A stretch of 64,000 bases of DNA. Source: Candidatus Heimdallarchaeota archaeon (GTDB taxonomy: Archaea > Asgardarchaeota > Heimdallarchaeia > Heimdallarchaeales > Heimdallarchaeaceae). The number at the start of each line of letters is the position of its first letter. Positions within the stretch are counted from its first letter, which is position 1. The stretch spans positions 1-64,000 of the forward strand of contig JAEOSZ010000095.1 of NCBI GenBank assembly GCA_016840095.1, read 5' to 3'. Under the pieces are notes generated by a model. It had not been told where the DNA came from, did not search any database, and saw only the letters and a program-made list of their open reading frames with translations. Both the position numbers and the translations under genes were made by a program. Shown here one piece after another: positions 1 to 64,000 of this stretch.

Positions 1-1
1 A

Positions 2-637
2 AATTATTATCTTCAAGATATACTCTACTTATCAGTTTCTATTGCAGGAATTATACTGTTGGTAAGACCCATAGCTCAAGCAATACTATCTCCAATAGGT
101 GGTAGGTTATCTGATAAAATAGAACATAGAACTATAACGACTATTGGGATTGCTACAGGTTTAGTTGGGTTAACAATGCTAGCTTTTGTAAATCAGAACA
201 CACATATTATCTTAGTAATTTTTGGTCTTATTTTCGGTGGGATAGGCTTTGGACTGTTTTCATCACCAAATGCAAATTCTATTATGAGTTCTGTACCTAA
301 GAAAATGTATGGAATGGCATCAGCATTAGTAGGAACCATGAGAACTGTTGGTCAATCAATTAGTTTAGGTTTTGCAACGCTCATGTTTTCTGTGATTTTA
401 GGACCAGAAATCTCTTCAACAAGTCTGCAATTAAAAACAGAACTTCTTAATCCACATATACCCTTGAATATATCAATTGCACAACATACTCCTCTCTTAT
501 TATTGAGTATCAGGATTGCATTTTTTGTGTCGTTAGGAATGTGTGTAATAGCTCTCTTTGCTTCTTATTTGAGAGGTAAGATTAATTTTAGAAATAATAA
601 CTTTTTGAGCCAGACTGAAGATTCTGCACCGAACTAA
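2..637 (+). CDS. MFS transporter (EmrB/QacA DHA2-like), C-terminal part; 5' truncated by window edge
   Basis: Frame is open from base 2 (NYYLQDIL...). MFS motif A-like GGRLSDKIEHR, GFGLFSSPN..IMSSVP..G.ASA...TMRTVGQSI, multiple TM helices. Confidence 0.85.
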   Translation, partial: NYYLQDILYLSVSIAGIILLVRPIAQAILSPIGGRLSDKIEHRTITTIGIATGLVGLTMLAFVNQNTHIILVIFGLIFGGIGFGLFSSPNANSIMSSVPKKMYGMASALVGTMRTVGQSISLGFATLMFSVILGPEISSTSLQLKTELLNPHIPLNISIAQHTPLLLLSIRIAFFVSLGMCVIALFASYLRGKINFRNNNFLSQTEDSAPN

Positions 638-2067
638 ATGGGAGGTCCTTTTTCTAGTTTTCTTCTGATTTGTCTTGCTACTTCTCCCCAACTTGATGGA
701 AAAGGTTTCACTTCTTTCAGAGTCAAGAATAAGAAACTTGTTACAAATCTCCCAACAGCTACAACTGCAAATGAAATGATTACTGCGAGTCTTAAAGTAT
801 CTTTTGTAACAACTTGGCCTATAATGTTGTGAGTAGATATGTTAAAAGATGTACTAACTGCTAAAATGTTGGTATTTACTAGGTAAGATAAACTTTCAGA
901 ATTCAACATCATCTCACTCATTTGTGTTAGATATCCTCCTGTTAAAGCTCCTAAGAACAAAGCAATACCTGTTAACATATTATATATACCAAAATACATT
1001 CCACCTTCTTTTTGTGGAATTATGTCCAATAAATACGCTTGTATGCTTGGTGTTCCAATAAACATGAAAAGAGCAACTATATAATGAATTAAGTAAAGAT
1101 GCCATACTTCAGTTGCAAAAATATAAGCAACAGGAAAAATAGCTAGAATTAGTTTATTAGAAAACATCAATTTAGTTCTCCCAAATCGATCACTTAGTTT
1201 TGCTCCAAATCGAATAACTATTAGAATTGTAACACTGAATGATATTGAAAGAATTGCTACTTCTAAAGCATTAGCACCTAGAACATTAACCTGGAATATG
1301 CTGAAAAGAGGCCAAGCAAATGAGAAGAAAAGAGACTGAATAACAGAGATTAAAGTGAATTTTCTAAAAGCCTGGTTTTCAAAAGCAATCTTGAAACTTT
1401 CTGTTAATTTGTGAGGAATTGGTTGTTCTTCCTTATCCAAATTTTGAAGTGGTTCTTCTACTTTTTTGAAAGGTAAAACTCCTAGGATTGAAAGTAAAAC
1501 ACCAATAAAAACAGGAATTAGAATGTAGGTATGATAATCTTCATCTTTGAATATACTAGATAATATTATCCCTGTGAGAATTGTTGCTAAAGCGCTTCCA
1601 ATTGCATCAAACCAGAATATTCTTCCAGTTAATTTTCCTCTAACTTCTCTTGGAAAAAGCTCATTTTGAAGTGCAGTCCAAGCAGGGAGTCCAAGGCTTA
1701 ACAGTAGATTAACTAAAGCTACAACAACAACAATGGTCCATGAAAAATCAGGTTTAATAAAATACAGGAAAGCATAGGGAATACCCCAAGCAATTGTTGA
1801 AATAATTATGAATGGTTTTCTTTTCTTTACGATATCGGAAAGTCTTCCGAAAAAAGGACTTAGAAATGTGCTAAGAAGGTTAGAAATACTTTGTATCCAT
1901 CCAAGCAAACCTGAACTTGCTCCCATAGTGAGAGCAATCATTGAGACAAAAGGTTGCACTAGTCCCCTAGAGGTACTCATGGCAATTGTTCGAGAATAAA
2001 GAGCAAGTTTCTCACTTTTCTTAATATCTCGAGTCTTATGTTTGTCTAGAAAAACCTTATCACTCAT
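634..2067 (-). CDS. MFS transporter
   Basis: About 12 TM helices. Motifs GRLSDIVKKRK and AKLSDRFGR; ELFPREVRGK loop. Confidence 0.9.
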   Translation of the reverse strand: MSDKVFLDKHKTRDIKKSEKLALYSRTIAMSTSRGLVQPFVSMIALTMGASSGLLGWIQSISNLLSTFLSPFFGRLSDIVKKRKPFIIISTIAWGIPYAFLYFIKPDFSWTIVVVVALVNLLLSLGLPAWTALQNELFPREVRGKLTGRIFWFDAIGSALATILTGIILSSIFKDEDYHTYILIPVFIGVLLSILGVLPFKKVEEPLQNLDKEEQPIPHKLTESFKIAFENQAFRKFTLISVIQSLFFSFAWPLFSIFQVNVLGANALEVAILSISFSVTILIVIRFGAKLSDRFGRTKLMFSNKLILAIFPVAYIFATEVWHLYLIHYIVALFMFIGTPSIQAYLLDIIPQKEGGMYFGIYNMLTGIALFLGALTGGYLTQMSEMMLNSESLSYLVNTNILAVSTSFNISTHNIIGQVVTKDTLRLAVIISFAVVAVGRFVTSFLFLTLKEVKPFPSSWGEVARQIRRKLEKGPPI

Positions 2068-2107
2068 GTATAGACTTCGAGTTAAAAAATAGTAGAAAAA
2101 CTTTCTG

Positions 2108-2998
2108 CTATGCAGTAGGATGAATGAGATCTTTTATTTCATCATCTCGTTCTTTCTTGTAAAGTTTCTCTAGGGAATATCTGACATCATCATTATCAAG
2201 TAAGACTAATCTTCTTACAATTTCCCTTCTAATTTCTCTATTCACTTCTTTAAGCATATAAAGAGATAATTCAACAGCAACATCCTCATCATTTGCTTTT
2301 TGTAACAGATAAAATAGAAGAAGTTTTCTTGTTTCATTATCAGGTTTTAATTTGAGCAAATGGAAAAATGTATCTTGGATATTCTTATCATCAATTTGAT
2401 CACTTAAAGATCGAATCATCCATAATTTAACTCGTTTAAACCTTTCGAAGTATTTTAGCTTTTTAATGAAAATTTCTTGAACTTCTGAATCGTGCACCAT
2501 GGTTCTTAATCCCCAAACTGCCCATAACCTAACTTTTGGAGAACTATCATCAAGTTTCTGAATTAATAATCTCTTAATATCTGGTACTTCTACTCTATCG
2601 GCAAGCAAGGAAACAGCTTTTGCCCTACAAAGTGCATAAGAATCTCTAGTTGCTATTTCTTTTAGTAATTCTTCTAATAAACCATTAGGAAGGAGTGCAG
2701 CTACTTTATCAATTATTCCAATCTTATCCTTGTTTTTGCTTGAGCTATTATAGTCATAAATAATCTCTTGAATTTCCTTTGAAGAAGTTACCTCTAGAAT
2801 TTCCTTTTCTACTACATCTTCCGATTGTATAATTTTTGATTCAACCGTTTTGTAAGAGTCGAAGATATCTGTGTCTTTGATGTCTAAATCTTTCTTTTCA
2901 TAATCACTAGATTTGAAAAATTCTTCAGAATTAGTATCTAATTCCTCAACAATGATATCTATTTCTTCCTCTTCAGAATCTAGATTTGGTGAAGTCAA
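2108..2998 (-). CDS. HEAT-repeat protein with acidic N-terminus
   Basis: Repeated L.D.SP.VR..AV..L-type units (LDDSSPKVRLWAVWGL, EVNREIRREIVRRL, ERDDEIK). Confidence 0.7.
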   Translation of the reverse strand: MTSPNLDSEEEEIDIIVEELDTNSEEFFKSSDYEKKDLDIKDTDIFDSYKTVESKIIQSEDVVEKEILEVTSSKEIQEIIYDYNSSSKNKDKIGIIDKVAALLPNGLLEELLKEIATRDSYALCRAKAVSLLADRVEVPDIKRLLIQKLDDSSPKVRLWAVWGLRTMVHDSEVQEIFIKKLKYFERFKRVKLWMIRSLSDQIDDKNIQDTFFHLLKLKPDNETRKLLLFYLLQKANDEDVAVELSLYMLKEVNREIRREIVRRLVLLDNDDVRYSLEKLYKKERDDEIKDLIHPTA

Positions 2999-3086
2999 TT
3001 TATTTCATGAAACAAATAACTCGGTGATTAAAAAAGCTATCATTATATGACGAAGAGCTTAAAAAATAGAGGAGAATAAGCAATTC

Positions 3087-3728
3087 ATGAGTGAATTTGA
3101 GATAATATCCAAAGAAACTGGACCAATAAAAACTAACTGTTATCTTCTTTATGATAAAGAAAGAAAGGAAGCAGCTTTGATTGATGTTGGAGGAGAAATC
3201 AAAGAACTTCTAGATATCATTGAACAAGAGGATTTAGTAGTTAAGTACATCTTTTGTACTCACCTGCATTTTGATCATGTTCTAGAAGTAGGTGAAATCA
3301 GAGAGGTTTTTCCTAATGCAAAATTAGTTTATCATAAAGCTGAAGAAAAAACACTCCGCAGTTTAGGACCATTCGCAAGAATGTTTGGCTTTAAACCGGG
3401 AACACTTGGAGAATGTGATATTTATGCAAAAGATGGAGAAAAATTCAAAATTGGTTATATAGAGATTAAAACCATCTTGTCACCAGGGCATACAAAGGGA
3501 AGTCTCTGTTATTATTTCAAAGGACATTTATTTTCAGGAGATGTACTTTTCAAAAATGGAATCGGAAGAACTGATTTACCTGGTGGAAAATATGAAATCT
3601 TACTCAATTCAATAAAGAATTTATACAATTTACCAGATGAAACACAAGTTTATCCAGGACATGGACCCACAACAACAATTGGTGAAGAAAAAGTTGGAAA
3701 TCCCTTTATTTCTGTTGAGGATTTCTAA
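3087..3728 (+). CDS. MBL-fold metallo-hydrolase (glyoxalase II/YcbL-like)
   Basis: THLHFDH, PGHTKGS, FSGDVLF..GIGRTDLPGG, YPGHGP motifs. Confidence 0.92.
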   Translation: MSEFEIISKETGPIKTNCYLLYDKERKEAALIDVGGEIKELLDIIEQEDLVVKYIFCTHLHFDHVLEVGEIREVFPNAKLVYHKAEEKTLRSLGPFARMFGFKPGTLGECDIYAKDGEKFKIGYIEIKTILSPGHTKGSLCYYFKGHLFSGDVLFKNGIGRTDLPGGKYEILLNSIKNLYNLPDETQVYPGHGPTTTIGEEKVGNPFISVEDF

Positions 3729-3731
3729 AAT

Positions 3732-4388
3732 TTACATGCTAATCAATTCTTCAAGAAATTTTTGAATTTCTACAAAGTTTGAAAATTCTATTAAGCGAGA
3801 ATCTGATTTTAGTTTCAATGCTAAATCTTCATTCTTTCTAGCGAATATGTAGTCTGCTAGTTCTCTAGCTGGTAAGATATCTGACAGACCATCACCAATA
3901 TAAACTACCTTGTCGAAGTTATCCTTGATGTTTAATACATGAGAATGTTTACAATTTGCACAATCATGTTCACAGCTATTAGTTTGGAATCTCAGACTAA
4001 TTTTATTATTTATTAACCTCATATCATTGGATTTGATTTCAATTTCAGATGACTTAATGCTGTGTTTTTCAAGAATCCTCTTGATATAGTTTTTGAATCC
4101 ATCAGAGAGAATAACGAAGTATATATTATTCTTCAAGATCCAATTGTAGAAATCAATGAAAGTTGGATCAATCTCTATAGTATCTACAATTGAAAATATC
4201 TCTTCCATAGTTGTATGTTCGATCATTCCCCATTGTTCTATCAATGCTGCTCTGGTTCCAATTTCTCCTTTAATAACTAATTGGTCAATAGATCGCCAGT
4301 CTTTATCTGTTAATGAGTCAAGTAATTCCTTTCCTGTATCGGTTAAAGTAATGGTTCCATCAAAATCGCAACATATAGCTAGGCTCAT
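3732..4388 (-). CDS. HAD-IB phosphatase, MtnX-like
   Basis: DFDGTIT motif I, LSDG motif II, GDGLSD motif IV, Cys cluster CEHDCANCK. Start moved to ATG 4388 (MSLAICCDFDGT); the track start is 4406. Confidence 0.85.
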   Translation of the reverse strand: MSLAICCDFDGTITLTDTGKELLDSLTDKDWRSIDQLVIKGEIGTRAALIEQWGMIEHTTMEEIFSIVDTIEIDPTFIDFYNWILKNNIYFVILSDGFKNYIKRILEKHSIKSSEIEIKSNDMRLINNKISLRFQTNSCEHDCANCKHSHVLNIKDNFDKVVYIGDGLSDILPARELADYIFARKNEDLALKLKSDSRLIEFSNFVEIQKFLEELISM

Positions 4389-4490
4389 TAGGCATATTTC
4401 CATCAAGGAACAGAAAAATCTTCCTATATCTAGCTAGAATATGCTATTTGGTTAGCTATATATATGTTAAAGCTATGAATTTGCATAAGG

Positions 4491-5867
4491 GTGAAACTAA
4501 TCGAAACTCTTGATTCACTTATTGACACTGCTATAAAGCAAGGTACTTCGTATACAGATATACGCTATGGTAAAGAAGTCAAAAAGAACATAATTGCTCA
4601 GAATGGAAAAATTGTAAATGAGAGCAATTGCATAAATTCTGGCTATGGAATTAGGATGCTCTCGGAAGGGATTGTTACTTTCACTTCAACTCCAAGAATT
4701 TCCTTAGCAGAGAAAGAAATCAAGAAAGCAATTAGTGTATCAAAATTATTAACTAACTGGAAAAAAGGCATTTCAGAACTAGTAGAAGCCCCAGTCACTG
4801 ATTCATCAGTTACAAAGAAACCTAAAATAGATTGGTTAGATTTAGCAAATGAGGAATTTGAAGAAAAAATAAGTGATTTGGATCACTTTATCAATGAATT
4901 TCTTAAAGTAGAATGCAATATCGAAACCGATATCCAACTGATAAAATGGTCAGAGAATTTTGGAAATTCTGAGGGGACAAAGATTTACCAGGAATATCCT
5001 TATGTAATTCTCACTTTAACTGGGAGATTGTCTAAGAATGGAAACCAAATCAAATACTACAAGTCTTATGGAGGTATGGGTGGGCTCGAAATTCTTCCTT
5101 TTGATAAAATGGAAGAAACTTTAGATTTTATTGAAGTAATTAATAATCTGCCTGAAGCAAGAAGTGTGAATCAAGGAATCTATAACTCAGTACTTAGTGA
5201 AGATATGGCTTGGACATTGAATCATGAGGTATTTGGTCATTCTTTAGAAGCTGATAATGTCCTATCTGGTCGTTCCTTTAGCAGCGGTTTGCTAGGTATG
5301 AAAGTTGCACCTTCAGTTGTTAGTGTTATTGATGATCCCTATATTGAATCATTAGGATATTATGAGTACGATTCTGAAGGAGTTAAAGGAAGAGGGAATC
5401 TCCTTGTTGATGAAGGAATACTTACTGATTTCCTCCATAGTAGATTATCTGCTGCTGCTATGGGAACAGAATCCTCTTCAAATTATAGGGCAAGCAATTT
5501 TGAATTTTTACCACAAGTTAGAATGAGTAATTTCTTCTTTGAACCTAAGGATTTCTCTGAGGAAGAATTGTTCGAACATGTTCAGAATGGACTTTACATA
5601 GGAGATGGCTTAGGGGGTTCATCAGAACCTCAAACAGGAGAATACAACTTAGATGCTCAATTTGGAAGAGTAATTAAAAATGGAGAACTTGGTGATTACA
5701 TACTTCAGTTTCAAGTAAGTGGAAGTATGCTAGATACTCTTTCAAAAATAGAACTGATAAGCGATAAAATGATAGCACAACCTGGTAGTTGTGTTAAGAA
5801 TAATCAACGAGTTTTTGTTGGTTCTATTGGTCCGAAAATTACAATTTCAGAGGTGAGAGTGAGCTAA
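4491..5867 (+). CDS. tldD: TldD-family metalloprotease
   Basis: HEVFGHSLEAD (HExxxH), YDSEGV, RMSN and C-terminal GSCVK. Confidence 0.9.
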   Translation: MKLIETLDSLIDTAIKQGTSYTDIRYGKEVKKNIIAQNGKIVNESNCINSGYGIRMLSEGIVTFTSTPRISLAEKEIKKAISVSKLLTNWKKGISELVEAPVTDSSVTKKPKIDWLDLANEEFEEKISDLDHFINEFLKVECNIETDIQLIKWSENFGNSEGTKIYQEYPYVILTLTGRLSKNGNQIKYYKSYGGMGGLEILPFDKMEETLDFIEVINNLPEARSVNQGIYNSVLSEDMAWTLNHEVFGHSLEADNVLSGRSFSSGLLGMKVAPSVVSVIDDPYIESLGYYEYDSEGVKGRGNLLVDEGILTDFLHSRLSAAAMGTESSSNYRASNFEFLPQVRMSNFFFEPKDFSEEELFEHVQNGLYIGDGLGGSSEPQTGEYNLDAQFGRVIKNGELGDYILQFQVSGSMLDTLSKIELISDKMIAQPGSCVKNNQRVFVGSIGPKITISEVRVS

Positions 5868-7222
5868 TGTACACTGATGAAGAACTTAAGGAATTAAGCA
5901 CCAAAGTGTTGCTTAAACTCGAACAGAAATTTAATTTCAAGGAAGCTGAAGTATATGTTCAATCACTAGCTCATATGATGGGAGGAAATGAGTATAGGAC
6001 ACCTAAAGTATTTCAATCGATAAACAGAGAAGGGTGTGCAATTCGTTTCTTTAGTGATAATAAACTCTATTTTGCATGCTTTCCGCTTAAATCAGTTCTA
6101 TCTGATATAGAGAAAATTAAATCCATTGTTTCCTTTCCAATAGAATCTCACAAATTTGAGTTTCCTGAGATTAAGAAATCTCAAGTTGAAATCGATAAGA
6201 TTTATGACAAAAGAATTGCTGCAATGACAGAAGAAGAAATCTATTCATTATCCTATTCTATGAGTGATTTGGAGAACAAAATGAAAGATATCATTTTGGA
6301 TGGTTCAATTAGATTCTCCTTAGAAAGAAAAGTAATAGCTAACTCAACTCAATCAATTGCTTTCGAGAAGAGTACATGGAGTGATATTGATTTAAGAGCA
6401 ATCTATCGTGGCTTCAACTTAATATCTAGTTCTGAGAAGCATCTAACAAGTCGTCAAATTCCTAGTTCTGTAACCAGTATTGTAGAAGATTTGGTACAAG
6501 AAACTATTCAAAGGTCAACTCTAGATGAAAAAGCTATTAATCCAGAAGTTCCTGTAATCTTCTCTCCAATGGCATTATCACAGATTTTCTCTTTTACAGT
6601 TATTCCACACTTAAGAGATTGTTCTTCCAAAAAATTAGTTGGACAAGAATTTTCAGCTGATTTTAATCTAATTGATGATGGCACTGTTCCAGGACTCCCA
6701 AATTCAACAGCGTTTGATGATGAAGGTATTAGTCAGTCTCGAACATTGATCATAAGAAATGGAATGTTTAAAACCGCATTGAATAATATACAATCTTCAA
6801 ATAATCAAGTTGAAAAAACAGGTAATTCCTTCAGGGTGAAAATGTTTGAGGTATTTCCAAGAAACTTTCAAGCCTATCCAGAGATTTATCCTTCTAACTT
6901 ACTCATCAGTGAAGGTACTTCATCTCTTGAGAGTGTATTTGAGGAAACTAAAGAATGTATCTTGATCAATTCAACCCAAGGATATATGACAGCTGATCAT
7001 CATTCGGGAACTTTCAAGATTTCAGCAAATGATGCATATAGAATAGAAAACGGAACAATAAGTGGAGCATTACCAACTTTTGATGTGATAGGAAATATGT
7101 TTGAAATTCTTTCTAAAGAACCTTTATTCATCAAAGAAAGAAAAGTAGTAAGACCAACAAATACACCGTTCAGTATTCTTGCACCATATCTTTCTACAAA
7201 TATTGTTGAACTATTTCTGTAA
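5867..7222 (+). CDS. pmbA: PmbA/TldE partner subunit
   Basis: PVIFSP, FDDEG..., TGNS; lacks HExxxH. Overlaps the tldD stop (TAATG). Confidence 0.85.
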   Translation: MYTDEELKELSTKVLLKLEQKFNFKEAEVYVQSLAHMMGGNEYRTPKVFQSINREGCAIRFFSDNKLYFACFPLKSVLSDIEKIKSIVSFPIESHKFEFPEIKKSQVEIDKIYDKRIAAMTEEEIYSLSYSMSDLENKMKDIILDGSIRFSLERKVIANSTQSIAFEKSTWSDIDLRAIYRGFNLISSSEKHLTSRQIPSSVTSIVEDLVQETIQRSTLDEKAINPEVPVIFSPMALSQIFSFTVIPHLRDCSSKKLVGQEFSADFNLIDDGTVPGLPNSTAFDDEGISQSRTLIIRNGMFKTALNNIQSSNNQVEKTGNSFRVKMFEVFPRNFQAYPEIYPSNLLISEGTSSLESVFEETKECILINSTQGYMTADHHSGTFKISANDAYRIENGTISGALPTFDVIGNMFEILSKEPLFIKERKVVRPTNTPFSILAPYLSTNIVELFL

Positions 7223-7325
7223 GTGATTCTAGATTTATTGATAAAATCAAGTTCGAAAAAGTTTAAAAATGCGGATGATTTCCGAAACCTAATAAGAATA
7301 GCCTAATTAATCGGTGATTTCATTC

Positions 7326-8807
7326 ATGAAAAAAAGAACTATCATACCTTTGGTACTATTAACTCTAATGTTTAGTATGAGTTTAACAACAATTACTAAA
7401 AGTCAACCAAACGATTTTCAAGACTCGCTCCCAAAAATATCTGCGACATTACCTGTATTCCAAGGAACAGATGGCAACGCTACTTTGGTTTATGCACAGA
7501 ATATTCCCCAACGTCGTGGAGCAATTTATACAACTTTATTGTATAATAATGTAACAATATGGTATTCATATGCAGGAGGAGATAACTCATCAGCTCCGCT
7601 ATTATTCGGTGATGATGGTTTAGGAAATCTTGATTGGGATATTGGAGAATTGATGACTTATGATGATGAGAGAACTACTTTAGAGAGTGATGGTTCTGCT
7701 TATTATAATTATACATTTTTTGTTCAATCAAATTTCATTAAATTCGTTGTAAGATATGGATATTATGAAAATGAATACAAAGTCCCCCATTTAATAACAA
7801 TAGGACCATATATATTCTCGGAAAGCTATCCTATTACTTTTACACAACTCACTGATATTGAATTCAATGTAACAATGGATGATTTTAATATAACTGAATA
7901 CGGTTTAAGGTATCGGGAAGTAACTCCAGATCACGATTCTGAGTTTCAAAATGTGACAATTCCTTTAGTTGCTAATGGCTTAACAAGAACCAGTTATAAT
8001 GCATCATTTGCACATCTGTTTGAAGCTGGAACACAAATTGAAGTAAGAAGTTTCATGGTTCATTTTGATAATATGACACTAATAGATAGGATTCTGGAAG
8101 AGTGTACAGCCCATTTAGTAGCAATTGTTGATGCTTCTCCTCAATTATCTATAACTGCAGATTCATTTGTAAATGATCTAAATTTTAGCTTATTATATTC
8201 TGCTTCAGCTCCTTTTTCAAACATAACATCAGTAGATATTGACTGGGATGACTTATCAGGAATACAAACAATAGTAAATGATTCTTTTGAAGTGGTTTAT
8301 CATCTCTATGATAGCACTGGAGAGTACAATATCTCCATAACAGCTTATTCTGACATTTTATCTGTAACTAAAAACTTCTTAGTCTTAATTGAACAAGAAG
8401 CTCCTACTGGAATCATCAAAGTATTGGTTGATGGTAATTTAGTTCAACCATCCATTGGAGAATTAGTTCCTATTGAAGTTGATATTAAAAGTGCGACTTT
8501 TCAAGTTTCTGCAAACGATACTGGAGGAAGTGGTGTTTGGAAAATTACTGTAGAAACAGACGAAGGAAACTTAGCCACTCTAGAAGGTGATAATGGTGAG
8601 ATTACTTTGTTGTTCTTAGAATATGGAGAACATGATATCTTAATGACTGTTTATGATAATTCTGAAAACACATACACATTTACATTCTCAGTAGATTTAA
8701 TACCAGTTAGTATGAGAACTGATAACCCAGTACCTTTCCCATTTGGTATAACTACTATAGTTGGTTTAGTTGCAATAGCTGCAATTTACTTAAAAAAGAA
8801 GAAATAA
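7326..8807 (+). CDS. Secreted/cell-surface protein with PKD/Ig-like domains and C-terminal TM anchor
   Basis: Signal peptide MKKRTIIPLVLL; PKD-like IDWDD...YHLYDSTGEYNISITA; many N-x-S/T sequons; ends PVPFPFG-TM-KKKK. ATG 7326 preferred over GTG 7314. Confidence 0.75.
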   Translation: MKKRTIIPLVLLTLMFSMSLTTITKSQPNDFQDSLPKISATLPVFQGTDGNATLVYAQNIPQRRGAIYTTLLYNNVTIWYSYAGGDNSSAPLLFGDDGLGNLDWDIGELMTYDDERTTLESDGSAYYNYTFFVQSNFIKFVVRYGYYENEYKVPHLITIGPYIFSESYPITFTQLTDIEFNVTMDDFNITEYGLRYREVTPDHDSEFQNVTIPLVANGLTRTSYNASFAHLFEAGTQIEVRSFMVHFDNMTLIDRILEECTAHLVAIVDASPQLSITADSFVNDLNFSLLYSASAPFSNITSVDIDWDDLSGIQTIVNDSFEVVYHLYDSTGEYNISITAYSDILSVTKNFLVLIEQEAPTGIIKVLVDGNLVQPSIGELVPIEVDIKSATFQVSANDTGGSGVWKITVETDEGNLATLEGDNGEITLLFLEYGEHDILMTVYDNSENTYTFTFSVDLIPVSMRTDNPVPFPFGITTIVGLVAIAAIYLKKKK

Positions 8808-8906
8808 CAGTTTTTTCTTCTTATATTCTGTTTTTTCTTAATTCACTCATACTAACTAATTAATTTTCATGACTAAAAATGAAAAAATGAAAAAAAGAAA
8901 AAGAAT

Positions 8907-9293
8907 TTAATCTTTCCAAGCTGTTGCTGATATTTCAACATCAACATCTAGTGGTAATCTCTGAGCTTCAAATGCAACTCTAGCTGGAGGACTGTCACCA
9001 AAATACTTAGCAAAAATCTCATTCATATCAGAAAATTCATTCATGTCTTTGAGATAGACTCTACATCTGACAACATCTTGTAGAGTATAACCTGCTTCTT
9101 CAACAATAGCTTTGATATTTTCACAAACCTGCTTTGTAGCAACTTTGATATCACCACGGTAGATTTCACCTGTTTCAGCATTTGCTGGTATCTGACCTGC
9201 TACGTAAAGGAAATTTCCTGCTTCAACAGCTTGAGAATAAGGTCCCACTGGAGCAGGAGCTTTATCTGTTAAAATTATCTTCTTGGGAGACAT
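8907..9293 (-). CDS. ridA: RidA/YjgF enamine-imine deaminase
   Basis: [26 protein letters not shown]. Confidence 0.93.
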
Positions 9294-9338
9294 GAGATAA
9301 TCTTAGTGTTTATAGAAATAAGTTTTCTTCTCTGTAGT

Positions 9339-10232
9339 TTAGCTTTCCCACAATTCTAGAATCTTAAATATTAATCCAACTCCAAAATTCAATGCTGCTT
9401 TGTTGAATAAAGTATGTCTAAATTCAACGACATCTACATATTGGGTTTTTGGTAACACAATTTGAAGTATTTCGACTACTTGATGTGGTGTTAACCCAAA
9501 GGGCTCCATTGTTGCATGTGTAGGAACATAAGCTTGATCAAATGCATCAGAATCCACACTAACATATATTCTATCAAATTTAGAAACAAATTCTGTGACT
9601 ATTTTTAGTATCTCTTTTTTATTTGAGTGAACTTCTTGAGCTGGAATATGAATTATTTCAGTTTCATCTTGAATTTTATTGTGCTCATCTATTGTTTGAG
9701 TATATGCATGCCCCCCTATGAACAACATTTGGTTTTTATTTAGTTGAAGTTTTTCTTTAAGATTAGCAAAAACAGTTCCATGAGATTGAAAAATTCCAGG
9801 AGGATATTCATCAGCAAGATCTGCATGAGCATCAAACCAAATTAAAGCTGTCTTTTCATCCCATGGAGCTTTTGAAAGAGCATCGAAGGTTATGCTGTGA
9901 TCTCCACCTAAAACTAGTAGTTTGCAGTTCTTCTTTATAGCACTATTCCAGATCTCTTGGATTTTTTCTTTTTCTTTAACTGGGTTGTAATCACCAATAT
10001 CATAATAATTTGTGTTGTTTTGAGATATGTTAAAGGTTGTTGAAATCCCACTAAACTCTAAAGATTTCTTCCTTAAGGCTTTAGGAGCTTTTCTCGAACC
10101 TCTTTTATTTGCCTTGATTCTTTCGTATGGTAATCCAAATAGAATAAGAGTGTTATTTTCCTCAAAACTATTTAAAGAGTCATAAGATTTCTTGAAGAAT
10201 CCTAAGAATGTCCTTTTCATTTTCTTCTTCAA
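9339..10232 (-). CDS. Arginase/agmatinase (ureohydrolase) family
   Basis: GGDHSIT, DAHAD, SHG, SVDSDAFD, EPFG. Confidence 0.88.
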   Translation of the reverse strand: MKKKMKRTFLGFFKKSYDSLNSFEENNTLILFGLPYERIKANKRGSRKAPKALRKKSLEFSGISTTFNISQNNTNYYDIGDYNPVKEKEKIQEIWNSAIKKNCKLLVLGGDHSITFDALSKAPWDEKTALIWFDAHADLADEYPPGIFQSHGTVFANLKEKLQLNKNQMLFIGGHAYTQTIDEHNKIQDETEIIHIPAQEVHSNKKEILKIVTEFVSKFDRIYVSVDSDAFDQAYVPTHATMEPFGLTPHQVVEILQIVLPKTQYVDVVEFRHTLFNKAALNFGVGLIFKILELWES

Positions 10233-10263
10233 ATTATTTTTAGGAAATAAAATTATTTTGTTA

Positions 10264-12894
10264 TCACTGTTCCTTAAGATAATAGTCTGGAGAAGTTACA
10301 AATCTGCTATCATCATCTGCATCTCCAACTTCAATATCTGTAATAATCTCATCCATAATCTCTTCATCACTTATATCTGCAAGAATCTTACGTTTATCAA
10401 CAGAGATAATTCTACTCAATTCAATAGTTTTAGGCTTGAATTTCTCCATGGTTTCTTCCATTTGAATAAGATTCTTAATTTTCCCAATGAGATTCATAAA
10501 GGTCATTACAATATCTGGTCTAAGAGCAACTTGAGGGGCTATACTTAGTTGTTTACCAATAGAAATTGCCAAATTATCAATGAAATTCTGATCTTTTTCA
10601 AATAATGAAGCTGGATATTCACTAATAAATGAAGCAATTAGAAGTAGATCAATTGAAGTCCAAAGATAAAGGAATGGTTTTTCTGTTAACTGTAAATTGT
10701 AAACAACTCCTATCTCAGTTCCTTTAACATTTTCAACTACTTTCCCTTCTAAATCAAATACATCATTTAATTCAAAAGATGGTGATCCATAACTTACTTG
10801 AATCATATTTCCTATTTGTCTAACATTGCCCATTGAAAATAAGAGGAATCTAGAATTTTCAACTTTTTCAGGAAGGAATCCAGTATTTTTCTCTATAAGA
10901 ATTCTTTTCAACATATCAATATCGTCTATTTCATCTTCAGTTCTTGAATACTCCTCTGCAAAATCCTCTAGTACTTTTTTCTTCTTCTCTGAAAGAGATA
11001 ATTTTGTTCTTGAAATAAGTGGTTGGTTGTGAACATCATGAAGGAAATCATAAATTATACCAAAAAATTCACTTGAAGCTTTTTTCTTCTCTACAACAAG
11101 GAAGTAGCCCTTCATTGGATGGTAAATAACAGAGTGGGCTCTTCCTAAAGGCTTACCAAAAACATTTCTAGCAGCTATATTCTCCTCTTCTGTAATTCTA
11201 TCATTTATCAAATTACTTTCAGCTGGATTGAAATATGGAAGAACATCTCCATTTTGGATGATATCTTGGCTCTTAATTCTTATTTCTCTTGCAGTTTTAT
11301 CCAGTTTTTCCAAAGATACAAAAAGGTAATTGTGAGGTTGGAGTATAATTTCTATAATTTCTTCAGTTAGTGGTATATCTTTAATTTTGCAATATTCAAC
11401 GATTGCTTCAGGAATCAGATATGTGAAAGGTAATTGTGGAATATTTCTCGGAAGTTCATTGAGTAAGAATTCTTTCTTTTCTCTTTCATTACTTAATTCA
11501 GGTTCTTTACTTATTGGTAAAACAATGTTATCATAGATTCTTCTGACCATAGAAAGAGATAATTCTTGTTGTTGTCGAATTATAATTCCAAACTTTTCAT
11601 TTAATTGTCCGGGTCCTACGACAAAACCCACCAAATCTTTTTGTTCATCTACAACAGGTTTTCCGGAATATCTCCAAAGAGCTTTCAGTTCTGATAATAG
11701 TTGATAATCTATCTCTCGACTTGCAGCACTAGTTGCAACAGTTAGTTGATTTCTGAATTGAAGAGCACTGATTATTTCACTATATTTTTGAATGCGATTT
11801 TCTGTATCAAGTGTTAGATCCTTGAAATAAGGTGTTATAATCTCTTGAAATTGGAGATGTTCTCCATAGATAACATCCAACGCATCAAGATCTTTGGCAT
11901 AATCATTAATATCTTCATCTAAGAGTTCTTCATAGATTTCGAGTTGTTTGATTTTTCTAGCTAACTCATCACTTTGAATAGAGGGAATTCTTCCTTCATT
12001 GTTCTCCATAAATATTCTGAACTTTTCCCTTTCCTGTTGAATAATTACTTTCCATTTTAAGGTATCTTGAGCTGCTTTTCTAAGGATTGGTCTGTGTCTT
12101 AGCACTCTTTCGTTTATATCATAGATTATACCTTTCAATTCCTTTTTATCAGTAACAAGTCTTCTCAATCTGTTGATATTTTCACTCAATTCGTTGTTAA
12201 ATAAGAGAAAATTATTGTGAGTGTTTTTATATAAATGATCTTGGCTGACAGAAAATAGCAGCTCTGATAATTTGTAAAAGTGCTGAAAGATTTTATGCTG
12301 TTTGGCTTCAACTTCATTCTTCTTTCCCATGTATTCTTGATCATCGATTTTGCTGGACATATAATCTTGTTCGAGATCCATTTCTTCTTCGAAAGTCTTA
12401 GTTGCTGCTTTAATAGCCATATTCATTACATAACGAATCTTTAATTCTTCTATTTCAATAGGAGGAATTTCTTCTAACTCAATTATAGGCAGTTCTATTT
12501 CCTCAGATATTTCAGGTTTAGGAGGAAGAACAACTACTTCTTTAGCTTCTTCTTTTACCTCTTCTTTTACCTCTTCTTTAATTTCCTCTACTTCTTTTTC
12601 TACCATAATAGGAGATGTATCAGACTCCAATTCAATAGGAGTAGTTAACTCTCCTTTTTGAATCTGATGAAAATCTAGTTCAACTTCAGGTAATTTCTGT
12701 TTTGTTTCTTCCAGTTCTTTTTCTTCAATCTCAGCATCAATAGTTTTAGGAAGATTAGCTAGAAGCTCTTTATACTTATTTTTCAAAGTTTGATAGGTTC
12801 TTCTATCAATTGAACCTCGTATGTAACGTAAATCTAAATCTCGAATAAAACGGAGAATTCGTCTTCGTTTAACGCTTACCTCATCGTCTAACAT
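10264..12894 (-). CDS. Large coiled-coil protein with CdvA/SHOCT-like helical motifs and three PRC-barrel-like repeats
   Basis: LDLRYIRGSIDRRTY and LEQDYMSSKIDDQEY motifs; long coiled coil; YSGKPVVDEQKDLVGFV, AARNVFGKPLGRA, LEGKVVENVKGTEIGVV. Confidence 0.55.
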   Translation of the reverse strand: MLDDEVSVKRRRILRFIRDLDLRYIRGSIDRRTYQTLKNKYKELLANLPKTIDAEIEEKELEETKQKLPEVELDFHQIQKGELTTPIELESDTSPIMVEKEVEEIKEEVKEEVKEEAKEVVVLPPKPEISEEIELPIIELEEIPPIEIEELKIRYVMNMAIKAATKTFEEEMDLEQDYMSSKIDDQEYMGKKNEVEAKQHKIFQHFYKLSELLFSVSQDHLYKNTHNNFLLFNNELSENINRLRRLVTDKKELKGIIYDINERVLRHRPILRKAAQDTLKWKVIIQQEREKFRIFMENNEGRIPSIQSDELARKIKQLEIYEELLDEDINDYAKDLDALDVIYGEHLQFQEIITPYFKDLTLDTENRIQKYSEIISALQFRNQLTVATSAASREIDYQLLSELKALWRYSGKPVVDEQKDLVGFVVGPGQLNEKFGIIIRQQQELSLSMVRRIYDNIVLPISKEPELSNEREKKEFLLNELPRNIPQLPFTYLIPEAIVEYCKIKDIPLTEEIIEIILQPHNYLFVSLEKLDKTAREIRIKSQDIIQNGDVLPYFNPAESNLINDRITEEENIAARNVFGKPLGRAHSVIYHPMKGYFLVVEKKKASSEFFGIIYDFLHDVHNQPLISRTKLSLSEKKKKVLEDFAEEYSRTEDEIDDIDMLKRILIEKNTGFLPEKVENSRFLLFSMGNVRQIGNMIQVSYGSPSFELNDVFDLEGKVVENVKGTEIGVVYNLQLTEKPFLYLWTSIDLLLIASFISEYPASLFEKDQNFIDNLAISIGKQLSIAPQVALRPDIVMTFMNLIGKIKNLIQMEETMEKFKPKTIELSRIISVDKRKILADISDEEIMDEIITDIEVGDADDDSRFVTSPDYYLKEQ

Positions 12895-13047
12895 TATTAA
12901 TAGAAAATAATATGGTACCTATTCAAATATGTTCCTAAATTGCCCATTTTAAAAAATATATAAGGTACTAGAAAAATGGGATATTACCCAAAGAAAAACG
13001 TTTAATAGATTATTGGGGAAAATACATTAAGAAATGGTGAAATTATC

Positions 13048-13407
13048 ATGAGTTTTCAAGACGATGTTGCAGTAGCAGCTCAAGAAGGTACCGTTGGAGT
13101 AGTATGGTTGATTGGGGATGATTTGAAATGTTATTATCAATATGGCGATTGGGCTGTAGACCCTACTATACCGTTTAATGCATGGAAAAATCAGACTCAA
13201 AATGTTGACTTTGGTGGGGGATTAAAATTTACAGTTATTACAATGACACCAGAAAGATTGTGCACTACAAATCTGGGTGGTCAAGGACATATAATGGTTG
13301 CTCGTTGTCCACACTGGGCAGGATGTGTTATTACTTGGTCTCCATCTACAGTAGAGAATAGAATTGCTTATGCGACTGCAGCTAAACTTGCTGCTAAAGT
13401 AGCCTGA
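13048..13407 (+). CDS. Asgard-type profilin
   Basis: 119 aa. Q.GDW, GLKFTVITMTPERLCTTNLGGQGHIMVARCP resembles the Asgard profilin pattern G.KY.I...T.ER...TN..G.GH.....P. GGTGA Shine-Dalgarno upstream. Confidence 0.8.
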   Translation: MSFQDDVAVAAQEGTVGVVWLIGDDLKCYYQYGDWAVDPTIPFNAWKNQTQNVDFGGGLKFTVITMTPERLCTTNLGGQGHIMVARCPHWAGCVITWSPSTVENRIAYATAAKLAAKVA

Positions 13408-13428
13408 TCTAGATTTTTTGGTGTTTTT

Positions 13429-13731
13429 TTGATTTCACATCCCTCTATTGAAATTAGGAACGATGAAATCTTTTTATCAATTAGAGCTCACCCAAACTCG
13501 TCAACCAACAAGATAGAAGTTACAGAATTTTCAATAGATATTTATGTAAAAGAATCTGCAAACAAAGGGAAGGCAAACAAATCTATTCTAGCACTAATAT
13601 CTAAAACTTATAAGATTCCATCTACTTCACTCTCAATTTCTCGAGGATTAAAATCAAGAAATAAAATTATAGTTTTAAAGAATCAAGAAAAAGATTTGTT
13701 TTTAGAGAAAGTATTTGGTAAGGACATTTAG
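13429..13731 (+). CDS. DUF167/YggU family protein
   Basis: HPNS...I, V.E.ANKGKAN, GLKSRNK. Confidence 0.85.
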   Translation: MISHPSIEIRNDEIFLSIRAHPNSSTNKIEVTEFSIDIYVKESANKGKANKSILALISKTYKIPSTSLSISRGLKSRNKIIVLKNQEKDLFLEKVFGKDI

Positions 13732-14294
13732 AGTTTCATTTTTTCAAATGCTCTAATAAGTTCATTTCTTTCGATAAATCTATTATGAACGCTACTACTC
13801 AAATTCATTAAAGTTGCTATACTTGTTTCTACAGTATCTAGCATCATTTCTTCCAGCTTTACTTTAACATCTAGTATTTTATCCTTAAGTTCCTCAGCAT
13901 TATCAAGTATGTCTATTTCTAGTAGGTAAAGAATTGAAAGATCAATTCCATGTTCTCCTTCTACGTCCTTTACATCAAAAAATGTACTGTATTTATAATC
14001 CGTCTTTGAAGCTTCTTTTCTCATATCTGAGATGGTTTTCATAACAATTCCTGCTGGACCCCAGCTTGTTAACAGTTGTGAATGAATTAGAAGTTCATGA
14101 ACTTGGCTCATCATATCGCCTGTGTTCCTCATTATGGTAAGTAATCTTGTTCTGAATGCAATATCAGAATCTCTTCTATGCTCTAAATCTTTGTACCCAT
14201 GGTAGTTTTCAATGTTAGAATTAAGAATTTTGAGTGCCTCACTAGGTCTTTTTGAAACTTCTTTTTCAGTCATATCCTTTTTCTTACCAAACAT
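13728..14294 (-). CDS. Conserved helical hypothetical protein
   Basis: I..Y.GY...E.RR.SD..FR N-terminal pattern, Y..FFD, helical bundle. Confidence 0.6.
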   Translation of the reverse strand: MFGKKKDMTEKEVSKRPSEALKILNSNIENYHGYKDLEHRRDSDIAFRTRLLTIMRNTGDMMSQVHELLIHSQLLTSWGPAGIVMKTISDMRKEASKTDYKYSTFFDVKDVEGEHGIDLSILYLLEIDILDNAEELKDKILDVKVKLEEMMLDTVETSIATLMNLSSSVHNRFIERNELIRAFEKMKL

Positions 14295-14316
14295 ATGCTT
14301 TCACAATTAAATTATT

Positions 14317-16089
14317 TTATTGATTTAAATAGATTGTGCGTATTTCGTCGTTTGTAGTAGCTTGCTCAGGTGCTTTATCGTCAACTATTTTACCTGTAAA
14401 TCTTGGAAATCGCAGTGCTAATCCTTCTAAATCACTTTCCATTAAGCCTCTTGAACAAGTATGTAGTTGACTCCTGGTAATTTCATCTCCAGTTACTTCA
14501 ATAACTATCTTAGGATTAAACCAAATACTGCTCTCAATATCGCTTTGAAACTCTTTTGGTTTATCTCTCTCGAAAGGTTTGAGTTCCTTAAAGAAGAAAT
14601 CAAGATCTTCATCTGAAAATCCTGTACCTATTTTAGTAAAGGTTTGATATACACCTTCAATCTCATCATAACAACCTAAGAGAAAAGCACCATATTTTCC
14701 GGCTCTTTTTCCCTTACCATATTCTGCCCCCATAATAACTAAATCAAAGGAATCAGAAAGTTGGGCATCATATCCAGCTTTGTACTTTACCCAATTCCAA
14801 CCTCTTGCACCAGCTTGATAAACAGAATCTTTTCCAACACTTTTACCCATTATCCCCTCACAACTGTCTTTAATTGCTTGATGAAAGAAATCATCAATTT
14901 CATCTGCGTTTTCTGCAATTGTTTGATGTGAAAATTTTATTTCCTTAGATTCTTCGATTATTTCTTTTAGATTTTCTCTTCTTTCAAGATAAGGAGAATC
15001 TAATTTGGATTTGGAGTCACTATATAGAACATCAAAAAGATAAACCCTAACGGGGACTTCAGCTATCTTCTGATCAATATCATGCTTTCTTTTTCTTTGA
15101 GATACATGTTGAAAAGGTAATATGGATTCTTTATCATGATCAAAAGCAACAATTTCTCCTTCAATAATAAATTCGTCATCTAACGAAGAATCATTGATAA
15201 ACTCAATCACATCAGGAAATTGATTAGTTATGTTTTCGGTACTTCTAGAGAATAATTTTACATCCTTATTCTTCTTATGGATTTGAACTCTTAACCCATC
15301 ATACTTGTACTCTAGGGCGCATGTTCCTTTAAATCTTTCAAGTAATTCTTCTGAACTAGAAACCCTTTGAGCAAGCATAACCTTAATTGGACTAAACAAT
15401 TTTACTTCAACTTGCTTAACTGCTTCAAGACCTTTAGCAAATAAGGTGGTTGAAACATATTCAATATCTGAGCATCTATTATAAGCTCTTTCCAGAAACT
15501 CTTTATTTTCTCTGTTACCAGTTTTAGCTTTTGATAGTGCTTCAAGTAATAACTGTGCAGCTACACCTGTTCGCAAGTTTCCAGCTATTAGTCTAGAAAT
15601 ATATCTTGCTTCCAAAGATGTTACCTTTGATAGTAATCCAGACAGGAATCTTATTTTCTTATCTGATGAACCTTCTCCAGTGGTTTTAGCTATATTATCA
15701 AGTATTCCCCAAATTTCTTGAACTTCATACTGCTCTATTTCTTGTTGATTCGTAAAAGCAAGCAAAGTTGACTGTGTTTTATTTTCTAAAAGCTTATGTG
15801 CAGCCTTTCCTAAGTCTCCTGTCTCATCTAATAAGTTTTGAACAGATTTTTCACTTTTACCTGTTGCTAATGCTAAAGCCTTGGTAGCCATTTTCTCAGC
15901 TAACATTAGTTCAATTCCTACAAAATCAGGGTACAGTTTACCAAGAGTTAAAAGGGAGATTTTTCCTATTTCCTTTTCATTTGCCTTTGCTAGAGTTTCA
16001 GCTAAGATGTCAACCATTTCTAGCTTCTTCTGAGTATTCTCTAATCTAAAATAGCACTGACACAAATCCTTAAACTTCACCTTAATCAA
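14317..16089 (-). CDS. lig: ATP-dependent DNA ligase (archaeal/eukaryotic type I-like)
   Basis: EYKYDGLRVQIH, EGEIV, FDVLY, EGIMGK, WVKYK, DLVIMGA..GKGKR, LRFPRF. Confidence 0.97.
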   Translation of the reverse strand: MIKVKFKDLCQCYFRLENTQKKLEMVDILAETLAKANEKEIGKISLLTLGKLYPDFVGIELMLAEKMATKALALATGKSEKSVQNLLDETGDLGKAAHKLLENKTQSTLLAFTNQQEIEQYEVQEIWGILDNIAKTTGEGSSDKKIRFLSGLLSKVTSLEARYISRLIAGNLRTGVAAQLLLEALSKAKTGNRENKEFLERAYNRCSDIEYVSTTLFAKGLEAVKQVEVKLFSPIKVMLAQRVSSSEELLERFKGTCALEYKYDGLRVQIHKKNKDVKLFSRSTENITNQFPDVIEFINDSSLDDEFIIEGEIVAFDHDKESILPFQHVSQRKRKHDIDQKIAEVPVRVYLFDVLYSDSKSKLDSPYLERRENLKEIIEESKEIKFSHQTIAENADEIDDFFHQAIKDSCEGIMGKSVGKDSVYQAGARGWNWVKYKAGYDAQLSDSFDLVIMGAEYGKGKRAGKYGAFLLGCYDEIEGVYQTFTKIGTGFSDEDLDFFFKELKPFERDKPKEFQSDIESSIWFNPKIVIEVTGDEITRSQLHTCSRGLMESDLEGLALRFPRFTGKIVDDKAPEQATTNDEIRTIYLNQ

Positions 16090-16095
16090 ACCTTA

Positions 16096-17502
16096 TTATC
16101 TTTTCTTACCTCGTTGTTCCTTCATTTCAAGAACTATTTCACTTATAAGATGAATGAGATTTGCACTTAACACATCGAGACTATTTTTAAGCTCTCGCAC
16201 TGCTTGAGTTAGACTCTCTATTTGCTGTGATTGAATAGCTGGTTGAGCCACTGGTTGAACATCAGGTTCTACCTGTAATTCCTGGTCAAAAAGCATGATA
16301 TCCTTTTCAAATTGATCCATTTCTGGAGTTCTAGGTTCAGGTATTGATGTTATATCACCTTTAACGGCACCCTTTACAGATTCTTTACGTTTTTGTTTCT
16401 TCTTCTTATCTCGGTCTTCTTTCTCACGAATTCTTTCTAAATATGGCAGTATTTGTGCATAATCAATTCCTTCTCTTCTGGCCATATCAGTCAGAAGGAT
16501 ATCTCTATATCCAGGGTCTTCAATTTTAAGTTCATCAATATCTTTTTCTAATTCTTGAATAATAGCAATTGATTCATAGACATTTTTTACAGGAGCTTTA
16601 ATCTCTTCTTCCTTTTCAACACTCTTAGTTGCTCTGACTTCGTCTTTAAGAGTCTTCATGGCTTTCATAACTTCTGCTTTTACTGTATCAGTTTCACCTT
16701 TGTTCAAAGCTTCCTTAACCATATCAATTTTACTTACAGATTCGAAAGGTTCTTCTCTAGCTTGTTCTTTTACTTGAATTGTTTCTTCTATCTCTTCATC
16801 CAACTCTTCTTCTTGCTTAGTAAACATCGGAGGTGCAGCTATATGCTGAAACAGACTCTTAGCAAATTTAGCATTATCTCGCAAATCTATACCTGACTTT
16901 GAATCAGACAACATTGAGTAAGAACCACAAGCAAAAACTGTTCCTAGACCATACGAGGTTATCCCCATGATTGCTGAACTTGGGGGATCACTAGTGCTCT
17001 TAGTTCTTGCTAGCTCTTCTACTCCTTCTTGAAGATGTAGAGAACAGCTTGAAACAATTGTTAATTCTTTAATACTTTTGGTAATTGGGTGGTCGTAAAA
17101 TTTTGATACAATTACATTGCTTTCCAATTCTAAATCAAAGTTTTGATAATCAAAGATTTGATTTGCTAAAATCTCTATATTGAAATGTTTGAGTAGAGTA
17201 TTCAAATTTGTGTTTAATCCTTTATCTCCACCTGCATTAGTAAAAATTGCTAATGATCCTCCCTCATCAACAAATCTTAGCAAGGACTTAACCTCATGCC
17301 CCATAATCTTTGATCCATCTGGGCATAAGAATACAAATATATCATACTTTGATATGTTAGTGTATTTTATTGGATAGGAGTCATGTTTGCTAATTTCATG
17401 ACCTTCTTCTTCAAGAATACTTGCTAGTTTCTGAAAATTCTCAAAAATCTTTCCTCTCTCTTTTTGAGTTTCATCGAATAATATCTTCATATGTTCACCC
17501 AA
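16096..17502 (-). CDS. IFT52/GIFT (GldG-like, DUF4350) domain protein with acidic coiled-coil C-terminus
   Basis: KILFDETQKE, FVFLCP..K....EVKSLLRFVDEGGSL....AGGD....TNLN.LL..F.I, HPITK, G.G.VFACGS. No signal peptide. Confidence 0.7.
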   Translation of the reverse strand: MGEHMKILFDETQKERGKIFENFQKLASILEEEGHEISKHDSYPIKYTNISKYDIFVFLCPDGSKIMGHEVKSLLRFVDEGGSLAIFTNAGGDKGLNTNLNTLLKHFNIEILANQIFDYQNFDLELESNVIVSKFYDHPITKSIKELTIVSSCSLHLQEGVEELARTKSTSDPPSSAIMGITSYGLGTVFACGSYSMLSDSKSGIDLRDNAKFAKSLFQHIAAPPMFTKQEEELDEEIEETIQVKEQAREEPFESVSKIDMVKEALNKGETDTVKAEVMKAMKTLKDEVRATKSVEKEEEIKAPVKNVYESIAIIQELEKDIDELKIEDPGYRDILLTDMARREGIDYAQILPYLERIREKEDRDKKKKQKRKESVKGAVKGDITSIPEPRTPEMDQFEKDIMLFDQELQVEPDVQPVAQPAIQSQQIESLTQAVRELKNSLDVLSANLIHLISEIVLEMKEQRGKKR

Positions 17503-17682
17503 TTTGTGTATGTATTAGTCAATATTTTATTAAATTAAACTATAATTAACTATAATTAATATAAATAAAAGGTTGCTGTTGTTATTTCTAAGCTAAAAAA
17601 CCTTCTTTTTCTGTGAAATTTTCCATCTTATGCAGTAAAGAATAAAAAGACTTGAAGCAGATATTATTTATCCGGTGATTAA

Positions 17683-18537
17683 TTGTCTAGTATAGATTTT
17701 GGAAAATTACAAGAAATGGCTTCTGCTAGATTAGATATAATAATACTTCATTCTCAAAAAGGTGGTCCTGGTAAGACAACTCTATCCTGCAACATTGCAC
17801 ATGAATTAGCTAAGAGAGGAAATAAAACCGTTTTAATTGATTTGGATATAGCACAACCTACAATTCAACATATTTTCAGAATACCTGATAAGAAGATTAA
17901 GCATACTATAAATGACGTTCTTATGGGCAAGAAAAAGGTTAGTGAAGAAGTACTTCTTGAGACAAATAATCAAAACCTACAACTAATTGTTGCAAAAGAG
18001 AATGTTGAATATGGTGAAGGATTGCTTTCACTTCTTGAAGATATTCAACAATATTCTTTCTTCGCCCTTCACGAAATGACTAAGTTTTTGCAGAGGATGG
18101 GGTACAGATATGTTGTATATGATTTAGCTCCAGGTTACAGAATGGAATCAGTTAATGCTGCAGCTATAGCAGATGCTCGAATCTTCGTAATTAGACCATC
18201 AACATTCAGCTTTGAAGGAGCGAAGCAAATGCTGAGAGATATTTACAAGAAACTAGAAATAAGATCTCTTAGTTTTTTTGTGTTTAACCAGCTACCTCCT
18301 AAGTTAAAAGCAGAAAATCAAAAATTGCTTGAAGATTGGAAAGAAGATTTGATAAACCTCTACAAACCTGATAAAATTACCTTTCTTGATTTCTTACCAA
18401 TATCCTTTGATGTAATGGAACAAGGTATTAGAGGAGAGTATATCTTTCCTGATGACTCAGTTCTTTACGAAAAACTAACTCAGATAGTAGATAAAGTAAT
18501 TCAAGATATTGATGAAATGAAGAAAAGCAAAGAATAA
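17683..18537 (+). CDS. MinD/ParA-family P-loop ATPase
   Basis: Deviant Walker A SQKGGPGKTT, LIDLD, YDLAPG, NQ motif. Confidence 0.9.
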   Translation: MSSIDFGKLQEMASARLDIIILHSQKGGPGKTTLSCNIAHELAKRGNKTVLIDLDIAQPTIQHIFRIPDKKIKHTINDVLMGKKKVSEEVLLETNNQNLQLIVAKENVEYGEGLLSLLEDIQQYSFFALHEMTKFLQRMGYRYVVYDLAPGYRMESVNAAAIADARIFVIRPSTFSFEGAKQMLRDIYKKLEIRSLSFFVFNQLPPKLKAENQKLLEDWKEDLINLYKPDKITFLDFLPISFDVMEQGIRGEYIFPDDSVLYEKLTQIVDKVIQDIDEMKKSKE

Positions 18538-18609
18538 ACCTAGCTTTTTCCTCAATTTTCATGAAAATTATATGAAATTTTATATTAGCTATGGTAAACT
18601 GTAGTACTA

Positions 18610-19593
18610 ATGAGCCTAGTTAAGAAATTTCAATGTCCTCATTGTAATGCTCCAATGGATGTGAATCCAGAGGATGCAATTTTCAATTGTGTTTCTTGCG
18701 GTCAAGCATATTTAGCTGATGGTTCTAAATTTGATAATCATTACATCTTAAGAAATACGCTTAATCAGAAGAAAATACATGATATTGTAAAGGAGTTTAT
18801 TAGGAAAAAAGGATTCATGAGGGGGATTAAAGGTTATAAGATTACTAACATTATCCCAACTTTGATGCCTTTTTGGGTTGTAACTTCTGATGCGTATACT
18901 CATTTTGTGGGTTACCTCAGATACACTGAAACAAGAACTAGAACAGTAGGAACTGGAAAAAATAGACGAACAGTAACAGAACATGTTACGGTATACCGAC
19001 CAATAGATAGAGAAATAAAAGAAAAGAGAGCAGATGTCTTACTTGGTAGGAGGGGAAGTTCAATTTTCGGTTATGATCGTGTAAAAGATATTGTAAGAGC
19101 AGAATTTACAAATGCTGTAGAATTTAATCATGACCAACTACAAGCAGATGAGAAAGAATTCATTTATCTTTCATCAGAAATCACAATAGATGCAGCAAAT
19201 CAGTTAGGCAAAACTTTGGTCTTTGATACTCATAGAGCTCAAGCTGAAAAAGCTTGTACAAAAGTGTTTGATTGTGCTACTCAACTAACTTTTGAAGGGA
19301 CTTACTTTGTACATGCTCCAGTCTGGCAAATCGAATATGAATTCAAAGGAGAAACTTACAGAATGGCAATTCTAGGAAGTAGTGGCAGAATAATAATTGG
19401 AGAGATTCCTGTTACAACAAGTTTCAGAATTATGTTCTTGTCATTAACTATATTACTTCTAGGAGGAGCTGGTGTAGCAAGCTACTTCTTTAGAGATTTA
19501 GTATATGTTCCAATAATTGCTGGAATAGTTGCAGCTGTGATAGGATTCTTCACGCTTAAGAATACCTTCAAACCAAAATCGGTGGTGGACTAA
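18610..19593 (+). CDS. Zn-ribbon protein with two C-terminal TM helices (YdjG-like)
   Basis: CPHC..CVSC; PFW; HAPVW..EY...GE.Y...I.G.SG....GE.P; TM hairpin. Confidence 0.7.
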   Translation: MSLVKKFQCPHCNAPMDVNPEDAIFNCVSCGQAYLADGSKFDNHYILRNTLNQKKIHDIVKEFIRKKGFMRGIKGYKITNIIPTLMPFWVVTSDAYTHFVGYLRYTETRTRTVGTGKNRRTVTEHVTVYRPIDREIKEKRADVLLGRRGSSIFGYDRVKDIVRAEFTNAVEFNHDQLQADEKEFIYLSSEITIDAANQLGKTLVFDTHRAQAEKACTKVFDCATQLTFEGTYFVHAPVWQIEYEFKGETYRMAILGSSGRIIIGEIPVTTSFRIMFLSLTILLLGGAGVASYFFRDLVYVPIIAGIVAAVIGFFTLKNTFKPKSVVD

Positions 19594-20583
19594 ATGAGTG
19601 TAAGATCAATAATGTGCCCAAATTGTGCTGCTCCTTTAGAACTAGAAGCAACACAATCACATGTTACTTGTCCATATTGTTCAGTAACTAGTGAACTTGC
19701 AAAAGTATCAGAGCTAATAGAACACTATATGTTGCCTGTTGACTACAATGTTGAACAAATAAGAACAGAATTAGTAGGAGATATACTTAAACATCCTGGT
19801 GTTCCTGAAGATCTTCATAAATCTTTAAAGGTAACAAAGTTAGACTTGAAATTCTATCCTTATTACATTGTAACTGTTCATCTGAGAACAGAATACAAGG
19901 GAAATGGAGAATATGCAACTTTTAGTAATAGATACAAGTCAGGATATAGACATATTAGCATCCATTTGAAACCTGAGCAAGGAGTTTTTGATGATACTAG
20001 AGAATTCATTATTTATGCAGCTGAAGAAATAAATAATGAGCTGCTCAACTTTGAGATATCGACAAGGGGTAAGAGATACTTCCAAGCACTTGAAGCAGAA
20101 AAAGTAAAAGCTGATGTGGTTCCAAGCATATTTGACTTAGATCAAGCAAAAAATGAAGCAATTGATCAAATGAGAGAGATTCATAAGGGATTGATGCTAA
20201 AAGAATTAGCTCAAATCCTTGAGGTTAGAGATCAGCCAGATGTAGAAAGTGTTTATCTACTTCATATCCCATTCTACATAATCGAATTCGAAGCAGCTGG
20301 AAAGAAGCATAACGCAATTTTAGATGGAGCAACAGGAAGAACAGTAGTTACTGATGTTCCAAGAGAAACATCATATTGGATGCAAGTTGGAATACTAACA
20401 ACACTATTTGCTGGGATCGGAATTGCTGGAATTTTCTTTGCTATACAGAGTACACTTTTTAATTTCCAATACTTCGGTATTTTTGGTGCAATTGCAGGTC
20501 TAATATTAGCTGGAAGAACTTTACAACTTGGGTTAAAATCTAGATATCGTGAAACTCAGAGATCACGGAAGAGAAGAAGATGA
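19594..20583 (+). CDS. Zn-ribbon protein with two C-terminal TM helices (paralogue of preceding gene)
   Basis: CPNC..CPYC; YPYY; HIPFY..EF...GK......DGATG......P; TM hairpin; basic tail. Starts immediately after the previous stop. Confidence 0.7.
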   Translation: MSVRSIMCPNCAAPLELEATQSHVTCPYCSVTSELAKVSELIEHYMLPVDYNVEQIRTELVGDILKHPGVPEDLHKSLKVTKLDLKFYPYYIVTVHLRTEYKGNGEYATFSNRYKSGYRHISIHLKPEQGVFDDTREFIIYAAEEINNELLNFEISTRGKRYFQALEAEKVKADVVPSIFDLDQAKNEAIDQMREIHKGLMLKELAQILEVRDQPDVESVYLLHIPFYIIEFEAAGKKHNAILDGATGRTVVTDVPRETSYWMQVGILTTLFAGIGIAGIFFAIQSTLFNFQYFGIFGAIAGLILAGRTLQLGLKSRYRETQRSRKRRR

Positions 20584-20635
20584 TTTTTCTCTTTTACCTT
20601 TTTATTTAAAAAGAGTATGAACATTTCAAATCTAT

Positions 20636-21376
20636 ATGAGTGACTCTATCCCAATTTTTTTTGATTTTGGTGGAACATTAGTTGATACTTTAGAAGTTAC
20701 AAGAAGAGTATTCAAAGAAGCTTTAGGTAAAGATTTTCCCAGTTCTAAAATCAAACAAATGTACAAAGATACTTCTTCTAAAGGTCAAAGTATGTCAATG
20801 TTCTTCAAGTATCCTGTAAATCCTGTAAAACTTTTAGTCAAGAGAAACAAACTAGTTAGTCTTCAAAGAGAAATTTTTATGGAGGTTGTTGAACTCTATC
20901 CTCAAATACAAGAAACTCTGGAAAAGATAAAAAAATTGGATAAGAACATTTTACTGATAATGGTCACTCAAAATCCAATGATGGAGAACAAAGAAGATTC
21001 ATTAAAACTTATGAAAAGACTTTTTGGTGACAATAATCCTTTTGATCAAATTCTTGCAGGAGAAGACAAACTTGAGCTTATAGTTCACAATTTTGATCCT
21101 GATGATATCGCTAGAGGTGTTTTTGTTGGAGATTTACCAAATGATGTATATGTTTCTGAAATGCTAAGGATTCCATGTTTTGGTGTTACTTGGGGATATT
21201 CCGATCCTGGAGAATTAGCTACACCATTTATCGTTGATGAGATTCCCGAGCTAGTAGAAATGATAAAAGATCATCTTGAAGATTTAGAAGAAGATACATC
21301 AGAGGAAATTGGTGAAATTGAATTTGAAGAAATAGAATTTGATGATTCAGATGATTTTGAACTAATATCAGAATAA
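20636..21376 (+). CDS. HAD-family hydrolase (Gph-like) with acidic tail
   Basis: FDFGGTLVDT, VTQN, VGDLPND, GVTWGY. Confidence 0.8.
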   Translation: MSDSIPIFFDFGGTLVDTLEVTRRVFKEALGKDFPSSKIKQMYKDTSSKGQSMSMFFKYPVNPVKLLVKRNKLVSLQREIFMEVVELYPQIQETLEKIKKLDKNILLIMVTQNPMMENKEDSLKLMKRLFGDNNPFDQILAGEDKLELIVHNFDPDDIARGVFVGDLPNDVYVSEMLRIPCFGVTWGYSDPGELATPFIVDEIPELVEMIKDHLEDLEEDTSEEIGEIEFEEIEFDDSDDFELISE

Positions 21377-21387
21377 GTAGGAACAAA

Positions 21388-21720
21388 TTATCCATCTATA
21401 TCAAGTATAAATTCTGCAACTTCTTTTGCTACACTTGAAATCTTGTCTTCCTTTTTCTTGACTAATTCTGCAGAATCTTTCTCAGCTTCAGTAACTAAAT
21501 GCGCATATTGCTTTGTGTCTCTAGCCTCGGTAATTTTCAGTTTTAAGATTTCTCTTGCTTCTGATTTTGCGTTTTCTAGCCTTCTTACTCTATCGCTTTG
21601 TGCTTTTTCGATTAAAATACTAGATTCATTTTTTGCTTTTTCAATAATTTCTTCAGCTTGTTTTTCAGCAATCTTTATTTGTTCTATAATCTCTTGTTCT
21701 TTAGATGGCAAATATTTCAC
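21388..21720 (-). CDS. A/V-type ATPase subunit H (G-like peripheral stalk)
   Basis: II..IK.AE..AEEII..AK.E....I..A charged coiled coil of about 110 aa, at the edge of the ATPase cluster. Confidence 0.75.
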   Translation of the reverse strand: MKYLPSKEQEIIEQIKIAEKQAEEIIEKAKNESSILIEKAQSDRVRRLENAKSEAREILKLKITEARDTKQYAHLVTEAEKDSAELVKKKEDKISSVAKEVAEFILDIDG

Positions 21721-22760
21721 CAGACATCTCTTTTCTTACAAGTTATGTAAGAGGACAGCATGCAAAGCTTCTTTCTAATGAAGACTTTGAAAACTTAATA
21801 AATAAACCTTATGAAGAATTCATTAATGATTTGACTTCATTCGAAATTGGTGAAAGTTTACGAATGCAATCAACTTATCAATCCCATGAGATAGAAAGAA
21901 TACTAACAAGAAAATTGCTAGATCAGTACGATTTTATTCTAAAAAATATGCCTAAATGGGGAAAGGAGTTCTTTGAAGCTTATATGATTAAATTTGAGGT
22001 TATGAACCTTCAAAGAATAATAAGATATCTATATTCAAAAGCTACAGTTGATTTACGAGAGGTTATCAACTTAAAAGCTCAAGAAATGCTTGGAAGAACT
22101 TCCTTTATTGCGAAACTAATTCAAAGTAATGATCTAGGTGTTTTTCTAGAAAGTATGAAACAAACTGAATACAAATATGTTATTGAGATTTCAGAAAAAA
22201 TCTATAGTAAAGTTGGTGATATTTGGCCAATTGAATTTGCATTGAACGTTCATTATTTGGATCTAATGCTGAAACAAGCTCAAAAACTAAGAGGAGCTCA
22301 GAAAAAAGGAGCACTTAAGTTTGTTTATCAGGAACTATTAACAAACGTGGTACTAGTAAAATTAAAAGCAGATTTTGTTGAAGTTGATGTTGAAGATGCT
22401 CTTCAGCTTATTACCTTGCCAAAAGAGATTCCCTATAAGAGACAAATTGTTTCTTTAATGGAAGAACAATTTTTGAAAAACGATTTAGAGATTCTAAAAT
22501 CACTTAATATTGAGAAACTGACACAAGGAATTGAGCGATATGAAGATGATCAGATGTTTTTGCACATAGAAATAGCTTTGAGAGCAAGAGAGTTGGAAGT
22601 ACTTAGAAAAGCCTTCTATATAGATTTCGGAATTTTAAGCATTCTTAGCTATCTTAAGCAATATGAATCGCAAATTCAGGATTTGAATAAATTGTTATAC
22701 CTCAAGGAGTATAAGTTCCCTGTTGAAAAAACCAGGGAATTAATAGTTAACCTAGTGTAA
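21705..22760 (+). CDS. atpC: A/V-type ATPase subunit C (d/AC39 family)
   Basis: YVRG..AKLLS.EDF..L; KFEV.NL..IIR; ILSYL...E.QI.DL. 351 aa. Confidence 0.85.
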   Translation: MANISPDISFLTSYVRGQHAKLLSNEDFENLINKPYEEFINDLTSFEIGESLRMQSTYQSHEIERILTRKLLDQYDFILKNMPKWGKEFFEAYMIKFEVMNLQRIIRYLYSKATVDLREVINLKAQEMLGRTSFIAKLIQSNDLGVFLESMKQTEYKYVIEISEKIYSKVGDIWPIEFALNVHYLDLMLKQAQKLRGAQKKGALKFVYQELLTNVVLVKLKADFVEVDVEDALQLITLPKEIPYKRQIVSLMEEQFLKNDLEILKSLNIEKLTQGIERYEDDQMFLHIEIALRARELEVLRKAFYIDFGILSILSYLKQYESQIQDLNKLLYLKEYKFPVEKTRELIVNLV

Positions 22761-22768
22761 TCAACTCG

Positions 22769-23248
22769 TCAAACAACGATATTCAAGAGTATAAAAGCTA
22801 TAAGTAATCCATAGATTGCTAAGGCTTCACCAAGAGCTAGATAAATCAGATTTGGTGTGAATACCTCTGAATTAGCTGTTATTGACCCTATAGCTGCTGG
22901 TTCTCCTTTCGCTAATGTTATTGCTGCTCCTAAATTGGAAACAACCATAATGAACATAGCTGCAATGTAAATCCATCCATATGTTGGAGTGAAATCTGTT
23001 AACAGATTTGTCCCATCAAGATAAGGTTGAATTTTTGTATACATTACAAATGCTATCAGTAGACCATATATCGCTAGTGCTTCTGCTAGAGCTAGATAGA
23101 TTAGTATGAAGATGTTTAATCTCTGTTTTTCTGCAACAGCTGCTGCAGCTGCTTGAACTCCTTTCGCTAAAGGGATACCTGCTCCTAATATTGTTAACAT
23201 TGTTCCAGCGATTCCCATAATACCTAATATATATCCTTCAACTGCCAT
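22769..23248 (-). CDS. atpK: A/V-type ATPase proteolipid subunit K (c), two-hairpin form
   Basis: 4 TM helices; duplicated ALAEALAIYGLLIAF / ALGEALAIYGLLIAF. Confidence 0.92.
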   Translation of the reverse strand: MAVEGYILGIMGIAGTMLTILGAGIPLAKGVQAAAAAVAEKQRLNIFILIYLALAEALAIYGLLIAFVMYTKIQPYLDGTNLLTDFTPTYGWIYIAAMFIMVVSNLGAAITLAKGEPAAIGSITANSEVFTPNLIYLALGEALAIYGLLIAFILLNIVV

Positions 23249-25301
23249 ATTTACTCAAATCCATTTCTTTGTTAAACACAAAAATTGGTTTATGCTGAAT
23301 TCCACTGCCTTCATAAAACTTGCTGAAGAATTCATAAAAATGTAATCTTAATGTCTGAATAAAAACTAGTAATCCTTCTAATGCTAAAACAAAGATATTA
23401 CCAATTATCAGAATAAGGATTTTCCAGAGGATAAATCCAACTTGACCTGCTAATGCATTAATAACGCTTAAGAAAACTGCATGAGCGATTAGCATTGCAA
23501 GTATTCTTCCATAAGAAACAGTATTACTTATGAGAGAACTAAATGTTTCTAGTAAATGTAACAAACCCATCCCTACCCCTCCTAAAAAGCTTCTAAGAAT
23601 GTTTTGTCTCTTTTCTTTGAATAAAATGCTAACAATTCCTTGTCCAAAGAGTGTTAAACCTACTCCTATTATTACAGAAACTAGAGCAACTAAGATAAAT
23701 CCTTTACCTGTTGGATCTATTCCTAAATTCAAAATTCCTAAACTTGATAGGAAATAAAGTATTGCTGCATATAGAAAAACTTGAGGTGTTGTTTCTTCTA
23801 AAATTTCTGCATATTCCTTGTGTTTTATTTGATTTATTAATCGAATTGTAATCCCTAAAATTATATGAAGTGCTCCAACAATTAAAGTAAGATTGAATAT
23901 TTCTACTAAGTCCTCAACAGGACTCAAGAAAGGATATTCTGCACCAAATAGATGAACTGGTGTGTGATCTCCATGTTCTCTAATCCCTAACAACTCCACC
24001 AGATGTACACCGAAAGCTTCACCAAATATGAAACCCATTATCGATGATGTGATTCCCATCATCAAAACAAGCAGAAACATCAGTCTAACACTTCTTTTCA
24101 AACCTCGAGCTAATACTCCAGTTAAACCTATAACCAGAAAAATTAAACCATGTCCGACATCTCCAAACATAACTCCAAAGAATATACTAAATGTGAAAAT
24201 TAAGAAAATTGTTGGGTCTACTTCTTTTGCTGAAGGTAAACCATAAAGAGCAACTATGTTTTGATATGATCTCGTGAGAGGATTTGTTGCAGGTACTACT
24301 GGAATATTTTTCATCTCCTCAGAAGGTTCATCATATTCAAGTACAACCTCTGGGAAGTCTTCTAATGCTTTTTCGATATTACTTAATTCCTTCTCTGCCA
24401 CCCAACCTTGAAAAACAATGGTTTTCCTAGTTTTTCTAGCAGAAACATAAATTCGAAAGAAGTGACCGAGACTCTCAATTGACAATTTTATTGCTACAAT
24501 ATTCTGCTTATGATTTATTGCAAATTGCTTGAGCTCATTGTCAATTTTTGTTAATTCGGAGCAAATCTCAGTATATTCATTTAATACCTCTTCTTCAATT
24601 TCTGTCTTATTAAGATGAATTGGACCTTTGTGCTCATGTTGATACCATCTTACAATACTCAGATCTTTGATGAGCCTAGATATCTCTCCTTTTTTTCCAT
24701 GAGCATAGATAAAGAATTTATCTTTAACAAGAGGAATAATCTCTGTATTCGTTACATGAGAAACAAAGTTTTCTGCATCTTCAATTTTTGCAGTATTCAG
24801 AATTCCTACTAAGACTCTTTCGTCTGAATCGACTTCATATGGTCTTTCGCTTTCCAACAATCTGAATCCTTTAGCAATCAGTTCTCCATTTTCTTTCAGT
24901 TCTTGTAACCTCTCTGATTTCTTCTTAAGATTCAGAATCTCTGTTTTATATTCATTAATCTGATGTTCAAGATTAGTCTCTATTTTCTCTAAATCTTGCC
25001 AATCCTCAAATAGCGGAAGAATTGCCTTTTGCTTCTTATAAGCCCTAGCAAGCTTTTGTCCAAATTTTTCCTTAGGTTCTGGAACTTGAGAAACCAAATC
25101 ATTATATGCAGATTCTAATCTTCTTAGTTTTTCCATTTTAGATGATGGATAAAAAACCTCTAATCCTTCTATTGAGATGTTTTCTTTTACCATTAAGCTC
25201 TCAGTTTCAGCTACACTAACAACAACTTTCTCAAAGTCCTCAGAAGGTACAATTATTGTTGCTTCTAACATTTTAGCTGGAAATAATCCCATTATCATCA
25301 C
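23238..25301 (-). CDS. atpI: A/V-type ATPase subunit I (a)
   Basis: YGLP...EVDPT, FFGVMFGDVGHG, SNTVSYGRILA...AH, LEGL..FIQTLRLHFYEFFSKFYEG.G. Confidence 0.96.
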   Translation of the reverse strand: MMIMGLFPAKMLEATIIVPSEDFEKVVVSVAETESLMVKENISIEGLEVFYPSSKMEKLRRLESAYNDLVSQVPEPKEKFGQKLARAYKKQKAILPLFEDWQDLEKIETNLEHQINEYKTEILNLKKKSERLQELKENGELIAKGFRLLESERPYEVDSDERVLVGILNTAKIEDAENFVSHVTNTEIIPLVKDKFFIYAHGKKGEISRLIKDLSIVRWYQHEHKGPIHLNKTEIEEEVLNEYTEICSELTKIDNELKQFAINHKQNIVAIKLSIESLGHFFRIYVSARKTRKTIVFQGWVAEKELSNIEKALEDFPEVVLEYDEPSEEMKNIPVVPATNPLTRSYQNIVALYGLPSAKEVDPTIFLIFTFSIFFGVMFGDVGHGLIFLVIGLTGVLARGLKRSVRLMFLLVLMMGITSSIMGFIFGEAFGVHLVELLGIREHGDHTPVHLFGAEYPFLSPVEDLVEIFNLTLIVGALHIILGITIRLINQIKHKEYAEILEETTPQVFLYAAILYFLSSLGILNLGIDPTGKGFILVALVSVIIGVGLTLFGQGIVSILFKEKRQNILRSFLGGVGMGLLHLLETFSSLISNTVSYGRILAMLIAHAVFLSVINALAGQVGFILWKILILIIGNIFVLALEGLLVFIQTLRLHFYEFFSKFYEGSGIQHKPIFVFNKEMDLSKYGS

Positions 25302-25943
25302 CTATTCAAATAGAATCTCATTTATTTTGGATCTTATTTTCTCTTTACTAACCTTTAGTGTATTCTCAATAGTATAATCGATTTTTATTCTCTCATCTTC
25401 ATCTGTTATGATACAGCCACCTAATGTTTTGATAGAGGTTGTATCAATCTTGAACTGTATCCCCTTTTTTTGAGAAACAGAAGATGTAATTTTGTTTAGG
25501 ACCTCTTTATCTTTCTTATCTCCGATAATCTTCATTTTTTCAGTAGAAATATTTCGTATAGTTGAAGTAATCAGATGTTCAAGGTATGCAAGATATCTCT
25601 TATTTTCTCGGAAATTCAGAATCTCTTTTTCAACTTGCTCAAAAACCTGGTCTATTAAGTTCTCTCTTGCCTGAACCATTATTTTCTTTGCATTTTGTTG
25701 GTATTCAGTTTCTGTTCTTTTTCTGATAAAATCTAATCTTGATGTTTCTTTACTTAATTCTTCTTTTTTGATCTCTTCTGCTAATTTTCTAGTTTCTTTC
25801 TCAATCTCTTCTAGTTTTTTCTTTGTGTCTAGTTGAATCATTCTTGCTTCTTTTTCTGCTTCCTTCTCAATCTTAGAAAGTAATCTGGATAGAGCGTTTT
25901 CCTCTTCTTTTCCGTTTTTTTGATTGAGTTGTTCTTTCTTCAT
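25302..25943 (-). CDS. atpE: A/V-type ATPase subunit E
   Basis: N-terminal coiled coil; C-terminal LGG.II...D.RI.IDYT. Likely ATG at 25943 after GAGGG (track start 26000 overlaps the USP gene). Confidence 0.9.
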   Translation of the reverse strand: MKKEQLNQKNGKEEENALSRLLSKIEKEAEKEARMIQLDTKKKLEEIEKETRKLAEEIKKEELSKETSRLDFIRKRTETEYQQNAKKIMVQARENLIDQVFEQVEKEILNFRENKRYLAYLEHLITSTIRNISTEKMKIIGDKKDKEVLNKITSSVSQKKGIQFKIDTTSIKTLGGCIITDEDERIKIDYTIENTLKVSKEKIRSKINEILFE

Positions 25944-25953
25944 ATTATTCCCT

Positions 25954-26382
25954 CTAGATTGGTAATAGCAAGATAGGTATGTCTGAAATTTCAATAACAT
26001 ATCTTACATAATTTTTCAGAAGTCTTTTTGTTAGACTTTCTTTTCTAGTTCCCATAACTATGAAATCAACTTTTTCTCTTTTTGATGTTTCAATTATGCT
26101 TTCTGCAACTAAACCTTGATTTGATTCAGATGTCATATACAAATGAGTATCTGAAAATTCGTGTTTTAGTTGCTCAAGAATGTTATCATATTCCATCTGA
26201 TATTGTTTTAGTAGCTCTTCAACTGTAACATTTCTATAACCTGCAACATTTTCTAAATTTTCTTTATCAATTACATTTAATAGATGAATTTCAGTAACCC
26301 AATCGCAGTAGAGATCAAGAACTTGCTTAATAAGCTTCTTTCCGCTCTCAAAGTCACCAATAGCAACTAATGCTTTTTTCAT
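25954..26382 (-). CDS. Universal stress protein (UspA domain)
   Basis: KKALVAI.., IHLLNVID, G...E.IIE......DFIVMG.R, V..VI..SDIPILLL. Confidence 0.88.
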   Translation of the reverse strand: MKKALVAIGDFESGKKLIKQVLDLYCDWVTEIHLLNVIDKENLENVAGYRNVTVEELLKQYQMEYDNILEQLKHEFSDTHLYMTSESNQGLVAESIIETSKREKVDFIVMGTRKESLTKRLLKNYVRYVIEISDIPILLLPI

Positions 26383-27026
26383 CTTTTTCTCCTTCTTATT
26401 TCATTTTTTATTTCAATTTTTCTTTTGAGTTTCTTAATTGTGTAAATATTTTCAAGATCATTAGATTCCAAAACATTTTCGATATATTTTATAATATTTT
26501 CAAATCTTACACGATATATCTTATCCAGAGCATTTAAGCTTATTTGGGTTGAATTGAGAGTTCGTATTACCCTATAAGCAAAATTCTCTATTTCTGCTAA
26601 TTCAATTATAAGATCAAAAGTATCCCGAAATCTTTTGGCTGTAACCCAGAGTAAACTCGAAATACCAAAGAATCCATACGAGGGTTCTGGAAGATTAGCT
26701 AGTTTTAGATCTCTGTACTCTACCCCCATATACTCCAATGGAGTTGAGTTAATATCAACATCTTTTGGTATTGTTTCACTGAATACATTGATCATATCTT
26801 TGCCTAATTCTGATTCAGTTTTTATATATTCAATATAGGCTTCACTAAGATTCTTTTCCATAATTTCTCTCATATTGATTGCCTGAGAAGAGATTATTTG
26901 TAACTTCATCAGAAGAGCTTCATATTTCTCCTTAAGCAATTCATATGCTCTTTCAACAAGCTGAAGCTTCTTTTTATATTTCAGTAAATTATCTTTTGTG
27001 GGAGGGATTGATATTGTTTCTCTCAA
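26379..27026 (-). CDS. atpD: A/V-type ATPase subunit D
   Basis: PTK.NL...KK.L.L..R.Y.LLK.K; MGV; LAE.E; T...LNAL. Confidence 0.92.
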   Translation of the reverse strand: MRETISIPPTKDNLLKYKKKLQLVERAYELLKEKYEALLMKLQIISSQAINMREIMEKNLSEAYIEYIKTESELGKDMINVFSETIPKDVDINSTPLEYMGVEYRDLKLANLPEPSYGFFGISSLLWVTAKRFRDTFDLIIELAEIENFAYRVIRTLNSTQISLNALDKIYRVRFENIIKYIENVLESNDLENIYTIKKLKRKIEIKNEIRRRKR

Positions 27027-28417
27027 ACTGAATCTCCTCCTTCTTTGAGAATGTGTTCATCAATTAATTCTCTGGAAACCTTAGTTAATTCGGATTCTGG
27101 TAAGTTTGAAAGTAATGACCAGCCAATATTCAAGGACGATTCTATATTTCTATAAGTATCACCTTGATTAATGTAAATTTCCTCAAATTTATCTGCAAAT
27201 TCGTAGAGAATTTGATCAAGACGGTTGAGTTCTTTTCTGCCTATAACTTCAGCAAGTTTTCTTTTATCTAATCCTTCTGCATAGGAAGCATAGAGTTGAT
27301 TACTCAATGATGGATGATCCTTTCGTGTGAAACCCTCACCAATTCCATCTTTCATTAATCTAGACAAAGAACCTAAGACATCAATTGGAGGATAAATCCC
27401 TCTATTATGTAATGAACGATCTAAGATAATTTGTCCTTCTGTAATGTAACCTGTAAGATCTGCAATGGGATGGGTAATATCATCATTCGGCATTGTCAAA
27501 TTTGCAATAAGAGTTATACTTCCTTGAGAATCTTCTATTATTCCCGCTCTTTCATAAATTGCTGCAAGGTCACTGTACATATATCCTGGAAAACCTTTTC
27601 TGGAAGGGACTGTTTCCAGTGAAACAGATATTTCTCTTAATGCTTGGCAATAATTTGTAATGTCAGATAAAATAACTAGTACATGATAGTCTTTATCAAA
27701 AGCTAAGTATTCTGCTGTAGTTAATGCTACTCTAGGTGTGAGTAATCTTTCTGCAGCTGAGTCTGAAGCTAAATTTGTAAACATAACTACTTTGTTTAGT
27801 GTACCTGTCTCTTCGAATAACCTCTGGAAATAAATATAATCATCCATAGTTAATCCCATAGCACCAAATACTATTGCAAACTTTTTATTACCATCAATTT
27901 CAGCAATCCTTGCTTGCTTCACAATTTGTCCAATGAGTCGGTTGTTTGGTAATCCTGCTCCTGTGAATATTGGTAATTTCTGACCTCTAACTAAGGTATT
28001 CATGGAATCTATAGAGGATATGCCTGTTTCAATATAGTCTTTTGGATATATTCTGGAAGTTGGATTGATAGGTGATCCGTTGATATCTCTGTATTCGTCT
28101 GAATAAATACTGGGTAAACCATCTAATGGTTCTCCAAGAGAGTTGAAAATTCTACCAATCATATCTTCTGAAACAAATAATTGCATAGTTCTTCCAAAGA
28201 ATTCTGTTTCTATTTGGTCTTTATCTATTTCATATGTTCCTTGATATAACAGGATTATTACTCTCTCTTCTTCAATTGCTAGAACTCTACCTTTTCTGGA
28301 AGGTTTCCCTTTGAGTTTGACCTCTAGATACTCTCCCATTCGGATGCCAGAAACATTCTCTATAACTATTAGAGGACCACGAATTTCTGATACACCTTTA
28401 ACATTTATTCTAGCCAT
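27023..28417 (-). CDS. atpB: A/V-type ATPase subunit B
   Basis: TLVRGQKLPIF, PR.ALTTAEYLA, PGYMYSDLA.IYERAG, DDITHPI.DLTGYITEGQI, SLSRLM. Likely ATG at 28417 (MARINV). Confidence 0.97.
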   Translation of the reverse strand: MARINVKGVSEIRGPLIVIENVSGIRMGEYLEVKLKGKPSRKGRVLAIEEERVIILLYQGTYEIDKDQIETEFFGRTMQLFVSEDMIGRIFNSLGEPLDGLPSIYSDEYRDINGSPINPTSRIYPKDYIETGISSIDSMNTLVRGQKLPIFTGAGLPNNRLIGQIVKQARIAEIDGNKKFAIVFGAMGLTMDDYIYFQRLFEETGTLNKVVMFTNLASDSAAERLLTPRVALTTAEYLAFDKDYHVLVILSDITNYCQALREISVSLETVPSRKGFPGYMYSDLAAIYERAGIIEDSQGSITLIANLTMPNDDITHPIADLTGYITEGQIILDRSLHNRGIYPPIDVLGSLSRLMKDGIGEGFTRKDHPSLSNQLYASYAEGLDKRKLAEVIGRKELNRLDQILYEFADKFEEIYINQGDTYRNIESSLNIGWSLLSNLPESELTKVSRELIDEHILKEGGDSV

Positions 28418-28421
28418 TTTT

Positions 28422-30224
28422 TTACACCCTATATCCGTATTTAGATCCAAGTTCTTCCATTTCAGTATGGATGTAATCTTCGATTTTATTCATTTGCATA
28501 ATATCGTCGTTTTGAACATCCTCTTTCATTCGTTTCAGAATTTGAACCGATTTAAGAGCAAGTATGAGAGAAATTGGACATCCGTTCTTAATTAGAATCT
28601 CTGCTCTGCTGTAAAATAGCAGCATGAGCTTCATCATTTTCATTTGTTTCTCAATAGGACAAAAAGAGTCCACTGGATTGAAAGCACTTTGTTGAAGAAA
28701 ACCATCTTTGATAATATCTGCAACTAAGATTATAAGTTGCTCATCAGCAGGTAAAGCTTTTGAGCCTATCAATTCAACTATGTGTTGTAGCTCTTCATCC
28801 TTTTGGAGAACATTGAACATCTCTTGTCTATAACGTCCCCAATCCTCTAATCCTGATTCTAGAGCCCATTCTTCAATAATTTCAACATAACCAGAGTAGC
28901 TATTTAACCAATTTATAGAAGGAAAATGTTTCCTATTAGCTAATTTAGGATCCAAACCCCAGAAGGTTTTAACAAACCTCTTAGTATTGGCAGTAACTGG
29001 TTCACTGAAATCTCCTCCTGGAGGAGAAACAGCTGCGGTTATGTTAATCGATCCTTCTCTATAAGGAGAACCGATTGTAACTACTTGACCAGCTCTTTCA
29101 TAGAAATTAGCTAATCTAGCTCCAAGATAAGCTGGATATCCCTCCTCAACTGGCATTTCTTCCAATTGACCAGCAATTTCTCTAAGAGCTTCGGCCCAAC
29201 GCGATGTACTATCTGCTGTCAGAAGAACATTTAGTCCTTGATCTCTGAAATACTCAGCCATTGTAATTCCCATATAGATTGAAGCCTCTCGAGCAGCTAC
29301 AGGCATGTTAGAGACATTCGCAACCAATAGTGTTCTATCCATCAATGGATTTTGAGTATGAGGATCTATGAGTTTAGGAAATTCTCTAAGAACATCTGTC
29401 ATTTCATTTCCTCTCTCACCACAACCTATGTAGATAACAACATCAGCATCACTCCACTTTGATAATTGATGCTGGAGGACTGTCTTGCCAGTCCCGAATC
29501 CTCCTGGTATCGCTGCAGTTCCTCCTTTAGCAATTGGGAAAAACATATCGATTATTCTTTGACCTGTGACTAATGGTTCATGAACTGGTAATTTCTTCTG
29601 GAAAGGTCGTGCAACTCTAACAGGCCATTCATGCATCATTGATAATTCAGATTTCTTTTTATCAAATCCTTTAAGTTCTAAAATTGGATCAATAATTCTG
29701 AATTCACCTTTATCCTGTAATGATATCAGTTCACCATGTGTATCCGGAGGTGCAATGATTTTGCTTATAATTGTTTCTGTTTCTTTTACAAAACCTAATA
29801 CATCTCCTCCTTTCAAAATATGCCCTCTGGTTAAATCTTTATTTGGTTCAAACAACCATTTCTTTTCTCTATCAAGAGCATTAACTTGAATACCTCTTCC
29901 AATGAATGAAGAAGATGAGTTCTTCTTAATTTGCTCTAGTGGTCTTTGAATTCCATCAAAGATGTTTGCTAATAATCCTGGTCCTAATTCAGCTGAAAGA
30001 GACTTACCAGATGGATACACTGGTTCATTAATTTTTAAACCTTCGAGAGGTTCATAAACTTGAACTGTTGCAAAGTCAAATTCGATTTCTATAATCTCTC
30101 CTACAAGTCTCTCCTCACCTACATAAGTTATCTCACCCATTCTGTAAGAAGATAAGCCTTTAACTTCGACTGTAGAACCTTTAATAGATACAATCTTTGC
30201 TCTATCTTCAACTGAATTAGTCAT
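28422..30224 (-). CDS. atpA: A/V-type ATPase catalytic subunit A
   Basis: Walker [53 protein letters not shown]. No intein. Confidence 0.98.
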
Positions 30225-30317
30225 TAGGAGTAATAATATTTTTCAATAATAAATAGTTTGCTGACTAACATTAATCAAGCGTAAAGCTTTAAACAAGCAG
30301 TTCTATAGTTAATTTGG

Positions 30318-30629
30318 ATGTCTGATTCTATTACAACAAAGAAAGCATATGTTATAGGTGCACGTGAAACAGTGAGAGGATTCAATTTAATTGGTATTCC
30401 AGGAGAAGAAGTATCAACACCCGATGAAACACTTACAACCTTAGATAGAATTTTGCAAGAAGACTATTCATTGATTATGATATCTGCTTCATCAATTATA
30501 GAAATTGAAGATACTATTGAACAGATTAGATTAGAAAACTCTACTCCAATCATTGTTCTTTCTGATGCTAATATGAAACTTGATCCGAAAGATATCGAGA
30601 AAAAATTTAGAAGATTCATAGGTTATTAG
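30318..30629 (+). CDS. atpF: A/V-type ATPase subunit F
   Basis: VIG..ETV.GF.L.GI.G, P.I..L, C-terminal R.FIG. 103 aa. Confidence 0.88.
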   Translation: MSDSITTKKAYVIGARETVRGFNLIGIPGEEVSTPDETLTTLDRILQEDYSLIMISASSIIEIEDTIEQIRLENSTPIIVLSDANMKLDPKDIEKKFRRFIGY

Positions 30630-30631
30630 TA

Positions 30632-31369
30632 TTAACTTTTCTTTGTACAATCCACACCATGCACTTTTTCAGCTGTTTTAAAACCAAGCTTTTCATATAT
30701 TCGAACTGCTGGGATATTAGTTTCTTCTACCCAAAGAGTGATGTCTTCTATCCCTTTATCATAAAGAACTTCACACATTTTAGCACTTAAATCATAGCCA
30801 TAACCTTTATTTCTATAATCTCTACTAACCCAAACCCCTCTTATCAATGCAAATGAGAATCTTTCTGTCTGAACATGATGAGGTGCAAATGCACATCCTA
30901 TGAGTTCATTATTCTCAATTATTCCAACTCCTCCCATTCCTTGAGAAAAGAGTATTCTACGTTTTAAACCTAATAATCTTATCTCTTCTTTAGTAAGTTC
31001 TCGTGATAGATATTCTGTTTGTGGAGTGAAATCTTCTTTTTTCAGTTCCATACAGAGAAAAGTATTCATATTCCTATCTTTAACAGATTTATCCATTGGG
31101 ATGAAATCTTTGAAATGTTTTTGTATCAAGGTTTTCCATTCCATATCAAAAGAAAGGCTTATTTCCCCTTTAGGATAGAAATTTTCAATGATTTTCTCAT
31201 TCGGTGGTCCAAATATAGTTGTGTGAAGATCATACGAGCATCTGAAGGAATCTTCAATTTTGTCGATAATGACAATTCCAGGACAGATGTGAATATCCCA
31301 AATCATGTAACCTAATCTTGCTATTCTTGGTTCAGCTACTGTGAAAAAATCGTCAAATTCCTTCATCAT
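30632..31369 (-). CDS. GNAT N-acetyltransferase
   Basis: VWVSRDYRNKGYG, V...NIPAVRIYEKLGF. Confidence 0.88.
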   Translation of the reverse strand: MMKEFDDFFTVAEPRIARLGYMIWDIHICPGIVIIDKIEDSFRCSYDLHTTIFGPPNEKIIENFYPKGEISLSFDMEWKTLIQKHFKDFIPMDKSVKDRNMNTFLCMELKKEDFTPQTEYLSRELTKEEIRLLGLKRRILFSQGMGGVGIIENNELIGCAFAPHHVQTERFSFALIRGVWVSRDYRNKGYGYDLSAKMCEVLYDKGIEDITLWVEETNIPAVRIYEKLGFKTAEKVHGVDCTKKS

Positions 31370-31414
31370 TATGAGTAAGAAAAAAAGGAAGTATAAATTT
31401 CCTTCTAGAGATTT

Positions 31415-32356
31415 CTAGACATATTTAGGTCCATAGAGTTCTTCATCAAGTTCGTTTAAGTAATCTTTATACTCTTGTTTGTCAGAAATTTCAAAAGCTT
31501 TTTTCACTCTTACAGTTCCTTCATATCTCTGACCCATTTTGATCAAAGCTTTACCAGAAATGAAAAGAGCTTCATCATTGTTTTTTGAGAGAGTAAGTAA
31601 TTCATTACATAAGTTGAAAGCTTTTTGTATATTTCCTTCAGCTAGATATAATCTAGACAATTTATTGTAAATATCTGCATTTACAGGACGTGTTTTTTCC
31701 TCAACTTGCATTGCTTGAAGATATTTATCCTTTGCTACATCTTCATGGCCCATAAACAAGTAAAGATCACCAAGTTCTTCATAGAGCTCTTGGTTTGTAG
31801 GTTCAAGCTCAATTGCATCGTTGTATGCATCAATAGCAGAGACGAAATTTTCGAGTTCTTTGTAGCTCCTCCCCAATAATTTCCAGACTTCTATGTTTTC
31901 ACTTTTAGTTCTTAAATATGTTTCAAAACTTAGAACAGCTACTTGAAATTCTCCTCTAGCCATAGCAAGTTTTCCTCTTCCAAGCCATGATTGAGTAGCT
32001 CTAGGATTAAGAGAAGTAGATTTGAAGTAATAGTTTTCAGCTATTTCTGTCTGATTACGTATTCTATAAATCTCTCCCAGAAGCTCATATGCTTCCCAAA
32101 AATCAGAGTCATCTGCAATAACACTACTCAGTTCAGTAACTGAATCATCGAATTTACCCATAAGATAGTAAACTTTGCCTTTGAGATATTTTAAACCAAT
32201 ATCGGAATATTTTGTTATTGCTCTGTTAATAAAAGACAATGATTCCTCATATAGACCATTTTCGATTAAACTTTCAAGTAGTTCAATGTCATACTTTTTT
32301 TTGTCCTCCCCTAATTCTGACCCCAAGGAACCACCTTGAATGTATAAGCATCTCAA
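31415..32356 (-). CDS. TPR-repeat protein
   Basis: Repeated W..LG..Y...A...Y..A..L.P units. True start may be TTG 32326 after GGTGG. Confidence 0.88.
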   Translation of the reverse strand: MRCLYIQGGSLGSELGEDKKKYDIELLESLIENGLYEESLSFINRAITKYSDIGLKYLKGKVYYLMGKFDDSVTELSSVIADDSDFWEAYELLGEIYRIRNQTEIAENYYFKSTSLNPRATQSWLGRGKLAMARGEFQVAVLSFETYLRTKSENIEVWKLLGRSYKELENFVSAIDAYNDAIELEPTNQELYEELGDLYLFMGHEDVAKDKYLQAMQVEEKTRPVNADIYNKLSRLYLAEGNIQKAFNLCNELLTLSKNNDEALFISGKALIKMGQRYEGTVRVKKAFEISDKQEYKDYLNELDEELYGPKYV

Positions 32357-32400
32357 TTTAAAAAACTTTTCAGTAGTTTTCAGAAACAGATTATCACGAG

Positions 32401-34005
32401 TTAGATGTTTTTTCTGTTGATTAGTTCTCGCTTTAAAACCTTACCAGCTGCACTGAGAGGTAATGAATCTATGAATTCAAAGGATTTTGGAATTTTATAT
32501 TTTGTCATTGACTGTTTCAAACAGAACTCTTTCATTTCTTTCTCAGTAATTTTGTATCCTTCCTTTACAACTATGAAAGCTTTGCCTACCTCTCCAAAAT
32601 AATCGTCAGGAACAGGTATAACTGCTGCAAGAGATACTCCTGGGTGTTTGTAAAGATCTTCTTCAACTTCTCTGGGGTAAACATTCAATCCACCTGAGTT
32701 AATGATGTCTTTAGACCTATCAACAATGAAGTAATAGTCTTCAGAATCTTTACGTGCAAGATCTCCAGTTTTCAACCATCCATCAGAAGTGAAAACATTC
32801 GATGATTCTAATCCTTTTCCTAAATATCCTTTCATAACTTGGGGACCTAGAATGAGTATCTCTCCAATTTCTCCCTCATTAACTTCTGCAAGAGTTTCTG
32901 GATCAACTAGTTTTGCATGTGTATCAGTCAAAGGTTTTCCAATAGAGTTAACAATAGCCTTTCCATATGGGTTAATGTGAGTAACGGGAGAGCATTCTGT
33001 TAAACCATATCCCTCAGTAATAGCAATGGAAGTCTTTTGCTGAAATTCCTCATGAATTTCTTTTGGTAAAGCTGAACCTCCTGAAACACAAACTTTCAAA
33101 CTCTCAAGGTTATATTTTTCTATCTTTGAACGAAGTAGAGCAATATACATTGTTGGGACACCATAAAAGGAAGTGGCATGTAATTCTTCCATAAGTTCAA
33201 GTAAACTTTCAGGTTCAAATTTGGGGATTATAACAATCATCTCACTACGGAAAAGAGGAGCTAGAAAACTGCATTGCAAACCAAAACTGTGACACATAGG
33301 AAGAGCTGAAACTACACAACCAGTAAATTCAGAAGGGATTTCCTTAGCCCATTCATTGAACTGAAGAGCATTTGCTAGAACATTGGCATGCGTTAGCATC
33401 ACAGCCTTAGCGGTTCCAGTTGTACCTCCTGTATAGAGGAGGAAAGCTAAGTCAGAACTTTTACTTCGTATATCTGTTAATCTTTCCTTTTTTTCAAGAA
33501 TACTTGATAAGAATACTAGCTCACAATTTTGGTTTTGAGTAATTTTTTCTATATCCTTTGGACTATCTACTAAGATTTTTGCTTTAAACTGATATTGACT
33601 TACAATTTCTGCTATTTTGTCACATAAATCTGTATTAGTTATCAACACTTTTGATTCAGAATCTCTAAGTTGGAAAGAAATATCTTTTTGAGATAATCTT
33701 GGATTTATTAGAGTTACCTTTGCGCCTACCTGAAATGATGCAAATATAGAAGTTACAAGGCCAATTGAGTTTGGTAAAAGAATTGCAATAGTTTCATTTT
33801 TCTCAATTGTATTTGCATCTAGGAAATATGCTAATTTATTGGTCATTTCGATTATTTCTTTTGCTTTGTAATCTCTTGATTCTTCTTTGAAAAGAATACT
33901 ATTTTCATCTGATTTTTCAATAATTTCCAAGAAGTACTCGTAAACTGATTTGTTTGGATACTTTATTCTACTTGGAAACATATCCTTCCAGCTTGATTCA
34001 CTCAT
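32401..34005 (-). CDS. Long-chain acyl-CoA synthetase (AMP-binding)
   Basis: YTGGTTGTAK, EGYGLTECSP, GWLKTGD, DRSKDII..GG.NVYP.EVE, GKVLK. Confidence 0.95.
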   Translation of the reverse strand: MSESSWKDMFPSRIKYPNKSVYEYFLEIIEKSDENSILFKEESRDYKAKEIIEMTNKLAYFLDANTIEKNETIAILLPNSIGLVTSIFASFQVGAKVTLINPRLSQKDISFQLRDSESKVLITNTDLCDKIAEIVSQYQFKAKILVDSPKDIEKITQNQNCELVFLSSILEKKERLTDIRSKSSDLAFLLYTGGTTGTAKAVMLTHANVLANALQFNEWAKEIPSEFTGCVVSALPMCHSFGLQCSFLAPLFRSEMIVIIPKFEPESLLELMEELHATSFYGVPTMYIALLRSKIEKYNLESLKVCVSGGSALPKEIHEEFQQKTSIAITEGYGLTECSPVTHINPYGKAIVNSIGKPLTDTHAKLVDPETLAEVNEGEIGEILILGPQVMKGYLGKGLESSNVFTSDGWLKTGDLARKDSEDYYFIVDRSKDIINSGGLNVYPREVEEDLYKHPGVSLAAVIPVPDDYFGEVGKAFIVVKEGYKITEKEMKEFCLKQSMTKYKIPKSFEFIDSLPLSAAGKVLKRELINRKNI

Positions 34006-34093
34006 TTATAGCCACTAAACCACTTCTTGTAGGTCCATTAATGAACTTTGTTGCTTGTAACTTATTTTTTCTCATTTTTGGTAAAAGAAAACG

Positions 34094-36892
34094 TTGATAA
34101 ACAAACCTTTCGACACTCATATGTTAGAAGGTTCTTGTAAAATGTCTCCTAAAAGTCGCAATACTGTGAAGAAGGAAAAACTGGAAAGTGATAATAATGA
34201 AGAGCTTTCTAAGATTGCTTCCAAATTCAATGTTACTTTTGAGAATAACAAAGAGGTACTTGTTACGAATTTAGCTTTGAAGGGACAAGAAGCTCTTAAC
34301 AAAGATCAGATTGATGTTGCTCAAGAAATATGTGAAATTCTTTATGGTCTCTCTAAGAGGTGGAAGGATGATTTTATCAAAGTGAAAACTTTGCTTCTAA
34401 ATGCTCAAATTGCAAACTACAAGGGAGAATCACAACTACACCTTCTAGAAAGTGCTCTAGCTTTAGCAAAGAAAATTAAGTTTATTGATATTGAAATAGG
34501 TATAAGAGTTCAATTAGCTTATGAATACTACAGAAAACGTTTTTACAAACAAGTTCTAAAGCAAATTAAGAAAATAAAAAAATACCCAAACTTTTTCTCT
34601 GACAATGCAACAATCATTCTCGAGCTCCAATCTAGAACATATTGGGAGACTGACGAATATGTTAAAGGATTCGATTCTACTCTCAAATGGTTTGAAATAC
34701 TTAGGAAATCTCTAAATGATATTCATTCTCTATTTTTGGTGGTTGTTTACCTTCTTACAGTGATGAATTCCCTAGAACTCCCATATTCAAAGGAGAAGAA
34801 AGTAGAAATCAAGAATGATATTGCAGAACTTCTAATGAATCTGGGATCTGCTACTCATGTTTTTCCAGAAATTCTAGAAAACTTGGATGTTCTCTTTGCA
34901 AAATCTCTAATGCTTGTTGAACCTGAAACATTATACCAATTTGCAGACTTATTATTACAGACTTCAAGATGGAATGATGAAGAGAAATATCTCTTCTTGT
35001 GTCAAAAATTATCTGATGCATTTTACAATATTAACGATTTTGAAAAATCAAAAAAACTAATGCTAAATGCTCAAAAATATGCGAAAGAGAAAAAGTATAC
35101 ACAAATTGAATCCTTAATTAAATACAAAATGACTGAAATTACAAGTCTAATTTTCTATTTCATGTCATTTGATCCTTTATTTGATCCATTTAGTGCTGAA
35201 TCGATTAAAATTTCATCAAAAGATATTGATAAGGAGTTATTTCTACAAATAGTTAATCCCAAAGCGAACAATTTCCCAACAACATCTTATTCCCAGTTTC
35301 TCAGGATTATCGATAAAGCTTCTTACAGCTATATTCATGAGAATGCACTAAAGATTGAAGGATTCAGTGTTGAAGATGAACGAAGTTTCTTTGTACTTGA
35401 TTTAGAAATAGCTGAAGATAAAATTGTGCTACTTATGAAGGAAGAATTCAAAGTAGATCCAACAGAATATCAAACTTTACATTCAACCTTAACTCCTTAT
35501 TATAGCGTAATTGGCATTTTATCCGCTGAAAAAAAACCAACAATGGATGAAATAGATGACATAGAAGAAGTATTACTGAAAGTTCAAAGATCAATTAACT
35601 GCCCTGCTGCTAAAGCGATTATATATCTTCCCGAAAAAAAACCTCAATTAAATCTTTTCAAATTCTATCTACAAAAAGGCGGATTTAGAGATTTGAAGGT
35701 TAAAATCATAGATTCAGTTCAAAAATTCCAAAAAAAGTATGATTTTCTAAAAACACCCGATATTTTACAAATCTTCCAAGCTGATCCGATAACTATATTT
35801 GATTTATCTTTAAGAGATACTGAACAATTAAAATCACTAACAAATCTTATTAATCATGCATATGGAGTAAACATTTCTTCCAATACTCTCTTTAATTTCT
35901 TTGAAGATTTAATTGATGATTTCCTGAGCAGAAGTGATACTAGATTCTGGAAAGATTTTTACTTCCAATATTCTTGGTTACAAACTAAAGGGATATATCT
36001 TTCTTTATCAAATGAATTCATTGATAAGAAAGAAAAAATATGTGAGAAATTGGTTGTAATAGCTAATAATCTTGAAGAAGAAGAGAAAATTCTTGAAAGT
36101 TTATATTATAGAACATTCTTAGGATTAGTTTCGAACAATAGTGGTTTTAGTAATGATTTACTTAACTTGAAAACTCAAGCAAAAGAATATAAGAATACTA
36201 AATTCATTCTAGTTTCAGACATTTTTCAGCTAATAGACAAAAAAGAATTAGATAAGCAGGAAAATTTGATTCAAACACTGAATTTGTTTTGCGAATTATG
36301 TGAATTCAAAGACTGGGATATCTTGTTAGAGTTGTTTATTTACCTTCTAAAGGAGTTAAAAGAGATAAAACCATTGTTTGAAATGTGCAAGGAAAGAGAA
36401 GTTAAGGATAGTGGATTATATCTTTACTTACATTTAGTAAAACATCTAATAAAAATACAAAGATATGAGTCTTCAATGGATCTTCTACATTGGGTTTTAG
36501 ATACAATTAAGATTCGAAAGGATAAGTTTCATTACTCAGAACATATTTGGGACTTCATGTTTGTGACAGCAAATATGTACATGCATTCGCTAATTGATGT
36601 TGTTTCAGCTGAACTATTAGAAAAATTCGAAGTAAATCGAAGTGAAATCAACCAGAATTTGCTCGATATGAATGAATGGATTACAGATCCTCTCTTTCTT
36701 GTTGAACTTTTGAATGATAGAATTTCCGAATTACTCGATCAAACAGATTTTGCTCAAGCAGAGAAATTTTATCACTGGGTTGAGCAGTTGATGTTCTATT
36801 ATTGGGACATTTTTACTAGTGAAGACAATAAAGAATTATTGACCTCAGTTAATGAAATTAAGAAGCGAATCGAAAGCCAACATTTTATTTAA
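34094..36892 (+). CDS. Large alpha-helical (TPR-like) hypothetical protein
   Basis: 932-aa ORF, mostly helical-repeat pattern with a central beta-rich segment. No catalytic motif recognised; start uncertain. Confidence 0.55.
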   Translation: MINKPFDTHMLEGSCKMSPKSRNTVKKEKLESDNNEELSKIASKFNVTFENNKEVLVTNLALKGQEALNKDQIDVAQEICEILYGLSKRWKDDFIKVKTLLLNAQIANYKGESQLHLLESALALAKKIKFIDIEIGIRVQLAYEYYRKRFYKQVLKQIKKIKKYPNFFSDNATIILELQSRTYWETDEYVKGFDSTLKWFEILRKSLNDIHSLFLVVVYLLTVMNSLELPYSKEKKVEIKNDIAELLMNLGSATHVFPEILENLDVLFAKSLMLVEPETLYQFADLLLQTSRWNDEEKYLFLCQKLSDAFYNINDFEKSKKLMLNAQKYAKEKKYTQIESLIKYKMTEITSLIFYFMSFDPLFDPFSAESIKISSKDIDKELFLQIVNPKANNFPTTSYSQFLRIIDKASYSYIHENALKIEGFSVEDERSFFVLDLEIAEDKIVLLMKEEFKVDPTEYQTLHSTLTPYYSVIGILSAEKKPTMDEIDDIEEVLLKVQRSINCPAAKAIIYLPEKKPQLNLFKFYLQKGGFRDLKVKIIDSVQKFQKKYDFLKTPDILQIFQADPITIFDLSLRDTEQLKSLTNLINHAYGVNISSNTLFNFFEDLIDDFLSRSDTRFWKDFYFQYSWLQTKGIYLSLSNEFIDKKEKICEKLVVIANNLEEEEKILESLYYRTFLGLVSNNSGFSNDLLNLKTQAKEYKNTKFILVSDIFQLIDKKELDKQENLIQTLNLFCELCEFKDWDILLELFIYLLKELKEIKPLFEMCKEREVKDSGLYLYLHLVKHLIKIQRYESSMDLLHWVLDTIKIRKDKFHYSEHIWDFMFVTANMYMHSLIDVVSAELLEKFEVNRSEINQNLLDMNEWITDPLFLVELLNDRISELLDQTDFAQAEKFYHWVEQLMFYYWDIFTSEDNKELLTSVNEIKKRIESQHFI

Positions 36893-37152
36893 TAAAGAAA
36901 CTGTTGAATAATTAAATTTACATTATTTCTTTTATGTAAGGGTGTAAACAAAATAGCATTACAGTACCTATACAGATTTTTTTATCTTTATAAACAGTTT
37001 TGGTATTATTGCTTTACAAGCCTTCTAACTACAAAATTATGTGGGTTTTCTTACTGTAATCCATAAAAATCTTTATGAATGATGGTAAGATAAAATGTGT
37101 GTAATATAAATAATTCAAAAATAGTTCCATATCTGTACTTGGTGTCAAATTC

Positions 37153-39723
37153 ATGTCTTCTGAACACGATATAGCTATAATTTCTGTGGGATACAGGAAC
37201 AGTCCTTTCACAGAAGAAATCCTAAAAACTGACATAATTCCCTATTCCATTATAGCTAACAACTCAAGTGATTTTCAAATTCATCACGCTGATCCCTCTA
37301 AAATTCTCTTCTATAGCCTTGAATTTACTAAGATAATTGAAACTATAGCTAAGAAGAGTATGGATTCATTAGCTGTTTTTGAAACACTAGGACAATTTTT
37401 TGAGTTTTACAATCCTTTACATCTTTCAACTCTTAACTACTTAATTTCAAAATATGCTACTAGTATAAAACCTGAAAACAAAGATTACATGCAAGCATGG
37501 AAAAATATCTCGGAAGCAATTTTTGAAGAAGAATTCATCTATCCATTATTTCAAGAAAGCAGAATCTTACACATTAAAGAAGGGGAAGTGGAAATTCCAG
37601 TTCGACAATTCCTGATGTCTTCAGAAATTGAGAAGAAGAAAGATAGTTCAAAGAATAACAACAAGGCTTTGAATCAAGTTCTTGAAGAAATTACTGGGAT
37701 TATAGATCTTGAAGAAGCTAGTAAGATGAAACTTTGCACTATTGCTATGAAGAAGATTACATCAGCTTCTGCTGTAGTGATAGTTCCCACAGACATTGTT
37801 TCTTTATTTATCCTTTTCAGTTCCAATCATTTTAAAGAAACTTTACAGAAAACTAATGGTGAGATTGCTATTATATCTCCTTTCTGGCCTGGTAATGAGT
37901 TAAATCAAGTTGAGAAAACTATACTTCAAAAAACAGAATTTGAGGCTAATCTTACCAACCTAGTAAAATTGGTAAAAGATTGTGTGGATGCTGTTATTAT
38001 TGATACTAAGAATAGTGATTTAGTTCCAACACTTAGAGAGGAAGGAATTACAGTTTTAGTAGAGGAACTTACACCCGAGAACCAAGCAACTCAAGAATTC
38101 TTAGAAACTGTATTAAAAAGCATAGACATTTCATTAGATTCTATAGCTGTAGAACCTCAAGGTTTGATTGAAGGTTTAGGAGAAAAACTTGTTAATTTGT
38201 TCAGAGTTCGAGAACCTAAACAAGAAAAAGAAGTAAAGGAAGAAAGTACAGTTCAAACACTTGAAATGTCAGTTAGTGAAGAAGATAAGGAACTTATCGA
38301 ATCCATTTTTGAAGAAGATATAGAAGTAGAGGAGCCTAAGGTTGAAACAGAAGTATCAAAAACTTCAAAGGAAGAGGAAACACTTACAGATGAGTTTGAA
38401 ATGGAAGTAATTGATACTGAAGATACCATTCAAACAATACCAGTTCCACCACCCAAAAATGGAATAACTGAAACCGATTTCTATTATCCAAAAGCTGATG
38501 GTCAATTTGCTTTACCTGGAATAGAACAAATAACTCAATTTGAGCTAGAGGAATTGGAATCCTTAGATGTGGACGAACACATAATAAATTCATTTATTGA
38601 AAGAGCAATGACTAGTAATGCAACTGGATTAGAAGTTGTTTTCTCTGATTTATTGTCTTTACAGAATAATCCTTTATTGATAGAGAAAATTTACCAAATG
38701 ATACTGAAGAGATTAATAAAAATTCGTGAGTTTAATCCTGAAGTTAAAATTGCAGATATGGTAACCTATCTTTCAGCTCATAAACCTGAATTTTACCATG
38801 AAAAACTAGAAGAATTACTAGAAGAAACACTTCATTCTGAAGAAGATAAATCATTCAATCAAAACCTAAAAACTTCAACACTTGTTGTTAAGAGCTCTTT
38901 GCTCATTGCTAGAGAAATAATTGAAAATTTCTTAAGGAAAAATATCACTAATGAAGACATCTATATTGAAGATAGATTAAAACGAATGATTAGTACCTTT
39001 GGAGGTTCTAATATTGATTTGTTACATCTTCTTTGTAGAATTCTTGTTAACATTTATGAAATTGAATTAGAAAAAGAAGAACCGAATGTAAGTGTAATCC
39101 AAAAGATTATTTCTTTCCTTACTTTATTTGATGGACTTAGTGTTTCAATGACACTTGTTACGTTAGGATCAGATACCGTATTAGAATCCATTTCGAATGC
39201 AATAAATGAAATGGTTTTGAACAATTCATTTAAGAAAATAATAACTGATGTTTTGACTGTTTTCAACGAAGGAACTTATGAAGATTTGGTTAAAGCTTTT
39301 CATGGAAGAAAATTACCAGAAAATCTTGAATTTGAAATGATGAAAAGAAAATATATCTCAAGTCTGTCCAAGGTTGGATCTATACCATTAGACTTGTTTG
39401 CAGAAAGAATTGGTATGTCTGTTGATAATGCTGAAAAACTCATCTATGACATGATTTTGAAGGAGGAAATTCCTGCTAGAATTGAATTAGTTAGTGGAAG
39501 ACTCTATATCGTTCAAGAACATGAAGAAGTAGAAGTTGTTATGGAAGAAGCAACAGAAGAAGAATCCATAGAGATTATTGAAAACCAAAAAGAAATCCAA
39601 GAAGAGCCAGATAAACCTGAAGTAGAAGAAGTTTTAGAAGACTTTGTTTGTACTCAATGTCAAAGGTCCTTTAAGACAGAAAGAGGACTGAAGATGCACA
39701 CTACTAAGGCTCATAAGGAATAG
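37153..39723 (+). CDS. Multidomain protein: degenerate CofD-like fold, acidic linker, helical region with PCI winged helix, C2H2 zinc finger
   Basis: C-terminal SIPLDLFAERIGMSVDNAEKLIYDMILKEEIPARIELVSG (PCI) and FVCTQCQRSFKTERGLKMHTTKAH. N-terminal ASAVVIVP....S, IISPF, VDAVIID are CofD-like. Confidence 0.6.
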   Translation: MSSEHDIAIISVGYRNSPFTEEILKTDIIPYSIIANNSSDFQIHHADPSKILFYSLEFTKIIETIAKKSMDSLAVFETLGQFFEFYNPLHLSTLNYLISKYATSIKPENKDYMQAWKNISEAIFEEEFIYPLFQESRILHIKEGEVEIPVRQFLMSSEIEKKKDSSKNNNKALNQVLEEITGIIDLEEASKMKLCTIAMKKITSASAVVIVPTDIVSLFILFSSNHFKETLQKTNGEIAIISPFWPGNELNQVEKTILQKTEFEANLTNLVKLVKDCVDAVIIDTKNSDLVPTLREEGITVLVEELTPENQATQEFLETVLKSIDISLDSIAVEPQGLIEGLGEKLVNLFRVREPKQEKEVKEESTVQTLEMSVSEEDKELIESIFEEDIEVEEPKVETEVSKTSKEEETLTDEFEMEVIDTEDTIQTIPVPPPKNGITETDFYYPKADGQFALPGIEQITQFELEELESLDVDEHIINSFIERAMTSNATGLEVVFSDLLSLQNNPLLIEKIYQMILKRLIKIREFNPEVKIADMVTYLSAHKPEFYHEKLEELLEETLHSEEDKSFNQNLKTSTLVVKSSLLIAREIIENFLRKNITNEDIYIEDRLKRMISTFGGSNIDLLHLLCRILVNIYEIELEKEEPNVSVIQKIISFLTLFDGLSVSMTLVTLGSDTVLESISNAINEMVLNNSFKKIITDVLTVFNEGTYEDLVKAFHGRKLPENLEFEMMKRKYISSLSKVGSIPLDLFAERIGMSVDNAEKLIYDMILKEEIPARIELVSGRLYIVQEHEEVEVVMEEATEEESIEIIENQKEIQEEPDKPEVEEVLEDFVCTQCQRSFKTERGLKMHTTKAHKE

Positions 39724-39784
39724 TATTTCCTAGACTAACGCATTTTTAAGATAGACTTTTTTATCTGTAAAAATTTAGTTATTT

Positions 39785-40321
39785 ATGAGGAAATTTCAGA
39801 TTGCAGTAGTTGGTTCAGGGACAATTCCAGACAATTCTGAAGAATATCAATTGGCAAAAAATCTTGGTAAATGTTTAGCTGATAATGATTTCATAATTCT
39901 ATGTGGAGGATTAGGAGGGGCTATGAAAGCTGTTTGTGAAGGAGTAAAGGAATCTGAGCATTATGTTTATGGGCAGACGATAGGTATCCTTCCTGAGCTA
40001 GACAAATCTACTTCAAATGCTTTTGTTGATGTCCAAATAGCTACAGGTATGTCTAAGGCTAGAAACCAGATAATTATTGCTTCTGCTGATGCTGTAATAG
40101 CAATAAGTGGAGGTGCAGGTACATTATCCGAGCTCTCTTTTGCTTGGCAGTTGAAAAAGAAGATACTGGTTTTGGAAAATTCAGGAGGATGGTCTGAAAA
40201 GCTAGCAAATTCAAGAATAGATAATAGTAGAGATGACAAAATCATTGCAGTTTCTTCTGTGGATGAAGTGATAGATATTCTTGAGAAGATACTTGTCCTT
40301 AATGATATCAATAGACTTTAA
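39785..40321 (+). CDS. LOG/TIGR00725-family Rossmann-fold protein
   Basis: CGGLGGAMKAV, TIGILP, TGM..ARN, GGAGTLSE. Confidence 0.9.
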   Translation: MRKFQIAVVGSGTIPDNSEEYQLAKNLGKCLADNDFIILCGGLGGAMKAVCEGVKESEHYVYGQTIGILPELDKSTSNAFVDVQIATGMSKARNQIIIASADAVIAISGGAGTLSELSFAWQLKKKILVLENSGGWSEKLANSRIDNSRDDKIIAVSSVDEVIDILEKILVLNDINRL

Positions 40322-40329
40322 AGACTTGT

Positions 40330-41346
40330 GTGAGAATTGAGTTTATGCTTGTTTGCTTGTTCAGGTTAGAGGATGTAGGACCCAACTTAGTTGAAATGGT
40401 TCTAGACAAAAATGTTGAATTTGATCAAGATACAATTGATAAATTTACGTTCTCAGGAACTGTTACATACTCACTCGTTTTCCAAGGGATGGTGACATTA
40501 GATGATATGTCCTCAGAACTTTATGGGCCTTTTCCATTTGCTTTCTCTTCAGGTTTTGTTCAATATGCTTTTTCTTTTATTGCTGGGGATAAAACAATGA
40601 AGGATAAAAGGATGAAAGAAAAAACCTTTGGCTTGATAATAATGCTTGTACCAGAAATGGTATCTAAAATTGATGCATTCAGAGAAGAACTGGCAAAAGT
40701 TCTATTATATAAGTTTCACAAGGTTTACAAAATTAGTCAAGTTGATACAGCTTTTCTCAAAGACATAATCAATTCTTATAATGAAATCTTAAAGGACCTT
40801 CTAAGTTTTAAGCAAGCAGATTTATTATCTGAACAAATACTGGAATTTTTACAAGCAAAGAAGAAACCAGCAAAGAAACAACCAATAACAAAAATCGGTG
40901 TGATTTATCCTACGGAATTCACTAGTTTCATCAAAAATTACTATGCATCTTTGTTAGGTTCCTTACCTTATACTGAAACATCCTATTCTGAGGATATAGC
41001 AATTATTAGAACTGCAACACATGAGTTCAATTTCATGAATTATTTGAATGCAGATGAGAAATATGTGAATACACAGAGCGCATTGATTCTTCTAGCAGAT
41101 GTTAGAGGTAGGAAATATAATCCACTCTTTGAAATAATAGAAGGTCTAAAATCAAGACCAAAAATTGCAACTGTTGTTTCTCTTTACGAGGATATCGAAA
41201 AAGCTAGCACTGAATATGCTAAATTCTTTACAGGGCTACAAAGATATATTGGTGATCTTCCATTCTTTTCAGCGAGTTTTAATACAAATTATGAGTTTAA
41301 GACCAAAATGCTGGAAGCACTATTTTGGACATTATCCCCTGAATAA
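40330..41346 (+). CDS. Hypothetical: longin/uDENN-like N-domain plus degenerate Ras-like C-domain
   Basis: F.L.DVGP N-terminus, YGPFPF, D...KDKR; C-half KIGVIY / ALILLADV / PFFSASF pattern. Confidence 0.4.
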   Translation: MRIEFMLVCLFRLEDVGPNLVEMVLDKNVEFDQDTIDKFTFSGTVTYSLVFQGMVTLDDMSSELYGPFPFAFSSGFVQYAFSFIAGDKTMKDKRMKEKTFGLIIMLVPEMVSKIDAFREELAKVLLYKFHKVYKISQVDTAFLKDIINSYNEILKDLLSFKQADLLSEQILEFLQAKKKPAKKQPITKIGVIYPTEFTSFIKNYYASLLGSLPYTETSYSEDIAIIRTATHEFNFMNYLNADEKYVNTQSALILLADVRGRKYNPLFEIIEGLKSRPKIATVVSLYEDIEKASTEYAKFFTGLQRYIGDLPFFSASFNTNYEFKTKMLEALFWTLSPE

Positions 41347-41351
41347 AACAT

Positions 41352-42476
41352 TCATATTACCAATTTTTTGATTGATTTTTGCTTGATTATTTCTTCTTTT
41401 ATTTCTACACCCAATCCTGGTCCATTGCGAGGAAGAGAGAGAGTTCCATCAGAATTTAACTCAAAAATTGGTTCTATAATATAGTCTGTATAATATCTGG
41501 CACTTTCACTTATATCATTAGGAAGAGTAAAAGAACTTAAACAAGAAACTGCGACATTTTTTGCTCTACCTATTCCAGTCTCTAGCATCCCACCACACCA
41601 CAGTGGGATTTCTGTATCTAATGCTAGTTCATGGATTTTAAGAGTTTCAGAAATACCTCCAACACGAGCAGGTTTAACATTAATTATCCTTGTAGCATCT
41701 AGTTCTATGGCAACTCGTGCGTCATCAACGCTTTTAATCGATTCATCCAAACATATAGGGGTGGAGATTTTCTTTTGTAATTTAGCATGGTCAATAATAT
41801 CATAGTATTGAAGTGGTTGTTCTATCATCATTAAATCAAAACGATCCATTTTGACAAAGATATCTGCATCTTTGATTCTGTATGCTGAATTTGCATCAAC
41901 CATTAATTTAATTTCAGGAAAATGATCTCTTACTTGTTTGAGCACGTTATTATCCATTCCTGGTTCAATTTTTAGTTTTATTCTTTGATACTTCTTATCA
42001 AGTGCTTCTTCTATTTTTTTGACAAGAGTTGTAGTGTCATCTTGAATACCCAATGATATTCCAGCTGGAATTTTGATCTTTTCTCCTCCAATAAGTTCAC
42101 TGATTGACTTATTGGTTAATTTTCCATACAAATCCCATAATGCATCTTCTACACAAGCTTTTGACATTTGGTTACCTCGAATAGGTTTAACTAAGTTAGG
42201 AAACTCATTAGGATGCTCTAAATCAGTTTTCATCAACCAAGGACCAATATAATTTGTGATCAAATGTACACTAGAGTTTATTGTCTCTCCTGAATACCAT
42301 GGACCTTCACGTGCTACACACTCTCCCCATCCAGTTTTATCACCTGTTTTCAAACTAACTAGCAAAATAGTTGCATCTTGTTCAACACCAAAACTTGTTC
42401 GAAATGGATTCCTCAACTGCATCCTTGTTAAAAACAGATTAATACTATCGATCTTCATTGTTTCAAATCGACTCAT
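41352..42476 (-). CDS. menC: o-succinylbenzoate synthase / N-succinylamino-acid racemase (enolase superfamily)
   Basis: PFRTSFG, RIKLKI.PG, VDANSAY, EQP, CLDESI, N.K..RVGG, WCGGMLETG.GRA, D.S.S.RY. Confidence 0.9.
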   Translation of the reverse strand: MSRFETMKIDSINLFLTRMQLRNPFRTSFGVEQDATILLVSLKTGDKTGWGECVAREGPWYSGETINSSVHLITNYIGPWLMKTDLEHPNEFPNLVKPIRGNQMSKACVEDALWDLYGKLTNKSISELIGGEKIKIPAGISLGIQDDTTTLVKKIEEALDKKYQRIKLKIEPGMDNNVLKQVRDHFPEIKLMVDANSAYRIKDADIFVKMDRFDLMMIEQPLQYYDIIDHAKLQKKISTPICLDESIKSVDDARVAIELDATRIINVKPARVGGISETLKIHELALDTEIPLWCGGMLETGIGRAKNVAVSCLSSFTLPNDISESARYYTDYIIEPIFELNSDGTLSLPRNGPGLGVEIKEEIIKQKSIKKLVI

Positions 42477-42526
42477 AAATCCTAATATTTAGAGGTTTCT
42501 CTCATCTTCTGAGTAAAACTGAATAA

Positions 42527-43369
42527 CTACTGCTTTTCAAGAATATAAAAACAATTCAGAGATTCTTTTTCTTTCTGCAAAGCAAAATCAATGATTGTGT
42601 AACCTTTGTTGAAATAATTCCTAAAAGCAGTTCTAGATTTGTTTCTCCAATCAATTGCAAGTGTTTTGTTATTTTCCATATATCTAGCTATGTTACTTGG
42701 TATTTCTATTGCAAGAATGGATTCATCCATCTCAAGCTTAACATCCATAATTTGTATGTAATTTCCTTTTTCTATAGTTTTCATTACTAGATGATTCTCA
42801 TTATCAACAATATCGGTAAAATCTCTATACTTCTTTATAAGATAATTTTTAACATGAGAAGAATCTAAATTCCAGTTGCAATACAGTCGGTCAGTTTCCA
42901 TCCCAACATTGAGTGCATCTATCATCTCCCCCCAATATCTAATATAATAGGTGTTACAAGTAGCTCCAAGTTTATGTAGATTCAAATAAGCATTCTTTGA
43001 TTGCAAGGGGTCAAAAGTCCAATTAATAAGCTCATAACCTTGTTTAAGGGCCCATTTTCTCTGTTCTAGTTTAAGTTGGAAACCAATACCTAAGTTACGG
43101 TATTTTTCTCTAACAGCATTGTGATGCGAGTAAATAAAAATACCAAAAGGTTCCTTGTTTCCTATCCATCCCCAAGTATATCCAATAATTTTATCCTCTA
43201 AGTAAGCTCCTATAACAACTCCTCCGCTTTTTCGTGTAGCATATATTAACCTCTTTGGGACGAGTTCACTATCAGGCATTTTCCAGGCATCACGTTGAAT
43301 GTCCTCTAATATAGAATATTCTGCAAAATCAACAATTTCTCTATATTGAATATCTTCTATCATATTCAT
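42527..43369 (-). CDS. GNAT acyltransferase (NSAR-associated succinyltransferase-like)
   Basis: YSH...V...YR..GIG..LK..QR.WAL..G....WTFDPLQ..NA.LN..KLG, TDR. Confidence 0.85.
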   Translation of the reverse strand: MNMIEDIQYREIVDFAEYSILEDIQRDAWKMPDSELVPKRLIYATRKSGGVVIGAYLEDKIIGYTWGWIGNKEPFGIFIYSHHNAVREKYRNLGIGFQLKLEQRKWALKQGYELINWTFDPLQSKNAYLNLHKLGATCNTYYIRYWGEMIDALNVGMETDRLYCNWNLDSSHVKNYLIKKYRDFTDIVDNENHLVMKTIEKGNYIQIMDVKLEMDESILAIEIPSNIARYMENNKTLAIDWRNKSRTAFRNYFNKGYTIIDFALQKEKESLNCFYILEKQ

Positions 43370-43371
43370 CC

Positions 43372-44664
43372 CTACTTACTCTCTAAGGATAGTGATTGAA
43401 CAGTAGGATTAGAAAGCGCCTCAAATAGTATAACAGCAAAAGCATTACCAAGATTACTCGGGGTGAATCTCTCTCCTTTTGTTAATCTACGGATTTTAAA
43501 TTGCAATTGCTGAATAATTGTATCTTTATTCTCATCAATGTAATTGTGAGGATCTGTTACAAATTTAGCGTATTGACGTATGTCTATGATTGGGAGAGCC
43601 ATTTGAGGATATTCCTCAAAAATACTGAACCATGTGTCGAGTAAGTACTGCATGTACTTCTGTTGATCAGATATATCTTGAACCCCGAATTCTTCAATTG
43701 CCATCCTTTTCAATGCTATTTCGATGTTTTTCTCAAGATTTTGACGTTTTGTTTCTGTCAATTCTCTCTGGAGTTTCAATGTTTCAAATAATGTTTGTTC
43801 GATAGCTGCTAGTATCTGTTCAATTCTACCCTGGTCTACTTTTATTTGATCAAGCTTTTGGTACTCTTTTTTCACTATTGCATATTTTTCTTCAAGCTCT
43901 GATTGTCTTCGATTTATCATAGTTTTGTATGTATCTTTTACTTCTTGATAATATGGTTGAATTAAACTGAGATGTATTAAATCAAAAAGAATGTCTTCTT
44001 TGCCACTTAAAGGATAATAGGAAATAATATTCTGGTAAATTCTTCCTGCAGATTTTGGAATTTTATCAAAGTTTTCTTCTTGCAGTATTTTTTCTAGTGC
44101 ATGTGCAAAGATCGAAGCTATAAATCGTAAGTCAATTGAAAATTCACCAACTTCAAAATAGAGATAAGCTTCTGTAAGAGCTTCCACAAAGTTCCGTGAA
44201 ATCAAAATAGATTGGATGATATTATCCTCAACGTTTAAACTACATAATTCGATGAAATGATGAATTATATGCTTTGAAGAATTCATGACCGCTTTGATGC
44301 AATTCACAAAAGATGCTAGTAAGCCTACAAATTCATCATCTGTACAACTCATTTTCTTATCAGTTGCTTCTAGTAAAGCTGAAATGTCTTCTGCATAGGA
44401 CAGGGGTTTGTATTTCTTGATTAAGTCATCAGTTATTATAATACCATAAATAGCTAAAGCCATATCTTTCTTCTGCGGTGATAAAAATCCTATTTCTGTC
44501 TTCAATTCTTTCCTTAATTCATTCAAGAATGTAGGTTGAGTCTGAATGAAATGACGCATTTTTGATTCAAGATTTGAATAGAGTGCTCTAAAATCATTTA
44601 CAATTTCAACAACATCCCTTGATGTATAGCTTAGTTCTTCTGTATTGAAAATTTCTCCAGCCAT
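43372..44664 (-). CDS. Alpha-helical/coiled-coil hypothetical protein
   Basis: 430-aa ORF directly abutting the upstream gene. No motif recognised. Confidence 0.6.
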   Translation of the reverse strand: MAGEIFNTEELSYTSRDVVEIVNDFRALYSNLESKMRHFIQTQPTFLNELRKELKTEIGFLSPQKKDMALAIYGIIITDDLIKKYKPLSYAEDISALLEATDKKMSCTDDEFVGLLASFVNCIKAVMNSSKHIIHHFIELCSLNVEDNIIQSILISRNFVEALTEAYLYFEVGEFSIDLRFIASIFAHALEKILQEENFDKIPKSAGRIYQNIISYYPLSGKEDILFDLIHLSLIQPYYQEVKDTYKTMINRRQSELEEKYAIVKKEYQKLDQIKVDQGRIEQILAAIEQTLFETLKLQRELTETKRQNLEKNIEIALKRMAIEEFGVQDISDQQKYMQYLLDTWFSIFEEYPQMALPIIDIRQYAKFVTDPHNYIDENKDTIIQQLQFKIRRLTKGERFTPSNLGNAFAVILFEALSNPTVQSLSLESK

Positions 44665-45861
44665 TTATCCCATTCCTCCAAAAATAGAGAAGATTCTCTC
44701 CAAAGAATCTAGATTCTCTAGTTCTCTAACCTTTGTAAAAGGTGTAACATTCCAGTCTCTTAGTTCAGTTCTGCGAACTACATCCTCAGGGGTAAATTCT
44801 CCAGATATACTGCTTTTAACATCTCTCAAAATCATTGGTAAGGAAACAGCAGAAACTAAATCAGTAGATCTGTACCTTGTATCGGTTATACACGCAAAAA
44901 TGATTATATCATCTTTAGAGTTGAAATGGTATTCAAAGAATACTCTAACTTCATCATTTGTATCTTTTATATTGTAGTGCGCTAAAGAGGGAATTGCAAC
45001 TTTTTTGCTTAACTTTAGTTCCGAGATTTGGTTTAAGAGAAGAACAAGTCTTTTAGGTAGAAATGAATTTTGCACAAATTCCAGAATTCTTTTTGGGGAT
45101 ACTTCCTCTTTTGAAACCACAATTTCTGTAAGATTCTTAGGATAGATGAAAGATACATTTTCTACTCTTGTGACTGGTGGGGCTAGTACTATCTCTCCTC
45201 CACAGTCACACTTCACTACATCTTCTTCTACACCTTCGGAATATATCTTTCCACAGTTTCCATCACAAATCTCCAAGTCATCTAAAATTGAAGCTTTCAT
45301 TAGCAAAGCTGAAGTAATAACTGGAGTGATATTTGATTGTTCTGTTCCTCCACGTAGACTTGCCTCCTGGCACACTTGCCAGTGATAGAATTTACCTAAT
45401 ATTTCGAGATTTTCTTCTAAAACATTTAAAGGACTACTTTGCGATCTAAAACCTTCCTTTATCTGATAATCTATTCTCCTATAGACTCCTTGTAAAGAAT
45501 TCAGCATTTGTTTAATTTCAGGTGAAGTTTTTGACAAATTAATATCTCCGAAATTAGAAAAAAACAAGTTTAAAAAGAAGATACTGTCTTTCAGTTTTAA
45601 TAAAGTTATATTGGTACCTGGATTAGTCAAATCATCAATTGGTATTGAAGAGAGTTTCAAACCTTCTAGGGCAATATCCTTCTCATTGAAAATTTCATCT
45701 ATATTGACATTTTTAAAAAGCTGATTTAGTTGTCTCTTCATATTAACTGAAGTTTTAGCTTCTTCTGTTTCTAGGACTTTAAAAAAATGAATAGGATATC
45801 CTAGTTCCTCATCTAAATATTCACATCCAAGAATATTGTAAATATCTTTTACTTCATCCAT
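44665..45861 (-). CDS. Hypothetical protein with internal Zn ribbon
   Basis: CDGNCG...CDCGG Cys pairs. GGAG upstream of the ATG. Confidence 0.6.
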   Translation of the reverse strand: MDEVKDIYNILGCEYLDEELGYPIHFFKVLETEEAKTSVNMKRQLNQLFKNVNIDEIFNEKDIALEGLKLSSIPIDDLTNPGTNITLLKLKDSIFFLNLFFSNFGDINLSKTSPEIKQMLNSLQGVYRRIDYQIKEGFRSQSSPLNVLEENLEILGKFYHWQVCQEASLRGGTEQSNITPVITSALLMKASILDDLEICDGNCGKIYSEGVEEDVVKCDCGGEIVLAPPVTRVENVSFIYPKNLTEIVVSKEEVSPKRILEFVQNSFLPKRLVLLLNQISELKLSKKVAIPSLAHYNIKDTNDEVRVFFEYHFNSKDDIIIFACITDTRYRSTDLVSAVSLPMILRDVKSSISGEFTPEDVVRRTELRDWNVTPFTKVRELENLDSLERIFSIFGGMG

Positions 45862-46000
45862 ACTAAATTCTCCTGATTTTACCAGAAATCTAAATTTACT
45901 GAATTTTCTTAACCAAGTAGAGTATACTTAACTACTTGTAAATAGTTTTTCAACTTTTATATAATTTCTTGTGATTTTTGGTTAAACTCAGCATAAAATT

Positions 46001-46519
46001 CTATGAAATTTCATTGTTTTCCATAGCAATTGATACTATTTTCTTGAAAGCAGTAAAAAGGTTAATCTTTGCCTTTGCTGAAACCTCAAAATAGATTGTG
46101 TTTAATTTCTCTGCATACTTTTCTGCTTCCTCTTTTGTAACTTCTCTAGATTCTTCTAAATCTAATTTGTTGCCAATAACAATGACAGGAATGTCTCCTA
46201 CTGTTTGAATTAGTAAATCATGCCAGAAATCTAGTTTGCTAAAGCTCTCTTTTTTAGTGATGTCAAAAACAAGTGCTGCAACAACTGAACCCATGAAATA
46301 TGTAGGTAGAACTGGTAGAAACTTCTCTTGAGAACCTGAATCACCTATAATTAATCGAATATCTTTACCATCTATCATAGTGTTCCAGATTAGAAAATTT
46401 GCTCCTAAAGTAGGTTGATGAGTTATTGGGAATGAATCCTGAGCCTGTCTTAAAGCAATGGATGTTTTCCCAACACCTGGTTCTCCACATAATGAAACCT
46501 TATAGCTAATATCAGTCAT
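46001..46519 (-). CDS. Rab-like small GTPase (Ras superfamily)
   Basis: G1 GEPGVGKT, G2 PTLG, G3-like DSGSQE, G4 NKLD, G5 SAK. No C-terminal prenylation Cys. Confidence 0.93.
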   Translation of the reverse strand: MTDISYKVSLCGEPGVGKTSIALRQAQDSFPITHQPTLGANFLIWNTMIDGKDIRLIIGDSGSQEKFLPVLPTYFMGSVVAALVFDITKKESFSKLDFWHDLLIQTVGDIPVIVIGNKLDLEESREVTKEEAEKYAEKLNTIYFEVSAKAKINLFTAFKKIVSIAMENNEIS

Positions 46520-46622
46520 TGTTTCTTTACTTCTCTATTTACTGCTTTAAAGCATTATTATAATCCTAAAGTGATAAAAGAAAATGATTTAAACAATAAA
46601 CTAAAACAGAGGATGACAAAGC

Positions 46623-46808
46623 ATGTCAGAAAGAGAACAATGTGGAGATTTTGAAATCTATCAAGATGAAGAAGATTGGTGGGTAGTTAAGAATACTATA
46701 ACCAAAGTGATTATTGGAAAATTCTTGAAAAAAGATGATGCTTTAGAGAAGATTGCAGCTTTTCTGCAAAGTGATGATGAAACTGCTGAAAGTGAATCTG
46801 TTTGCTGA
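46623..46808 (+). CDS. Small acidic protein (61 aa); possible radical-SAM substrate peptide
   Basis: ATG after GAGGA; stop 5 nt before the ATG (46814) of the rSAM gene. Confidence 0.55.
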   Translation: MSEREQCGDFEIYQDEEDWWVVKNTITKVIIGKFLKKDDALEKIAAFLQSDDETAESESVC

Positions 46809-48253
46809 GTAAGATGGAAGCTAAAGATCAAGTTCTTCAGATATTTTTAAAAGAAAATAAGTATATTCTACTAGATAGTTCTACAAGATTGTTTTGGGTT
46901 CTTGAACCAACTAAGATTATACAAGAATTAGCTTCAAAGAAGTTGAGTTTTCGTTCTTTAATTGAGTTACTTGCTAAGAATGACGATTTATATTCAAAGG
47001 ATTTGTATCAGAAACTAATAAAACTCAGAAAGTTTCACTTTTTTAGCTATACAGAAAATAACATTCAAACCCCTCCAAGCACTACACAAACTGATATCAA
47101 TCACATCTACATAAATCCCTCTTCGGATTGCAATCTAGATTGTTGGTTTTGTTATGCCGACAATTTAAGGAAGAGAAAATTACCTAGGCTAGATATTGAA
47201 AACATATTGAAACTAATTCAGTCTGTATTAGATTACAAAGAAAGGATAAATTCAACTACAGCTTTAGGTGTTTCTATTGGTTTTACTGAAGAACTGAACC
47301 TGAATTTTACGATTTTTTTGGAAGTTTCTAAATTTATTGAAAAGATGAAAATTAATTATAATCATCCAATTTTTCTTTTTATTCCTTCATCAAATTTGTT
47401 GGATGTTTCTGATGAATTTATTGAATTTACAAACAATTATAAATTTTTAACAGTCTCCGTTGATATTGATAATGAAATACAAATTAGTCAAGTTATCAAA
47501 AATCTTGGGGAATTCAATAGCGACGTTAAGAAACATCTAATAATACCTTTTCATTCTAGAACAACCAACCTTGTAAAGCTGTATTCTAGATTTTCTGAAC
47601 ATTTCAACTTAATCTCTTTAAGACCAGTTAGAGTTAGTATAGATTCAAAACATCCTTGGAGTCAAGAAAACTTTGAGAATTTTAAAGAAGTAATCTCAAG
47701 ATTCTATCATGATCTCCAAATGCTGAATGATGAAAATCTTCTCTCAATATTTTCTCTTCTTGGTCCTGTAGATTATTTCTATCGTTATTTTAAGCGAATC
47801 ATTGAAAGACAAAAACTTAGTGAAAGATGCACAGCTGGAAAGACAGCTTTTGCCATAAATTCTTTGCTTGAAGTTTCTCCGTGCTCAAGTTTATTTAGTT
47901 GTGAAAAATTGAATGTAAAAATCCATGACTTTCAAGTGGAAAAAGCACTTCAAAGCTTAACGAAAAGATTACCAAATTATAAAGAAACTGAATGTTCAAC
48001 TTGCTACATATCAAGTTTCTGTGGGGGGCCTTGTATGGATTGGCTTGTAAAACAAGAAAATCAAAGGATATCAAATCCGAGCAAAATAGAATGTGATTTC
48101 AATAAGTATATTGTTGAGGAATCTTTGTCTTTCATAACTAATTTATCAGTGAATAGGCAAGCTGTTTTTGAAAAAATTGTAAAAAAAAGAGAACTTAGGA
48201 ATAGGTTGAACTATCCTCTTTCATTCAATAGTTTTTCTGAGTTTTTTAGTTAA
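46802..48253 (+). CDS. Radical SAM/SPASM protein with N-terminal RRE-like region
   Basis: CNLDCWFC; SPASM CTAG...PC...CSTC....FCGGPC....C; N-terminus F....KYILLD.ST. Confidence 0.85.
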   Translation: MLSKMEAKDQVLQIFLKENKYILLDSSTRLFWVLEPTKIIQELASKKLSFRSLIELLAKNDDLYSKDLYQKLIKLRKFHFFSYTENNIQTPPSTTQTDINHIYINPSSDCNLDCWFCYADNLRKRKLPRLDIENILKLIQSVLDYKERINSTTALGVSIGFTEELNLNFTIFLEVSKFIEKMKINYNHPIFLFIPSSNLLDVSDEFIEFTNNYKFLTVSVDIDNEIQISQVIKNLGEFNSDVKKHLIIPFHSRTTNLVKLYSRFSEHFNLISLRPVRVSIDSKHPWSQENFENFKEVISRFYHDLQMLNDENLLSIFSLLGPVDYFYRYFKRIIERQKLSERCTAGKTAFAINSLLEVSPCSSLFSCEKLNVKIHDFQVEKALQSLTKRLPNYKETECSTCYISSFCGGPCMDWLVKQENQRISNPSKIECDFNKYIVEESLSFITNLSVNRQAVFEKIVKKRELRNRLNYPLSFNSFSEFFS

Positions 48254-48254
48254 A

Positions 48255-48671
48255 CTAGGTTAAAGGCCAATCTAATAATGTTGGAAAATCATTTGGAGAG
48301 AATTCTAACCAACCAGCAGCTCTGAATATGATTAGCAAAAGCCAACTGAATGTAAACCAGATTAGCATTGCCCCAAATGTAGCATAAATTGCTCTTCTCT
48401 CTGAAATTCCTCCTCCTATTACCCATAAAATCAAGCATATGAAGAAGATTATTATTCCAAAGGTGATTAGATCTGCAGACCCGAAGAAATCTAAATAACC
48501 TCTAAAAACCCAAACACATGCTGCTACAACACCTAAGATTAAGTTTAACCAAGCCCATTTTCTTACTTCTCTTCTAAACATTATTGTGCACATTATTGCT
48601 GAAGCAAAATAGAAGAGGAGTGTATTGAAAACTATAGCTAGAATTATATGTACAGTAGGATCTAGTGCCAT
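48255..48671 (-). CDS. Small 4-TM membrane protein
   Basis: Four hydrophobic segments. Confidence 0.65.
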   Translation of the reverse strand: MALDPTVHIILAIVFNTLLFYFASAIMCTIMFRREVRKWAWLNLILGVVAACVWVFRGYLDFFGSADLITFGIIIFFICLILWVIGGGISERRAIYATFGAMLIWFTFSWLLLIIFRAAGWLEFSPNDFPTLLDWPLT

Positions 48672-48756
48672 GCTCCATGTAAAAACAGCTTACTAAATAA
48701 GTTTTATTCTAATATGCGTTAAACTTAACAGTTTGCTTTCAATTGTATATTAACAG

Positions 48757-49890
48757 ATGTTTGTTCCACCAAGAAAGCACTTCCATCAGCAATTATGCAA
48801 CATATGCAATCAAGAGAAGACTCTATCTTCTTCACTAGGTATTTGCAAAACATGTCTCATAGAATACGAAATAGATTCAGAGAATTCAGTGATACAAACA
48901 CATGCTCATTCAAGAGAGAAATTTGTACTCCCAATTAATCCACCAAAAGGTGATTCTTTTTCCTGTGATCTTTGCAACCACAATTGCAGTTTTTCTAGCA
49001 ATGACCTTAGTTTTTGTGGTTTAAGATATACAAAGGATGATAAATTTATATCTAGGTCTTCAAAGAACTCTGCAACTCTGGATTTCTACTTTGACCCATT
49101 ACCATGTAATTGTTGTGCAGCTTGGTTTTGCCCAGCTGGTACTGGTAAAGGGTATCCAGAGTATGCTTACAAAGAAGGAAAAGAAACTGGCTATTATAAC
49201 CTTTCAGTCTTCTTCTATGGTTGCTCTTTTAATTGTTTATTCTGCCAAAATAAAAGTCATAAGAATGTAAGGATTGCTTCTAAAGTATCAGTAGAAAGAC
49301 TTAGTACATCTTTTAAAAACAATAAGAAAGTTTCTTGCGTTTGTTTCTTTGGTGGATCTCCTGAACCACAATTCGTTTATGCTTTAGAAGTGTCAAAGAG
49401 AATTCTAGAAATTGCAAAACAGGAGAAAAGAATAGTTAGAATCTGCTGGGAATGGAATGGTTTTGGCAATCAAAAATATATAGAAAAAGCTGTTCAAATA
49501 TCTTTGCAATCAGGTGGCAACATTAAATTTGATTTGAAAGCATGGTCTCCTCAAATTCACAAAGCACTAACAGGTGTAAATAATAAGAAGGTACTTGAAA
49601 ATTTTGAATATGTAGCTAAGAATTTTTTTGAAAAACGTCCTGAACTACCCGTTCTTAATGCAACTACACTTCTGGTTCCAGGATATATTGATGAGTATGA
49701 AGTGGAAAAAATAGCTTCTTTCATTGCAGAACTTGATCCAAATATTCCATACTCACTTCTAGGTTTTTACCCTCATTTCGAGTTTTCGGATTTACCATTA
49801 ACTACTCGAGCTATAGCAGAAAGATCTTTAGAAATTGCATCTAGTTATTTGAACAATGTCAATATTGGAAATAAACATCTACTTCTTTAG
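48757..49890 (+). CDS. Radical SAM protein, PFL-activase/AmmeMemoRadiSam-like, Cys-rich N-terminus
   Basis: GCSFNCLFCQN, FFGGSPEP, KFDLKA, TLLVPG, PY.LL.F.P. Confidence 0.9.
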   Translation: MFVPPRKHFHQQLCNICNQEKTLSSSLGICKTCLIEYEIDSENSVIQTHAHSREKFVLPINPPKGDSFSCDLCNHNCSFSSNDLSFCGLRYTKDDKFISRSSKNSATLDFYFDPLPCNCCAAWFCPAGTGKGYPEYAYKEGKETGYYNLSVFFYGCSFNCLFCQNKSHKNVRIASKVSVERLSTSFKNNKKVSCVCFFGGSPEPQFVYALEVSKRILEIAKQEKRIVRICWEWNGFGNQKYIEKAVQISLQSGGNIKFDLKAWSPQIHKALTGVNNKKVLENFEYVAKNFFEKRPELPVLNATTLLVPGYIDEYEVEKIASFIAELDPNIPYSLLGFYPHFEFSDLPLTTRAIAERSLEIASSYLNNVNIGNKHLLL

Positions 49891-49897
49891 CTAAAAA

Positions 49898-50599
49898 TTG
49901 GAATTCTTTTTATACTTAGAACCATTAAGAATAATGATGAAATTTTCATTGAAATTTTGTTTCTTCTTAATTTCAATATTCTTGTTCATCTCTGCGTCTC
50001 AAATTCAATCCTCTTTACCAGAAATTAAAGAAGTTGATATAATTCAAACTAGAATTACCGAAATAAGCTGGCCCTTTGAATCAGAAGTAGAAAGTGATTG
50101 GACTATATTTAGTTGTGACATAACTTTTGAAATTATGAATAATAACTCTGGATTTTATGTCCACGTTGGAGGATTGCCATACTTCATTCCTAGAATAAAC
50201 GCTAGTTTCGTAGAAACATCATTAGATGTTGGTATAAGTTACGTCTTCGTTACAATCTCTACAGATATTCTGATTAAGGAAGGCATAGAGAAGAGGAAAA
50301 CTGGTTTGTCTTTTTATATCTTCAACTATAGAAACTCCACACTAGCATTGGGTAACTATACAATATGGTATGGTGTTAGAAGTGAACCATTTGATTTTGA
50401 GTTGGATCCTTTTTATACTATAATAAATGTAACAGAGAATAAAGTGTTAATAACTCATCAAGGTACAAACGAAACTGTTACTTATCCAGAGGAAGAAACT
50501 CCAAGTACGACAAGTAGCTTTCTATCATTCTCGTCGCTTCTTTTATTAAATTGTTTAGTGATTTTTAGGAAGAGAAACAAATCTAGAAATTTAACTTAA
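49898..50599 (+). CDS. Secreted protein with C-terminal TM anchor
   Basis: Hydrophobic N-terminus, N-glycosylation sequons, S/T linker, TM helix and RKRNK tail. Start probably at an internal ATG. Confidence 0.6.
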   Translation: MEFFLYLEPLRIMMKFSLKFCFFLISIFLFISASQIQSSLPEIKEVDIIQTRITEISWPFESEVESDWTIFSCDITFEIMNNNSGFYVHVGGLPYFIPRINASFVETSLDVGISYVFVTISTDILIKEGIEKRKTGLSFYIFNYRNSTLALGNYTIWYGVRSEPFDFELDPFYTIINVTENKVLITHQGTNETVTYPEEETPSTTSSFLSFSSLLLLNCLVIFRKRNKSRNLT

Positions 50600-50969
50600 G
50601 AAAATGACTTTCGCAATGACTCATACAGTCACTGTTTCCGAAATCTATTACAGGAGATGTATCAACTAATTTACTCAGCACTTTGTAAATTTCACATTCT
50701 GTTTTCTTGTTAATAGAAATAGCAATTCCAATAATTTCACAGGATTGATGCATAGTAATTTGATCAATATGCCAGTGTTTTTTCTTTAGTCTTCTTAGAT
50801 GACGATGAATTCGTGAGGATAACCCTCCAGCTCCAAAAGCACTACCTACATAGAAGTAGAATCCTTTATTTAAAGTTTTTAATTCACTATGTATATTGAT
50901 AGTAATTTCTTCAGAGGTGTATAGAAAGAGAATATATGTACCCTTTAAATCTTGAGTAAACTCTATCAG
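50583..50969 (-). CDS. GIY-YIG (Uri superfamily, DUF123) nuclease-family protein; not in ORF track
   Basis: Manual translation: KGTYILFL...GFYFYVGSAFGAGGLSSRIHRHLRRLKKKHWHIDQI...EC...FGNSDCMSHCESHFL*. Stop TAG at 50585-50583; start placed tentatively at CTG 50969. Confidence 0.85.
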   Translation of the reverse strand: MIEFTQDLKGTYILFLYTSEEITINIHSELKTLNKGFYFYVGSAFGAGGLSSRIHRHLRRLKKKHWHIDQITMHQSCEIIGIAISINKKTECEIYKVLSKLVDTSPVIDFGNSDCMSHCESHFLKLNF

Positions 50970-50986
50970 GGGTCCTGTGAAAATAC

Positions 50987-52021
50987 TTATCCCTCTTCCA
51001 AATCTGTTGCTTTTTCCCAGTATTCAAGTGTTTTTTCTTCATCTCCAAGATCTTCAGAAATATCTCCAAGCATTCTATAGATTCTTGCTTCATTCTTATT
51101 ATGTCGTAATGCATCTTCTAGATATAAGATAGCCTTATCATAGTCTTTTGAAGCCCATGATAGAGATGCAAGTGACACTGATGCTTCAAGGAAAGCAGGA
51201 TCTCTACTCAAACACTCCTCATAGTATCTAATAGCTTCTTCGATATTTGCTATGGAAGCATAAATATTTGCCAAATTGAAGAATCCTAGAACATTATCTG
51301 GATCAAGTTCAATCACTTTTGAAAACGCATCTATTGCTTGGATGAAATCTTGTTTTGCTTCCTGGGTTTTTCCAAGATAAAACCATGCTTGAAGATTCTC
51401 ATCATTAATCTTTGAAACGGTTTGGAAATAATCTTCAGCTCTATCATAGTTATCTAGTTCGAGATAAGTTTCTCCTATTTGCATGAGAATTTTTTCATTT
51501 GTTGGATCAAGTTGTTCTGCTTTCATTAAATTATTCCAACTCTCAATTTCATTTCCCATTTTCTTGAAAATAACAGATAATAGACTGTAAACCTCTATAT
51601 TTTCTTCATATTCAATGAAATTTGAGAAAGCTCTAGTAGCACCAGCATACTCTCCAATCTCATAATATAAATGACCTATCTTATTCCATAGAAGGTATTT
51701 CTTAGGATCTAACTCACATACTTTCTTCCAGGAAATTAGTGCTTGATTCCAGTTCTTTAAGTTATGATAAACGTCTCCTAGAAGTTCCAATGTTTCAAGA
51801 TTTTCAGAGTCAATTTCAATTGATTTATTAAGATAATTAAGTGCTAAATCTGGTTTATGTATTAAATAGTAGATTTTAGCAATAAAATTTAGAAAAGTAA
51901 TCTCATTTTCATAATACTGTACTTGTTTCTCTAAAAGGTCTATAGCTTCCTCTATTTTGCTTTCTTCTATCAAACGTTCTGCTTCTGTTAGTATTGCAGA
52001 TAAATCATTTTCTTCAAACAT
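50987..52021 (-). CDS. TPR-repeat protein
   Basis: About 9 canonical TPR units (AWFYLG...AIDAFSKVIELDP). Confidence 0.92.
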   Translation of the reverse strand: MFEENDLSAILTEAERLIEESKIEEAIDLLEKQVQYYENEITFLNFIAKIYYLIHKPDLALNYLNKSIEIDSENLETLELLGDVYHNLKNWNQALISWKKVCELDPKKYLLWNKIGHLYYEIGEYAGATRAFSNFIEYEENIEVYSLLSVIFKKMGNEIESWNNLMKAEQLDPTNEKILMQIGETYLELDNYDRAEDYFQTVSKINDENLQAWFYLGKTQEAKQDFIQAIDAFSKVIELDPDNVLGFFNLANIYASIANIEEAIRYYEECLSRDPAFLEASVSLASLSWASKDYDKAILYLEDALRHNKNEARIYRMLGDISEDLGDEEKTLEYWEKATDLEEG

Positions 52022-52125
52022 TAATATCCAAACAGAAATCTTTCCTTAAGAACATTACGAAATAATGTTAATTCTAAAGGAAAGTAAAGAAAATTTTAAG
52101 TTAAACGTTAGAATTAGTATAGTAG

Positions 52126-53022
52126 ATGTTTCAGGTTATTGTAAGAAGAGATGATAAATTTGGATATCAAATCTTAAAATCAGATGTTCCTAAAGAACTA
52201 TCAAAAGATTCAATTGTCTACATGCCTGAATTATCTACAAAACAGCAACCCCATATAAAATATAGCTCTAAATATACTCATACAACTGGGCACGTAATAA
52301 TAAAACTAGTTAGAAGTGATGGTGATGATCCATTTGGAAGACCAAAATCACTAGCTCATAGTTTAGTAATACCTTCTGAAGAATATAACTTGAATTCTCT
52401 TCTGTATTATACTTCTCCACTATACCAGACACAATTATTCGATAATATTGAAGTAGATCAAGAAATGTTATCTCAGAATATTTTTAAGAGCAGCGAAAAC
52501 GAAATTCTTGAAAAAGTTGGTATATCTCAACTCAGAGAGATAATTGTGGCTGCAATGACAGAACAAAAAGTCACTATATTGCCAAATTTAGATGAAAAAG
52601 GGATTTTTGAGCTTTTCAGCTTAATTGATAAGTCAATACCTTTTGAAGCATCATATGATTTTTCTCTTATTAGTTACTCTGATAGAAGTTGCAACAAATT
52701 CCTTGTTCATAACATTGTTTACTTATTGGGAAAAGAACAAAAAATAAGGAGTATTGTAAGTTTAAAGAATGTAAGTACTAAAGTTCGAAAAATAGCTAAA
52801 GAAGAAGCGACATATTTAGACAACTTCATTGAAATGATTGTTCAAGAAAATTACGAAGAACTACTAGAAGAACACGCAAAATGGATAATAGGAAAGTATC
52901 ATAACGATCATAAAGATTTACAAAAGATGTTTACAAGAAGATATCAATTAGATATGCCTTTTTCAAGAAGAAACAAATTTCATGCACGACTTGTTCAATC
53001 TTTATCCAGTTATGAAAACTAA
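52126..53022 (+). CDS. Hypothetical, DENN-like / GAP1-N2-like
   Basis: GDDPFGRPKSLAHSLVIP; IIVAAMTEQKVTIL...LFSLIDKSIPFE. Confidence 0.4.
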   Translation: MFQVIVRRDDKFGYQILKSDVPKELSKDSIVYMPELSTKQQPHIKYSSKYTHTTGHVIIKLVRSDGDDPFGRPKSLAHSLVIPSEEYNLNSLLYYTSPLYQTQLFDNIEVDQEMLSQNIFKSSENEILEKVGISQLREIIVAAMTEQKVTILPNLDEKGIFELFSLIDKSIPFEASYDFSLISYSDRSCNKFLVHNIVYLLGKEQKIRSIVSLKNVSTKVRKIAKEEATYLDNFIEMIVQENYEELLEEHAKWIIGKYHNDHKDLQKMFTRRYQLDMPFSRRNKFHARLVQSLSSYEN

Positions 53023-53084
53023 CAAATATAAAATAAAAGAAAAAGTCAAGAATTTGATTCTAACAGTTAGTAGATTTTGATTTA

Positions 53085-53501
53085 TCAACTTGAATACTTG
53101 GCACGTACTACTTCAAATACTTCCTTGCATTTTTCTTCAGTTAAGTTAGAAATTGCACATTCCATATTCTCAGAAATTCTATTTATGAGTTCTTTTAGTT
53201 TAGTTTTGAGCTCTTCAACTGATAAACTTGAATATAGGTATTTGAAACCACCTCTTTCAAGATTTATTTTTGTTTTTCTGACAATCCCAATTCCAATTAA
53301 TCTTTGAATTGATCTTGAAATTGTAGCTCTATCCTTCGGAATAATATCAGTTATTGTTTTGATATCAGCGGGTTGCATGTTTTTTATACACATCATGATT
53401 TCAATTTCATTTTCAGAGAGTGCATAAGCTGCTTTTATGATATCAAAGCAAGTGACATCTTTAGAATCAAAAGAAGAAAGAGGAAAGGACATTTTAATCA
53501 A
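53085..53501 (-). CDS. TrmB-like wHTH transcriptional regulator
   Basis: C.DII...Y.LS..E; KDRATISRSIQRL...GIV.K....L.RGGFKYLY. Confidence 0.85.
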   Translation of the reverse strand: MIKMSFPLSSFDSKDVTCFDIIKAAYALSENEIEIMMCIKNMQPADIKTITDIIPKDRATISRSIQRLIGIGIVRKTKINLERGGFKYLYSSLSVEELKTKLKELINRISENMECAISNLTEEKCKEVFEVVRAKYSS

Positions 53502-53502
53502 C

Positions 53503-53871
53503 TCAGAAACAGTAGTTTAAGTCGGCCTCTAAAGACTCTGTAATAGCGTACATTCCACCAACTATGTCGTCGACTTCATCTATGAAATCTTCACGTGTTA
53601 ATCCATATCTTTCCAGAGTAGGACTACAGACAAAAATCTTAACTCCAAATTCCTTTACTTCTTGAATCATCTCTAAGAATGATTTCTTACCTACACCAGG
53701 TGTAATTCTTTCTGCGTTTCCTTTTTTGAGAAGCAGACCACCCGACATGGTATAAACCATCTGAACATCAGCATCTAGTGCAGCAGATAATGTTGCTAAA
53801 TGAAGAGGGGTTTCTAACCTATCAGGATAGTCCTCTCCAAATGTTACCATTATCATGATTTTGTGTGACAT
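53503..53871 (-). CDS. DsrE-family sulfur relay protein
   Basis: T.G...P.R...PL.LA..SAALD, GV.IFVC, ID.V..IVG. Confidence 0.85.
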   Translation of the reverse strand: MSHKIMIMVTFGEDYPDRLETPLHLATLSAALDADVQMVYTMSGGLLLKKGNAERITPGVGKKSFLEMIQEVKEFGVKIFVCSPTLERYGLTREDFIDEVDDIVGGMYAITESLEADLNYCF

Positions 53872-53883
53872 GTTGAATCTCCC

Positions 53884-54357
53884 CTAGATATAGAGTGTGA
53901 TTTCTGCTTTAGATGCGAATTCTAAGAAAGTTGCTGCACCACCAGGTGTACAATCTTCAATAAGATCCTTATCTTTAATTTTCATAACTGCTTTTGTCAT
54001 TTCACAAGCTATTAGTTGTACTCCAGATTCTATGGCTATATCCATTAGCTCTTGAAGAGTAGCTACATTTGCTTTCTTCATCCAACTCTTCATCATTTTG
54101 GTTGCCATACCTGTCATTCCAGGTAACATTCCAACGATTTGAGGGATTGGCATTGGCATTGCAGTTTCTCCAGCAGGAGTGATTTTTATTTTCTTTAATT
54201 TCTTCTTCTTCAGTAGGTTCAAACCGAAGAAAGTGAAGAAGATTCCTACTTCATAATCCATAGCTGCAGCTGTTGTAGCCAATAGTAATGGTGGATATGC
54301 TCCAGGTATATCAGCTTTTGAAGCTATTATAGCTAATCTTTTCTTTTTTTCAGACAT
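53884..54357 (-). CDS. DsrE2 (DrsE-like) family protein
   Basis: AYPPL.LA.TAAAM..EV.IFFTFFGL, IACEMT, GGAATFL. Confidence 0.9.
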   Translation of the reverse strand: MSEKKKRLAIIASKADIPGAYPPLLLATTAAAMDYEVGIFFTFFGLNLLKKKKLKKIKITPAGETAMPMPIPQIVGMLPGMTGMATKMMKSWMKKANVATLQELMDIAIESGVQLIACEMTKAVMKIKDKDLIEDCTPGGAATFLEFASKAEITLYI

Positions 54358-54370
54358 ATTTATTCCTCGT

Positions 54371-54619
54371 TTATTTTGTTTTTTTAATTACATAACGAAA
54401 TATTCCGTTATCAACGGATTGATCCGCTAATTCGTGTCCAGTTGAATTGGTCCATGCTTTGAAATCTGCAACAGATCCTGGATCAGTAGCAACAACTTCT
54501 AGGTACTCCCCAACTGCTATTTCTCCAATTGCTTTCTTTGTTCTTAAAATTGGGAGAGGACAACTTAGATTTTTTGCGTCAAGTGTTTTTGCGATTTTTA
54601 TATCAGACATTTTTTTCAC
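54371..54619 (-). CDS. tusA: TusA/SirA sulfurtransferase
   Basis: LDAKNLSCPLPIL, TDPGS..DF..W...GH. Confidence 0.92.
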   Translation of the reverse strand: MKKMSDIKIAKTLDAKNLSCPLPILRTKKAIGEIAVGEYLEVVATDPGSVADFKAWTNSTGHELADQSVDNGIFRYVIKKTK

Positions 54620-54620
54620 C

Positions 54621-55763
54621 TTACAAATAGCCCTTAATTAGAGCCTTGAAATAAACAATTTTGAATGCTTTCTTGAATAATCCATATAGAAATAAGTTGT
54701 GTAAACCAAATTTTCTAGGAGCATAGTTATAACTAAATACCAATAACATTGATCTGCGGAATGAAGTGACTACAAAACAAACAGTAAAACCTCCGTATTT
54801 CTTAGTAGGTTCCTTTCCTTTCATTTCAAGTAGAATGTTTTTTATCAGCGCAGGAGCTGAAAAATGAGCAGCTGCTCCAGATTTTGAAATTGGCATATCA
54901 GTGCAATCACCTATTGCATACATACTTTTCTGATCTTTTACTTTTAGTGTAAACTTATCAGTACGAACAAATCCTTCGCGATCTCCTATACCTGCATCGA
55001 AAATTACTTTGTGCCCAACATGAGGTGGAATTAAGACTAATAAATCGTATTCTATCTCTTCTCCTTCTAGAGAAATAATTTTTTGATTTTCTTTATCAAC
55101 TTCTTCATAGTTGAAGAATTCAACAAATTCTATCCCTCGTTTGTCAAAGAGTTTTTGAACTTTTTCAGAGACTCTTGCTTCTGGATATGGTCGCATTAGT
55201 GGATAGAGATATTTAATTGTGGTCTTATCACGTAGTTTGATCTTCCTTAGGTAAGTGTCAAGTAAAAAGGTAAATTCAGCAGGTGCGGGAGGGCATTTGT
55301 ATGGTACTGTTGATGGAGAAATTACAATAGTTCCACCTTTGAAGTTCTTAAGTGCATCTTGGAATTTCTTTGTAGCATCAGCTAGATAGAAATGATGAAT
55401 TTTATCATCTTCATAAGAATCAACTTGCTCTTCATCCATTTTAGCTCCTGTTGCTAAGACTAAGTAGTCATAAAGTAGGGTTTCTCCATTAGATAAGGCA
55501 ATCTGTTTCTTTTCAGAATCAATATTTGTTGCAACTGTTCTCAGCCAAGTAGCTTTACCACTAAGGACTTTGTTCATTGGTTTAGTAAACTTAGATTGAG
55601 GATATTTCTTAAAACCCCAAAAAACGTATTGAGGTTCATAAATGTTGAATTCGTTGGGTTCAATTAAGATTACTTTGGCATCTTTTCTACGTAGTTTCCT
55701 AGCTAATTTATTAGCTACTGTAATTCCTGCAAAACCTCCACCAACAATGACTATATTTTTCAT
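54621..55763 (-). CDS. Sulfide:quinone oxidoreductase-like flavoprotein (SQR/FCSD family)
   Basis: VGGGFAG, YDYLVLATG, YKCPPAP.E, IPPH, IGD.TD.P.SKSG..AH, Y.G...CF. Confidence 0.88.
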   Translation of the reverse strand: MKNIVIVGGGFAGITVANKLARKLRRKDAKVILIEPNEFNIYEPQYVFWGFKKYPQSKFTKPMNKVLSGKATWLRTVATNIDSEKKQIALSNGETLLYDYLVLATGAKMDEEQVDSYEDDKIHHFYLADATKKFQDALKNFKGGTIVISPSTVPYKCPPAPAEFTFLLDTYLRKIKLRDKTTIKYLYPLMRPYPEARVSEKVQKLFDKRGIEFVEFFNYEEVDKENQKIISLEGEEIEYDLLVLIPPHVGHKVIFDAGIGDREGFVRTDKFTLKVKDQKSMYAIGDCTDMPISKSGAAAHFSAPALIKNILLEMKGKEPTKKYGGFTVCFVVTSFRRSMLLVFSYNYAPRKFGLHNLFLYGLFKKAFKIVYFKALIKGYL

Positions 55764-55774
55764 AATCTAATCCT

Positions 55775-56014
55775 CTAGTGTAATTTCTTGACAATGTATT
55801 TGTCGTGATCTTCTAAGTTGATGATTTCAACTAATTCATGCTTTGCTTTCTTTATCCAAGCAGGAACATCATTACGTGTTCCTTCATCAGAACTAAGAAG
55901 AGCTAATAATTCACCAACTTCAGCTTGACGAATCATTTTAATCAATTCCATCATTGGTCCAGGACAAAAACTTCCCCTGGCATCTATTTCTATAGCGATT
56001 TCATACTCTGTCAT
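55775..56014 (-). CDS. tusA: TusA/SirA sulfurtransferase (second copy)
   Basis: IDARGSFCPGPMMELI, D.GT..DVP.W....H. Confidence 0.9.
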   Translation of the reverse strand: MTEYEIAIEIDARGSFCPGPMMELIKMIRQAEVGELLALLSSDEGTRNDVPAWIKKAKHELVEIINLEDHDKYIVKKLH

Positions 56015-56074
56015 ACATTCACCAATTGTTTCCGATTATGACATTCATCTGCACAACCGTTTTTAAGCCTTTGG

Positions 56075-56088
56075 ATTTGTATACAAAT
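56075..56088. promoter_or_regulatory. Perfect 14-bp palindrome ATTTGTATACAAAT, candidate operator upstream of the sulfur operon
   Basis: Self-complementary; lies just upstream (minus-strand sense) of a TTAAAAA TATA-like box at about 56060-56066. Confidence 0.45.
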
Positions 56089-56182
56089 ATACTATTGTAC
56101 TCTGGAGTACTTGTTCGTTCTACAATAAGTAAATCTGTTGAACTAGTGATATTTATTAATAGTTAGTATACTTTATTGAATA

Positions 56183-57868
56183 ATGAATAGAAAAGCTTCA
56201 GCAGTAGTTACGATTCTACTCTTTCTTAACTATCAATTTCTATCTGTTGCAATTGATGCTTCTATACCTATTAACATTAGAAAACAAGAAGCAGAACCAT
56301 ATCATTGGATTTGGGAAGAGCTTTACGGAGCTCCAGGTTCCATACCTGGAGAAGATGTTGTTTTCTGGGGAGAAAATCTAGGTCCATATCATAACTATAC
56401 TGAACTAAGTACAAGACTGTCGATACTCAATTCAACCTTCTCAGAGTTTGTTGATTTATATTCAATTGGTCAAACCTGGCATGGGAGAGAGATTTGGTGT
56501 ATTAAGTTAACTAATGAAACAGTTTCTACTCCCAAAACAGAATTCTATATTGTTGGAGCTCATCATGCTCGAGAAATGATTTCTGTTGAAAATTGCCTTT
56601 ATTTCATTGATAAGATTATATATGAGACTGGGTTTGGATTTTATGAAAATCTTCTAACTACAACTGAAATCTATGTTATACCCATGCTTAATCCAGATGG
56701 TCTCTCAATCATGCATTTCTATCCTGAACAAAGAAAAAATCTCAGACCAATTGATGATGAGGGAGATAACACAACTGACGAAAACCTGGATGGTTTCCTC
56801 GATGATGAACTAGAACGACTTTATTTCTGGAATGAAACTTCTAATGCGTCTGAAATTGTGCAAGAAGACCTTGATGGTGACTTCTCAATAGGTGAAGATT
56901 TACCTGGAGGTGTAGATCTGAATCGTAACTATGGAGCTTTTTGGAATGGAACAGGTTCTTCTCCAGATAAGATAAATCCTCTTTATCGAGGACCAGAACC
57001 ATTCAGTGAAAATGAAACACGTGCCATTAGAGATTTTATGAAACAACATTTCTTCAATTTTGCTTTAAGTATGCATAGTGGAATTGAAGCTATTATTCCT
57101 CCATGGGGTAACAATGGTTCTCTACCAACAAAAGATGAAGTTGAATATAATGCACTAATGGCTGAACTAAAGACTTTGACACTATTCCCCTTCTGGAATG
57201 AAACAGCTGGTTATTTAGCAAATGGTGTTTGGACTGATTACTGTTATCTTTTCCATGATATTGTTTGTTTTACACTAGAAGTTTATGAAACTGTATGGAA
57301 TGGTAATTATTTTGACTACTACAATCCTTCTGGAAATGGAATATTAGCTAATTGTGAGATGGTGTTTGATGCCTTAGTTTTCATGGCTGAAGGACCTCAG
57401 TTAACATACTCAAATAGTCTACCTTCAATTACAGTATTCTCACCTAGAAGTCCTAACCAAGTATTTGATAATTATACAATTGAATGGACTATGTCTGATT
57501 TGGAAGATGAGAATCTAAATTGTTCAGTCTTGGTCTCAGCTGATGGTTTTACATGGACTGTTCTTGCAGACAACCTAATTGATGAAACAAGTTATTTCTG
57601 GAATGTAACAGATGTTCAACCTGGTTCATATTACTTGAAAATTGCAGTTTCTGATGGAGATAATTGGATCACTGATATCGGAGAGATCAGATTAAATGTT
57701 AAAAGGGAAGTAGAGAGTTCTAGATTTGGTTTCTGGTTGTTAGCCATACTATTTGGTGGTTTAGCTGCAATTTTTATTTTCTTCAATATTAGAAAACAAA
57801 AAAGTGTTGGCAAAATGTGGGATGATGAAAAAATTACAGATGAAAAAACAGATACTGTAGACAACTAA
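56183..57868 (+). CDS. Secreted, membrane-anchored M14 zinc carboxypeptidase
   Basis: HHARE, NPDG, RKN, GVDLNRN, GPEPFSENET, MHS, TLE. Signal peptide, Ig-like domain, C-terminal TM. Confidence 0.92.
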   Translation: MNRKASAVVTILLFLNYQFLSVAIDASIPINIRKQEAEPYHWIWEELYGAPGSIPGEDVVFWGENLGPYHNYTELSTRLSILNSTFSEFVDLYSIGQTWHGREIWCIKLTNETVSTPKTEFYIVGAHHAREMISVENCLYFIDKIIYETGFGFYENLLTTTEIYVIPMLNPDGLSIMHFYPEQRKNLRPIDDEGDNTTDENLDGFLDDELERLYFWNETSNASEIVQEDLDGDFSIGEDLPGGVDLNRNYGAFWNGTGSSPDKINPLYRGPEPFSENETRAIRDFMKQHFFNFALSMHSGIEAIIPPWGNNGSLPTKDEVEYNALMAELKTLTLFPFWNETAGYLANGVWTDYCYLFHDIVCFTLEVYETVWNGNYFDYYNPSGNGILANCEMVFDALVFMAEGPQLTYSNSLPSITVFSPRSPNQVFDNYTIEWTMSDLEDENLNCSVLVSADGFTWTVLADNLIDETSYFWNVTDVQPGSYYLKIAVSDGDNWITDIGEIRLNVKREVESSRFGFWLLAILFGGLAAIFIFFNIRKQKSVGKMWDDEKITDEKTDTVDN

Positions 57869-57951
57869 CATAAATTGGTGAAACTAGCAAGTTTTTTAAA
57901 TCTGGTATCTAATATTATTATTATTAGTGGAAAGGATTAAGGGGTTCTAAC

Positions 57952-59094
57952 ATGCAAGCTCAATTATACATAACTCTGAAGTATGTTGTAGCTGTTGCAT
58001 TATTCTGTGGTTTTATTGTGGCTATTTTCTTTGGTAGACGAAGACAAAATCCATTCTATATCCCTTGGTCAATTTTCTTGATTTCTTTTGGTTTATTTCA
58101 ACTGATGGATGCTTTAACAAACCAATATGGAGTATTGCAAAGAATTGATGATATGCTGCCACCTGTTGGTAATGATACCATTCTTTTTCGATTGCTAAAT
58201 GTTACGCACGCTTTAGCCATGATATTTCTATTTGCATCTTGTTTAGAGCAATCCATGATTGTTCCTCCAAGAGCTAGTAGAATTATTGCTGCAAGTTTAA
58301 CACTATTAGTTCTCTATTTTATTGTTATTCCACTAGAAGCGACACTTTTCAGTTTTGGAACTCTTACCATTTCCATATATGGTAGATTGTTTACAGAGTT
58401 TTATGGTTTCATTTTTGGATTCATTGTTTTGTGTAGTGCTTTCCTACTGATTCCTGTATTCATTCGTTATCTCAAACTATCACTTATTTCAAAGAATAAC
58501 AGAATTAGATGGAAAACTATTATTACTTTTACTGTGTTCTTAATGTTACTTGGTTTAGCATTTCTTATGACTGTGAGAAGAAAAGTAACAGAGAACGGTA
58601 TGAATGAAAATACTTTTGCTATTTTTGAGATAGTTTACTCTTTCTTCATAGTATCAATAATAGCGATTTATCAGAGTCAATCTGTTTCACATGGTATTGA
58701 AACAATAATAGTTGTTGATAGGGAAGGAAATCCTCTCCTTGGTTATTCTCCTTTTAGAAGAAGAAGGATTTCATTTGAGGAAAAGATTATTGCTGCTTCT
58801 GGGTATCTATCAGGGCTTTTTCACTTCATACATGACTATGTTGCTACGACAGACAAAGAAGAATTTAAGGAGCTAAAAACCACTTCCTCTACACTTTCTT
58901 TCTATGCTGGTGAAAAGATATTTATGATTGTTCAGTCGAAAATCTCAGGGGATCGATTAGATAAAACAACAAATACAGTTCTTTCAGAATTGGACAAATA
59001 TCTTGTTGATTTTGAAGCTAATAGATTACCGTCTGAAGAACAGGTTGATGATATGATCAACTTATTGGAAAAAAATTTCTACCTAATTGCTTGA
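57952..59094 (+). CDS. 7-TM membrane protein with cytoplasmic longin-like C-terminal domain
   Basis: Seven hydrophobic helices, then IETIIVVDREG.PL...ASGYLSGLFHF...FKEL... Confidence 0.65.
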   Translation: MQAQLYITLKYVVAVALFCGFIVAIFFGRRRQNPFYIPWSIFLISFGLFQLMDALTNQYGVLQRIDDMLPPVGNDTILFRLLNVTHALAMIFLFASCLEQSMIVPPRASRIIAASLTLLVLYFIVIPLEATLFSFGTLTISIYGRLFTEFYGFIFGFIVLCSAFLLIPVFIRYLKLSLISKNNRIRWKTIITFTVFLMLLGLAFLMTVRRKVTENGMNENTFAIFEIVYSFFIVSIIAIYQSQSVSHGIETIIVVDREGNPLLGYSPFRRRRISFEEKIIAASGYLSGLFHFIHDYVATTDKEEFKELKTTSSTLSFYAGEKIFMIVQSKISGDRLDKTTNTVLSELDKYLVDFEANRLPSEEQVDDMINLLEKNFYLIA

Positions 59095-59138
59095 CATTTG
59101 CACCAAAACTTATATCTTGAAAATAATATTTTCATTTA

Positions 59139-60455
59139 ATGCTATCTATTGCGTTTGTTCTTGGAACAAGACCAGAAATAATCAAACTAGCCCCGATTAT
59201 TTTTGAAGTTGAAAAAAGAGAAATTATACATACTATAATTCACACAGGTCAGCATTATGATGAGAATCTTTCTTCAGAAATTTTTAAATCAGTAGGTCTT
59301 CGATCTCCTGATTATAATCTTGAAGTTAAAACAAAAATACCACATAAACAGCTTAGTGAGATGATAGAGAAACTTGGAGAAGTTTACTTAGAGGTAAAAC
59401 CATCAGTAGTATTATCTGTGGGTGATACAACTAGTGTATTAGCCAGTAGTTTAGCATGTATTCAGACAGGGATTCCATATGGTCATGTTGAAGCAGGTTT
59501 AAGATCCTTTGATCTTACTATGCCAGAGGAGAGAAATAGAAGATTAGTTGACCACATGTCCTCAATTCTGTTTGCACCTTCTGAAAGAGCGGTAATTAAC
59601 CTAAATAATGAAGGAATTGAAGCAAAGAGAATTCATCAAACAGGAAATACAACAATTGATTCAATTCGTATTTTCAAAACTTTGATTCACAAAAAAGATA
59701 CAAAATCTGCTGATATCATTCTAGAACAAGTTAATGATTTCTTTGTTCTTGCTACAATTCATAGAGTTTCAAATGTAGAAAACAAAGAGAACTTAGAAGA
59801 AATTGTGAAAGCACTAGTAGAATTCAAGGATCACTCAATCGTTCTACTTATACATCCTAGAACCATGAAAAAAATAGAAGAATATGATTTGCACAAAACA
59901 ATGAAGCAAAACAAGAAACTTTATTTGTTTTCGCCAGTAGATTATCCTTCCTTACTAAAACTACTCAAACACAAGAATTGCTTATTAGTTTTGACTGATT
60001 CTGGAGGATTACAGGAAGAAGCTGCGTACTTGCAAAAACCTTGTTTAACAGTTCGTCCAAATACAGAAAGACCTGAAACAGTTGAACATGAGATCAACTT
60101 TTTAGTTGAAATAAAAGCATCTAAAATCTTGCAAAAAATATCTCTAATTTTATCTGAAGATTTTGAATATAGATTTTCTACTTTTAAAACTCCTTATGGT
60201 GAAGGTTATGCAAGTCAAGAGATATTAAATTTAATTGAATCTAACTTCAAATTACTCAGCTTCAAATCACCCAGTAATTATCGTTCTGGCTCAAAATCTT
60301 ACAACCTTTTGGAAATGGGTGTATCTATGGATAAGGAACTTATTAAGGATCAATTTAATTGTCAACTAGTATCTTCATTTGATGAAAATGGATATCCAAA
60401 GAAGCTTGAAGATAAATTGAAAAAAGGGGATAGGGTTAGGATTCTGAAAGATTGA
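59139..60455 (+). CDS. wecB: UDP-N-acetylglucosamine 2-epimerase (non-hydrolysing) with C-terminal extension
   Basis: GTRPEIIK.AP, HTGQHYD, GDT, HVEAGLRS, MPEE.NR, TDSGGLQEEA, TERPE. Confidence 0.95.
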   Translation: MLSIAFVLGTRPEIIKLAPIIFEVEKREIIHTIIHTGQHYDENLSSEIFKSVGLRSPDYNLEVKTKIPHKQLSEMIEKLGEVYLEVKPSVVLSVGDTTSVLASSLACIQTGIPYGHVEAGLRSFDLTMPEERNRRLVDHMSSILFAPSERAVINLNNEGIEAKRIHQTGNTTIDSIRIFKTLIHKKDTKSADIILEQVNDFFVLATIHRVSNVENKENLEEIVKALVEFKDHSIVLLIHPRTMKKIEEYDLHKTMKQNKKLYLFSPVDYPSLLKLLKHKNCLLVLTDSGGLQEEAAYLQKPCLTVRPNTERPETVEHEINFLVEIKASKILQKISLILSEDFEYRFSTFKTPYGEGYASQEILNLIESNFKLLSFKSPSNYRSGSKSYNLLEMGVSMDKELIKDQFNCQLVSSFDENGYPKKLEDKLKKGDRVRILKD

Positions 60456-60456
60456 T

Positions 60457-61446
60457 CTACCAATTTATAAGTCCTATTGCTTTCAAAAGAACCCTTATTG
60501 CTGCAAAAGTTGCTAAAGACCAAAATCCTACTAGAATTATCTCTGACTTTATCCTATGTAGAAACCTTGGCACTATATTTGCCGTTATAACTGTACCTGC
60601 AGCCATTAATAAGACAATATCCCACTGAATAGAAGCTCCGGTAGGTACTCCTGAACCGAATATGTCAAAAGATCTTATGAGAACTGCAAATGGTGTGGCA
60701 AACAATATTGTAAAAGTTGATGTTGCAGTTGCTACAGCTGCTGGAACACCCAAAGCCATTGTTAGGATTGGAACATAGATAACGCCACCACCAAGTCCAA
60801 GAGTTGCACCAACAAATCCTCCAAGTATTGCAATGAAAATTCCAGGGATAAGTTTAGCCCTATACTTGAATTTAACACCTCTTTTATCTTCAAAATCTCT
60901 ATAGAATGTTGTTCTTTTCCACCAAGGTCTAGCCATCTGCTCTTTATCACAATCTTCCTCTAAACACTCATCCGTTTCTGTTTCAAGACCTCTCCGTTTT
61001 TTTATCCAAGCAATGAAGATCGTAGTTAATTTGTATAATGCTATAGCAATCATCGTTGCACCAAAGATAATCTGAAAGACATCTTTATTGACCTCTTGAA
61101 CTTTTAACCATTGAGAAAATAATGCCCCAGATATTGCACCAGGAATTGCAAAAACCATAAATCTAACCGCTAAAGCATAATCGATTCTTTTCTCTCTTAT
61201 ATAAGAAATAGAACCACTCAAAGCAGTAAAAATAATAACACCAAGAGAGGTTGCAGTTGCTGTTGCACCAAGTAGTTCAGGATCTCCAACTTTATCTAAT
61301 AGCAAACCACTGAAGGCAATAAGTAGGATTGGTACATTTAGTAAACCTCCACCAATTCCAAAAGTTGGTGATACAGCTCCACTAAGAAGTCCTGCCCCAA
61401 AGAGTGCTAAATAGGTCCACCATTGAAAGTGTTCAAACATTACCAT
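60457..61446 (-). CDS. TauE/SafE (TSUP) sulfite exporter family
   Basis: FGIGGG...VP.L, ATATSL, LGLGGG...VP.L, ATATS; 8 TM helices. Confidence 0.9.
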   Translation of the reverse strand: MVMFEHFQWWTYLALFGAGLLSGAVSPTFGIGGGLLNVPILLIAFSGLLLDKVGDPELLGATATATSLGVIIFTALSGSISYIREKRIDYALAVRFMVFAIPGAISGALFSQWLKVQEVNKDVFQIIFGATMIAIALYKLTTIFIAWIKKRRGLETETDECLEEDCDKEQMARPWWKRTTFYRDFEDKRGVKFKYRAKLIPGIFIAILGGFVGATLGLGGGVIYVPILTMALGVPAAVATATSTFTILFATPFAVLIRSFDIFGSGVPTGASIQWDIVLLMAAGTVITANIVPRFLHRIKSEIILVGFWSLATFAAIRVLLKAIGLINW

Positions 61447-61560
61447 AGTAACACCATTAATATTTGAACTCTCATTGAACGTGATATTTAAAACTTTAAT
61501 GTATGAACAAAATGGGTTATAGCAGAAATGATTTTAAACTACTAAAACATAGGAGAAACA

Positions 61561-62421
61561 ATGAGTTCAAACGTCGAATTCTCCTTAGCAGAACATTTTC
61601 TTTCACTTATCGATAAGAAAACTATCTGGGAATTGGATATGATTTGTTCAATTCTTAATATTAACGTGGAGGATTTCACTAATTTCATAAACAAGTTTCC
61701 TATGGCTTATGGATTATCCGTTCAAGGTAAAAAATTATACATAACACCTGAATTGGTAGGTGATGTTGTTGATGAAATAAAGAAGTCATTTATTGAATGG
61801 TATCAAAGAATCGCTCCTGATGGATATTCTCAAGTGGTTCAAGCAACTATTTCTAGAAGAACTGAAGAGATTAGAAGTGATACTCCAGAAAGAGTTTCAC
61901 CTAAAATCAAAATTTCTGTTTATGGAAATAACTATATTGTAGAAGATGTACTAAATGATTATCTTGCAAGAGCAGGATTAAGTCCTTCTTTTAACTATAC
62001 TGGAGGGTATGAGCCAATTGATTTTCAAAAAAACATTGGGAATGAAATATACAACTGTCAATTCATGTTGATAAATTATAATAGAGATATGATTTCTTTA
62101 GCTAATCTTTTATTTGAGATGCCAGAAGCTTTCATCTTCATTTTTGATCCTCTTGACCCATTGCAAAGTGATAGGTTAGTCAAGATGATAAAAATCTTGA
62201 TTTCAAAAAGGAAAAACGATATGTTCATCACTTTTCTAGCTAATGTTAAATCCGAGATATCTCAAGATTCCCTAGAGGATGTAGCTAACACTCTTTCTTA
62301 TCTGGTAGAGTTTCTAGAAGAAAAACCTCAATTTAAGGTATCTTTTGCAATTCTTTCATCAACTGATCAAGTTGAGAGAAAAATTAACGATTTAATCCAA
62401 ACAGCTAGAATGCTATTTTGA
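61561..62421 (+). CDS. Winged-helix (PCI-like) N-domain plus degenerate Rab-like domain
   Basis: C-half follows Rab strand/helix spacing but lacks the G1, G3 and G4 motifs. Confidence 0.5.
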   Translation: MSSNVEFSLAEHFLSLIDKKTIWELDMICSILNINVEDFTNFINKFPMAYGLSVQGKKLYITPELVGDVVDEIKKSFIEWYQRIAPDGYSQVVQATISRRTEEIRSDTPERVSPKIKISVYGNNYIVEDVLNDYLARAGLSPSFNYTGGYEPIDFQKNIGNEIYNCQFMLINYNRDMISLANLLFEMPEAFIFIFDPLDPLQSDRLVKMIKILISKRKNDMFITFLANVKSEISQDSLEDVANTLSYLVEFLEEKPQFKVSFAILSSTDQVERKINDLIQTARMLF

Positions 62422-63153
62422 TCTTATTTCTGTAACTTGTTTGGATTTAGTTTTCTTCTTTGGTGATTGTTTTTTGTACATCTGTTCTTCTAGATAATCA
62501 CCTAGTTCAGGAAAAGCTCTAAAAGCTAGGTATAACTGATATGTACCTATTGCAAGAGAAACAAAGAATAACCCAAATAAAACAAAACCTATTATGAGAA
62601 AAACTGTATAAATGGTTTCATTTGAAAGAATGCCTAATGCAAGAACACTTACTGTAAAAGAACTATAAGCAAGAGCTTGAATAAGATAAGCAATTGATAA
62701 AAATGGTAAAGGATTTCTCGGCATGAGTTTCTTTATATACAAAGTAACGAGATCTCTGTAAAAGAAGTAAAAGCCTATTGATATTGCTAGAAGAGAGAGA
62801 ATCTGTAATATGGCAAAAATATAGAAGAAAGCTATAGTATACACGAATTCTCCAATTATCAAACTGATTTGAGATAGGAGAAGTCCCACACTACCCCCAA
62901 AAATAAATCCTATTGTTTTTTTACTTCTCTCCCACTTTACAACAGGATCATAGGTCAGATTAAAAACGCCCCAACAAAACCCTACTAAGCCAAGAATTAT
63001 TGGAATTAAGGGAATTTGCTGAGCCTTCCATCCTATAAGCATAGTATCTTGAAAAAACTTTGAACTAGCTGCTACAAGTACATAGAAGAAGAAAACCAAA
63101 ACTGAACTATTGATAATAAATTTGGAATGTTGTTTGCGGTTAATTATCCTCAC
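62413..63153 (-). CDS. 6-TM membrane protein
   Basis: Six hydrophobic helices; basic tail. Confidence 0.65.
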   Translation of the reverse strand: MRIINRKQHSKFIINSSVLVFFFYVLVAASSKFFQDTMLIGWKAQQIPLIPIILGLVGFCWGVFNLTYDPVVKWERSKKTIGFIFGGSVGLLLSQISLIIGEFVYTIAFFYIFAILQILSLLAISIGFYFFYRDLVTLYIKKLMPRNPLPFLSIAYLIQALAYSSFTVSVLALGILSNETIYTVFLIIGFVLFGLFFVSLAIGTYQLYLAFRAFPELGDYLEEQMYKKQSPKKKTKSKQVTEIRSK

Positions 63154-63865
63154 CCTTTATCTCATTTTCAAGGAGCTCAACATCTTCAATATAATTTGCA
63201 TCATCTGAATCTAAGGAGTAATCTTCTATAGTATACTTTTCTGAATTGAACATATTCAATGTTGATGATAAACCAAAGAAACCTAAAATTATAAGAAAAG
63301 CAGCAAATAAGAAAAGTATTAGTGAAACATTTTCAATCCAGGCATATAATACTAACGGATAAATTAGCACACTATACCAGTTAATAATCGCTGGTGCTAG
63401 TAACACTATAATACCTGCTGGGATGTACCATTGTCCTTTTCTAGGTAAGTAACTATTGTTGAATAGAGAATTAATTGTATTCCTTAGAAAAATAAAGCCT
63501 ACGGCTAAAACAATAAAGTATGTAACTATAAATGAGAGTCGAACATAAATGAATGGTTTCATGTTCCAGCTAGCTTTTAAGTTGATATACGCTAATATTA
63601 ATGCTACAATATCGATAAGACTTGATGATATTAGAAAAATACTTGGAAGTTTCCATTTGATGTTCTCACTTAATGATAGGCCCAATCTTATCAAGCCTAT
63701 TGAAAAGAGTATAAGAGCAAAATCAAAAGCAGCATCAACTACTAATACAAGTTCTATTGCATATTTACCAAAAATGTAGCTTCCAGCAACCTTTAACATC
63801 TGAAGAATTGTTAATATCCACGCACTATAAACCAGATGTTTGGTAATATCGGATCTTTCGCTCAA
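63140..63865 (-). CDS. 6-TM membrane protein (possible paralogue of downstream gene)
   Basis: Six hydrophobic helices; shared L.IGF..L...L..L.....L.R pattern; acidic tail. Confidence 0.65.
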   Translation of the reverse strand: MSERSDITKHLVYSAWILTILQMLKVAGSYIFGKYAIELVLVVDAAFDFALILFSIGLIRLGLSLSENIKWKLPSIFLISSSLIDIVALILAYINLKASWNMKPFIYVRLSFIVTYFIVLAVGFIFLRNTINSLFNNSYLPRKGQWYIPAGIIVLLAPAIINWYSVLIYPLVLYAWIENVSLILFLFAAFLIILGFFGLSSTLNMFNSEKYTIEDYSLDSDDANYIEDVELLENEIKGEDN

Positions 63866-63869
63866 TTTT

Positions 63870-64000
63870 CTAACCCTTTTTCAGATATGGATTAGGTTCT
63901 CCACAGTCTCCACAGAAAGCTGAATCTTCATCAAGCTCTAAACCACATTTTACGCAAAACATCTTCTTTGGAATTGATGGATCATCGATTAAGATGTCTT
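63870..64000 (-). CDS. C-terminal fragment of a zinc-ribbon protein (truncated by window edge; not in ORF track)
   Basis: Manual translation ...PKKMFCVKCGLELDEDSAFCGDCGEPNPYLKKG*. Confidence 0.8.
   Translation of the reverse strand, partial: DILIDDPSIPKKMFCVKCGLELDEDSAFCGDCGEPNPYLKKG

Follow-up and report, generated by a model that had tools for sequence, protein, structure and literature searches.

The gene at positions 10264..12894 of the window (the whole stretch of 64,000 nucleotides that was analysed) raises the question of what a protein would do that joins a long helical region to what look like three PRC barrels. PRC-barrel proteins are near-universal parts of archaeal cell division, CdpB together with FtsZ–SepF and CdvA together with ESCRT-III. 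The sequence-only reading had described the product as an expanded CdvA-like protein with its parts in reversed order, possibly an undescribed Asgard scaffold for division or membrane remodelling.

Domain layout and the split PRC barrels

The gene and the parts of its product were delineated as follows:

10264..12894, minus strand: whole gene (P0001), 876 aa plus stop; open reading frame, with full-length homologues at 39–90% identity
12757..12888, minus strand: N-terminal basic alpha-hairpin, residues 3–46, with motif 1 (Y-I-R-G-S-I-D-x3-Y); model and homologue comparison
12502..12756, minus strand: acidic, Pro-containing disordered linker, residues 47–131; pLDDT <50 for residues 82–131
11710..12501, minus strand: conserved helical bundle, residues 132–395; AlphaFold model
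11260..11709, minus strand: repeat unit 1, residues 396–545, split PRC barrel; model and fold search
10780..11229, minus strand: repeat unit 2, residues 556–705, split PRC barrel; fold search and hhalign to unit 1
10360..10776, minus strand: repeat unit 3, residues 707–845, split PRC barrel; fold search and partial Pfam PRC match
10267..10359, minus strand: acidic disordered tail, residues 846–876; pLDDT <50 for residues 849–876

The AlphaFold models (pLDDT 76 for the whole protein, 90.6 for residues 396–706) predict a basic alpha-hairpin, an acidic linker, a bundle of ~250 residues, three homologous repeats of ~150 residues and, at the end, an acidic tail that carries a conserved terminal peptide. 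The N-terminal hairpin is nearly invariant in the sampled homologues from the protein's own family, Heimdallarchaeaceae, and recognisable in most lineages. The linker varies in length, with indels of 0–60 residues in an alignment of homologues. The tail ends in F/Y-V-T/A-S-P-D-Y-Y-L (residues 865–873, nt 10276–10302), a motif of the protein's own family in which V866, P869 and L873 are invariant in that alignment and which was not found in the other lineages.

The triplicated barrel proposed from the sequence was borne out, since PRC barrels top the fold search of each unit. The three G/K-x-V-x-D/N..G..(I/L/V)G stretches, at residues ~411–427, ~575–599 and 717–731, are the first strands of the three units. 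Only unit 3, the most canonical barrel (G-K-V-V-E-N-V-K-G-T-E-I-G), follows the pattern exactly; unit 1 follows it loosely, and in unit 2, where H592-P593 is invariant, it is degenerate. In the model, each barrel is broken after its third strand by a helical insert of ~75 residues, a feature absent from the sequence-only reading. The inserts span residues ~445–520 in unit 1 (nt 11335–11562), ~606–682 in unit 2 (nt 10849–11079) and ~748–820 in unit 3 (nt 10435–10653), the last bearing the motif A-P-Q-x-A-L-R-P. Interrupted by four to five helices over ~70–80 residues, the barrels are non-contiguous, unlike the usual contiguous PRC domain of ~80 residues, and this split barrel is the family's real signature. 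As judged by profile alignment, the three repeats are homologous, inserts included: hhalign aligned units 1 and 2 in register over 127 columns (probability 94%, E 9.5e-8), units 2 and 3 in register at E 0.013, and units 1 and 3 at E 0.0025.

When units 1 and 2 were compared with 48,161 solved chains in an unbiased fold search, eight of the nine matches at Z ≥ 5 were PRC barrels (RimM, A. fulgidus PRC1/PRC2 (CdpB), CdvA and reaction-centre H), with 64–72 residues aligned to target domains of 68–90 residues, that is, nearly the whole domain. Unit 1 matched RimM (2dyi, Z 7.8; 3h9n, Z 7.5), 3htr (Z 6.3), 1pm3 (Z 6.0) and reaction-centre H (8yy9_H, Z 5.9). Unit 2 matched 8onw_H (Z 6.4), the PRC domain of CdvA (9s9g_A residues 4–73, Z 5.8) and RimM (7cq1, Z 5.4), and unit 3 matched RimM (2f1l, Z 9.0, rmsd 1.6 over 61 residues; 3h9n, Z 8.3), 8onw_A (Z 7.6) and 1pm3 (Z 7.3). 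The top Foldseek matches were CdpB1/CdpB2 (8qzo). Searches of the ESM Atlas gave weak shape matches only (TM 0.20–0.34), mostly to PRC-barrel, RimM or MgtE_N clusters, and feature scores under 0.8 for PRC and RimM clusters.

By contrast with these fold searches, the Pfam PRC profile (PF05239, cut-off 21.2 bits) scored only 13.9 bits on unit 3 (E 0.055, profile positions 7–33), did not match units 1 and 2, and found nothing at E ≤ 0.01 in the whole genome. A sub-threshold score is expected, because the insert breaks the profile.

An Asgard family and its candidate role

The family is confined to Asgard archaea. It is present in 63 of 83 Heimdallarchaeia genomes, and four other Asgard families contribute five more genomes; none of the 135 genomes of the largest other family carries it. 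It thus extends past Heimdallarchaeaceae, a point that the sequence-only reading did not contain. Exactly one match was found in the protein's own genome, and the gene is also single copy in 29 of the 30 other genomes of its family. We collected 42 homologues (39–90% identity), and a lineage of ~660-aa homologues exists. Among the sequences examined, four Heimdallarchaeia families and other Asgard families share the arrangement of a helical front, a linker and repeat units, with the N-terminal hairpin motif seen in most sequences of that layout.

The protein had been supposed to be undescribed, and this held. No Pfam scan, whether of the whole protein, of eight segments or of 15 homologues, reached a cut-off, the family profile matched no PDB sequence, and we found neither a Pfam model nor a paper covering the family. 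The protein defines a family and an insert subdomain that are both missing from Pfam.

Our best explanation, to which as a whole (scaffold role included) we give about even credence, is that the protein is a cytoplasmic, multi-domain member of an Asgard-specific, previously undescribed family and works as a multivalent scaffold or adaptor. Self-association would fall to the helical bundle, by analogy with the three-helix coiled coil of CdvA filaments, and the docking of partner proteins, again by analogy, to the three PRC barrels, while the N-terminal basic hairpin together with the terminal peptide would anchor the assembly on a polyanionic surface and bring in a downstream factor. Precedents for docking by PRC barrels are CdpB1 with SepF, RimM with ribosomal protein S19, and the CdvA barrel in lateral filament contacts. 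We regard the protein as a candidate scaffold of the cell-division or actin machinery and infer a possible role in division or membrane remodelling. If it is a scaffold, we would tentatively look first to the FtsZ–SepF divisome, where it might take over, in fused form, the function of stand-alone CdpB barrels, and with only slightly less weight to the actin–profilin system; the remaining expectation falls to some other partner system.

Several observations bear on the divisome. The genome encodes SepF and FtsZ, and no small PRC-like open reading frame lies near its SepF gene. PRC-barrel proteins occur in 509 of 524 archaeal genomes (10.1101/2023.03.28.534520). The canonical Pfam PRC profile matched none of 31 Heimdallarchaeaceae genomes, so that by this measure the family would seem an exception among archaea, but the same profile misses the barrels of the 876-aa protein itself and could miss other divergent barrels. 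To date, the only PRC barrels detected in Heimdallarchaeaceae appear to be those of the 876-aa-type protein. In sister families without such a protein, the canonical profile matched 12 of 16 genomes. A strict complementarity with canonical PRC genes fails, one family having both in 12/12 genomes and the outgroup families being mixed; the complementarity is only partial, in a comparison of few and related families.

The protein resembles CdpB1, CdpB2 and CdpB3 (8qzo, 8onw) in its PRC fold (Z 6.4–7.6 over nearly the whole CdpB domain) and in being archaeal and cytoplasmic with multiple barrels brought together. However, the CdpB proteins are small, consist of a stand-alone barrel or of barrels in tandem, lack inserts and are recognised by the Pfam PRC profile, whereas here three barrels with ~75-residue inserts are fused behind a helical region of ~400 residues and remain below the Pfam cut-off.

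The profilin gene and the translation genes

The surroundings of the gene are the following:

9339..10232, minus strand: arginase-family gene, 31 bp downstream on the same strand; Pfam Arginase E 4.4e-46
12895..13047, no strand: AT-rich intergenic region of 153 bp, head-to-head with the profilin gene; read by eye
13048..13407, plus strand: Asgard profilin, 119 aa; PDB 5zza E 3.2e-10, also 5yed, 5zzb and 7pbh
13429–13731, plus strand: DUF167/YggU, conserved block (13429..17502 being its part beyond profilin)
13728–14294, minus strand: 188-aa unknown protein, conserved block
14317–16089, minus strand: DNA ligase, conserved block
16096–17502, minus strand: GIFT-domain protein, conserved block

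The 876-aa gene lies within an old syntenic block. Putative TATA-like stretches, read by eye, face each way in the intergenic region. The position of the arginase gene is kept within the family, and in one distant Asgard family it lies on the other side. The 188-aa neighbour was considered as a clue, but it belongs to a widespread unnamed family of ~180-aa proteins and is uninformative.

To our knowledge, no formin- or VASP-like profilin ligand has been described in Asgard archaea. The protein could accordingly be imagined as a dedicated actin-cytoskeleton factor, binding profilin or profilin–actin (for example through its disordered linker) and organising filaments, and this we consider rather unlikely. 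The neighbour is the sole profilin detectable in the genome, and profilin adjoins the family gene in five family-level lineages and three different relative orientations, same-strand tandem pairs included. Furthermore, seven consecutive prolines occur in the disordered N-terminal region of one homologue, P0054, and weak polyproline binding is documented for at least one Heimdall profilin (PMC8410842). Polyproline is not conserved, however: members of the protein's own family have at most PP or PPP and several have none, so that we rejected it as a profilin-binding feature of the family. No known actin-binding fold is present. The adjacency itself may be historical, because profilin belongs to a larger old block (with DUF167, the 188-aa protein, DNA ligase and the GIFT protein) that persists in families without the 876-aa-type gene, and because the adjacency is missing in the ~660-aa lineage.

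A wider proposal, which we hold to be improbable, is that the protein is a missing organiser coupling the actin–profilin cytoskeleton to division or shape in Heimdall-group archaea. It would self-assemble, its insert-bearing barrels would bind SepF/FtsZ and/or actin, and the gene would have been kept beside profilin for that reason. If true, the closest known relatives of eukaryotes would have a lineage-specific replacement of CdpB with an added tie to the cytoskeleton. Being conserved, single copy and beside the sole detectable profilin, the gene is in any case a concrete candidate for experiments on Asgard division and actin.

We think it quite improbable that the protein is a ribosome- or RNA-associated assembly factor using RimM-like PRC barrels. 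The C-terminal barrels of RimM (2f1l, 2dyi, 3h9n) are the top-scoring structural matches to units 1 and 3 (Z 7.5–9.0), the family gene lies near M24 peptidase and SUI1/eIF1 genes in other lineages, and genes for translation are frequently found beside PRC-barrel genes (10.1101/2023.03.28.534520). Yet the gaps in Z among PRC families, about 1–2, do not discriminate; the translation-gene neighbours are not conserved in the protein's own family; and a coiled-coil architecture of ~850 aa is unlike known ribosome maturation factors. RimM is, moreover, bacterial and carries an N-terminal domain, and neither this domain nor a conserved ribosomal context is found here.

Helical region and relation to CdvA

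The two helical motifs L...Y....I....Y...K were both located, motif 1 (L20..Y24....I29....Y34...K38) within residues 13–42 (nt ~12769–12858) and motif 2 (L174..Y178....I183....Y188...K192) within residues 172–194 (nt 12313–12381). In the model both lie at turns of alpha-hairpins, motif 2 at the tip of the bundle's first hairpin. As for the long coiled coil once read between the motifs and the barrels, the region is indeed helical, but instead of a single long rod the model has a bundle of 25–40-residue helices in residues 145–395 (145–179, 185–218, 221–244, 250–265, 268–298, 305–343 and 362–378).

The protein is not a CdvA, nor an orthologue of one. Its parts stand in reversed order, it reaches 16 bits with the CdvA profile, where 30 are required, and in no lineage examined does an ESCRT-III or Vps4 gene lie beside the family gene (the neighbours seen being arginase, RidA, profilin, DUF167, DNA ligase, the GIFT protein and M24 peptidase). 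The parts themselves are of the kinds found in CdvA of Thermoproteota (PF18822; 9s9g), where a PRC barrel is joined to a helical bundle and to a flexible tail with a peptide at its end, and the order is reversed as had been proposed, with the helical region (residues 3–395) before the barrels (396–845); specific common descent with CdvA is not supported. CdvA has one barrel and no insert, while the 876-aa protein has three insert-bearing barrels and is about four times the size; sequence similarity between the two is not significant, and the cdvB/cdvC neighbours are missing here.

A true permuted CdvA homologue would polymerise and, like CdvA, which draws in CdvB by means of its E3B peptide (PMC12818579), use its C-terminal peptide to recruit ESCRT-III; the acidic flexible tail with its conserved end is analogous to E3B. 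We consider such homology very improbable. The best of the 48,161 chains for residues 155–336 was the CdvA filament subunit 9s9g_A (Z 10.4, rmsd 2.9, 118 residues aligned), but unrelated helical proteins score within 1 Z of it, designed hairpins reach ~9, and a Z of ~13 is advised for helical bundles. The best Pfam match of the N-terminal hairpin is likewise the CdvA coiled-coil profile (PF18822, arCOG04054), at 16.0 bits and E 0.013 for residues 5–72 and 14.3 bits in the genome search. This match recurs as best or near-best in several lineages (profile positions ~51–118, E 0.0009–0.08), with 19.7 bits as the family's best score, and is everywhere sub-threshold. The barrels are matched no less well by RimM and CdpB than by the barrel of CdvA, and the terminal peptide is limited to one family. 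A likeness of the hairpin 149–218 to the ESCRT-I steadiness box (Z ~9) was rejected as non-specific, being equalled by designed hairpins.

The hairpin motif also matches other profiles. The C-terminal 'G-E-I-x3-Y/F' of SHOCT and GvpG (PF09851, PF05120) resembles the L..L...G-x-I-D/S-x3-Y of residues 13–42 and 172–194, but here the motif is N-terminal or internal and all scores are below cut-offs: distant homologues reached E 1.7e-4 for GvpG and E 0.014 (15.6 bits) for SHOCT, and one of 12 N-termini matched SHOCT at E 0.017, membership in SHOCT (PF09851) being set at ≥27 bits at a C-terminus. The comparison with SHOCT suggested in the sequence-only reading came out negative for the 876-aa protein, the profile giving no match to residues 1–60 and 145–215 even at E ≤ 10. 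The same motif, probably a generic one of alpha-hairpins, is present in another coiled-coil protein of the genome.

The least probable of the readings weighed here, a nucleic-acid- or chromosome-associated structural protein, could draw on the strongly basic N-terminal hairpin (13 Arg/Lys within residues 9–42), the conserved linkage to DNA ligase, a helix-turn-helix-looking L-x-I-P-x3-A-L-x-P in each insert and the reported requirement of one CdvA for DNA in polymerisation (as cited in PMC12818579), but the insert profile matches no DNA-binding protein in the PDB, fold searches gave no helix-turn-helix or winged-helix match, and the DNA ligase block also occurs without the family gene. The helix-turn-helix reading of the inserts was itself rejected, with no PDB match for a profile of 15 inserts and Z ≤ 4 for inserts searched alone. 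An exhaustive phmmer search of 1.84 billion representatives returned 12 matches, two of them TPR_10/12 proteins. The insert of unit 3 (residues ~762–831) was matched repeatedly, at 26–32% identity, by these two proteins, which we read as a helical-hairpin resemblance rather than as homology.

A conserved gene of Heimdallarchaeia

The triple-PRC protein is encoded by a single open frame, which is a real gene:

10264–12894, minus strand: triple-PRC gene, single open frame of 876 codons
10192–10548, plus strand: low-complexity 118-codon ORF antisense to the triple-PRC gene, whose 3′ end it overlaps; almost certainly not a real gene

The gene is present in one copy in its own genome. A search of 5.8 billion proteins returned 42 relatives with 39–90% identity, nearly all of 830–900 residues; those with names were hypothetical proteins of Heimdallarchaeota or Heimdallarchaeaceae. 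The homologue alignment was colinear end to end, with a mean column identity of 59%. A literature search found no paper describing the family and none connecting PRC barrels with profilin.

With a profile built from Heimdallarchaeaceae only, the protein seemed limited to this one family, where 29 of 30 genomes have it, and a single weak match led to a relative of 499–615 residues. A three-unit-region profile built with such relatives included was positive in 63 of the 83 class genomes on which it was run. Outside the class it matched genomes of four other Asgard families, five in all, and it found none in the 135 genomes of the largest other Asgard family sampled.

Genomes of Heimdallarchaeia positive with the three-unit-region profile
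Heimdallarchaeaceae: 29/30
Family with forms of ~655–665 residues: 20/22
Family with forms of ~1,020 residues and a ~536-residue paralogue: 12/12
Another family of the class: 1/2
Three sister families of the same order: 0/16

The lineages examined share the overall layout: their front half is helical, and they have an acidic linker and repeat units, which number three except in the short paralogue, where there are two. The N-terminal hairpin motif is found in most of these lineages, not all.

Three interrupted PRC barrels

The AlphaFold model of the full-length protein (pLDDT 76) gave the following predicted architecture:

Residues 3–46: alpha-hairpin
Between hairpin and bundle: acidic disordered linker
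Residues 145–395: helical bundle
Residues ~396–545: unit 1
Residues ~556–705: unit 2
Residues ~707–845: unit 3
C-terminal of unit 3: acidic disordered tail

In all three units the model shows the same order of secondary structure, namely three strands, four to five helices, and three further strands. A separate model of residues 396–706 was confident (pLDDT 90.6, pTM 0.84). For both models, the first rank in Foldseek was the A. fulgidus CdpB1/CdpB2 complex, with weak E-values of 0.015–0.027. When the 396–706 model was aligned exhaustively to 48,161 representative chains, nine in all reached Z ≥ 5, and eight of these were PRC barrels.

PRC barrels matching the 396–706 model
RimM 2dyi: Z 7.8
RimM 3h9n: Z 7.5
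A. fulgidus PRC pair 8onw_H: Z 6.4
PRC barrel 3htr: Z 6.3
PRC barrel 1pm3: Z 6.0
Reaction-centre H subunit 8yy9_H: Z 5.9
CdvA PRC domain (9s9g_A residues 4–73): Z 5.8
RimM 7cq1: Z 5.4

These matches were split between units 1 and 2 and covered the target domain almost whole. Unit 3 matched RimM 2f1l (Z 9.0, rmsd 1.6 Å, 61 residues) and 8onw_A (Z 7.6). In all cases, ~60–70 residues were matched inside a span of ~135–150, indicating that in the predicted structure a helical insert of ~75 residues divides each of the three barrels. The Pfam PRC profile gave a sub-threshold 13.9 bits and saw the start of unit 3 only.

Comparison of the units by hhalign, on an alignment that included distant relatives, was in register throughout: unit 1 against unit 2 gave 94% probability and E 9.5e-8 over 127 columns, unit 1 against unit 3 gave E 0.0025, and unit 2 against unit 3 gave E 0.013. 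The units, then, are true repeats. Their inserts have a motif in common, roughly K-K-x2-L-x3-I-x3-L-x-I-P-x3-A-L-x-P, so that the insert must predate the triplication. An insert profile found no match in the PDB.

The two helical motifs picked out by the sequence-only reading were recovered at residues 13–42 and 172–194, each at a predicted alpha-hairpin turn. It had also described three G/K-x-V-x-D/N..G..(I/L/V)G stretches; all are present, but only the third (residues 717–731) fits the pattern exactly; the first fits it loosely and the second is degenerate. The terminal peptide F/Y-V-T/A-S-P-D-Y-Y-L occurs in Heimdallarchaeaceae only.

CAP-Gly domains, which bind acidic C-terminal E-E-Y/F tails, were among the weaker structural matches of unit 1 (6fc6, Z 5.0; 2cp6, Z 3.5), and the protein's own acidic tail carries D-Y-Y-L. 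The pairing is probably a coincidence.

Relation to CdvA

The solved CdvA filament subunit, 9s9g_A, consists of a PRC domain together with a coiled coil of three helices (PMC12818579). It ranked first for residues 155–336 (Z 10.4, rmsd 2.9, 118 residues), both in the Foldseek top 1,000 and against all 48,161 representatives, although for helical bundles a Z below ~13 carries little meaning by the alignment tool's own warning. Unrelated proteins followed at Z 10.0 and 9.8, and designed and ESCRT-I hairpins at about Z 9. For residues 5–72, the best Pfam match was the CdvA coiled-coil profile, whose 16 bits fall short of the cut-off of 30. The N-terminal hairpin of distant homologues gave sub-threshold matches to GvpG (E 1.7e-4), CdvA (E 9e-4) and SHOCT (E 0.014). 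We read these matches as reflecting a generic G-x-I-D/S-x3-Y hairpin motif; another protein of the same genome, with a Zn ribbon and a coiled coil, carries it too.

The proposal of a permuted CdvA-like protein thus survived in part. The protein is assembled from CdvA-like parts, yet it does not qualify as a CdvA: its domains run in the reverse order, and in none of the lineages examined does an ESCRT-III or Vps4 gene adjoin the triple-PRC gene.

The Zn-ribbon protein (279 aa; G000 contig C122 16317–16634, locus L005, ORF 991–1830, plus strand) combines a Zn ribbon at its N terminus with an acidic linker and a coiled coil that ends in G-E-I-S-x2-Q-Y-E. It is the genome's best match to the CdvA coiled-coil profile, below cut-off (E 0.001, 20.4 bits), and its layout recalls the Zn-ribbon CdvA-like proteins described in Thermoproteales (PMC11188069).

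Candidate partners

The results above show the architecture. As to function, we infer a scaffold that is multivalent and probably self-associates, with PRC barrels that would dock partner proteins. The leading candidates are the FtsZ–SepF divisome and the actin–profilin system.

Both SepF and FtsZ are encoded in the genome, and the haloarchaeal PRC-barrel protein CdpB1 is essential, with SepF as its tether (10.1101/2023.03.28.534520). The canonical PRC profile found no gene in any of 31 Heimdallarchaeaceae genomes, whereas 12 of 16 genomes were positive in sister families without the triple-PRC protein; this comparison offers few independent contrasts, and the Pfam profile misses the protein's own barrels, so that other divergent barrels could escape too. 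A further family differs by genus: a canonical barrel is absent from the genus that has the triple-PRC protein and present in the other. Complementarity is only partial, as both genes occur in 12/12 genomes of another family and the outgroup families are mixed.

Upstream, the triple-PRC gene has a divergent neighbour that encodes an Asgard profilin (5zza, E 3.2e-10); no other profilin is detectable in the genome. The pair is retained in distant Heimdallarchaeaceae, and profilin adjoins triple-PRC relatives in four further family-level lineages (convergent in three, same-strand tandem in one), making this a genuine, repeated association. The link may nevertheless be historical rather than functional, because it is part of a larger old block (arginase, triple-PRC gene, profilin, DUF167, ~180-aa protein, DNA ligase, GIFT-domain protein): in the ~660-residue lineage the gene lies beside DUF167 with no profilin nearby, and in families lacking the gene profilin, DUF167, the ~180-aa protein, ligase and GIFT protein are still together.

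13429–17502 (also loci L022, L034, L048, L049 and L054), mixed orientation: block kept across several Asgard families, comprising profilin, DUF167/YggU, ~180-aa protein, ATP-dependent DNA ligase and IFT52-like GIFT-domain protein, 25–45% protein identity

In another Heimdallarchaeia lineage, the homologue P0054 (L021 230–2077), encoded directly beside profilin, has a 160-residue disordered region in place of the helical N-terminal half. The seven-proline run of this region (residues 121–127) is not conserved and was rejected as a family feature.

A ~400–425-aa protein (L055 7654–8901, L056 7262–8476, L034 4588–5865, L022 3218–4477) adjoins profilin in two families without the triple-PRC gene, and for those two copies Pfam gives weak TPR/MIT-like matches. 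In other lineages, weak homologues of one of these copies are encoded two genes upstream of the triple-PRC gene, and the one that was scanned had no Pfam match. This protein may be a further member of the block.

Follow-up and report, generated by a model that had tools for sequence, protein, structure and literature searches.

A conserved neighbourhood of profilin, ligase, and membrane-protein genes in Heimdallarchaeaceae

To our knowledge, the regulators of Asgard actin known so far are few, namely profilin, gelsolin-type proteins, and little else. Profilin structures have been solved for the Loki, Odin, and Heimdall lineages (5yed, 5zza, 5zzb, and 7pbh), 5zza being a profilin-actin complex with the Odin protein. 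Among archaeal division proteins, CdvA (PF18822; S. islandicus filament, 9s9g) consists of an N-terminal PRC barrel followed by helices and goes together with ESCRT-III (CdvB) and Vps4 (CdvC), and CdpB1/CdpB2 (8qzo) are also PRC-barrel proteins. IFT52, of the IFT-B complex, has a C-terminal part that binds IFT46. Finally, PspA-YdjGHI of B. subtilis is a membrane stress complex in which YdjG carries PF08271, YdjG and YdjH anchor YdjI, and YdjI recruits PspA (PMC8581546, PMC9239133, PMC13713150); YdjGHI has since been renamed SamGHI.

All of these serve here as points of comparison for nine genes of a Candidatus Heimdallarchaeota archaeon, located at 10264-20583 of the window, i.e., the whole 64,000-nt stretch of DNA that was analysed. 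An earlier note on this DNA had proposed the block as one new cytoskeleton and division module, and its coordinates match the gene boundaries exactly for 9/9 genes. The block is a real and partly new conserved neighbourhood, and a useful lead, rather than a demonstrated system or a proven division machine. The reading we prefer, to which we give an even chance, is that the locus is composite, combining two old gene sets, each conserved separately and lying adjacent in Heimdallarchaeaceae, with one lineage-specific inserted gene. The first set would be centred on profilin and include a DUF167 protein, a DNA ligase, a GIFT-domain protein, and a large protein of 876 aa (A_876). The second would be a membrane platform made of two Zn-ribbon membrane proteins (ZnTM1 and ZnTM2) and an SPFH protein with its own Zn ribbon.

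Profilin and the genes around it

The profilin (119 aa; 13048-13407, plus strand) was correctly named from the outset, matching the solved Asgard profilins in a PDB sequence search: 5zza at E 3.2e-10 over residues 13-115, 5yed at E 0.0019, and additionally 5zzb and 7pbh. It aligns over its full length with the Odin protein, GGQGH motif included, and has no notable difference from the solved profilins; the new aspect is that its gene neighbours form a conserved set, a context of which no mention was found in the searchable literature. The source genome holds a single profilin match, and 219/251 Asgard genomes have profilin matches. A Pfam search of the whole genome with PF00235 returned no match, as did its control, and is hence uninformative. 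Starting 21 nt downstream of profilin is a gene of the YggU/DUF167 family (13429-13731, plus strand), an assignment borne out by PF02594 (E 6e-17; 61.9 bits against a cut-off of 30.9), and the two genes adjoin in eight of the Asgard families surveyed.

On the other side of profilin, across a divergent intergenic region of 153 nt (12895-13047), lies A_876 (10264-12894, minus strand), a scaffold-type protein previously described as CdvA/PRC-like. That description is without sequence support, there being no match in Pfam (E <= 0.01), NCBIfam, or PDB sequences (E <= 1), but it finds moderate structural support in an AF2 model (pLDDT 78). In the model, N-terminal helices lead into a disordered acidic linker (approximately residues 84-131), the long helices span 145-378, and the C-terminal part (413-845) is built of alpha/beta repeats that include PRC-barrel-like units. 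VIA ranks the CdvA filament 9s9g first, superposing 115 residues within model residues 217-343 at Z 10.8 and rmsd 2.0 A, although long helices can reach a Z near 11 through a common arrangement, and matches in a wide VIA search were dominated by helical bundles. Residues 714-845 resemble the PRC barrel of RimM (2f1l, Z 8.7; VIA), and the top Foldseek match is CdpB1/CdpB2 (8qzo; E 0.037, prob 0.95), with which A_876 would share PRC-barrel-like units and has no sequence match. Like CdvA, the modelled A_876 combines such units with a helical hairpin that superposes on the CdvA filament. In contrast to CdvA, it is four times longer, lacks a sequence match to PF18822, places its helices ahead of several barrel units rather than after a single one, and is encoded in a locus with neither ESCRT-III nor Vps4, its conserved neighbour being profilin.

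The A_876 family is present in six Asgard families and adjoins profilin in five of them, including every locus counted in two (4/4 in the family labelled f6 and 2/2 in another). Two other large genes adjacent to profilin, in f5 and f6, were suspected to be relatives and turned out to encode a subtilase and a restriction methylase. The divergent region from which A_876 and the profilin-DUF167 pair would both be read contains a TTCAAATATGTT.CTAAA block, a TATTTAATA box, and GGTGA ahead of the profilin start, all kept within the genus; in two genomes, YhhN and YdjM genes are inserted between A_876 and profilin.

The remaining genes of the profilin side form an operon on the minus strand, GIFT-ligase-D_188, that converges on A_876/profilin-DUF167. 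Its GIFT-domain protein (16096-17502) was earlier called IFT52-like, which holds for the GIFT domain (PF23355, 40.8 bits against a cut-off of 27.2; IFT52 chain 5fms, E 4e-4) and not for the rest, as residues 7-113 alone match and the C-terminal part of IFT52 is missing. Specifically, both the above-cut-off PF23355 match and those to solved IFT52 chains fall in the N-terminal 110-220 residues; next come a charged linker and then a helical C-terminal part, which is conserved and has no match in Pfam or PDB. The protein further differs from IFT52, and from bacterial GldG-type ABC_transp_aux proteins, in being cytoplasmic, in its charged linker and unrelated conserved C-terminus, and in sharing an operon with a DNA ligase.

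The GIFT gene ends 6 nt upstream of that ligase gene (lig; 14317-16089), which the earlier note had also identified. All three domains expected of the Lig1 type, i.e., N-terminal DNA-binding, adenylation, and OB-fold, are matched strongly (PF04675, PF01068, and PF04679; E values 4e-61, 9e-35, and 2e-20), and it is the sole PF01068 match in the source genome. The operon ends with D_188 (13728-14294), a conserved unannotated protein of 188 aa without a match in Pfam or PDB sequences. No similarity to PspA, Vipp1, or ESCRT-III was detectable among PDB sequences, and Atlas feature searches returned unnamed clusters only. D_188 is present in 148/251 Asgard genomes and also in Korarchaeota, WOR-3, and Edwardsbacteria.

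The Zn-ribbon pair and its likeness to PspA-YdjGHI

A second divergent intergenic region (17503-17682, 180 nt) separates the GIFT operon from an operon on the plus strand that encodes an ATPase and the two Zn-ribbon proteins. Here, TATCCGGTGA is invariant immediately ahead of the ATPase start and further conserved blocks are kept within the genus, so that the two divergent promoters proposed earlier correspond to two intergenic regions with conserved motifs.

The ATPase (17683-18537) has matches to AAA_31, CbiA, and other Pfam families and carries a deviant Walker A motif, QKGGPGKTT. Such a motif, KGGxGK[ST], defines the whole ParA/MinD/Mrp superfamily rather than MinD alone. Its scores against TIGR01969 (minD_arch; 58.7 bits, cut-off 201.75) and TIGR01968 (58.1 bits, cut-off 212.9) fall far under the curated MinD cut-offs, and the earlier name MinD must be widened to ParA/MinD-superfamily ATPase. 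Nor is it a regular member of the block, occurring there in only two genera; in two others, Ca. Heimdallarchaeum included, orthologues are found elsewhere in the genome, and one genome has four paralogues. The ATPase is a lineage-specific insertion into the block and would have joined the ZnTM operon in the source genus and one other only. A "MinD-like" neighbour in another family, f3, proved to be Mrp/NUBPL (PF10609).

ZnTM1 (18610-19593, plus strand) and its paralogue ZnTM2 (19594-20583, plus strand), which follows directly after the ZnTM1 stop, are approximately 20% identical in alignments. That they are Zn-ribbon membrane proteins, as was claimed earlier, is supported by four conserved cysteines (C9, C12, C27, and C30) and a C-terminal membrane hairpin (270-319) predicted by an AF2 model of ZnTM1 (pLDDT 89, pTM 0.78), in which an N-terminal Zn ribbon is followed by two helix-plus-long-beta-sheet modules. 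No usable match to either protein was obtained in Pfam, NCBIfam, or PDB sequences, PF08271 included, and no solved relative of the ZnTM1 model was found (Foldseek E > 0.04; VIA Z <= 5.6, the best being small PepSY/NTF2-like units). The tandem pair occurs phylum-wide in 130/251 Asgard genomes, and its order was kept in 19/20 loci fetched outside Heimdallarchaeaceae, with a single copy in an Odin locus and three copies in one of Freyarchaeia.

A gene for an SPFH Band_7_1 protein with a Zn ribbon adjoins or lies near the ZnTM pair in four families and in Ca. Heimdallarchaeum. Moreover, D_188 is encoded directly upstream of this SPFH gene in six lineages (Odin, Freyarchaeia, Jordarchaeia, one further archaeon, Edwardsbacteria, and WOR-3), and the WOR-3 operon reads D_188-SPFH-ZnTM-ZnTM, with ZnTM homologues at E 4e-14 and 4e-10. 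The resemblance to PspA-YdjGHI would lie in a membrane-anchored cytoplasmic Zn-ribbon protein (ZnTM1/ZnTM2 and YdjG), a soluble protein that joins SPFH Band_7_1 to a C-terminal Zn finger (the Asgard SPFH protein and YdjI), a small protein encoded just upstream (D_188 and PspA), and an operon arrangement in bacteria and several Asgard lineages. The link to YdjG comes from a comparison of two predicted models, in which ZnTM1 resembles a Bacillota "TFIIB-type zinc ribbon" cluster carrying PF08271 (TM 0.60; Atlas). Several differences stand against these likenesses, however. D_188 shows no detectable similarity to PspA among PDB sequences, PF08271 does not match either ZnTM protein, the TPM-domain protein YdjH is replaced by a second YdjG-like paralogue (no Pfam match to the TPM family among the nine locus proteins), and in the source genome the SPFH gene lies on another contig, at C77:21302-21853, and D_188 in the ligase operon.

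PspA itself (PF04012) was not found over the cut-off in the source genome or in any of 121 Asgard genomes (0/121), using a search whose control gave a match in 9/14 known genomes. In the D_188-SPFH-ZnTM set we see an apparent relative of PspA-YdjGHI without PspA, one that is widespread, occurs in archaea as well as bacteria, and takes in an unannotated protein family. From the gene neighbourhood we infer that ZnTM1 and ZnTM2 may be cytoplasmic Zn-ribbon proteins held at the membrane by their hairpins, which, by analogy with YdjG/YdjH, would recruit the soluble SPFH protein and, with it, the helical D_188. In a phylum that yielded no PspA, D_188 would then occupy the position that PspA has in the operon of Bacillus.

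Gene order across Asgard lineages

Within Heimdallarchaeaceae, the whole region is syntenic, but its flanks are conserved to the same degree, which leaves the synteny uninformative. Outside this family, the surroundings of the block are scrambled and the two sets are still kept. Among 40 profilin loci outside the family, and bearing in mind that related genomes are non-independent samples in such adjacency counts, DUF167 and lig each adjoin profilin in 12/40, the A_876 type recurs in 5, D_188 in 4, and GIFT in 4; at these loci, recurrence across lineages is limited to these five gene families. GIFT-ligase-D_188 recurs in the Heimdall, "Hod", Wukong, and Sif lineages. For example, it is followed by a reversed profilin in "Hodarchaeota" DZ1B.339 and Ca. 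Wukongarchaeum, and Ca. Sifarchaeum has D_188-lig beside GIFT. Taken separately, GIFT adjoins lig in four families and D_188 follows lig in four, and both arrangements occur in the Wukong and Sif genomes as well. The co-location exceeds chance, because subsets of the genes adjoin in many Asgard families with unrelated flanks, and the earlier expectation of non-random neighbours is upheld by this synteny. The idea of one new module fares less well: the conserved neighbourhood is real, but it comprises two older sets of different distribution bridged by D_188 alone, whose neighbour is the ligase in some lineages and, in others, the ZnTM pair (which it follows in f16) or the SPFH gene.

The composite reading must be weighed against inherited gene order only, i.e., a slowly decaying ancestral Asgard arrangement round an essential ligase, with profilin, ligase, GIFT, and membrane genes functionally untied. 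The sole replicative ligase does lie inside the block, and the neighbourhood network passes through it; therefore, part of that network may reflect stable gene order only. In addition, the genes are split between the two strands and make up four transcription units or more, and membership varies by lineage, the block being absent from seven families (including f26 and the multi-profilin family f13). Yet the same genes re-pair after inversions and moves between families with different flanks, and in f5 the A_876-like gene pairs with DUF167 although profilin is elsewhere. Shared Asgard ancestry also cannot explain the D_188-SPFH-ZnTM operon, since this is found in bacteria too. On this evidence, inheritance of order by itself seems somewhat unlikely.

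One integrated system, in which A_876 would polymerise or form a scaffold at the membrane in the manner of CdvA and be fed actin by profilin, D_188 would tie it to the ZnTM/SPFH proteins, and GIFT and MinD would provide positioning, thereby linking actin control with membrane remodelling, we consider unlikely. In its favour is a connected network of neighbours (profilin-A_876, profilin-DUF167, A_876-DUF167, profilin-lig, lig-GIFT, lig-D_188, D_188-SPFH, D_188-ZnTM, ZnTM-SPFH, and GIFT-ZnTM), together with the CdvA-like hairpin modelled in A_876 and the much shared family distribution of D_188 and the ZnTM pair (e.g., 0/54 and 1/54 genomes, respectively, in survey counts for f13). However, the full set is confined to one family, f5 has D_188 and the A_876-like gene without the ZnTM pair, and f26 has the ZnTM pair without D_188. 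Profilin is universal whereas the remaining components have a patchy distribution, no cytoskeletal role is known for the ligase or DUF167, the ATPase is a recent addition, and the hairpin match may reflect an arrangement common among long helices.

Finally, a cell-division locus, in which a CdvA-like scaffold and MinD would set the division site, is highly improbable: the archaeal division PRC-barrel proteins are the top structural matches of A_876 and a MinD-superfamily ATPase is present, but A_876 has no CdvA Pfam match and a domain order reversed relative to CdvA, the ATPase is neither a MinD by score nor a conserved member, and the division role claimed earlier has no basis because the block is without an ESCRT-III (Snf7), Vps4, FtsZ, or SepF gene, none of the nine proteins matching these in Pfam.

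Meaning for Asgard biology

The gene identities, modelled folds, operon spacing, and network of neighbours are what this analysis shows; the protein contacts, the role as a membrane platform, and any tie of actin control to that platform are read from gene neighbourhood. The value of the locus lies in well-defined targets rather than in a demonstrated mechanism. The most far-reaching extension, and a decidedly unlikely one, is a form of Asgard membrane-cytoskeleton coupling in which a CdvA-like, multi-PRC-barrel scaffold working with profilin and actin would be tied through D_188, as a PspA substitute, to an SPFH/YdjG-like platform. If true, the membrane-actin links of eukaryotes would have a forerunner, undescribed so far, in such a prokaryotic system. 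Closer to hand, the position of A_876 beside profilin in five families makes it a concrete candidate, and a testable one, for a partner that has been missing, and study of the D_188-SPFH-ZnTM set would reveal how SPFH platforms work without PspA.

Gene identities and order within Heimdallarchaeaceae

The nine genes at 10264-20583 encode, in order, an 876-aa scaffold-type protein (A_876), profilin, a YggU/DUF167 protein, a 188-aa protein (D_188; 13728-14294, minus strand), a DNA ligase (lig), an IFT52-like protein (GIFT), an ATPase (MinD; 17683-18537, plus strand) and two paralogous Zn-ribbon membrane proteins (ZnTM1 and ZnTM2). The window lies on contig C95 of the source genome (3.4 Mb, 89% complete, ~32% G+C), a member of Heimdallarchaeaceae, for which Ca. 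Heimdallarchaeum aukensis and Ca. H. endolithica provide closed genomes. The GIFT protein shares 89% identity with the Heimdallarchaeota AB_125 counterpart. An earlier note had placed all nine ORFs exactly, and sequence searches bear out its DUF167 and its lig, a three-domain, ATP-dependent ligase (the sole DNA ligase found in this genome). Likewise, the IFT52-type GIFT domain scores over the Pfam cut-off, and the 119-aa profilin is of the Asgard type (match to Odin profilin 5zza, E 3e-10). MinD holds as a ParA/MinD-superfamily ATPase by sequence search, but falls far under every curated MinD cut-off. Just 5' of its start, TATCCGGTGA (17673-17682), invariant in 8/8 genus members aligned, is probably a ribosome-binding site. 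A second GIFT-domain ORF lies elsewhere in the genome (G000:C122:105280-105519; 730-aa frame, 28.3 bits).

A_876 had been called CdvA/PRC-like, which is fair as a structural description. In its predicted model (pLDDT 78), N-terminal helices are followed by a disordered, acidic linker, then long helices and finally alpha/beta repeats at the C terminus. Foldseek ranks the PRC-barrel division proteins CdpB1/CdpB2 highest (E 0.037), the second-look comparison places the CdvA filament first (115 residues at Z 10.8, rmsd 2.0 Å), and residues 710-845 compare with RimM-type PRC barrels at Z 8-9. Family membership does not follow, however, since a sequence match is absent and the domain order is reversed.

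Across the family sample (18 loci centred on A_876, plus a further 25 centred on GIFT), the order of the nine genes is kept, and so are the flanking agmatinase, RidA, HAD and A-type ATPase genes. Because the flanks are conserved too, this within-family order reflects general synteny only; that inherited gene order alone accounts for the whole locus is rather unlikely. MinD joined late: the block lacks it in Ca. Heimdallarchaeum and genus g5, where orthologues lie elsewhere in the genome, and in g5 the block lacks lig as well. In two genomes, G005 and G007, YhhN and YdjM membrane-protein genes are inserted between A_876 and profilin (L004:5687-7073; L005:5685-7072), and G005 has further insertions in that intergenic region. 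A conserved 497-aa flank gene (7314-8807, plus strand), with a weak Filamin-repeat match under the cut-off (E 4e-4), adjoins the block family-wide.

The profilin set and the membrane set in other lineages

Forty profilin loci were fetched from ~20 other Asgard families and searched with profiles of the window's genes. Five gene families recur near profilin: DUF167 and lig (12/40 loci each), A_876 relatives (5/40), D_188 and GIFT (4/40 each); when the first 20 loci were clustered all against all, the remaining clusters were common to close kin only. These genes remain grouped although inversions vary their arrangement. For example, 'Hodarchaeota' DZ1B.339 and Ca. Wukongarchaeum yapensis have GIFT-lig-D_188 followed by a reversed profilin, and in Ca. 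Sifarchaeum GIFT adjoins D_188-lig. By profile search, A_876 relatives occur in families f1, f5, f6, f8, f14 and f21, adjoining profilin by coordinates in all except f5, where they adjoin DUF167 instead, with D_188 4.5 kb off. Among the fetched loci, profilin linkage was not found in multi-profilin f13, nor in f4, f9, f18, f23, f26 and f28. The literature searched mentions neither the profilin-DUF167 context nor GIFT domains in Asgard archaea.

Agmatinase adjoins A_876 in Heimdallarchaeaceae (window 9339-10232, minus strand) and, because it also lies beside an A_876-like gene in distant f21 (L046:6048-7022), may be part of the old block. In f10 (Thorarchaeota, going by the NCBI names of its D_188 homologues), two tandem profilin genes adjoin a divergent DUF167 gene (L119:9831-10692; L120:9486-10407). 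In an Asgard MAG, the gene 3' of GIFT (L099:2888-5449) encodes a coiled-coil protein of 854 aa whose weak match (E 4e-5) is profilin-like.

The ZnTM pair forms a tandem in 130/251 genomes, always ZnTM1 then ZnTM2, and profilin, lig, DUF167 and MinD were found at 0/20 of its loci outside Heimdallarchaeaceae. Two neighbours recur: D_188 (directly 3' in f16; at a distance of ~8 kb in Thorarchaeota) and a gene for an SPFH Band_7_1 protein that carries Zn ribbons at its C terminus (f3, f4, f16, f26 and Ca. Heimdallarchaeum). D_188, whose homologues extend beyond Asgard archaea and which matched nothing in Pfam or PDB sequence searches, precedes the SPFH gene in Edwardsbacteria, WOR-3, Jordarchaeia, Freyarchaeia, Odinarchaeia and one further archaeon; in WOR-3, two ZnTM homologues continue this operon. 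The source genome encodes the SPFH protein on contig C77, outside the block; the 427-aa product of the adjacent gene (L039:2255-3538) has weak RING-finger and Zn-ribbon matches. One Odinarchaeia locus (L033; G061:C1:1102000-1121999) has a single, shorter ZnTM gene, with A-type ATPase subunits C and K 5 kb away and GIFT 9 kb away, which recalls how close the ZnTM and ATPase genes lie in the window.

In the high-confidence ZnTM1 model (pLDDT 89), a Zn ribbon and a membrane hairpin accompany two modules, each a helix plus a long sheet. Structure searches found no solved relative; the likeness is to predicted models, in archaeal Zn-ribbon clusters and in a Bacillota 'TFIIB-type zinc ribbon' cluster (TM 0.60). 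The soluble SPFH protein YdjI of B. subtilis, whose C terminus bears a Zn finger, is anchored by two membrane proteins, YdjH and the Zn-ribbon protein YdjG, and recruits PspA (PMC8581546, PMC9239133, PMC13713150). The Asgard set has what may be comparable parts, a Zn-ribbon anchor and an SPFH plus Zn-finger protein, but lacks YdjH and PspA; PF04012 matched 0/121 Asgard genomes (control positive in 9/14 genomes). D_188 occupies the position that PspA holds upstream in Bacillus and, by analogy, may be its counterpart.

Two sets and their possible coupling

Taken as a whole, the locus joins two old sets, the profilin set and the membrane set; of its genes, D_188 alone has conserved links that reach both. 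We give an even chance to two conserved units with a putative coupling between them. The earlier note had proposed a single module for actin control, positioning and membrane remodelling; the profilin set does recur beyond the family and the neighbourhood network is connected, but the path of that network includes an essential ligase, and all nine genes occur together in one family only. One integrated system is distinctly unlikely. The suggested division role is not borne out: nothing links the block to division, and a cell-division locus is highly improbable. Because the network is connected, real coupling is conceivable, leaving room for a link between actin control and a membrane platform in these archaea.

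Follow-up and report, generated by a model that had tools for sequence, protein, structure and literature searches.

Inverted atpC shares an opposite-strand start overlap with an atpH-like gene in an A/V-type ATPase cluster conserved across two Heimdallarchaeial genera

The A/V-type ATPase cluster in the window (the whole 64,000-nucleotide stretch of contig JAEOSZ010000095.1 that was analysed, from a Candidatus Heimdallarchaeota assembly) carries its subunit C gene on the opposite strand between the genes for subunits K and H, with the C start codon overlapping the start of H. Comparison with related genomes confirms the layout, the overlap and their conservation. The best explanation as a whole, to which we give a probability of roughly 0.6, combines an old inversion, a cluster read as four units, and facing C and H promoters embedded in the partner genes. 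The inversion would have been fixed before two Heimdallarchaeial genera split, and would have left atpC, within a compact A-type cluster, facing atpK tail-to-tail and atpH head-to-head; the four units would be F (+), A-B-D-Usp-E-I-K (-), C (+) and H (-).

The locus, delimited by ORF listing and Pfam scans of the window, spans 9.2 kb (Table 1). It resembles the canonical archaeal A1AO ATP synthase operon, whose order is ahaHIKECFABD, in bringing together nine core subunits (A, B, C, D, E, F, H, I and K), and differs from it in its A-B-D-Usp-E-I-K order, in the placement of C and F on the opposite strand, in the terminal position of H and in the insertion of a universal stress protein gene (Usp), which lies between D and E. 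The last gene of the A-B-D-Usp-E-I-K unit is atpK; K contains internal direct repeats, and both of its hairpins retain the glutamate of LxxGEALAIYGL. Relative to the remainder of the ATPase cluster, atpC is inverted. Its TAA stop codon (22758-22760) and the TGA of K (22769-22771, minus strand) lie 8 nt apart, exactly to the base as the first-pass annotation of this DNA had placed them, and the geometry of the C/H junction bears out the accompanying statement that no intergenic promoter space exists there. An opposite-strand C between same-strand K and H, all three encoding ATPase subunits, is the layout that characterizes a non-contiguous operon. No description of this cluster's layout was found in the literature searched. 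The genome encodes two complete A/V-ATPase sets, the compact window cluster and a scattered set spread over at least three contigs. The A subunit of the window shares 52-58% identity with its counterparts in Thermococci and Thermoplasmata, and the C type of the scattered set is present in 45 of the 47 genomes of the order.

Table 1. Genes, junctions and predicted signals of the A/V-type ATPase locus, in window coordinates
Feature	Position	Strand	Basis or remark
HAD-family hydrolase, convergent with H	20636..21376	+	PF13419; stops 11 nt apart
atpH-like peripheral-stalk subunit (H/G type), 107 aa	21388..21711	-	start TTG 21711
H longest ORF, 110 codons	21388-21720	-	begins at GTG 21720
Candidate C promoter CAGCAATC TTTATTTG	21666..21681	+	inside H codons 13-20; TATA at -31 from C ATG
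atpC, A/V-ATPase subunit C (AC39/d), 351 aa	21705..22760	+	PF01992, TIGR02923
Predicted 5'-5' transcript overlap, ~72 nt	21705..21776		two TATA positions plus 30-nt TATA-to-start distance
Shine-Dalgarno-like GGTGA for H	21717..21721	-	10 nt before TTG 21711; contains GTG 21720
Candidate H promoter TTCATAAGG TTTATTTATTAA	21795..21815	-	inside C codons 31-37; predicted start site ~21776
Small hairpin CCCTG..CAGGG plus T6 (22731-22726)	22718..22737	-	38 nt after K stop
Spacer between convergent C and K stops, 8 nt	22761..22768		sequence
atpK, proteolipid with duplicated hairpin, 159 aa	22769..23248	-	PF00137 in two stretches
atpA-B-D-usp-E-I, tightly packed/overlapping, upstream of K	23238..30224	-	ORFs, Pfam; order kept in relatives
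atpF, divergent from atpA	30318..30629	+	PF01990; NF002384 E 7.6e-10; TATA TTTAAAC at -30

Subunit C gives a full-length match to PF01992 (E 1.1e-30, 107.6 bits versus a cut-off of 29), which begins at residue 13 and extends to residue 345 of 351, and it also matches TIGR02923 AhaC (E 9e-20). Public gene calls assign it 270-341 aa, and the window's own call gives 309 aa from a TTG at codon 43. These shorter calls are truncations, because C is exactly 351 aa long in all genomes, a stop codon directly precedes its ATG in 5 of them, and codons 7-42 exhibit coding periodicity (entropy 0.36, 0.17 and 0.84 at codon positions 1, 2 and 3). The truncation was probably made to avoid the opposite-strand overlap. 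TTG codon 43 is rejected as a start: relatives have TTA, CTG or ATT in its place, and the 42 residues before it are coding. A start at this codon agrees with the public 309-aa call and with a plus-strand reading of the conserved box within C described below. ATG 21705 can be taken as a firm prediction of the C start.

The H-like ORF appears to encode a subunit of the H/G type, as indicated by sub-threshold but consistent matches together with size and position. Its three best database matches are all H/G subunits, namely NF006256 V-type subunit H (E 1.4e-4; 21.9 bits versus a curated cut-off of 107), AhaH TIGR02926 (E 1.1e-3; 19.2 versus 48.5) and yeast subunit G, PDB 2k88 (E 0.07, from a profile of the aligned H sequences); PF16999 is likewise below its cut-off (17 versus 28 bits). 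The AhaH alignment is full-length, spanning profile positions 1-85 of 85. H has 107-110 aa, adjoins C in both genera and is the sole unassigned subunit of the ATPase set. The first-pass annotation had offered GTG 21720 or TTG 21711 as the H start that C ATG 21705 overlaps; the overlap stands with TTG, and GTG falls away. GTG 21720 is rejected because it is GAG in genome G006 and because the three codons before the TTG vary non-conservatively (K/R/I/N, Y/F/C/S/L), following the C frame and not the H frame. The fourth codon of the ORF is TTG in 19 genomes, GTG in L012, and ATG in G006 and G043. The Shine-Dalgarno-like site occupies the same place in all relatives, as GGTGA or, in G006, GGAGA, and among 1878 long ORFs of the genome such pentamers peak at -12 to -10 (245 in the bin versus ~10 in background bins). 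The most likely H start is TTG 21711, and H would therefore comprise 107 aa and share a coding overlap with C of 7 nt rather than 16.

Comparisons of related genomes provide evidence that the layout is real and long maintained. In 21 genomes of the genus containing Candidatus Heimdallarchaeota archaeon AB_125, tblastn searches with the window proteins recover the order HAD (+), H (-), C (+), K (-), I (-), and C overlaps H there just as in the window; a C probe found the same protein in 21 of the 24 genomes of that genus. Phylum-wide, one further genome has such a C: G043, from a sister genus in the same family, in which C, 50-63% identical, precedes K (-) and I (-) and overlaps at its start an opposite-strand H (41% identical). 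The G043 C is split over two contig ends, and both junctions are still visible. The H (-), C (+), K (-) layout is present in 22 of the 22 loci examined in the two genera, a count whose members are not independent because the genomes compared are related. C is 62-91% and H 49-79% identical within the genus, and 50-91% and 41-79%, respectively, over both genera. The full A-B-D-Usp-E-I-K order is present in the longer relative loci. The HAD neighbour is found throughout the genus and is absent beside H in G043, and the C/K spacer measures 8-27 nt within the genus and 80 nt in G043. Among 400 Asgard genomes sampled, the window-type C is restricted to these two genera, and no other Asgard C subunit exceeds 29% identity to it. 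The C relatives P0031 and P0032 are 46% identical; these two and P0029 lie outside the layout count.

A misassembly, which the first-pass annotation had asked to have excluded, finds no footing in contigs from sequenced samples: a second-sample contig bridges the C/K junction without differences, and the C/H junction is bridged by short contigs of a possible source sample, with no single piece spanning the whole stretch. Since the layout is the same in all 22 loci with C identity as low as 50%, it is neither misassembly nor chance. An invertible switch was considered and rejected, as a search of the window found no meaningful inverted repeats flanking C and all genomes share one orientation.

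Third-position entropy, computed from a codon alignment of 19-20 genomes in 895 eight-codon windows covering HAD, H, C, K and the last 350 codons of I, picks out a candidate promoter inside each partner gene. The lowest of all 895 windows is H codons 13-20 (0.04 versus an H mean of 0.97), the second-lowest is the I/K overlap, followed by C codons 28-33 (0.28-0.47, where the whole of C averages 1.10) and by the overlap of C with H; the residues encoded in the H and C blocks are themselves conserved, and part of this low entropy is due to AT-rich codon bias. The I/K overlap is known to have a dual use and so acts as a positive control; among the 895 windows, no comparable dip occurs at the 5' ends of HAD or K. 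Both low-entropy blocks read AAnnTTTATTT.

The block inside H, CTTTATTTG, shows no difference among the 22 loci, even at the non-preferred codons ATA and AAG. Genome-wide, TTTAWWW peaks sharply 30 nt before start codons, marking a class of leaderless mRNAs. In their promoter profile, A occupies positions -4 and -3 relative to the TATA box, and positions -2 and -1 are uninformative; within the cluster itself, the A and F promoters carry TTTATTA at -29 and TTTAAAC at -30. The C box, AAtcTTTATTT at -31, combines the BRE AA with a TTTAWWW about 30 nt upstream of the start codon, as in leaderless promoters. The earlier deduction that the C promoter must lie inside H holds, and a synonymously frozen BRE/TATA-like box sits there; C would be translated from a leaderless mRNA initiated by this box within H codons 13-20.

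The block inside C, at codons 28-36, contains a conserved minus-strand AAnnTTTATTTATTA box at 21795-21815, where third-position entropy is 0.28-0.41, and H would be transcribed from its own minus-strand promoter, AAggTTTATTTATTAA, within C codons 31-37. AA-nn-TTTATTTATTA is kept in G006 and G043 despite changed C residues (P to D or S, E to D); AAGG, AATC and AAGA precede an unchanged TTTATTTATTA among genera, with variation only at the uninformative nn. Conservation is weaker in the left flank of the block, where a plus-strand promoter would have its BRE. By the 30-nt rule, the predicted H start site near 21776 is an A preceded by T. A matrix built from tRNA promoters of this genome (TTTAAAA type) recognizes the two boxes poorly (0.4 and 4.3 bits) and was set aside, the profile of leaderless protein genes being more suitable. 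The same matrix scores the plus strand of the second block better (7.8 bits), and for this reason the block could be bidirectional, like the BRE-TATA-BRE promoters of Pyrococcus furiosus, in which TATA boxes can fire both ways (PMC6640164), or could serve another purpose. We infer that the two conserved boxes act as promoters.

Because each gene carries a promoter-like box for the other, C and H look like separate transcription units with overlapping 5' ends, and read-through from K to H is not needed. Some overlap of the opposite-strand transcripts, the property that marks an excludon, follows from geometry alone: the C mRNA includes 21705 and the H mRNA includes the Shine-Dalgarno site at 21721, so the two overlap by at least 17 nt (21705-21721). 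The candidate promoters extend this considerably. They would face each other ~125 nt apart, which would make the mRNAs complementary over roughly their first 72 nt. H would be translated from TTG 21711 behind the GGTGA ribosome-binding site, and its predicted leader of ~65 nt would be antisense to the first 24 codons of the leaderless C mRNA. Such an overlap would allow transcriptional interference, or a duplex covering the start codons of both genes and the ribosome-binding site of H. Of the 31 genomes of the family, 27 carry a gene with an RNase III domain, which makes duplex processing at least feasible. We infer the transcription start sites, and any regulatory effect, from the sequence; built-in regulation of A1-Ao coupling, as first proposed for this locus, would be speculation.

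Oligo-T tracts terminate transcription in archaea, and the 3.8-fold sense-strand depletion of T6+ runs in long ORFs of this genome (0.30 per kb sense versus 1.15 antisense) fits this mode. The sense strand of A through K contains a single T6 in 7.5 kb. The 1056 nt antisense to C contain six T5+ runs, four of them T6 (3.8 T6 per kb versus 0.30 sense), and the first T5+ run lies only 30 nt into the C antisense. This strand carries 1-7 T5+ runs in every genome, L016 having a single T5 only; T5 runs are weak terminators. The small hairpin and T6 just beyond the K stop (Table 1) may mark where the A-to-K transcript ends, within the reading frame of C; 9 of 19 genomes retain the T6 and the others have a shorter run, and third-position entropy at this place is 0.75 versus 1.10. 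In G043, the 80-nt K/C spacer has minus-strand T5 and T7 runs following K and a plus-strand T7 following C, a terminator-like arrangement that looks like two separately terminated units. Opposite H, the plus strand contains many T5-T6 runs, making read-through from HAD into C unlikely.

These signals bear on the possibility that H is mainly the last cistron of an A-B-D-Usp-E-I-K-(antisense C)-H mRNA, with which the C mRNA would pair in reciprocal regulation. Non-contiguous operons are a described concept (PMC7154746), exemplified by menE-menC-MW1733-ytkD-MW1731 of S. aureus (Saenz-Lahoya 2019, reviewed in PMC7154746), and the likeness is evident: an opposite-strand gene is embedded in one functional set, here the genes of a single complex, and the 8-nt and overlapping junctions leave no room for intergenic signals. 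H also has a Shine-Dalgarno site like an internal cistron, no strong conserved terminator directly follows K within the genus, and the RNase III-domain gene of the family would suit such a system. However, the conserved promoter-like box upstream of H inside C, the T5+ runs antisense to C in every genome (four T6 in the window) and the T5 and T7 directly after K in the sister genus all argue against it, and this reading appears unlikely. Unlike S. aureus, this archaeon uses BRE/TATA promoters and terminates transcription at oligo-T tracts, and its embedded gene belongs to the same complex and is not an antagonist. The first-pass annotation had H transcribed either by read-through across the antisense of C or from a promoter inside C; the conserved box favours the promoter, the T5+ runs count against read-through, and the non-contiguous operon as formulated there finds no support. 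That interpretation seems partly supported overall, in that promoters inside the partner genes are suggested and a read-through operon is not indicated.

A second possibility accepts the facing promoters and adds function, the layout having been selected to make C and H expression mutually dependent or exclusive; such a switch could set the C:H ratio or gate assembly of the second ATPase. Excludons with 5' overlaps are a described class, known from Listeria (Sesto 2013, reviewed in PMC7154746), and share with this locus neighbouring opposite-strand genes whose mRNAs are necessarily complementary at their 5' ends. The obligatory overlap spans the C start codon and the H Shine-Dalgarno site and start, both genera retain the arrangement despite altered flanking spacers, and RNase III occurs in the lineage. 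Nevertheless, C and H belong to the same enzyme and are needed together, which leaves mutual exclusion without an obvious advantage; selection is not required for gene order to persist within a family; and head-to-head start sites in Pyrococcus are often both primary and antisense without shown function (PMC6640164). A selected switch is a tentative proposal, and a rather doubtful one. Classical excludons are marked by a long 5' UTR of one partner and demonstrated mutual exclusion; for C and H it is the coding sequences themselves that overlap, and each promoter would lie inside the other gene. The S. aureus system is defined by co-transcription across the antisense gene, against which the sequence evidence at this locus argues. 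The closely spaced divergent genes of Pyrococcus, whose primary start sites are also antisense, are a further archaeal likeness, but their head-to-head pairs have a median spacer of 117 bp and back-to-back promoters (PMC6640164), compared with a spacer of -7 nt and candidate promoters that face each other across the two start codons here.

It is extremely improbable that the layout is an artefact, either of a misassembled inversion or of true starts lying downstream so that the genes do not overlap. The shortened public calls for C, among them the window's own 309-aa call, point that way. This reading is, as far as the sequence comparisons go, already refuted by the same layout in 22 independently assembled genomes and by other-sample contigs that bridge C/K, by TTG codon 43 not being conserved as a start while C residues 1-42 are conserved, periodic and Pfam-covered, and by the lack of any in-frame H start downstream of 21711, which also disposes of the earlier concern that later starts might remove the overlap.

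On the preferred reading of separate C and H units with facing promoters, two subunit genes of one essential enzyme have long been kept with an opposite-strand start overlap, and each gene's candidate promoter is written into the other's codons, a clear Asgard case of sequence constrained by coding and regulation at once. The C/H arrangement would, as it stands, be a further example of a known organisation and a curiosity of genome organisation. In practical terms, C is 10-81 residues too short in public gene calls, the preferred start for H is a TTG, and the locus yields concrete promoter and start-site predictions for an Asgard lineage. Antisense coupling, if true, would extend the excludon and non-contiguous-operon concept to archaea. 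It is improbable that the facing C/H promoters, possibly with some K-to-H read-through, constitute an archaeal counterpart of these systems in which RNase III processes the 5' duplex; if they do, the arrangement would set the ratio of the rotor-coupling C to the stator H, or would switch assembly of the second A-type ATPase.

The genome to which the window belongs (G000) carries a second complete A/V-ATPase set, which is dispersed across at least three contigs (C104, C118 and C14). The subunit C type of this second set was found in 45 of the 47 genomes of the order; the C type of the window was found in two genera only. Public gene calls for the window-type C are often N-terminally shortened, to 270, 308, 309, 321, 337 or 341 residues versus 351, and these truncations likely result from gene finders penalising opposite-strand overlap with the H gene.

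Locations of the features discussed here; L-numbers are fetched loci and C-numbers are contigs of G000
Feature	Location	Strand	Remarks
N-terminal part of C affected by shortened calls	window 21705-21830	+	
K proteolipid gene	window 22769-23248	-	
Matches from other organisms' contigs	window 23315-23348		
Low synonymous variation in subunit I	window ~23320-23350	-	
Universal stress protein gene	window 25954-26382	-	between atpD and atpE
C/K spacer of G043	L092:868-947		
RNase III-domain gene	G000:C145:40783-41154 (L093)	-	PF14622, E 3e-22
Second A/V-ATPase set, G000	L051:340-4528; L051:13708-14010; L052:6843-10075; L075; L078; L079		
Second-set A+B, D, F	C104		separate sites
Second-set E	C14		
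Second-set I	C118		1064 aa, unusually long; adjoins C (330 aa)
Second-set K			100 aa, single hairpin; adjoins two Snf7/ESCRT-III genes

Within the cluster of the window, the universal stress protein gene overlaps the 3' end of atpD by 4 nt, and its position is unchanged in relatives, though the identity of the protein there is only 60–72%. Synonymous variation is also low close to the C-terminus of subunit I, with third-codon-position entropies of 0.41–0.68 in eight-codon windows of the aligned genomes. This stretch, alignment codons 313–321 of the subunit I fragment (its last 350 codons), may represent this subunit's conserved arginine helix; brief matches at this place come from the same metagenomes, in contigs that belong to other organisms.

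Across the whole of G000, the sense strand of long ORFs is 3.8-fold poorer in T runs of at least six residues than their antisense strand, and the protein genes fall into two classes, leaderless genes with a TATA element at -30 versus genes with a Shine-Dalgarno sequence (GGTGA and similar) at approximately -11. The tRNA genes are preceded by a cGAAAnnTTTAAAA box ~45 nt upstream. An RNase III-domain gene is present in 27 of the 31 family genomes, including two single-contig genomes, and no RNase III-domain match was found in four archaeal control genomes.

The window's K proteolipid is an internal duplication, marked by direct repeats of 60 nt and 42 nt that lie 255 nt apart. Both K hairpins retain the conserved glutamate within L(A/G)EALAIYGLLIAF, which suggests that neither ion site has been lost. 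In G043, a genome of the sister genus in the same family, K stops a few codons further on than in the window, and the spacer between C and K is 80 nt long, versus 8 nt in the window, with oligo-T runs on both strands. Thus, the extreme compaction is specific to the AB_125 genus, which holds the window's genome.
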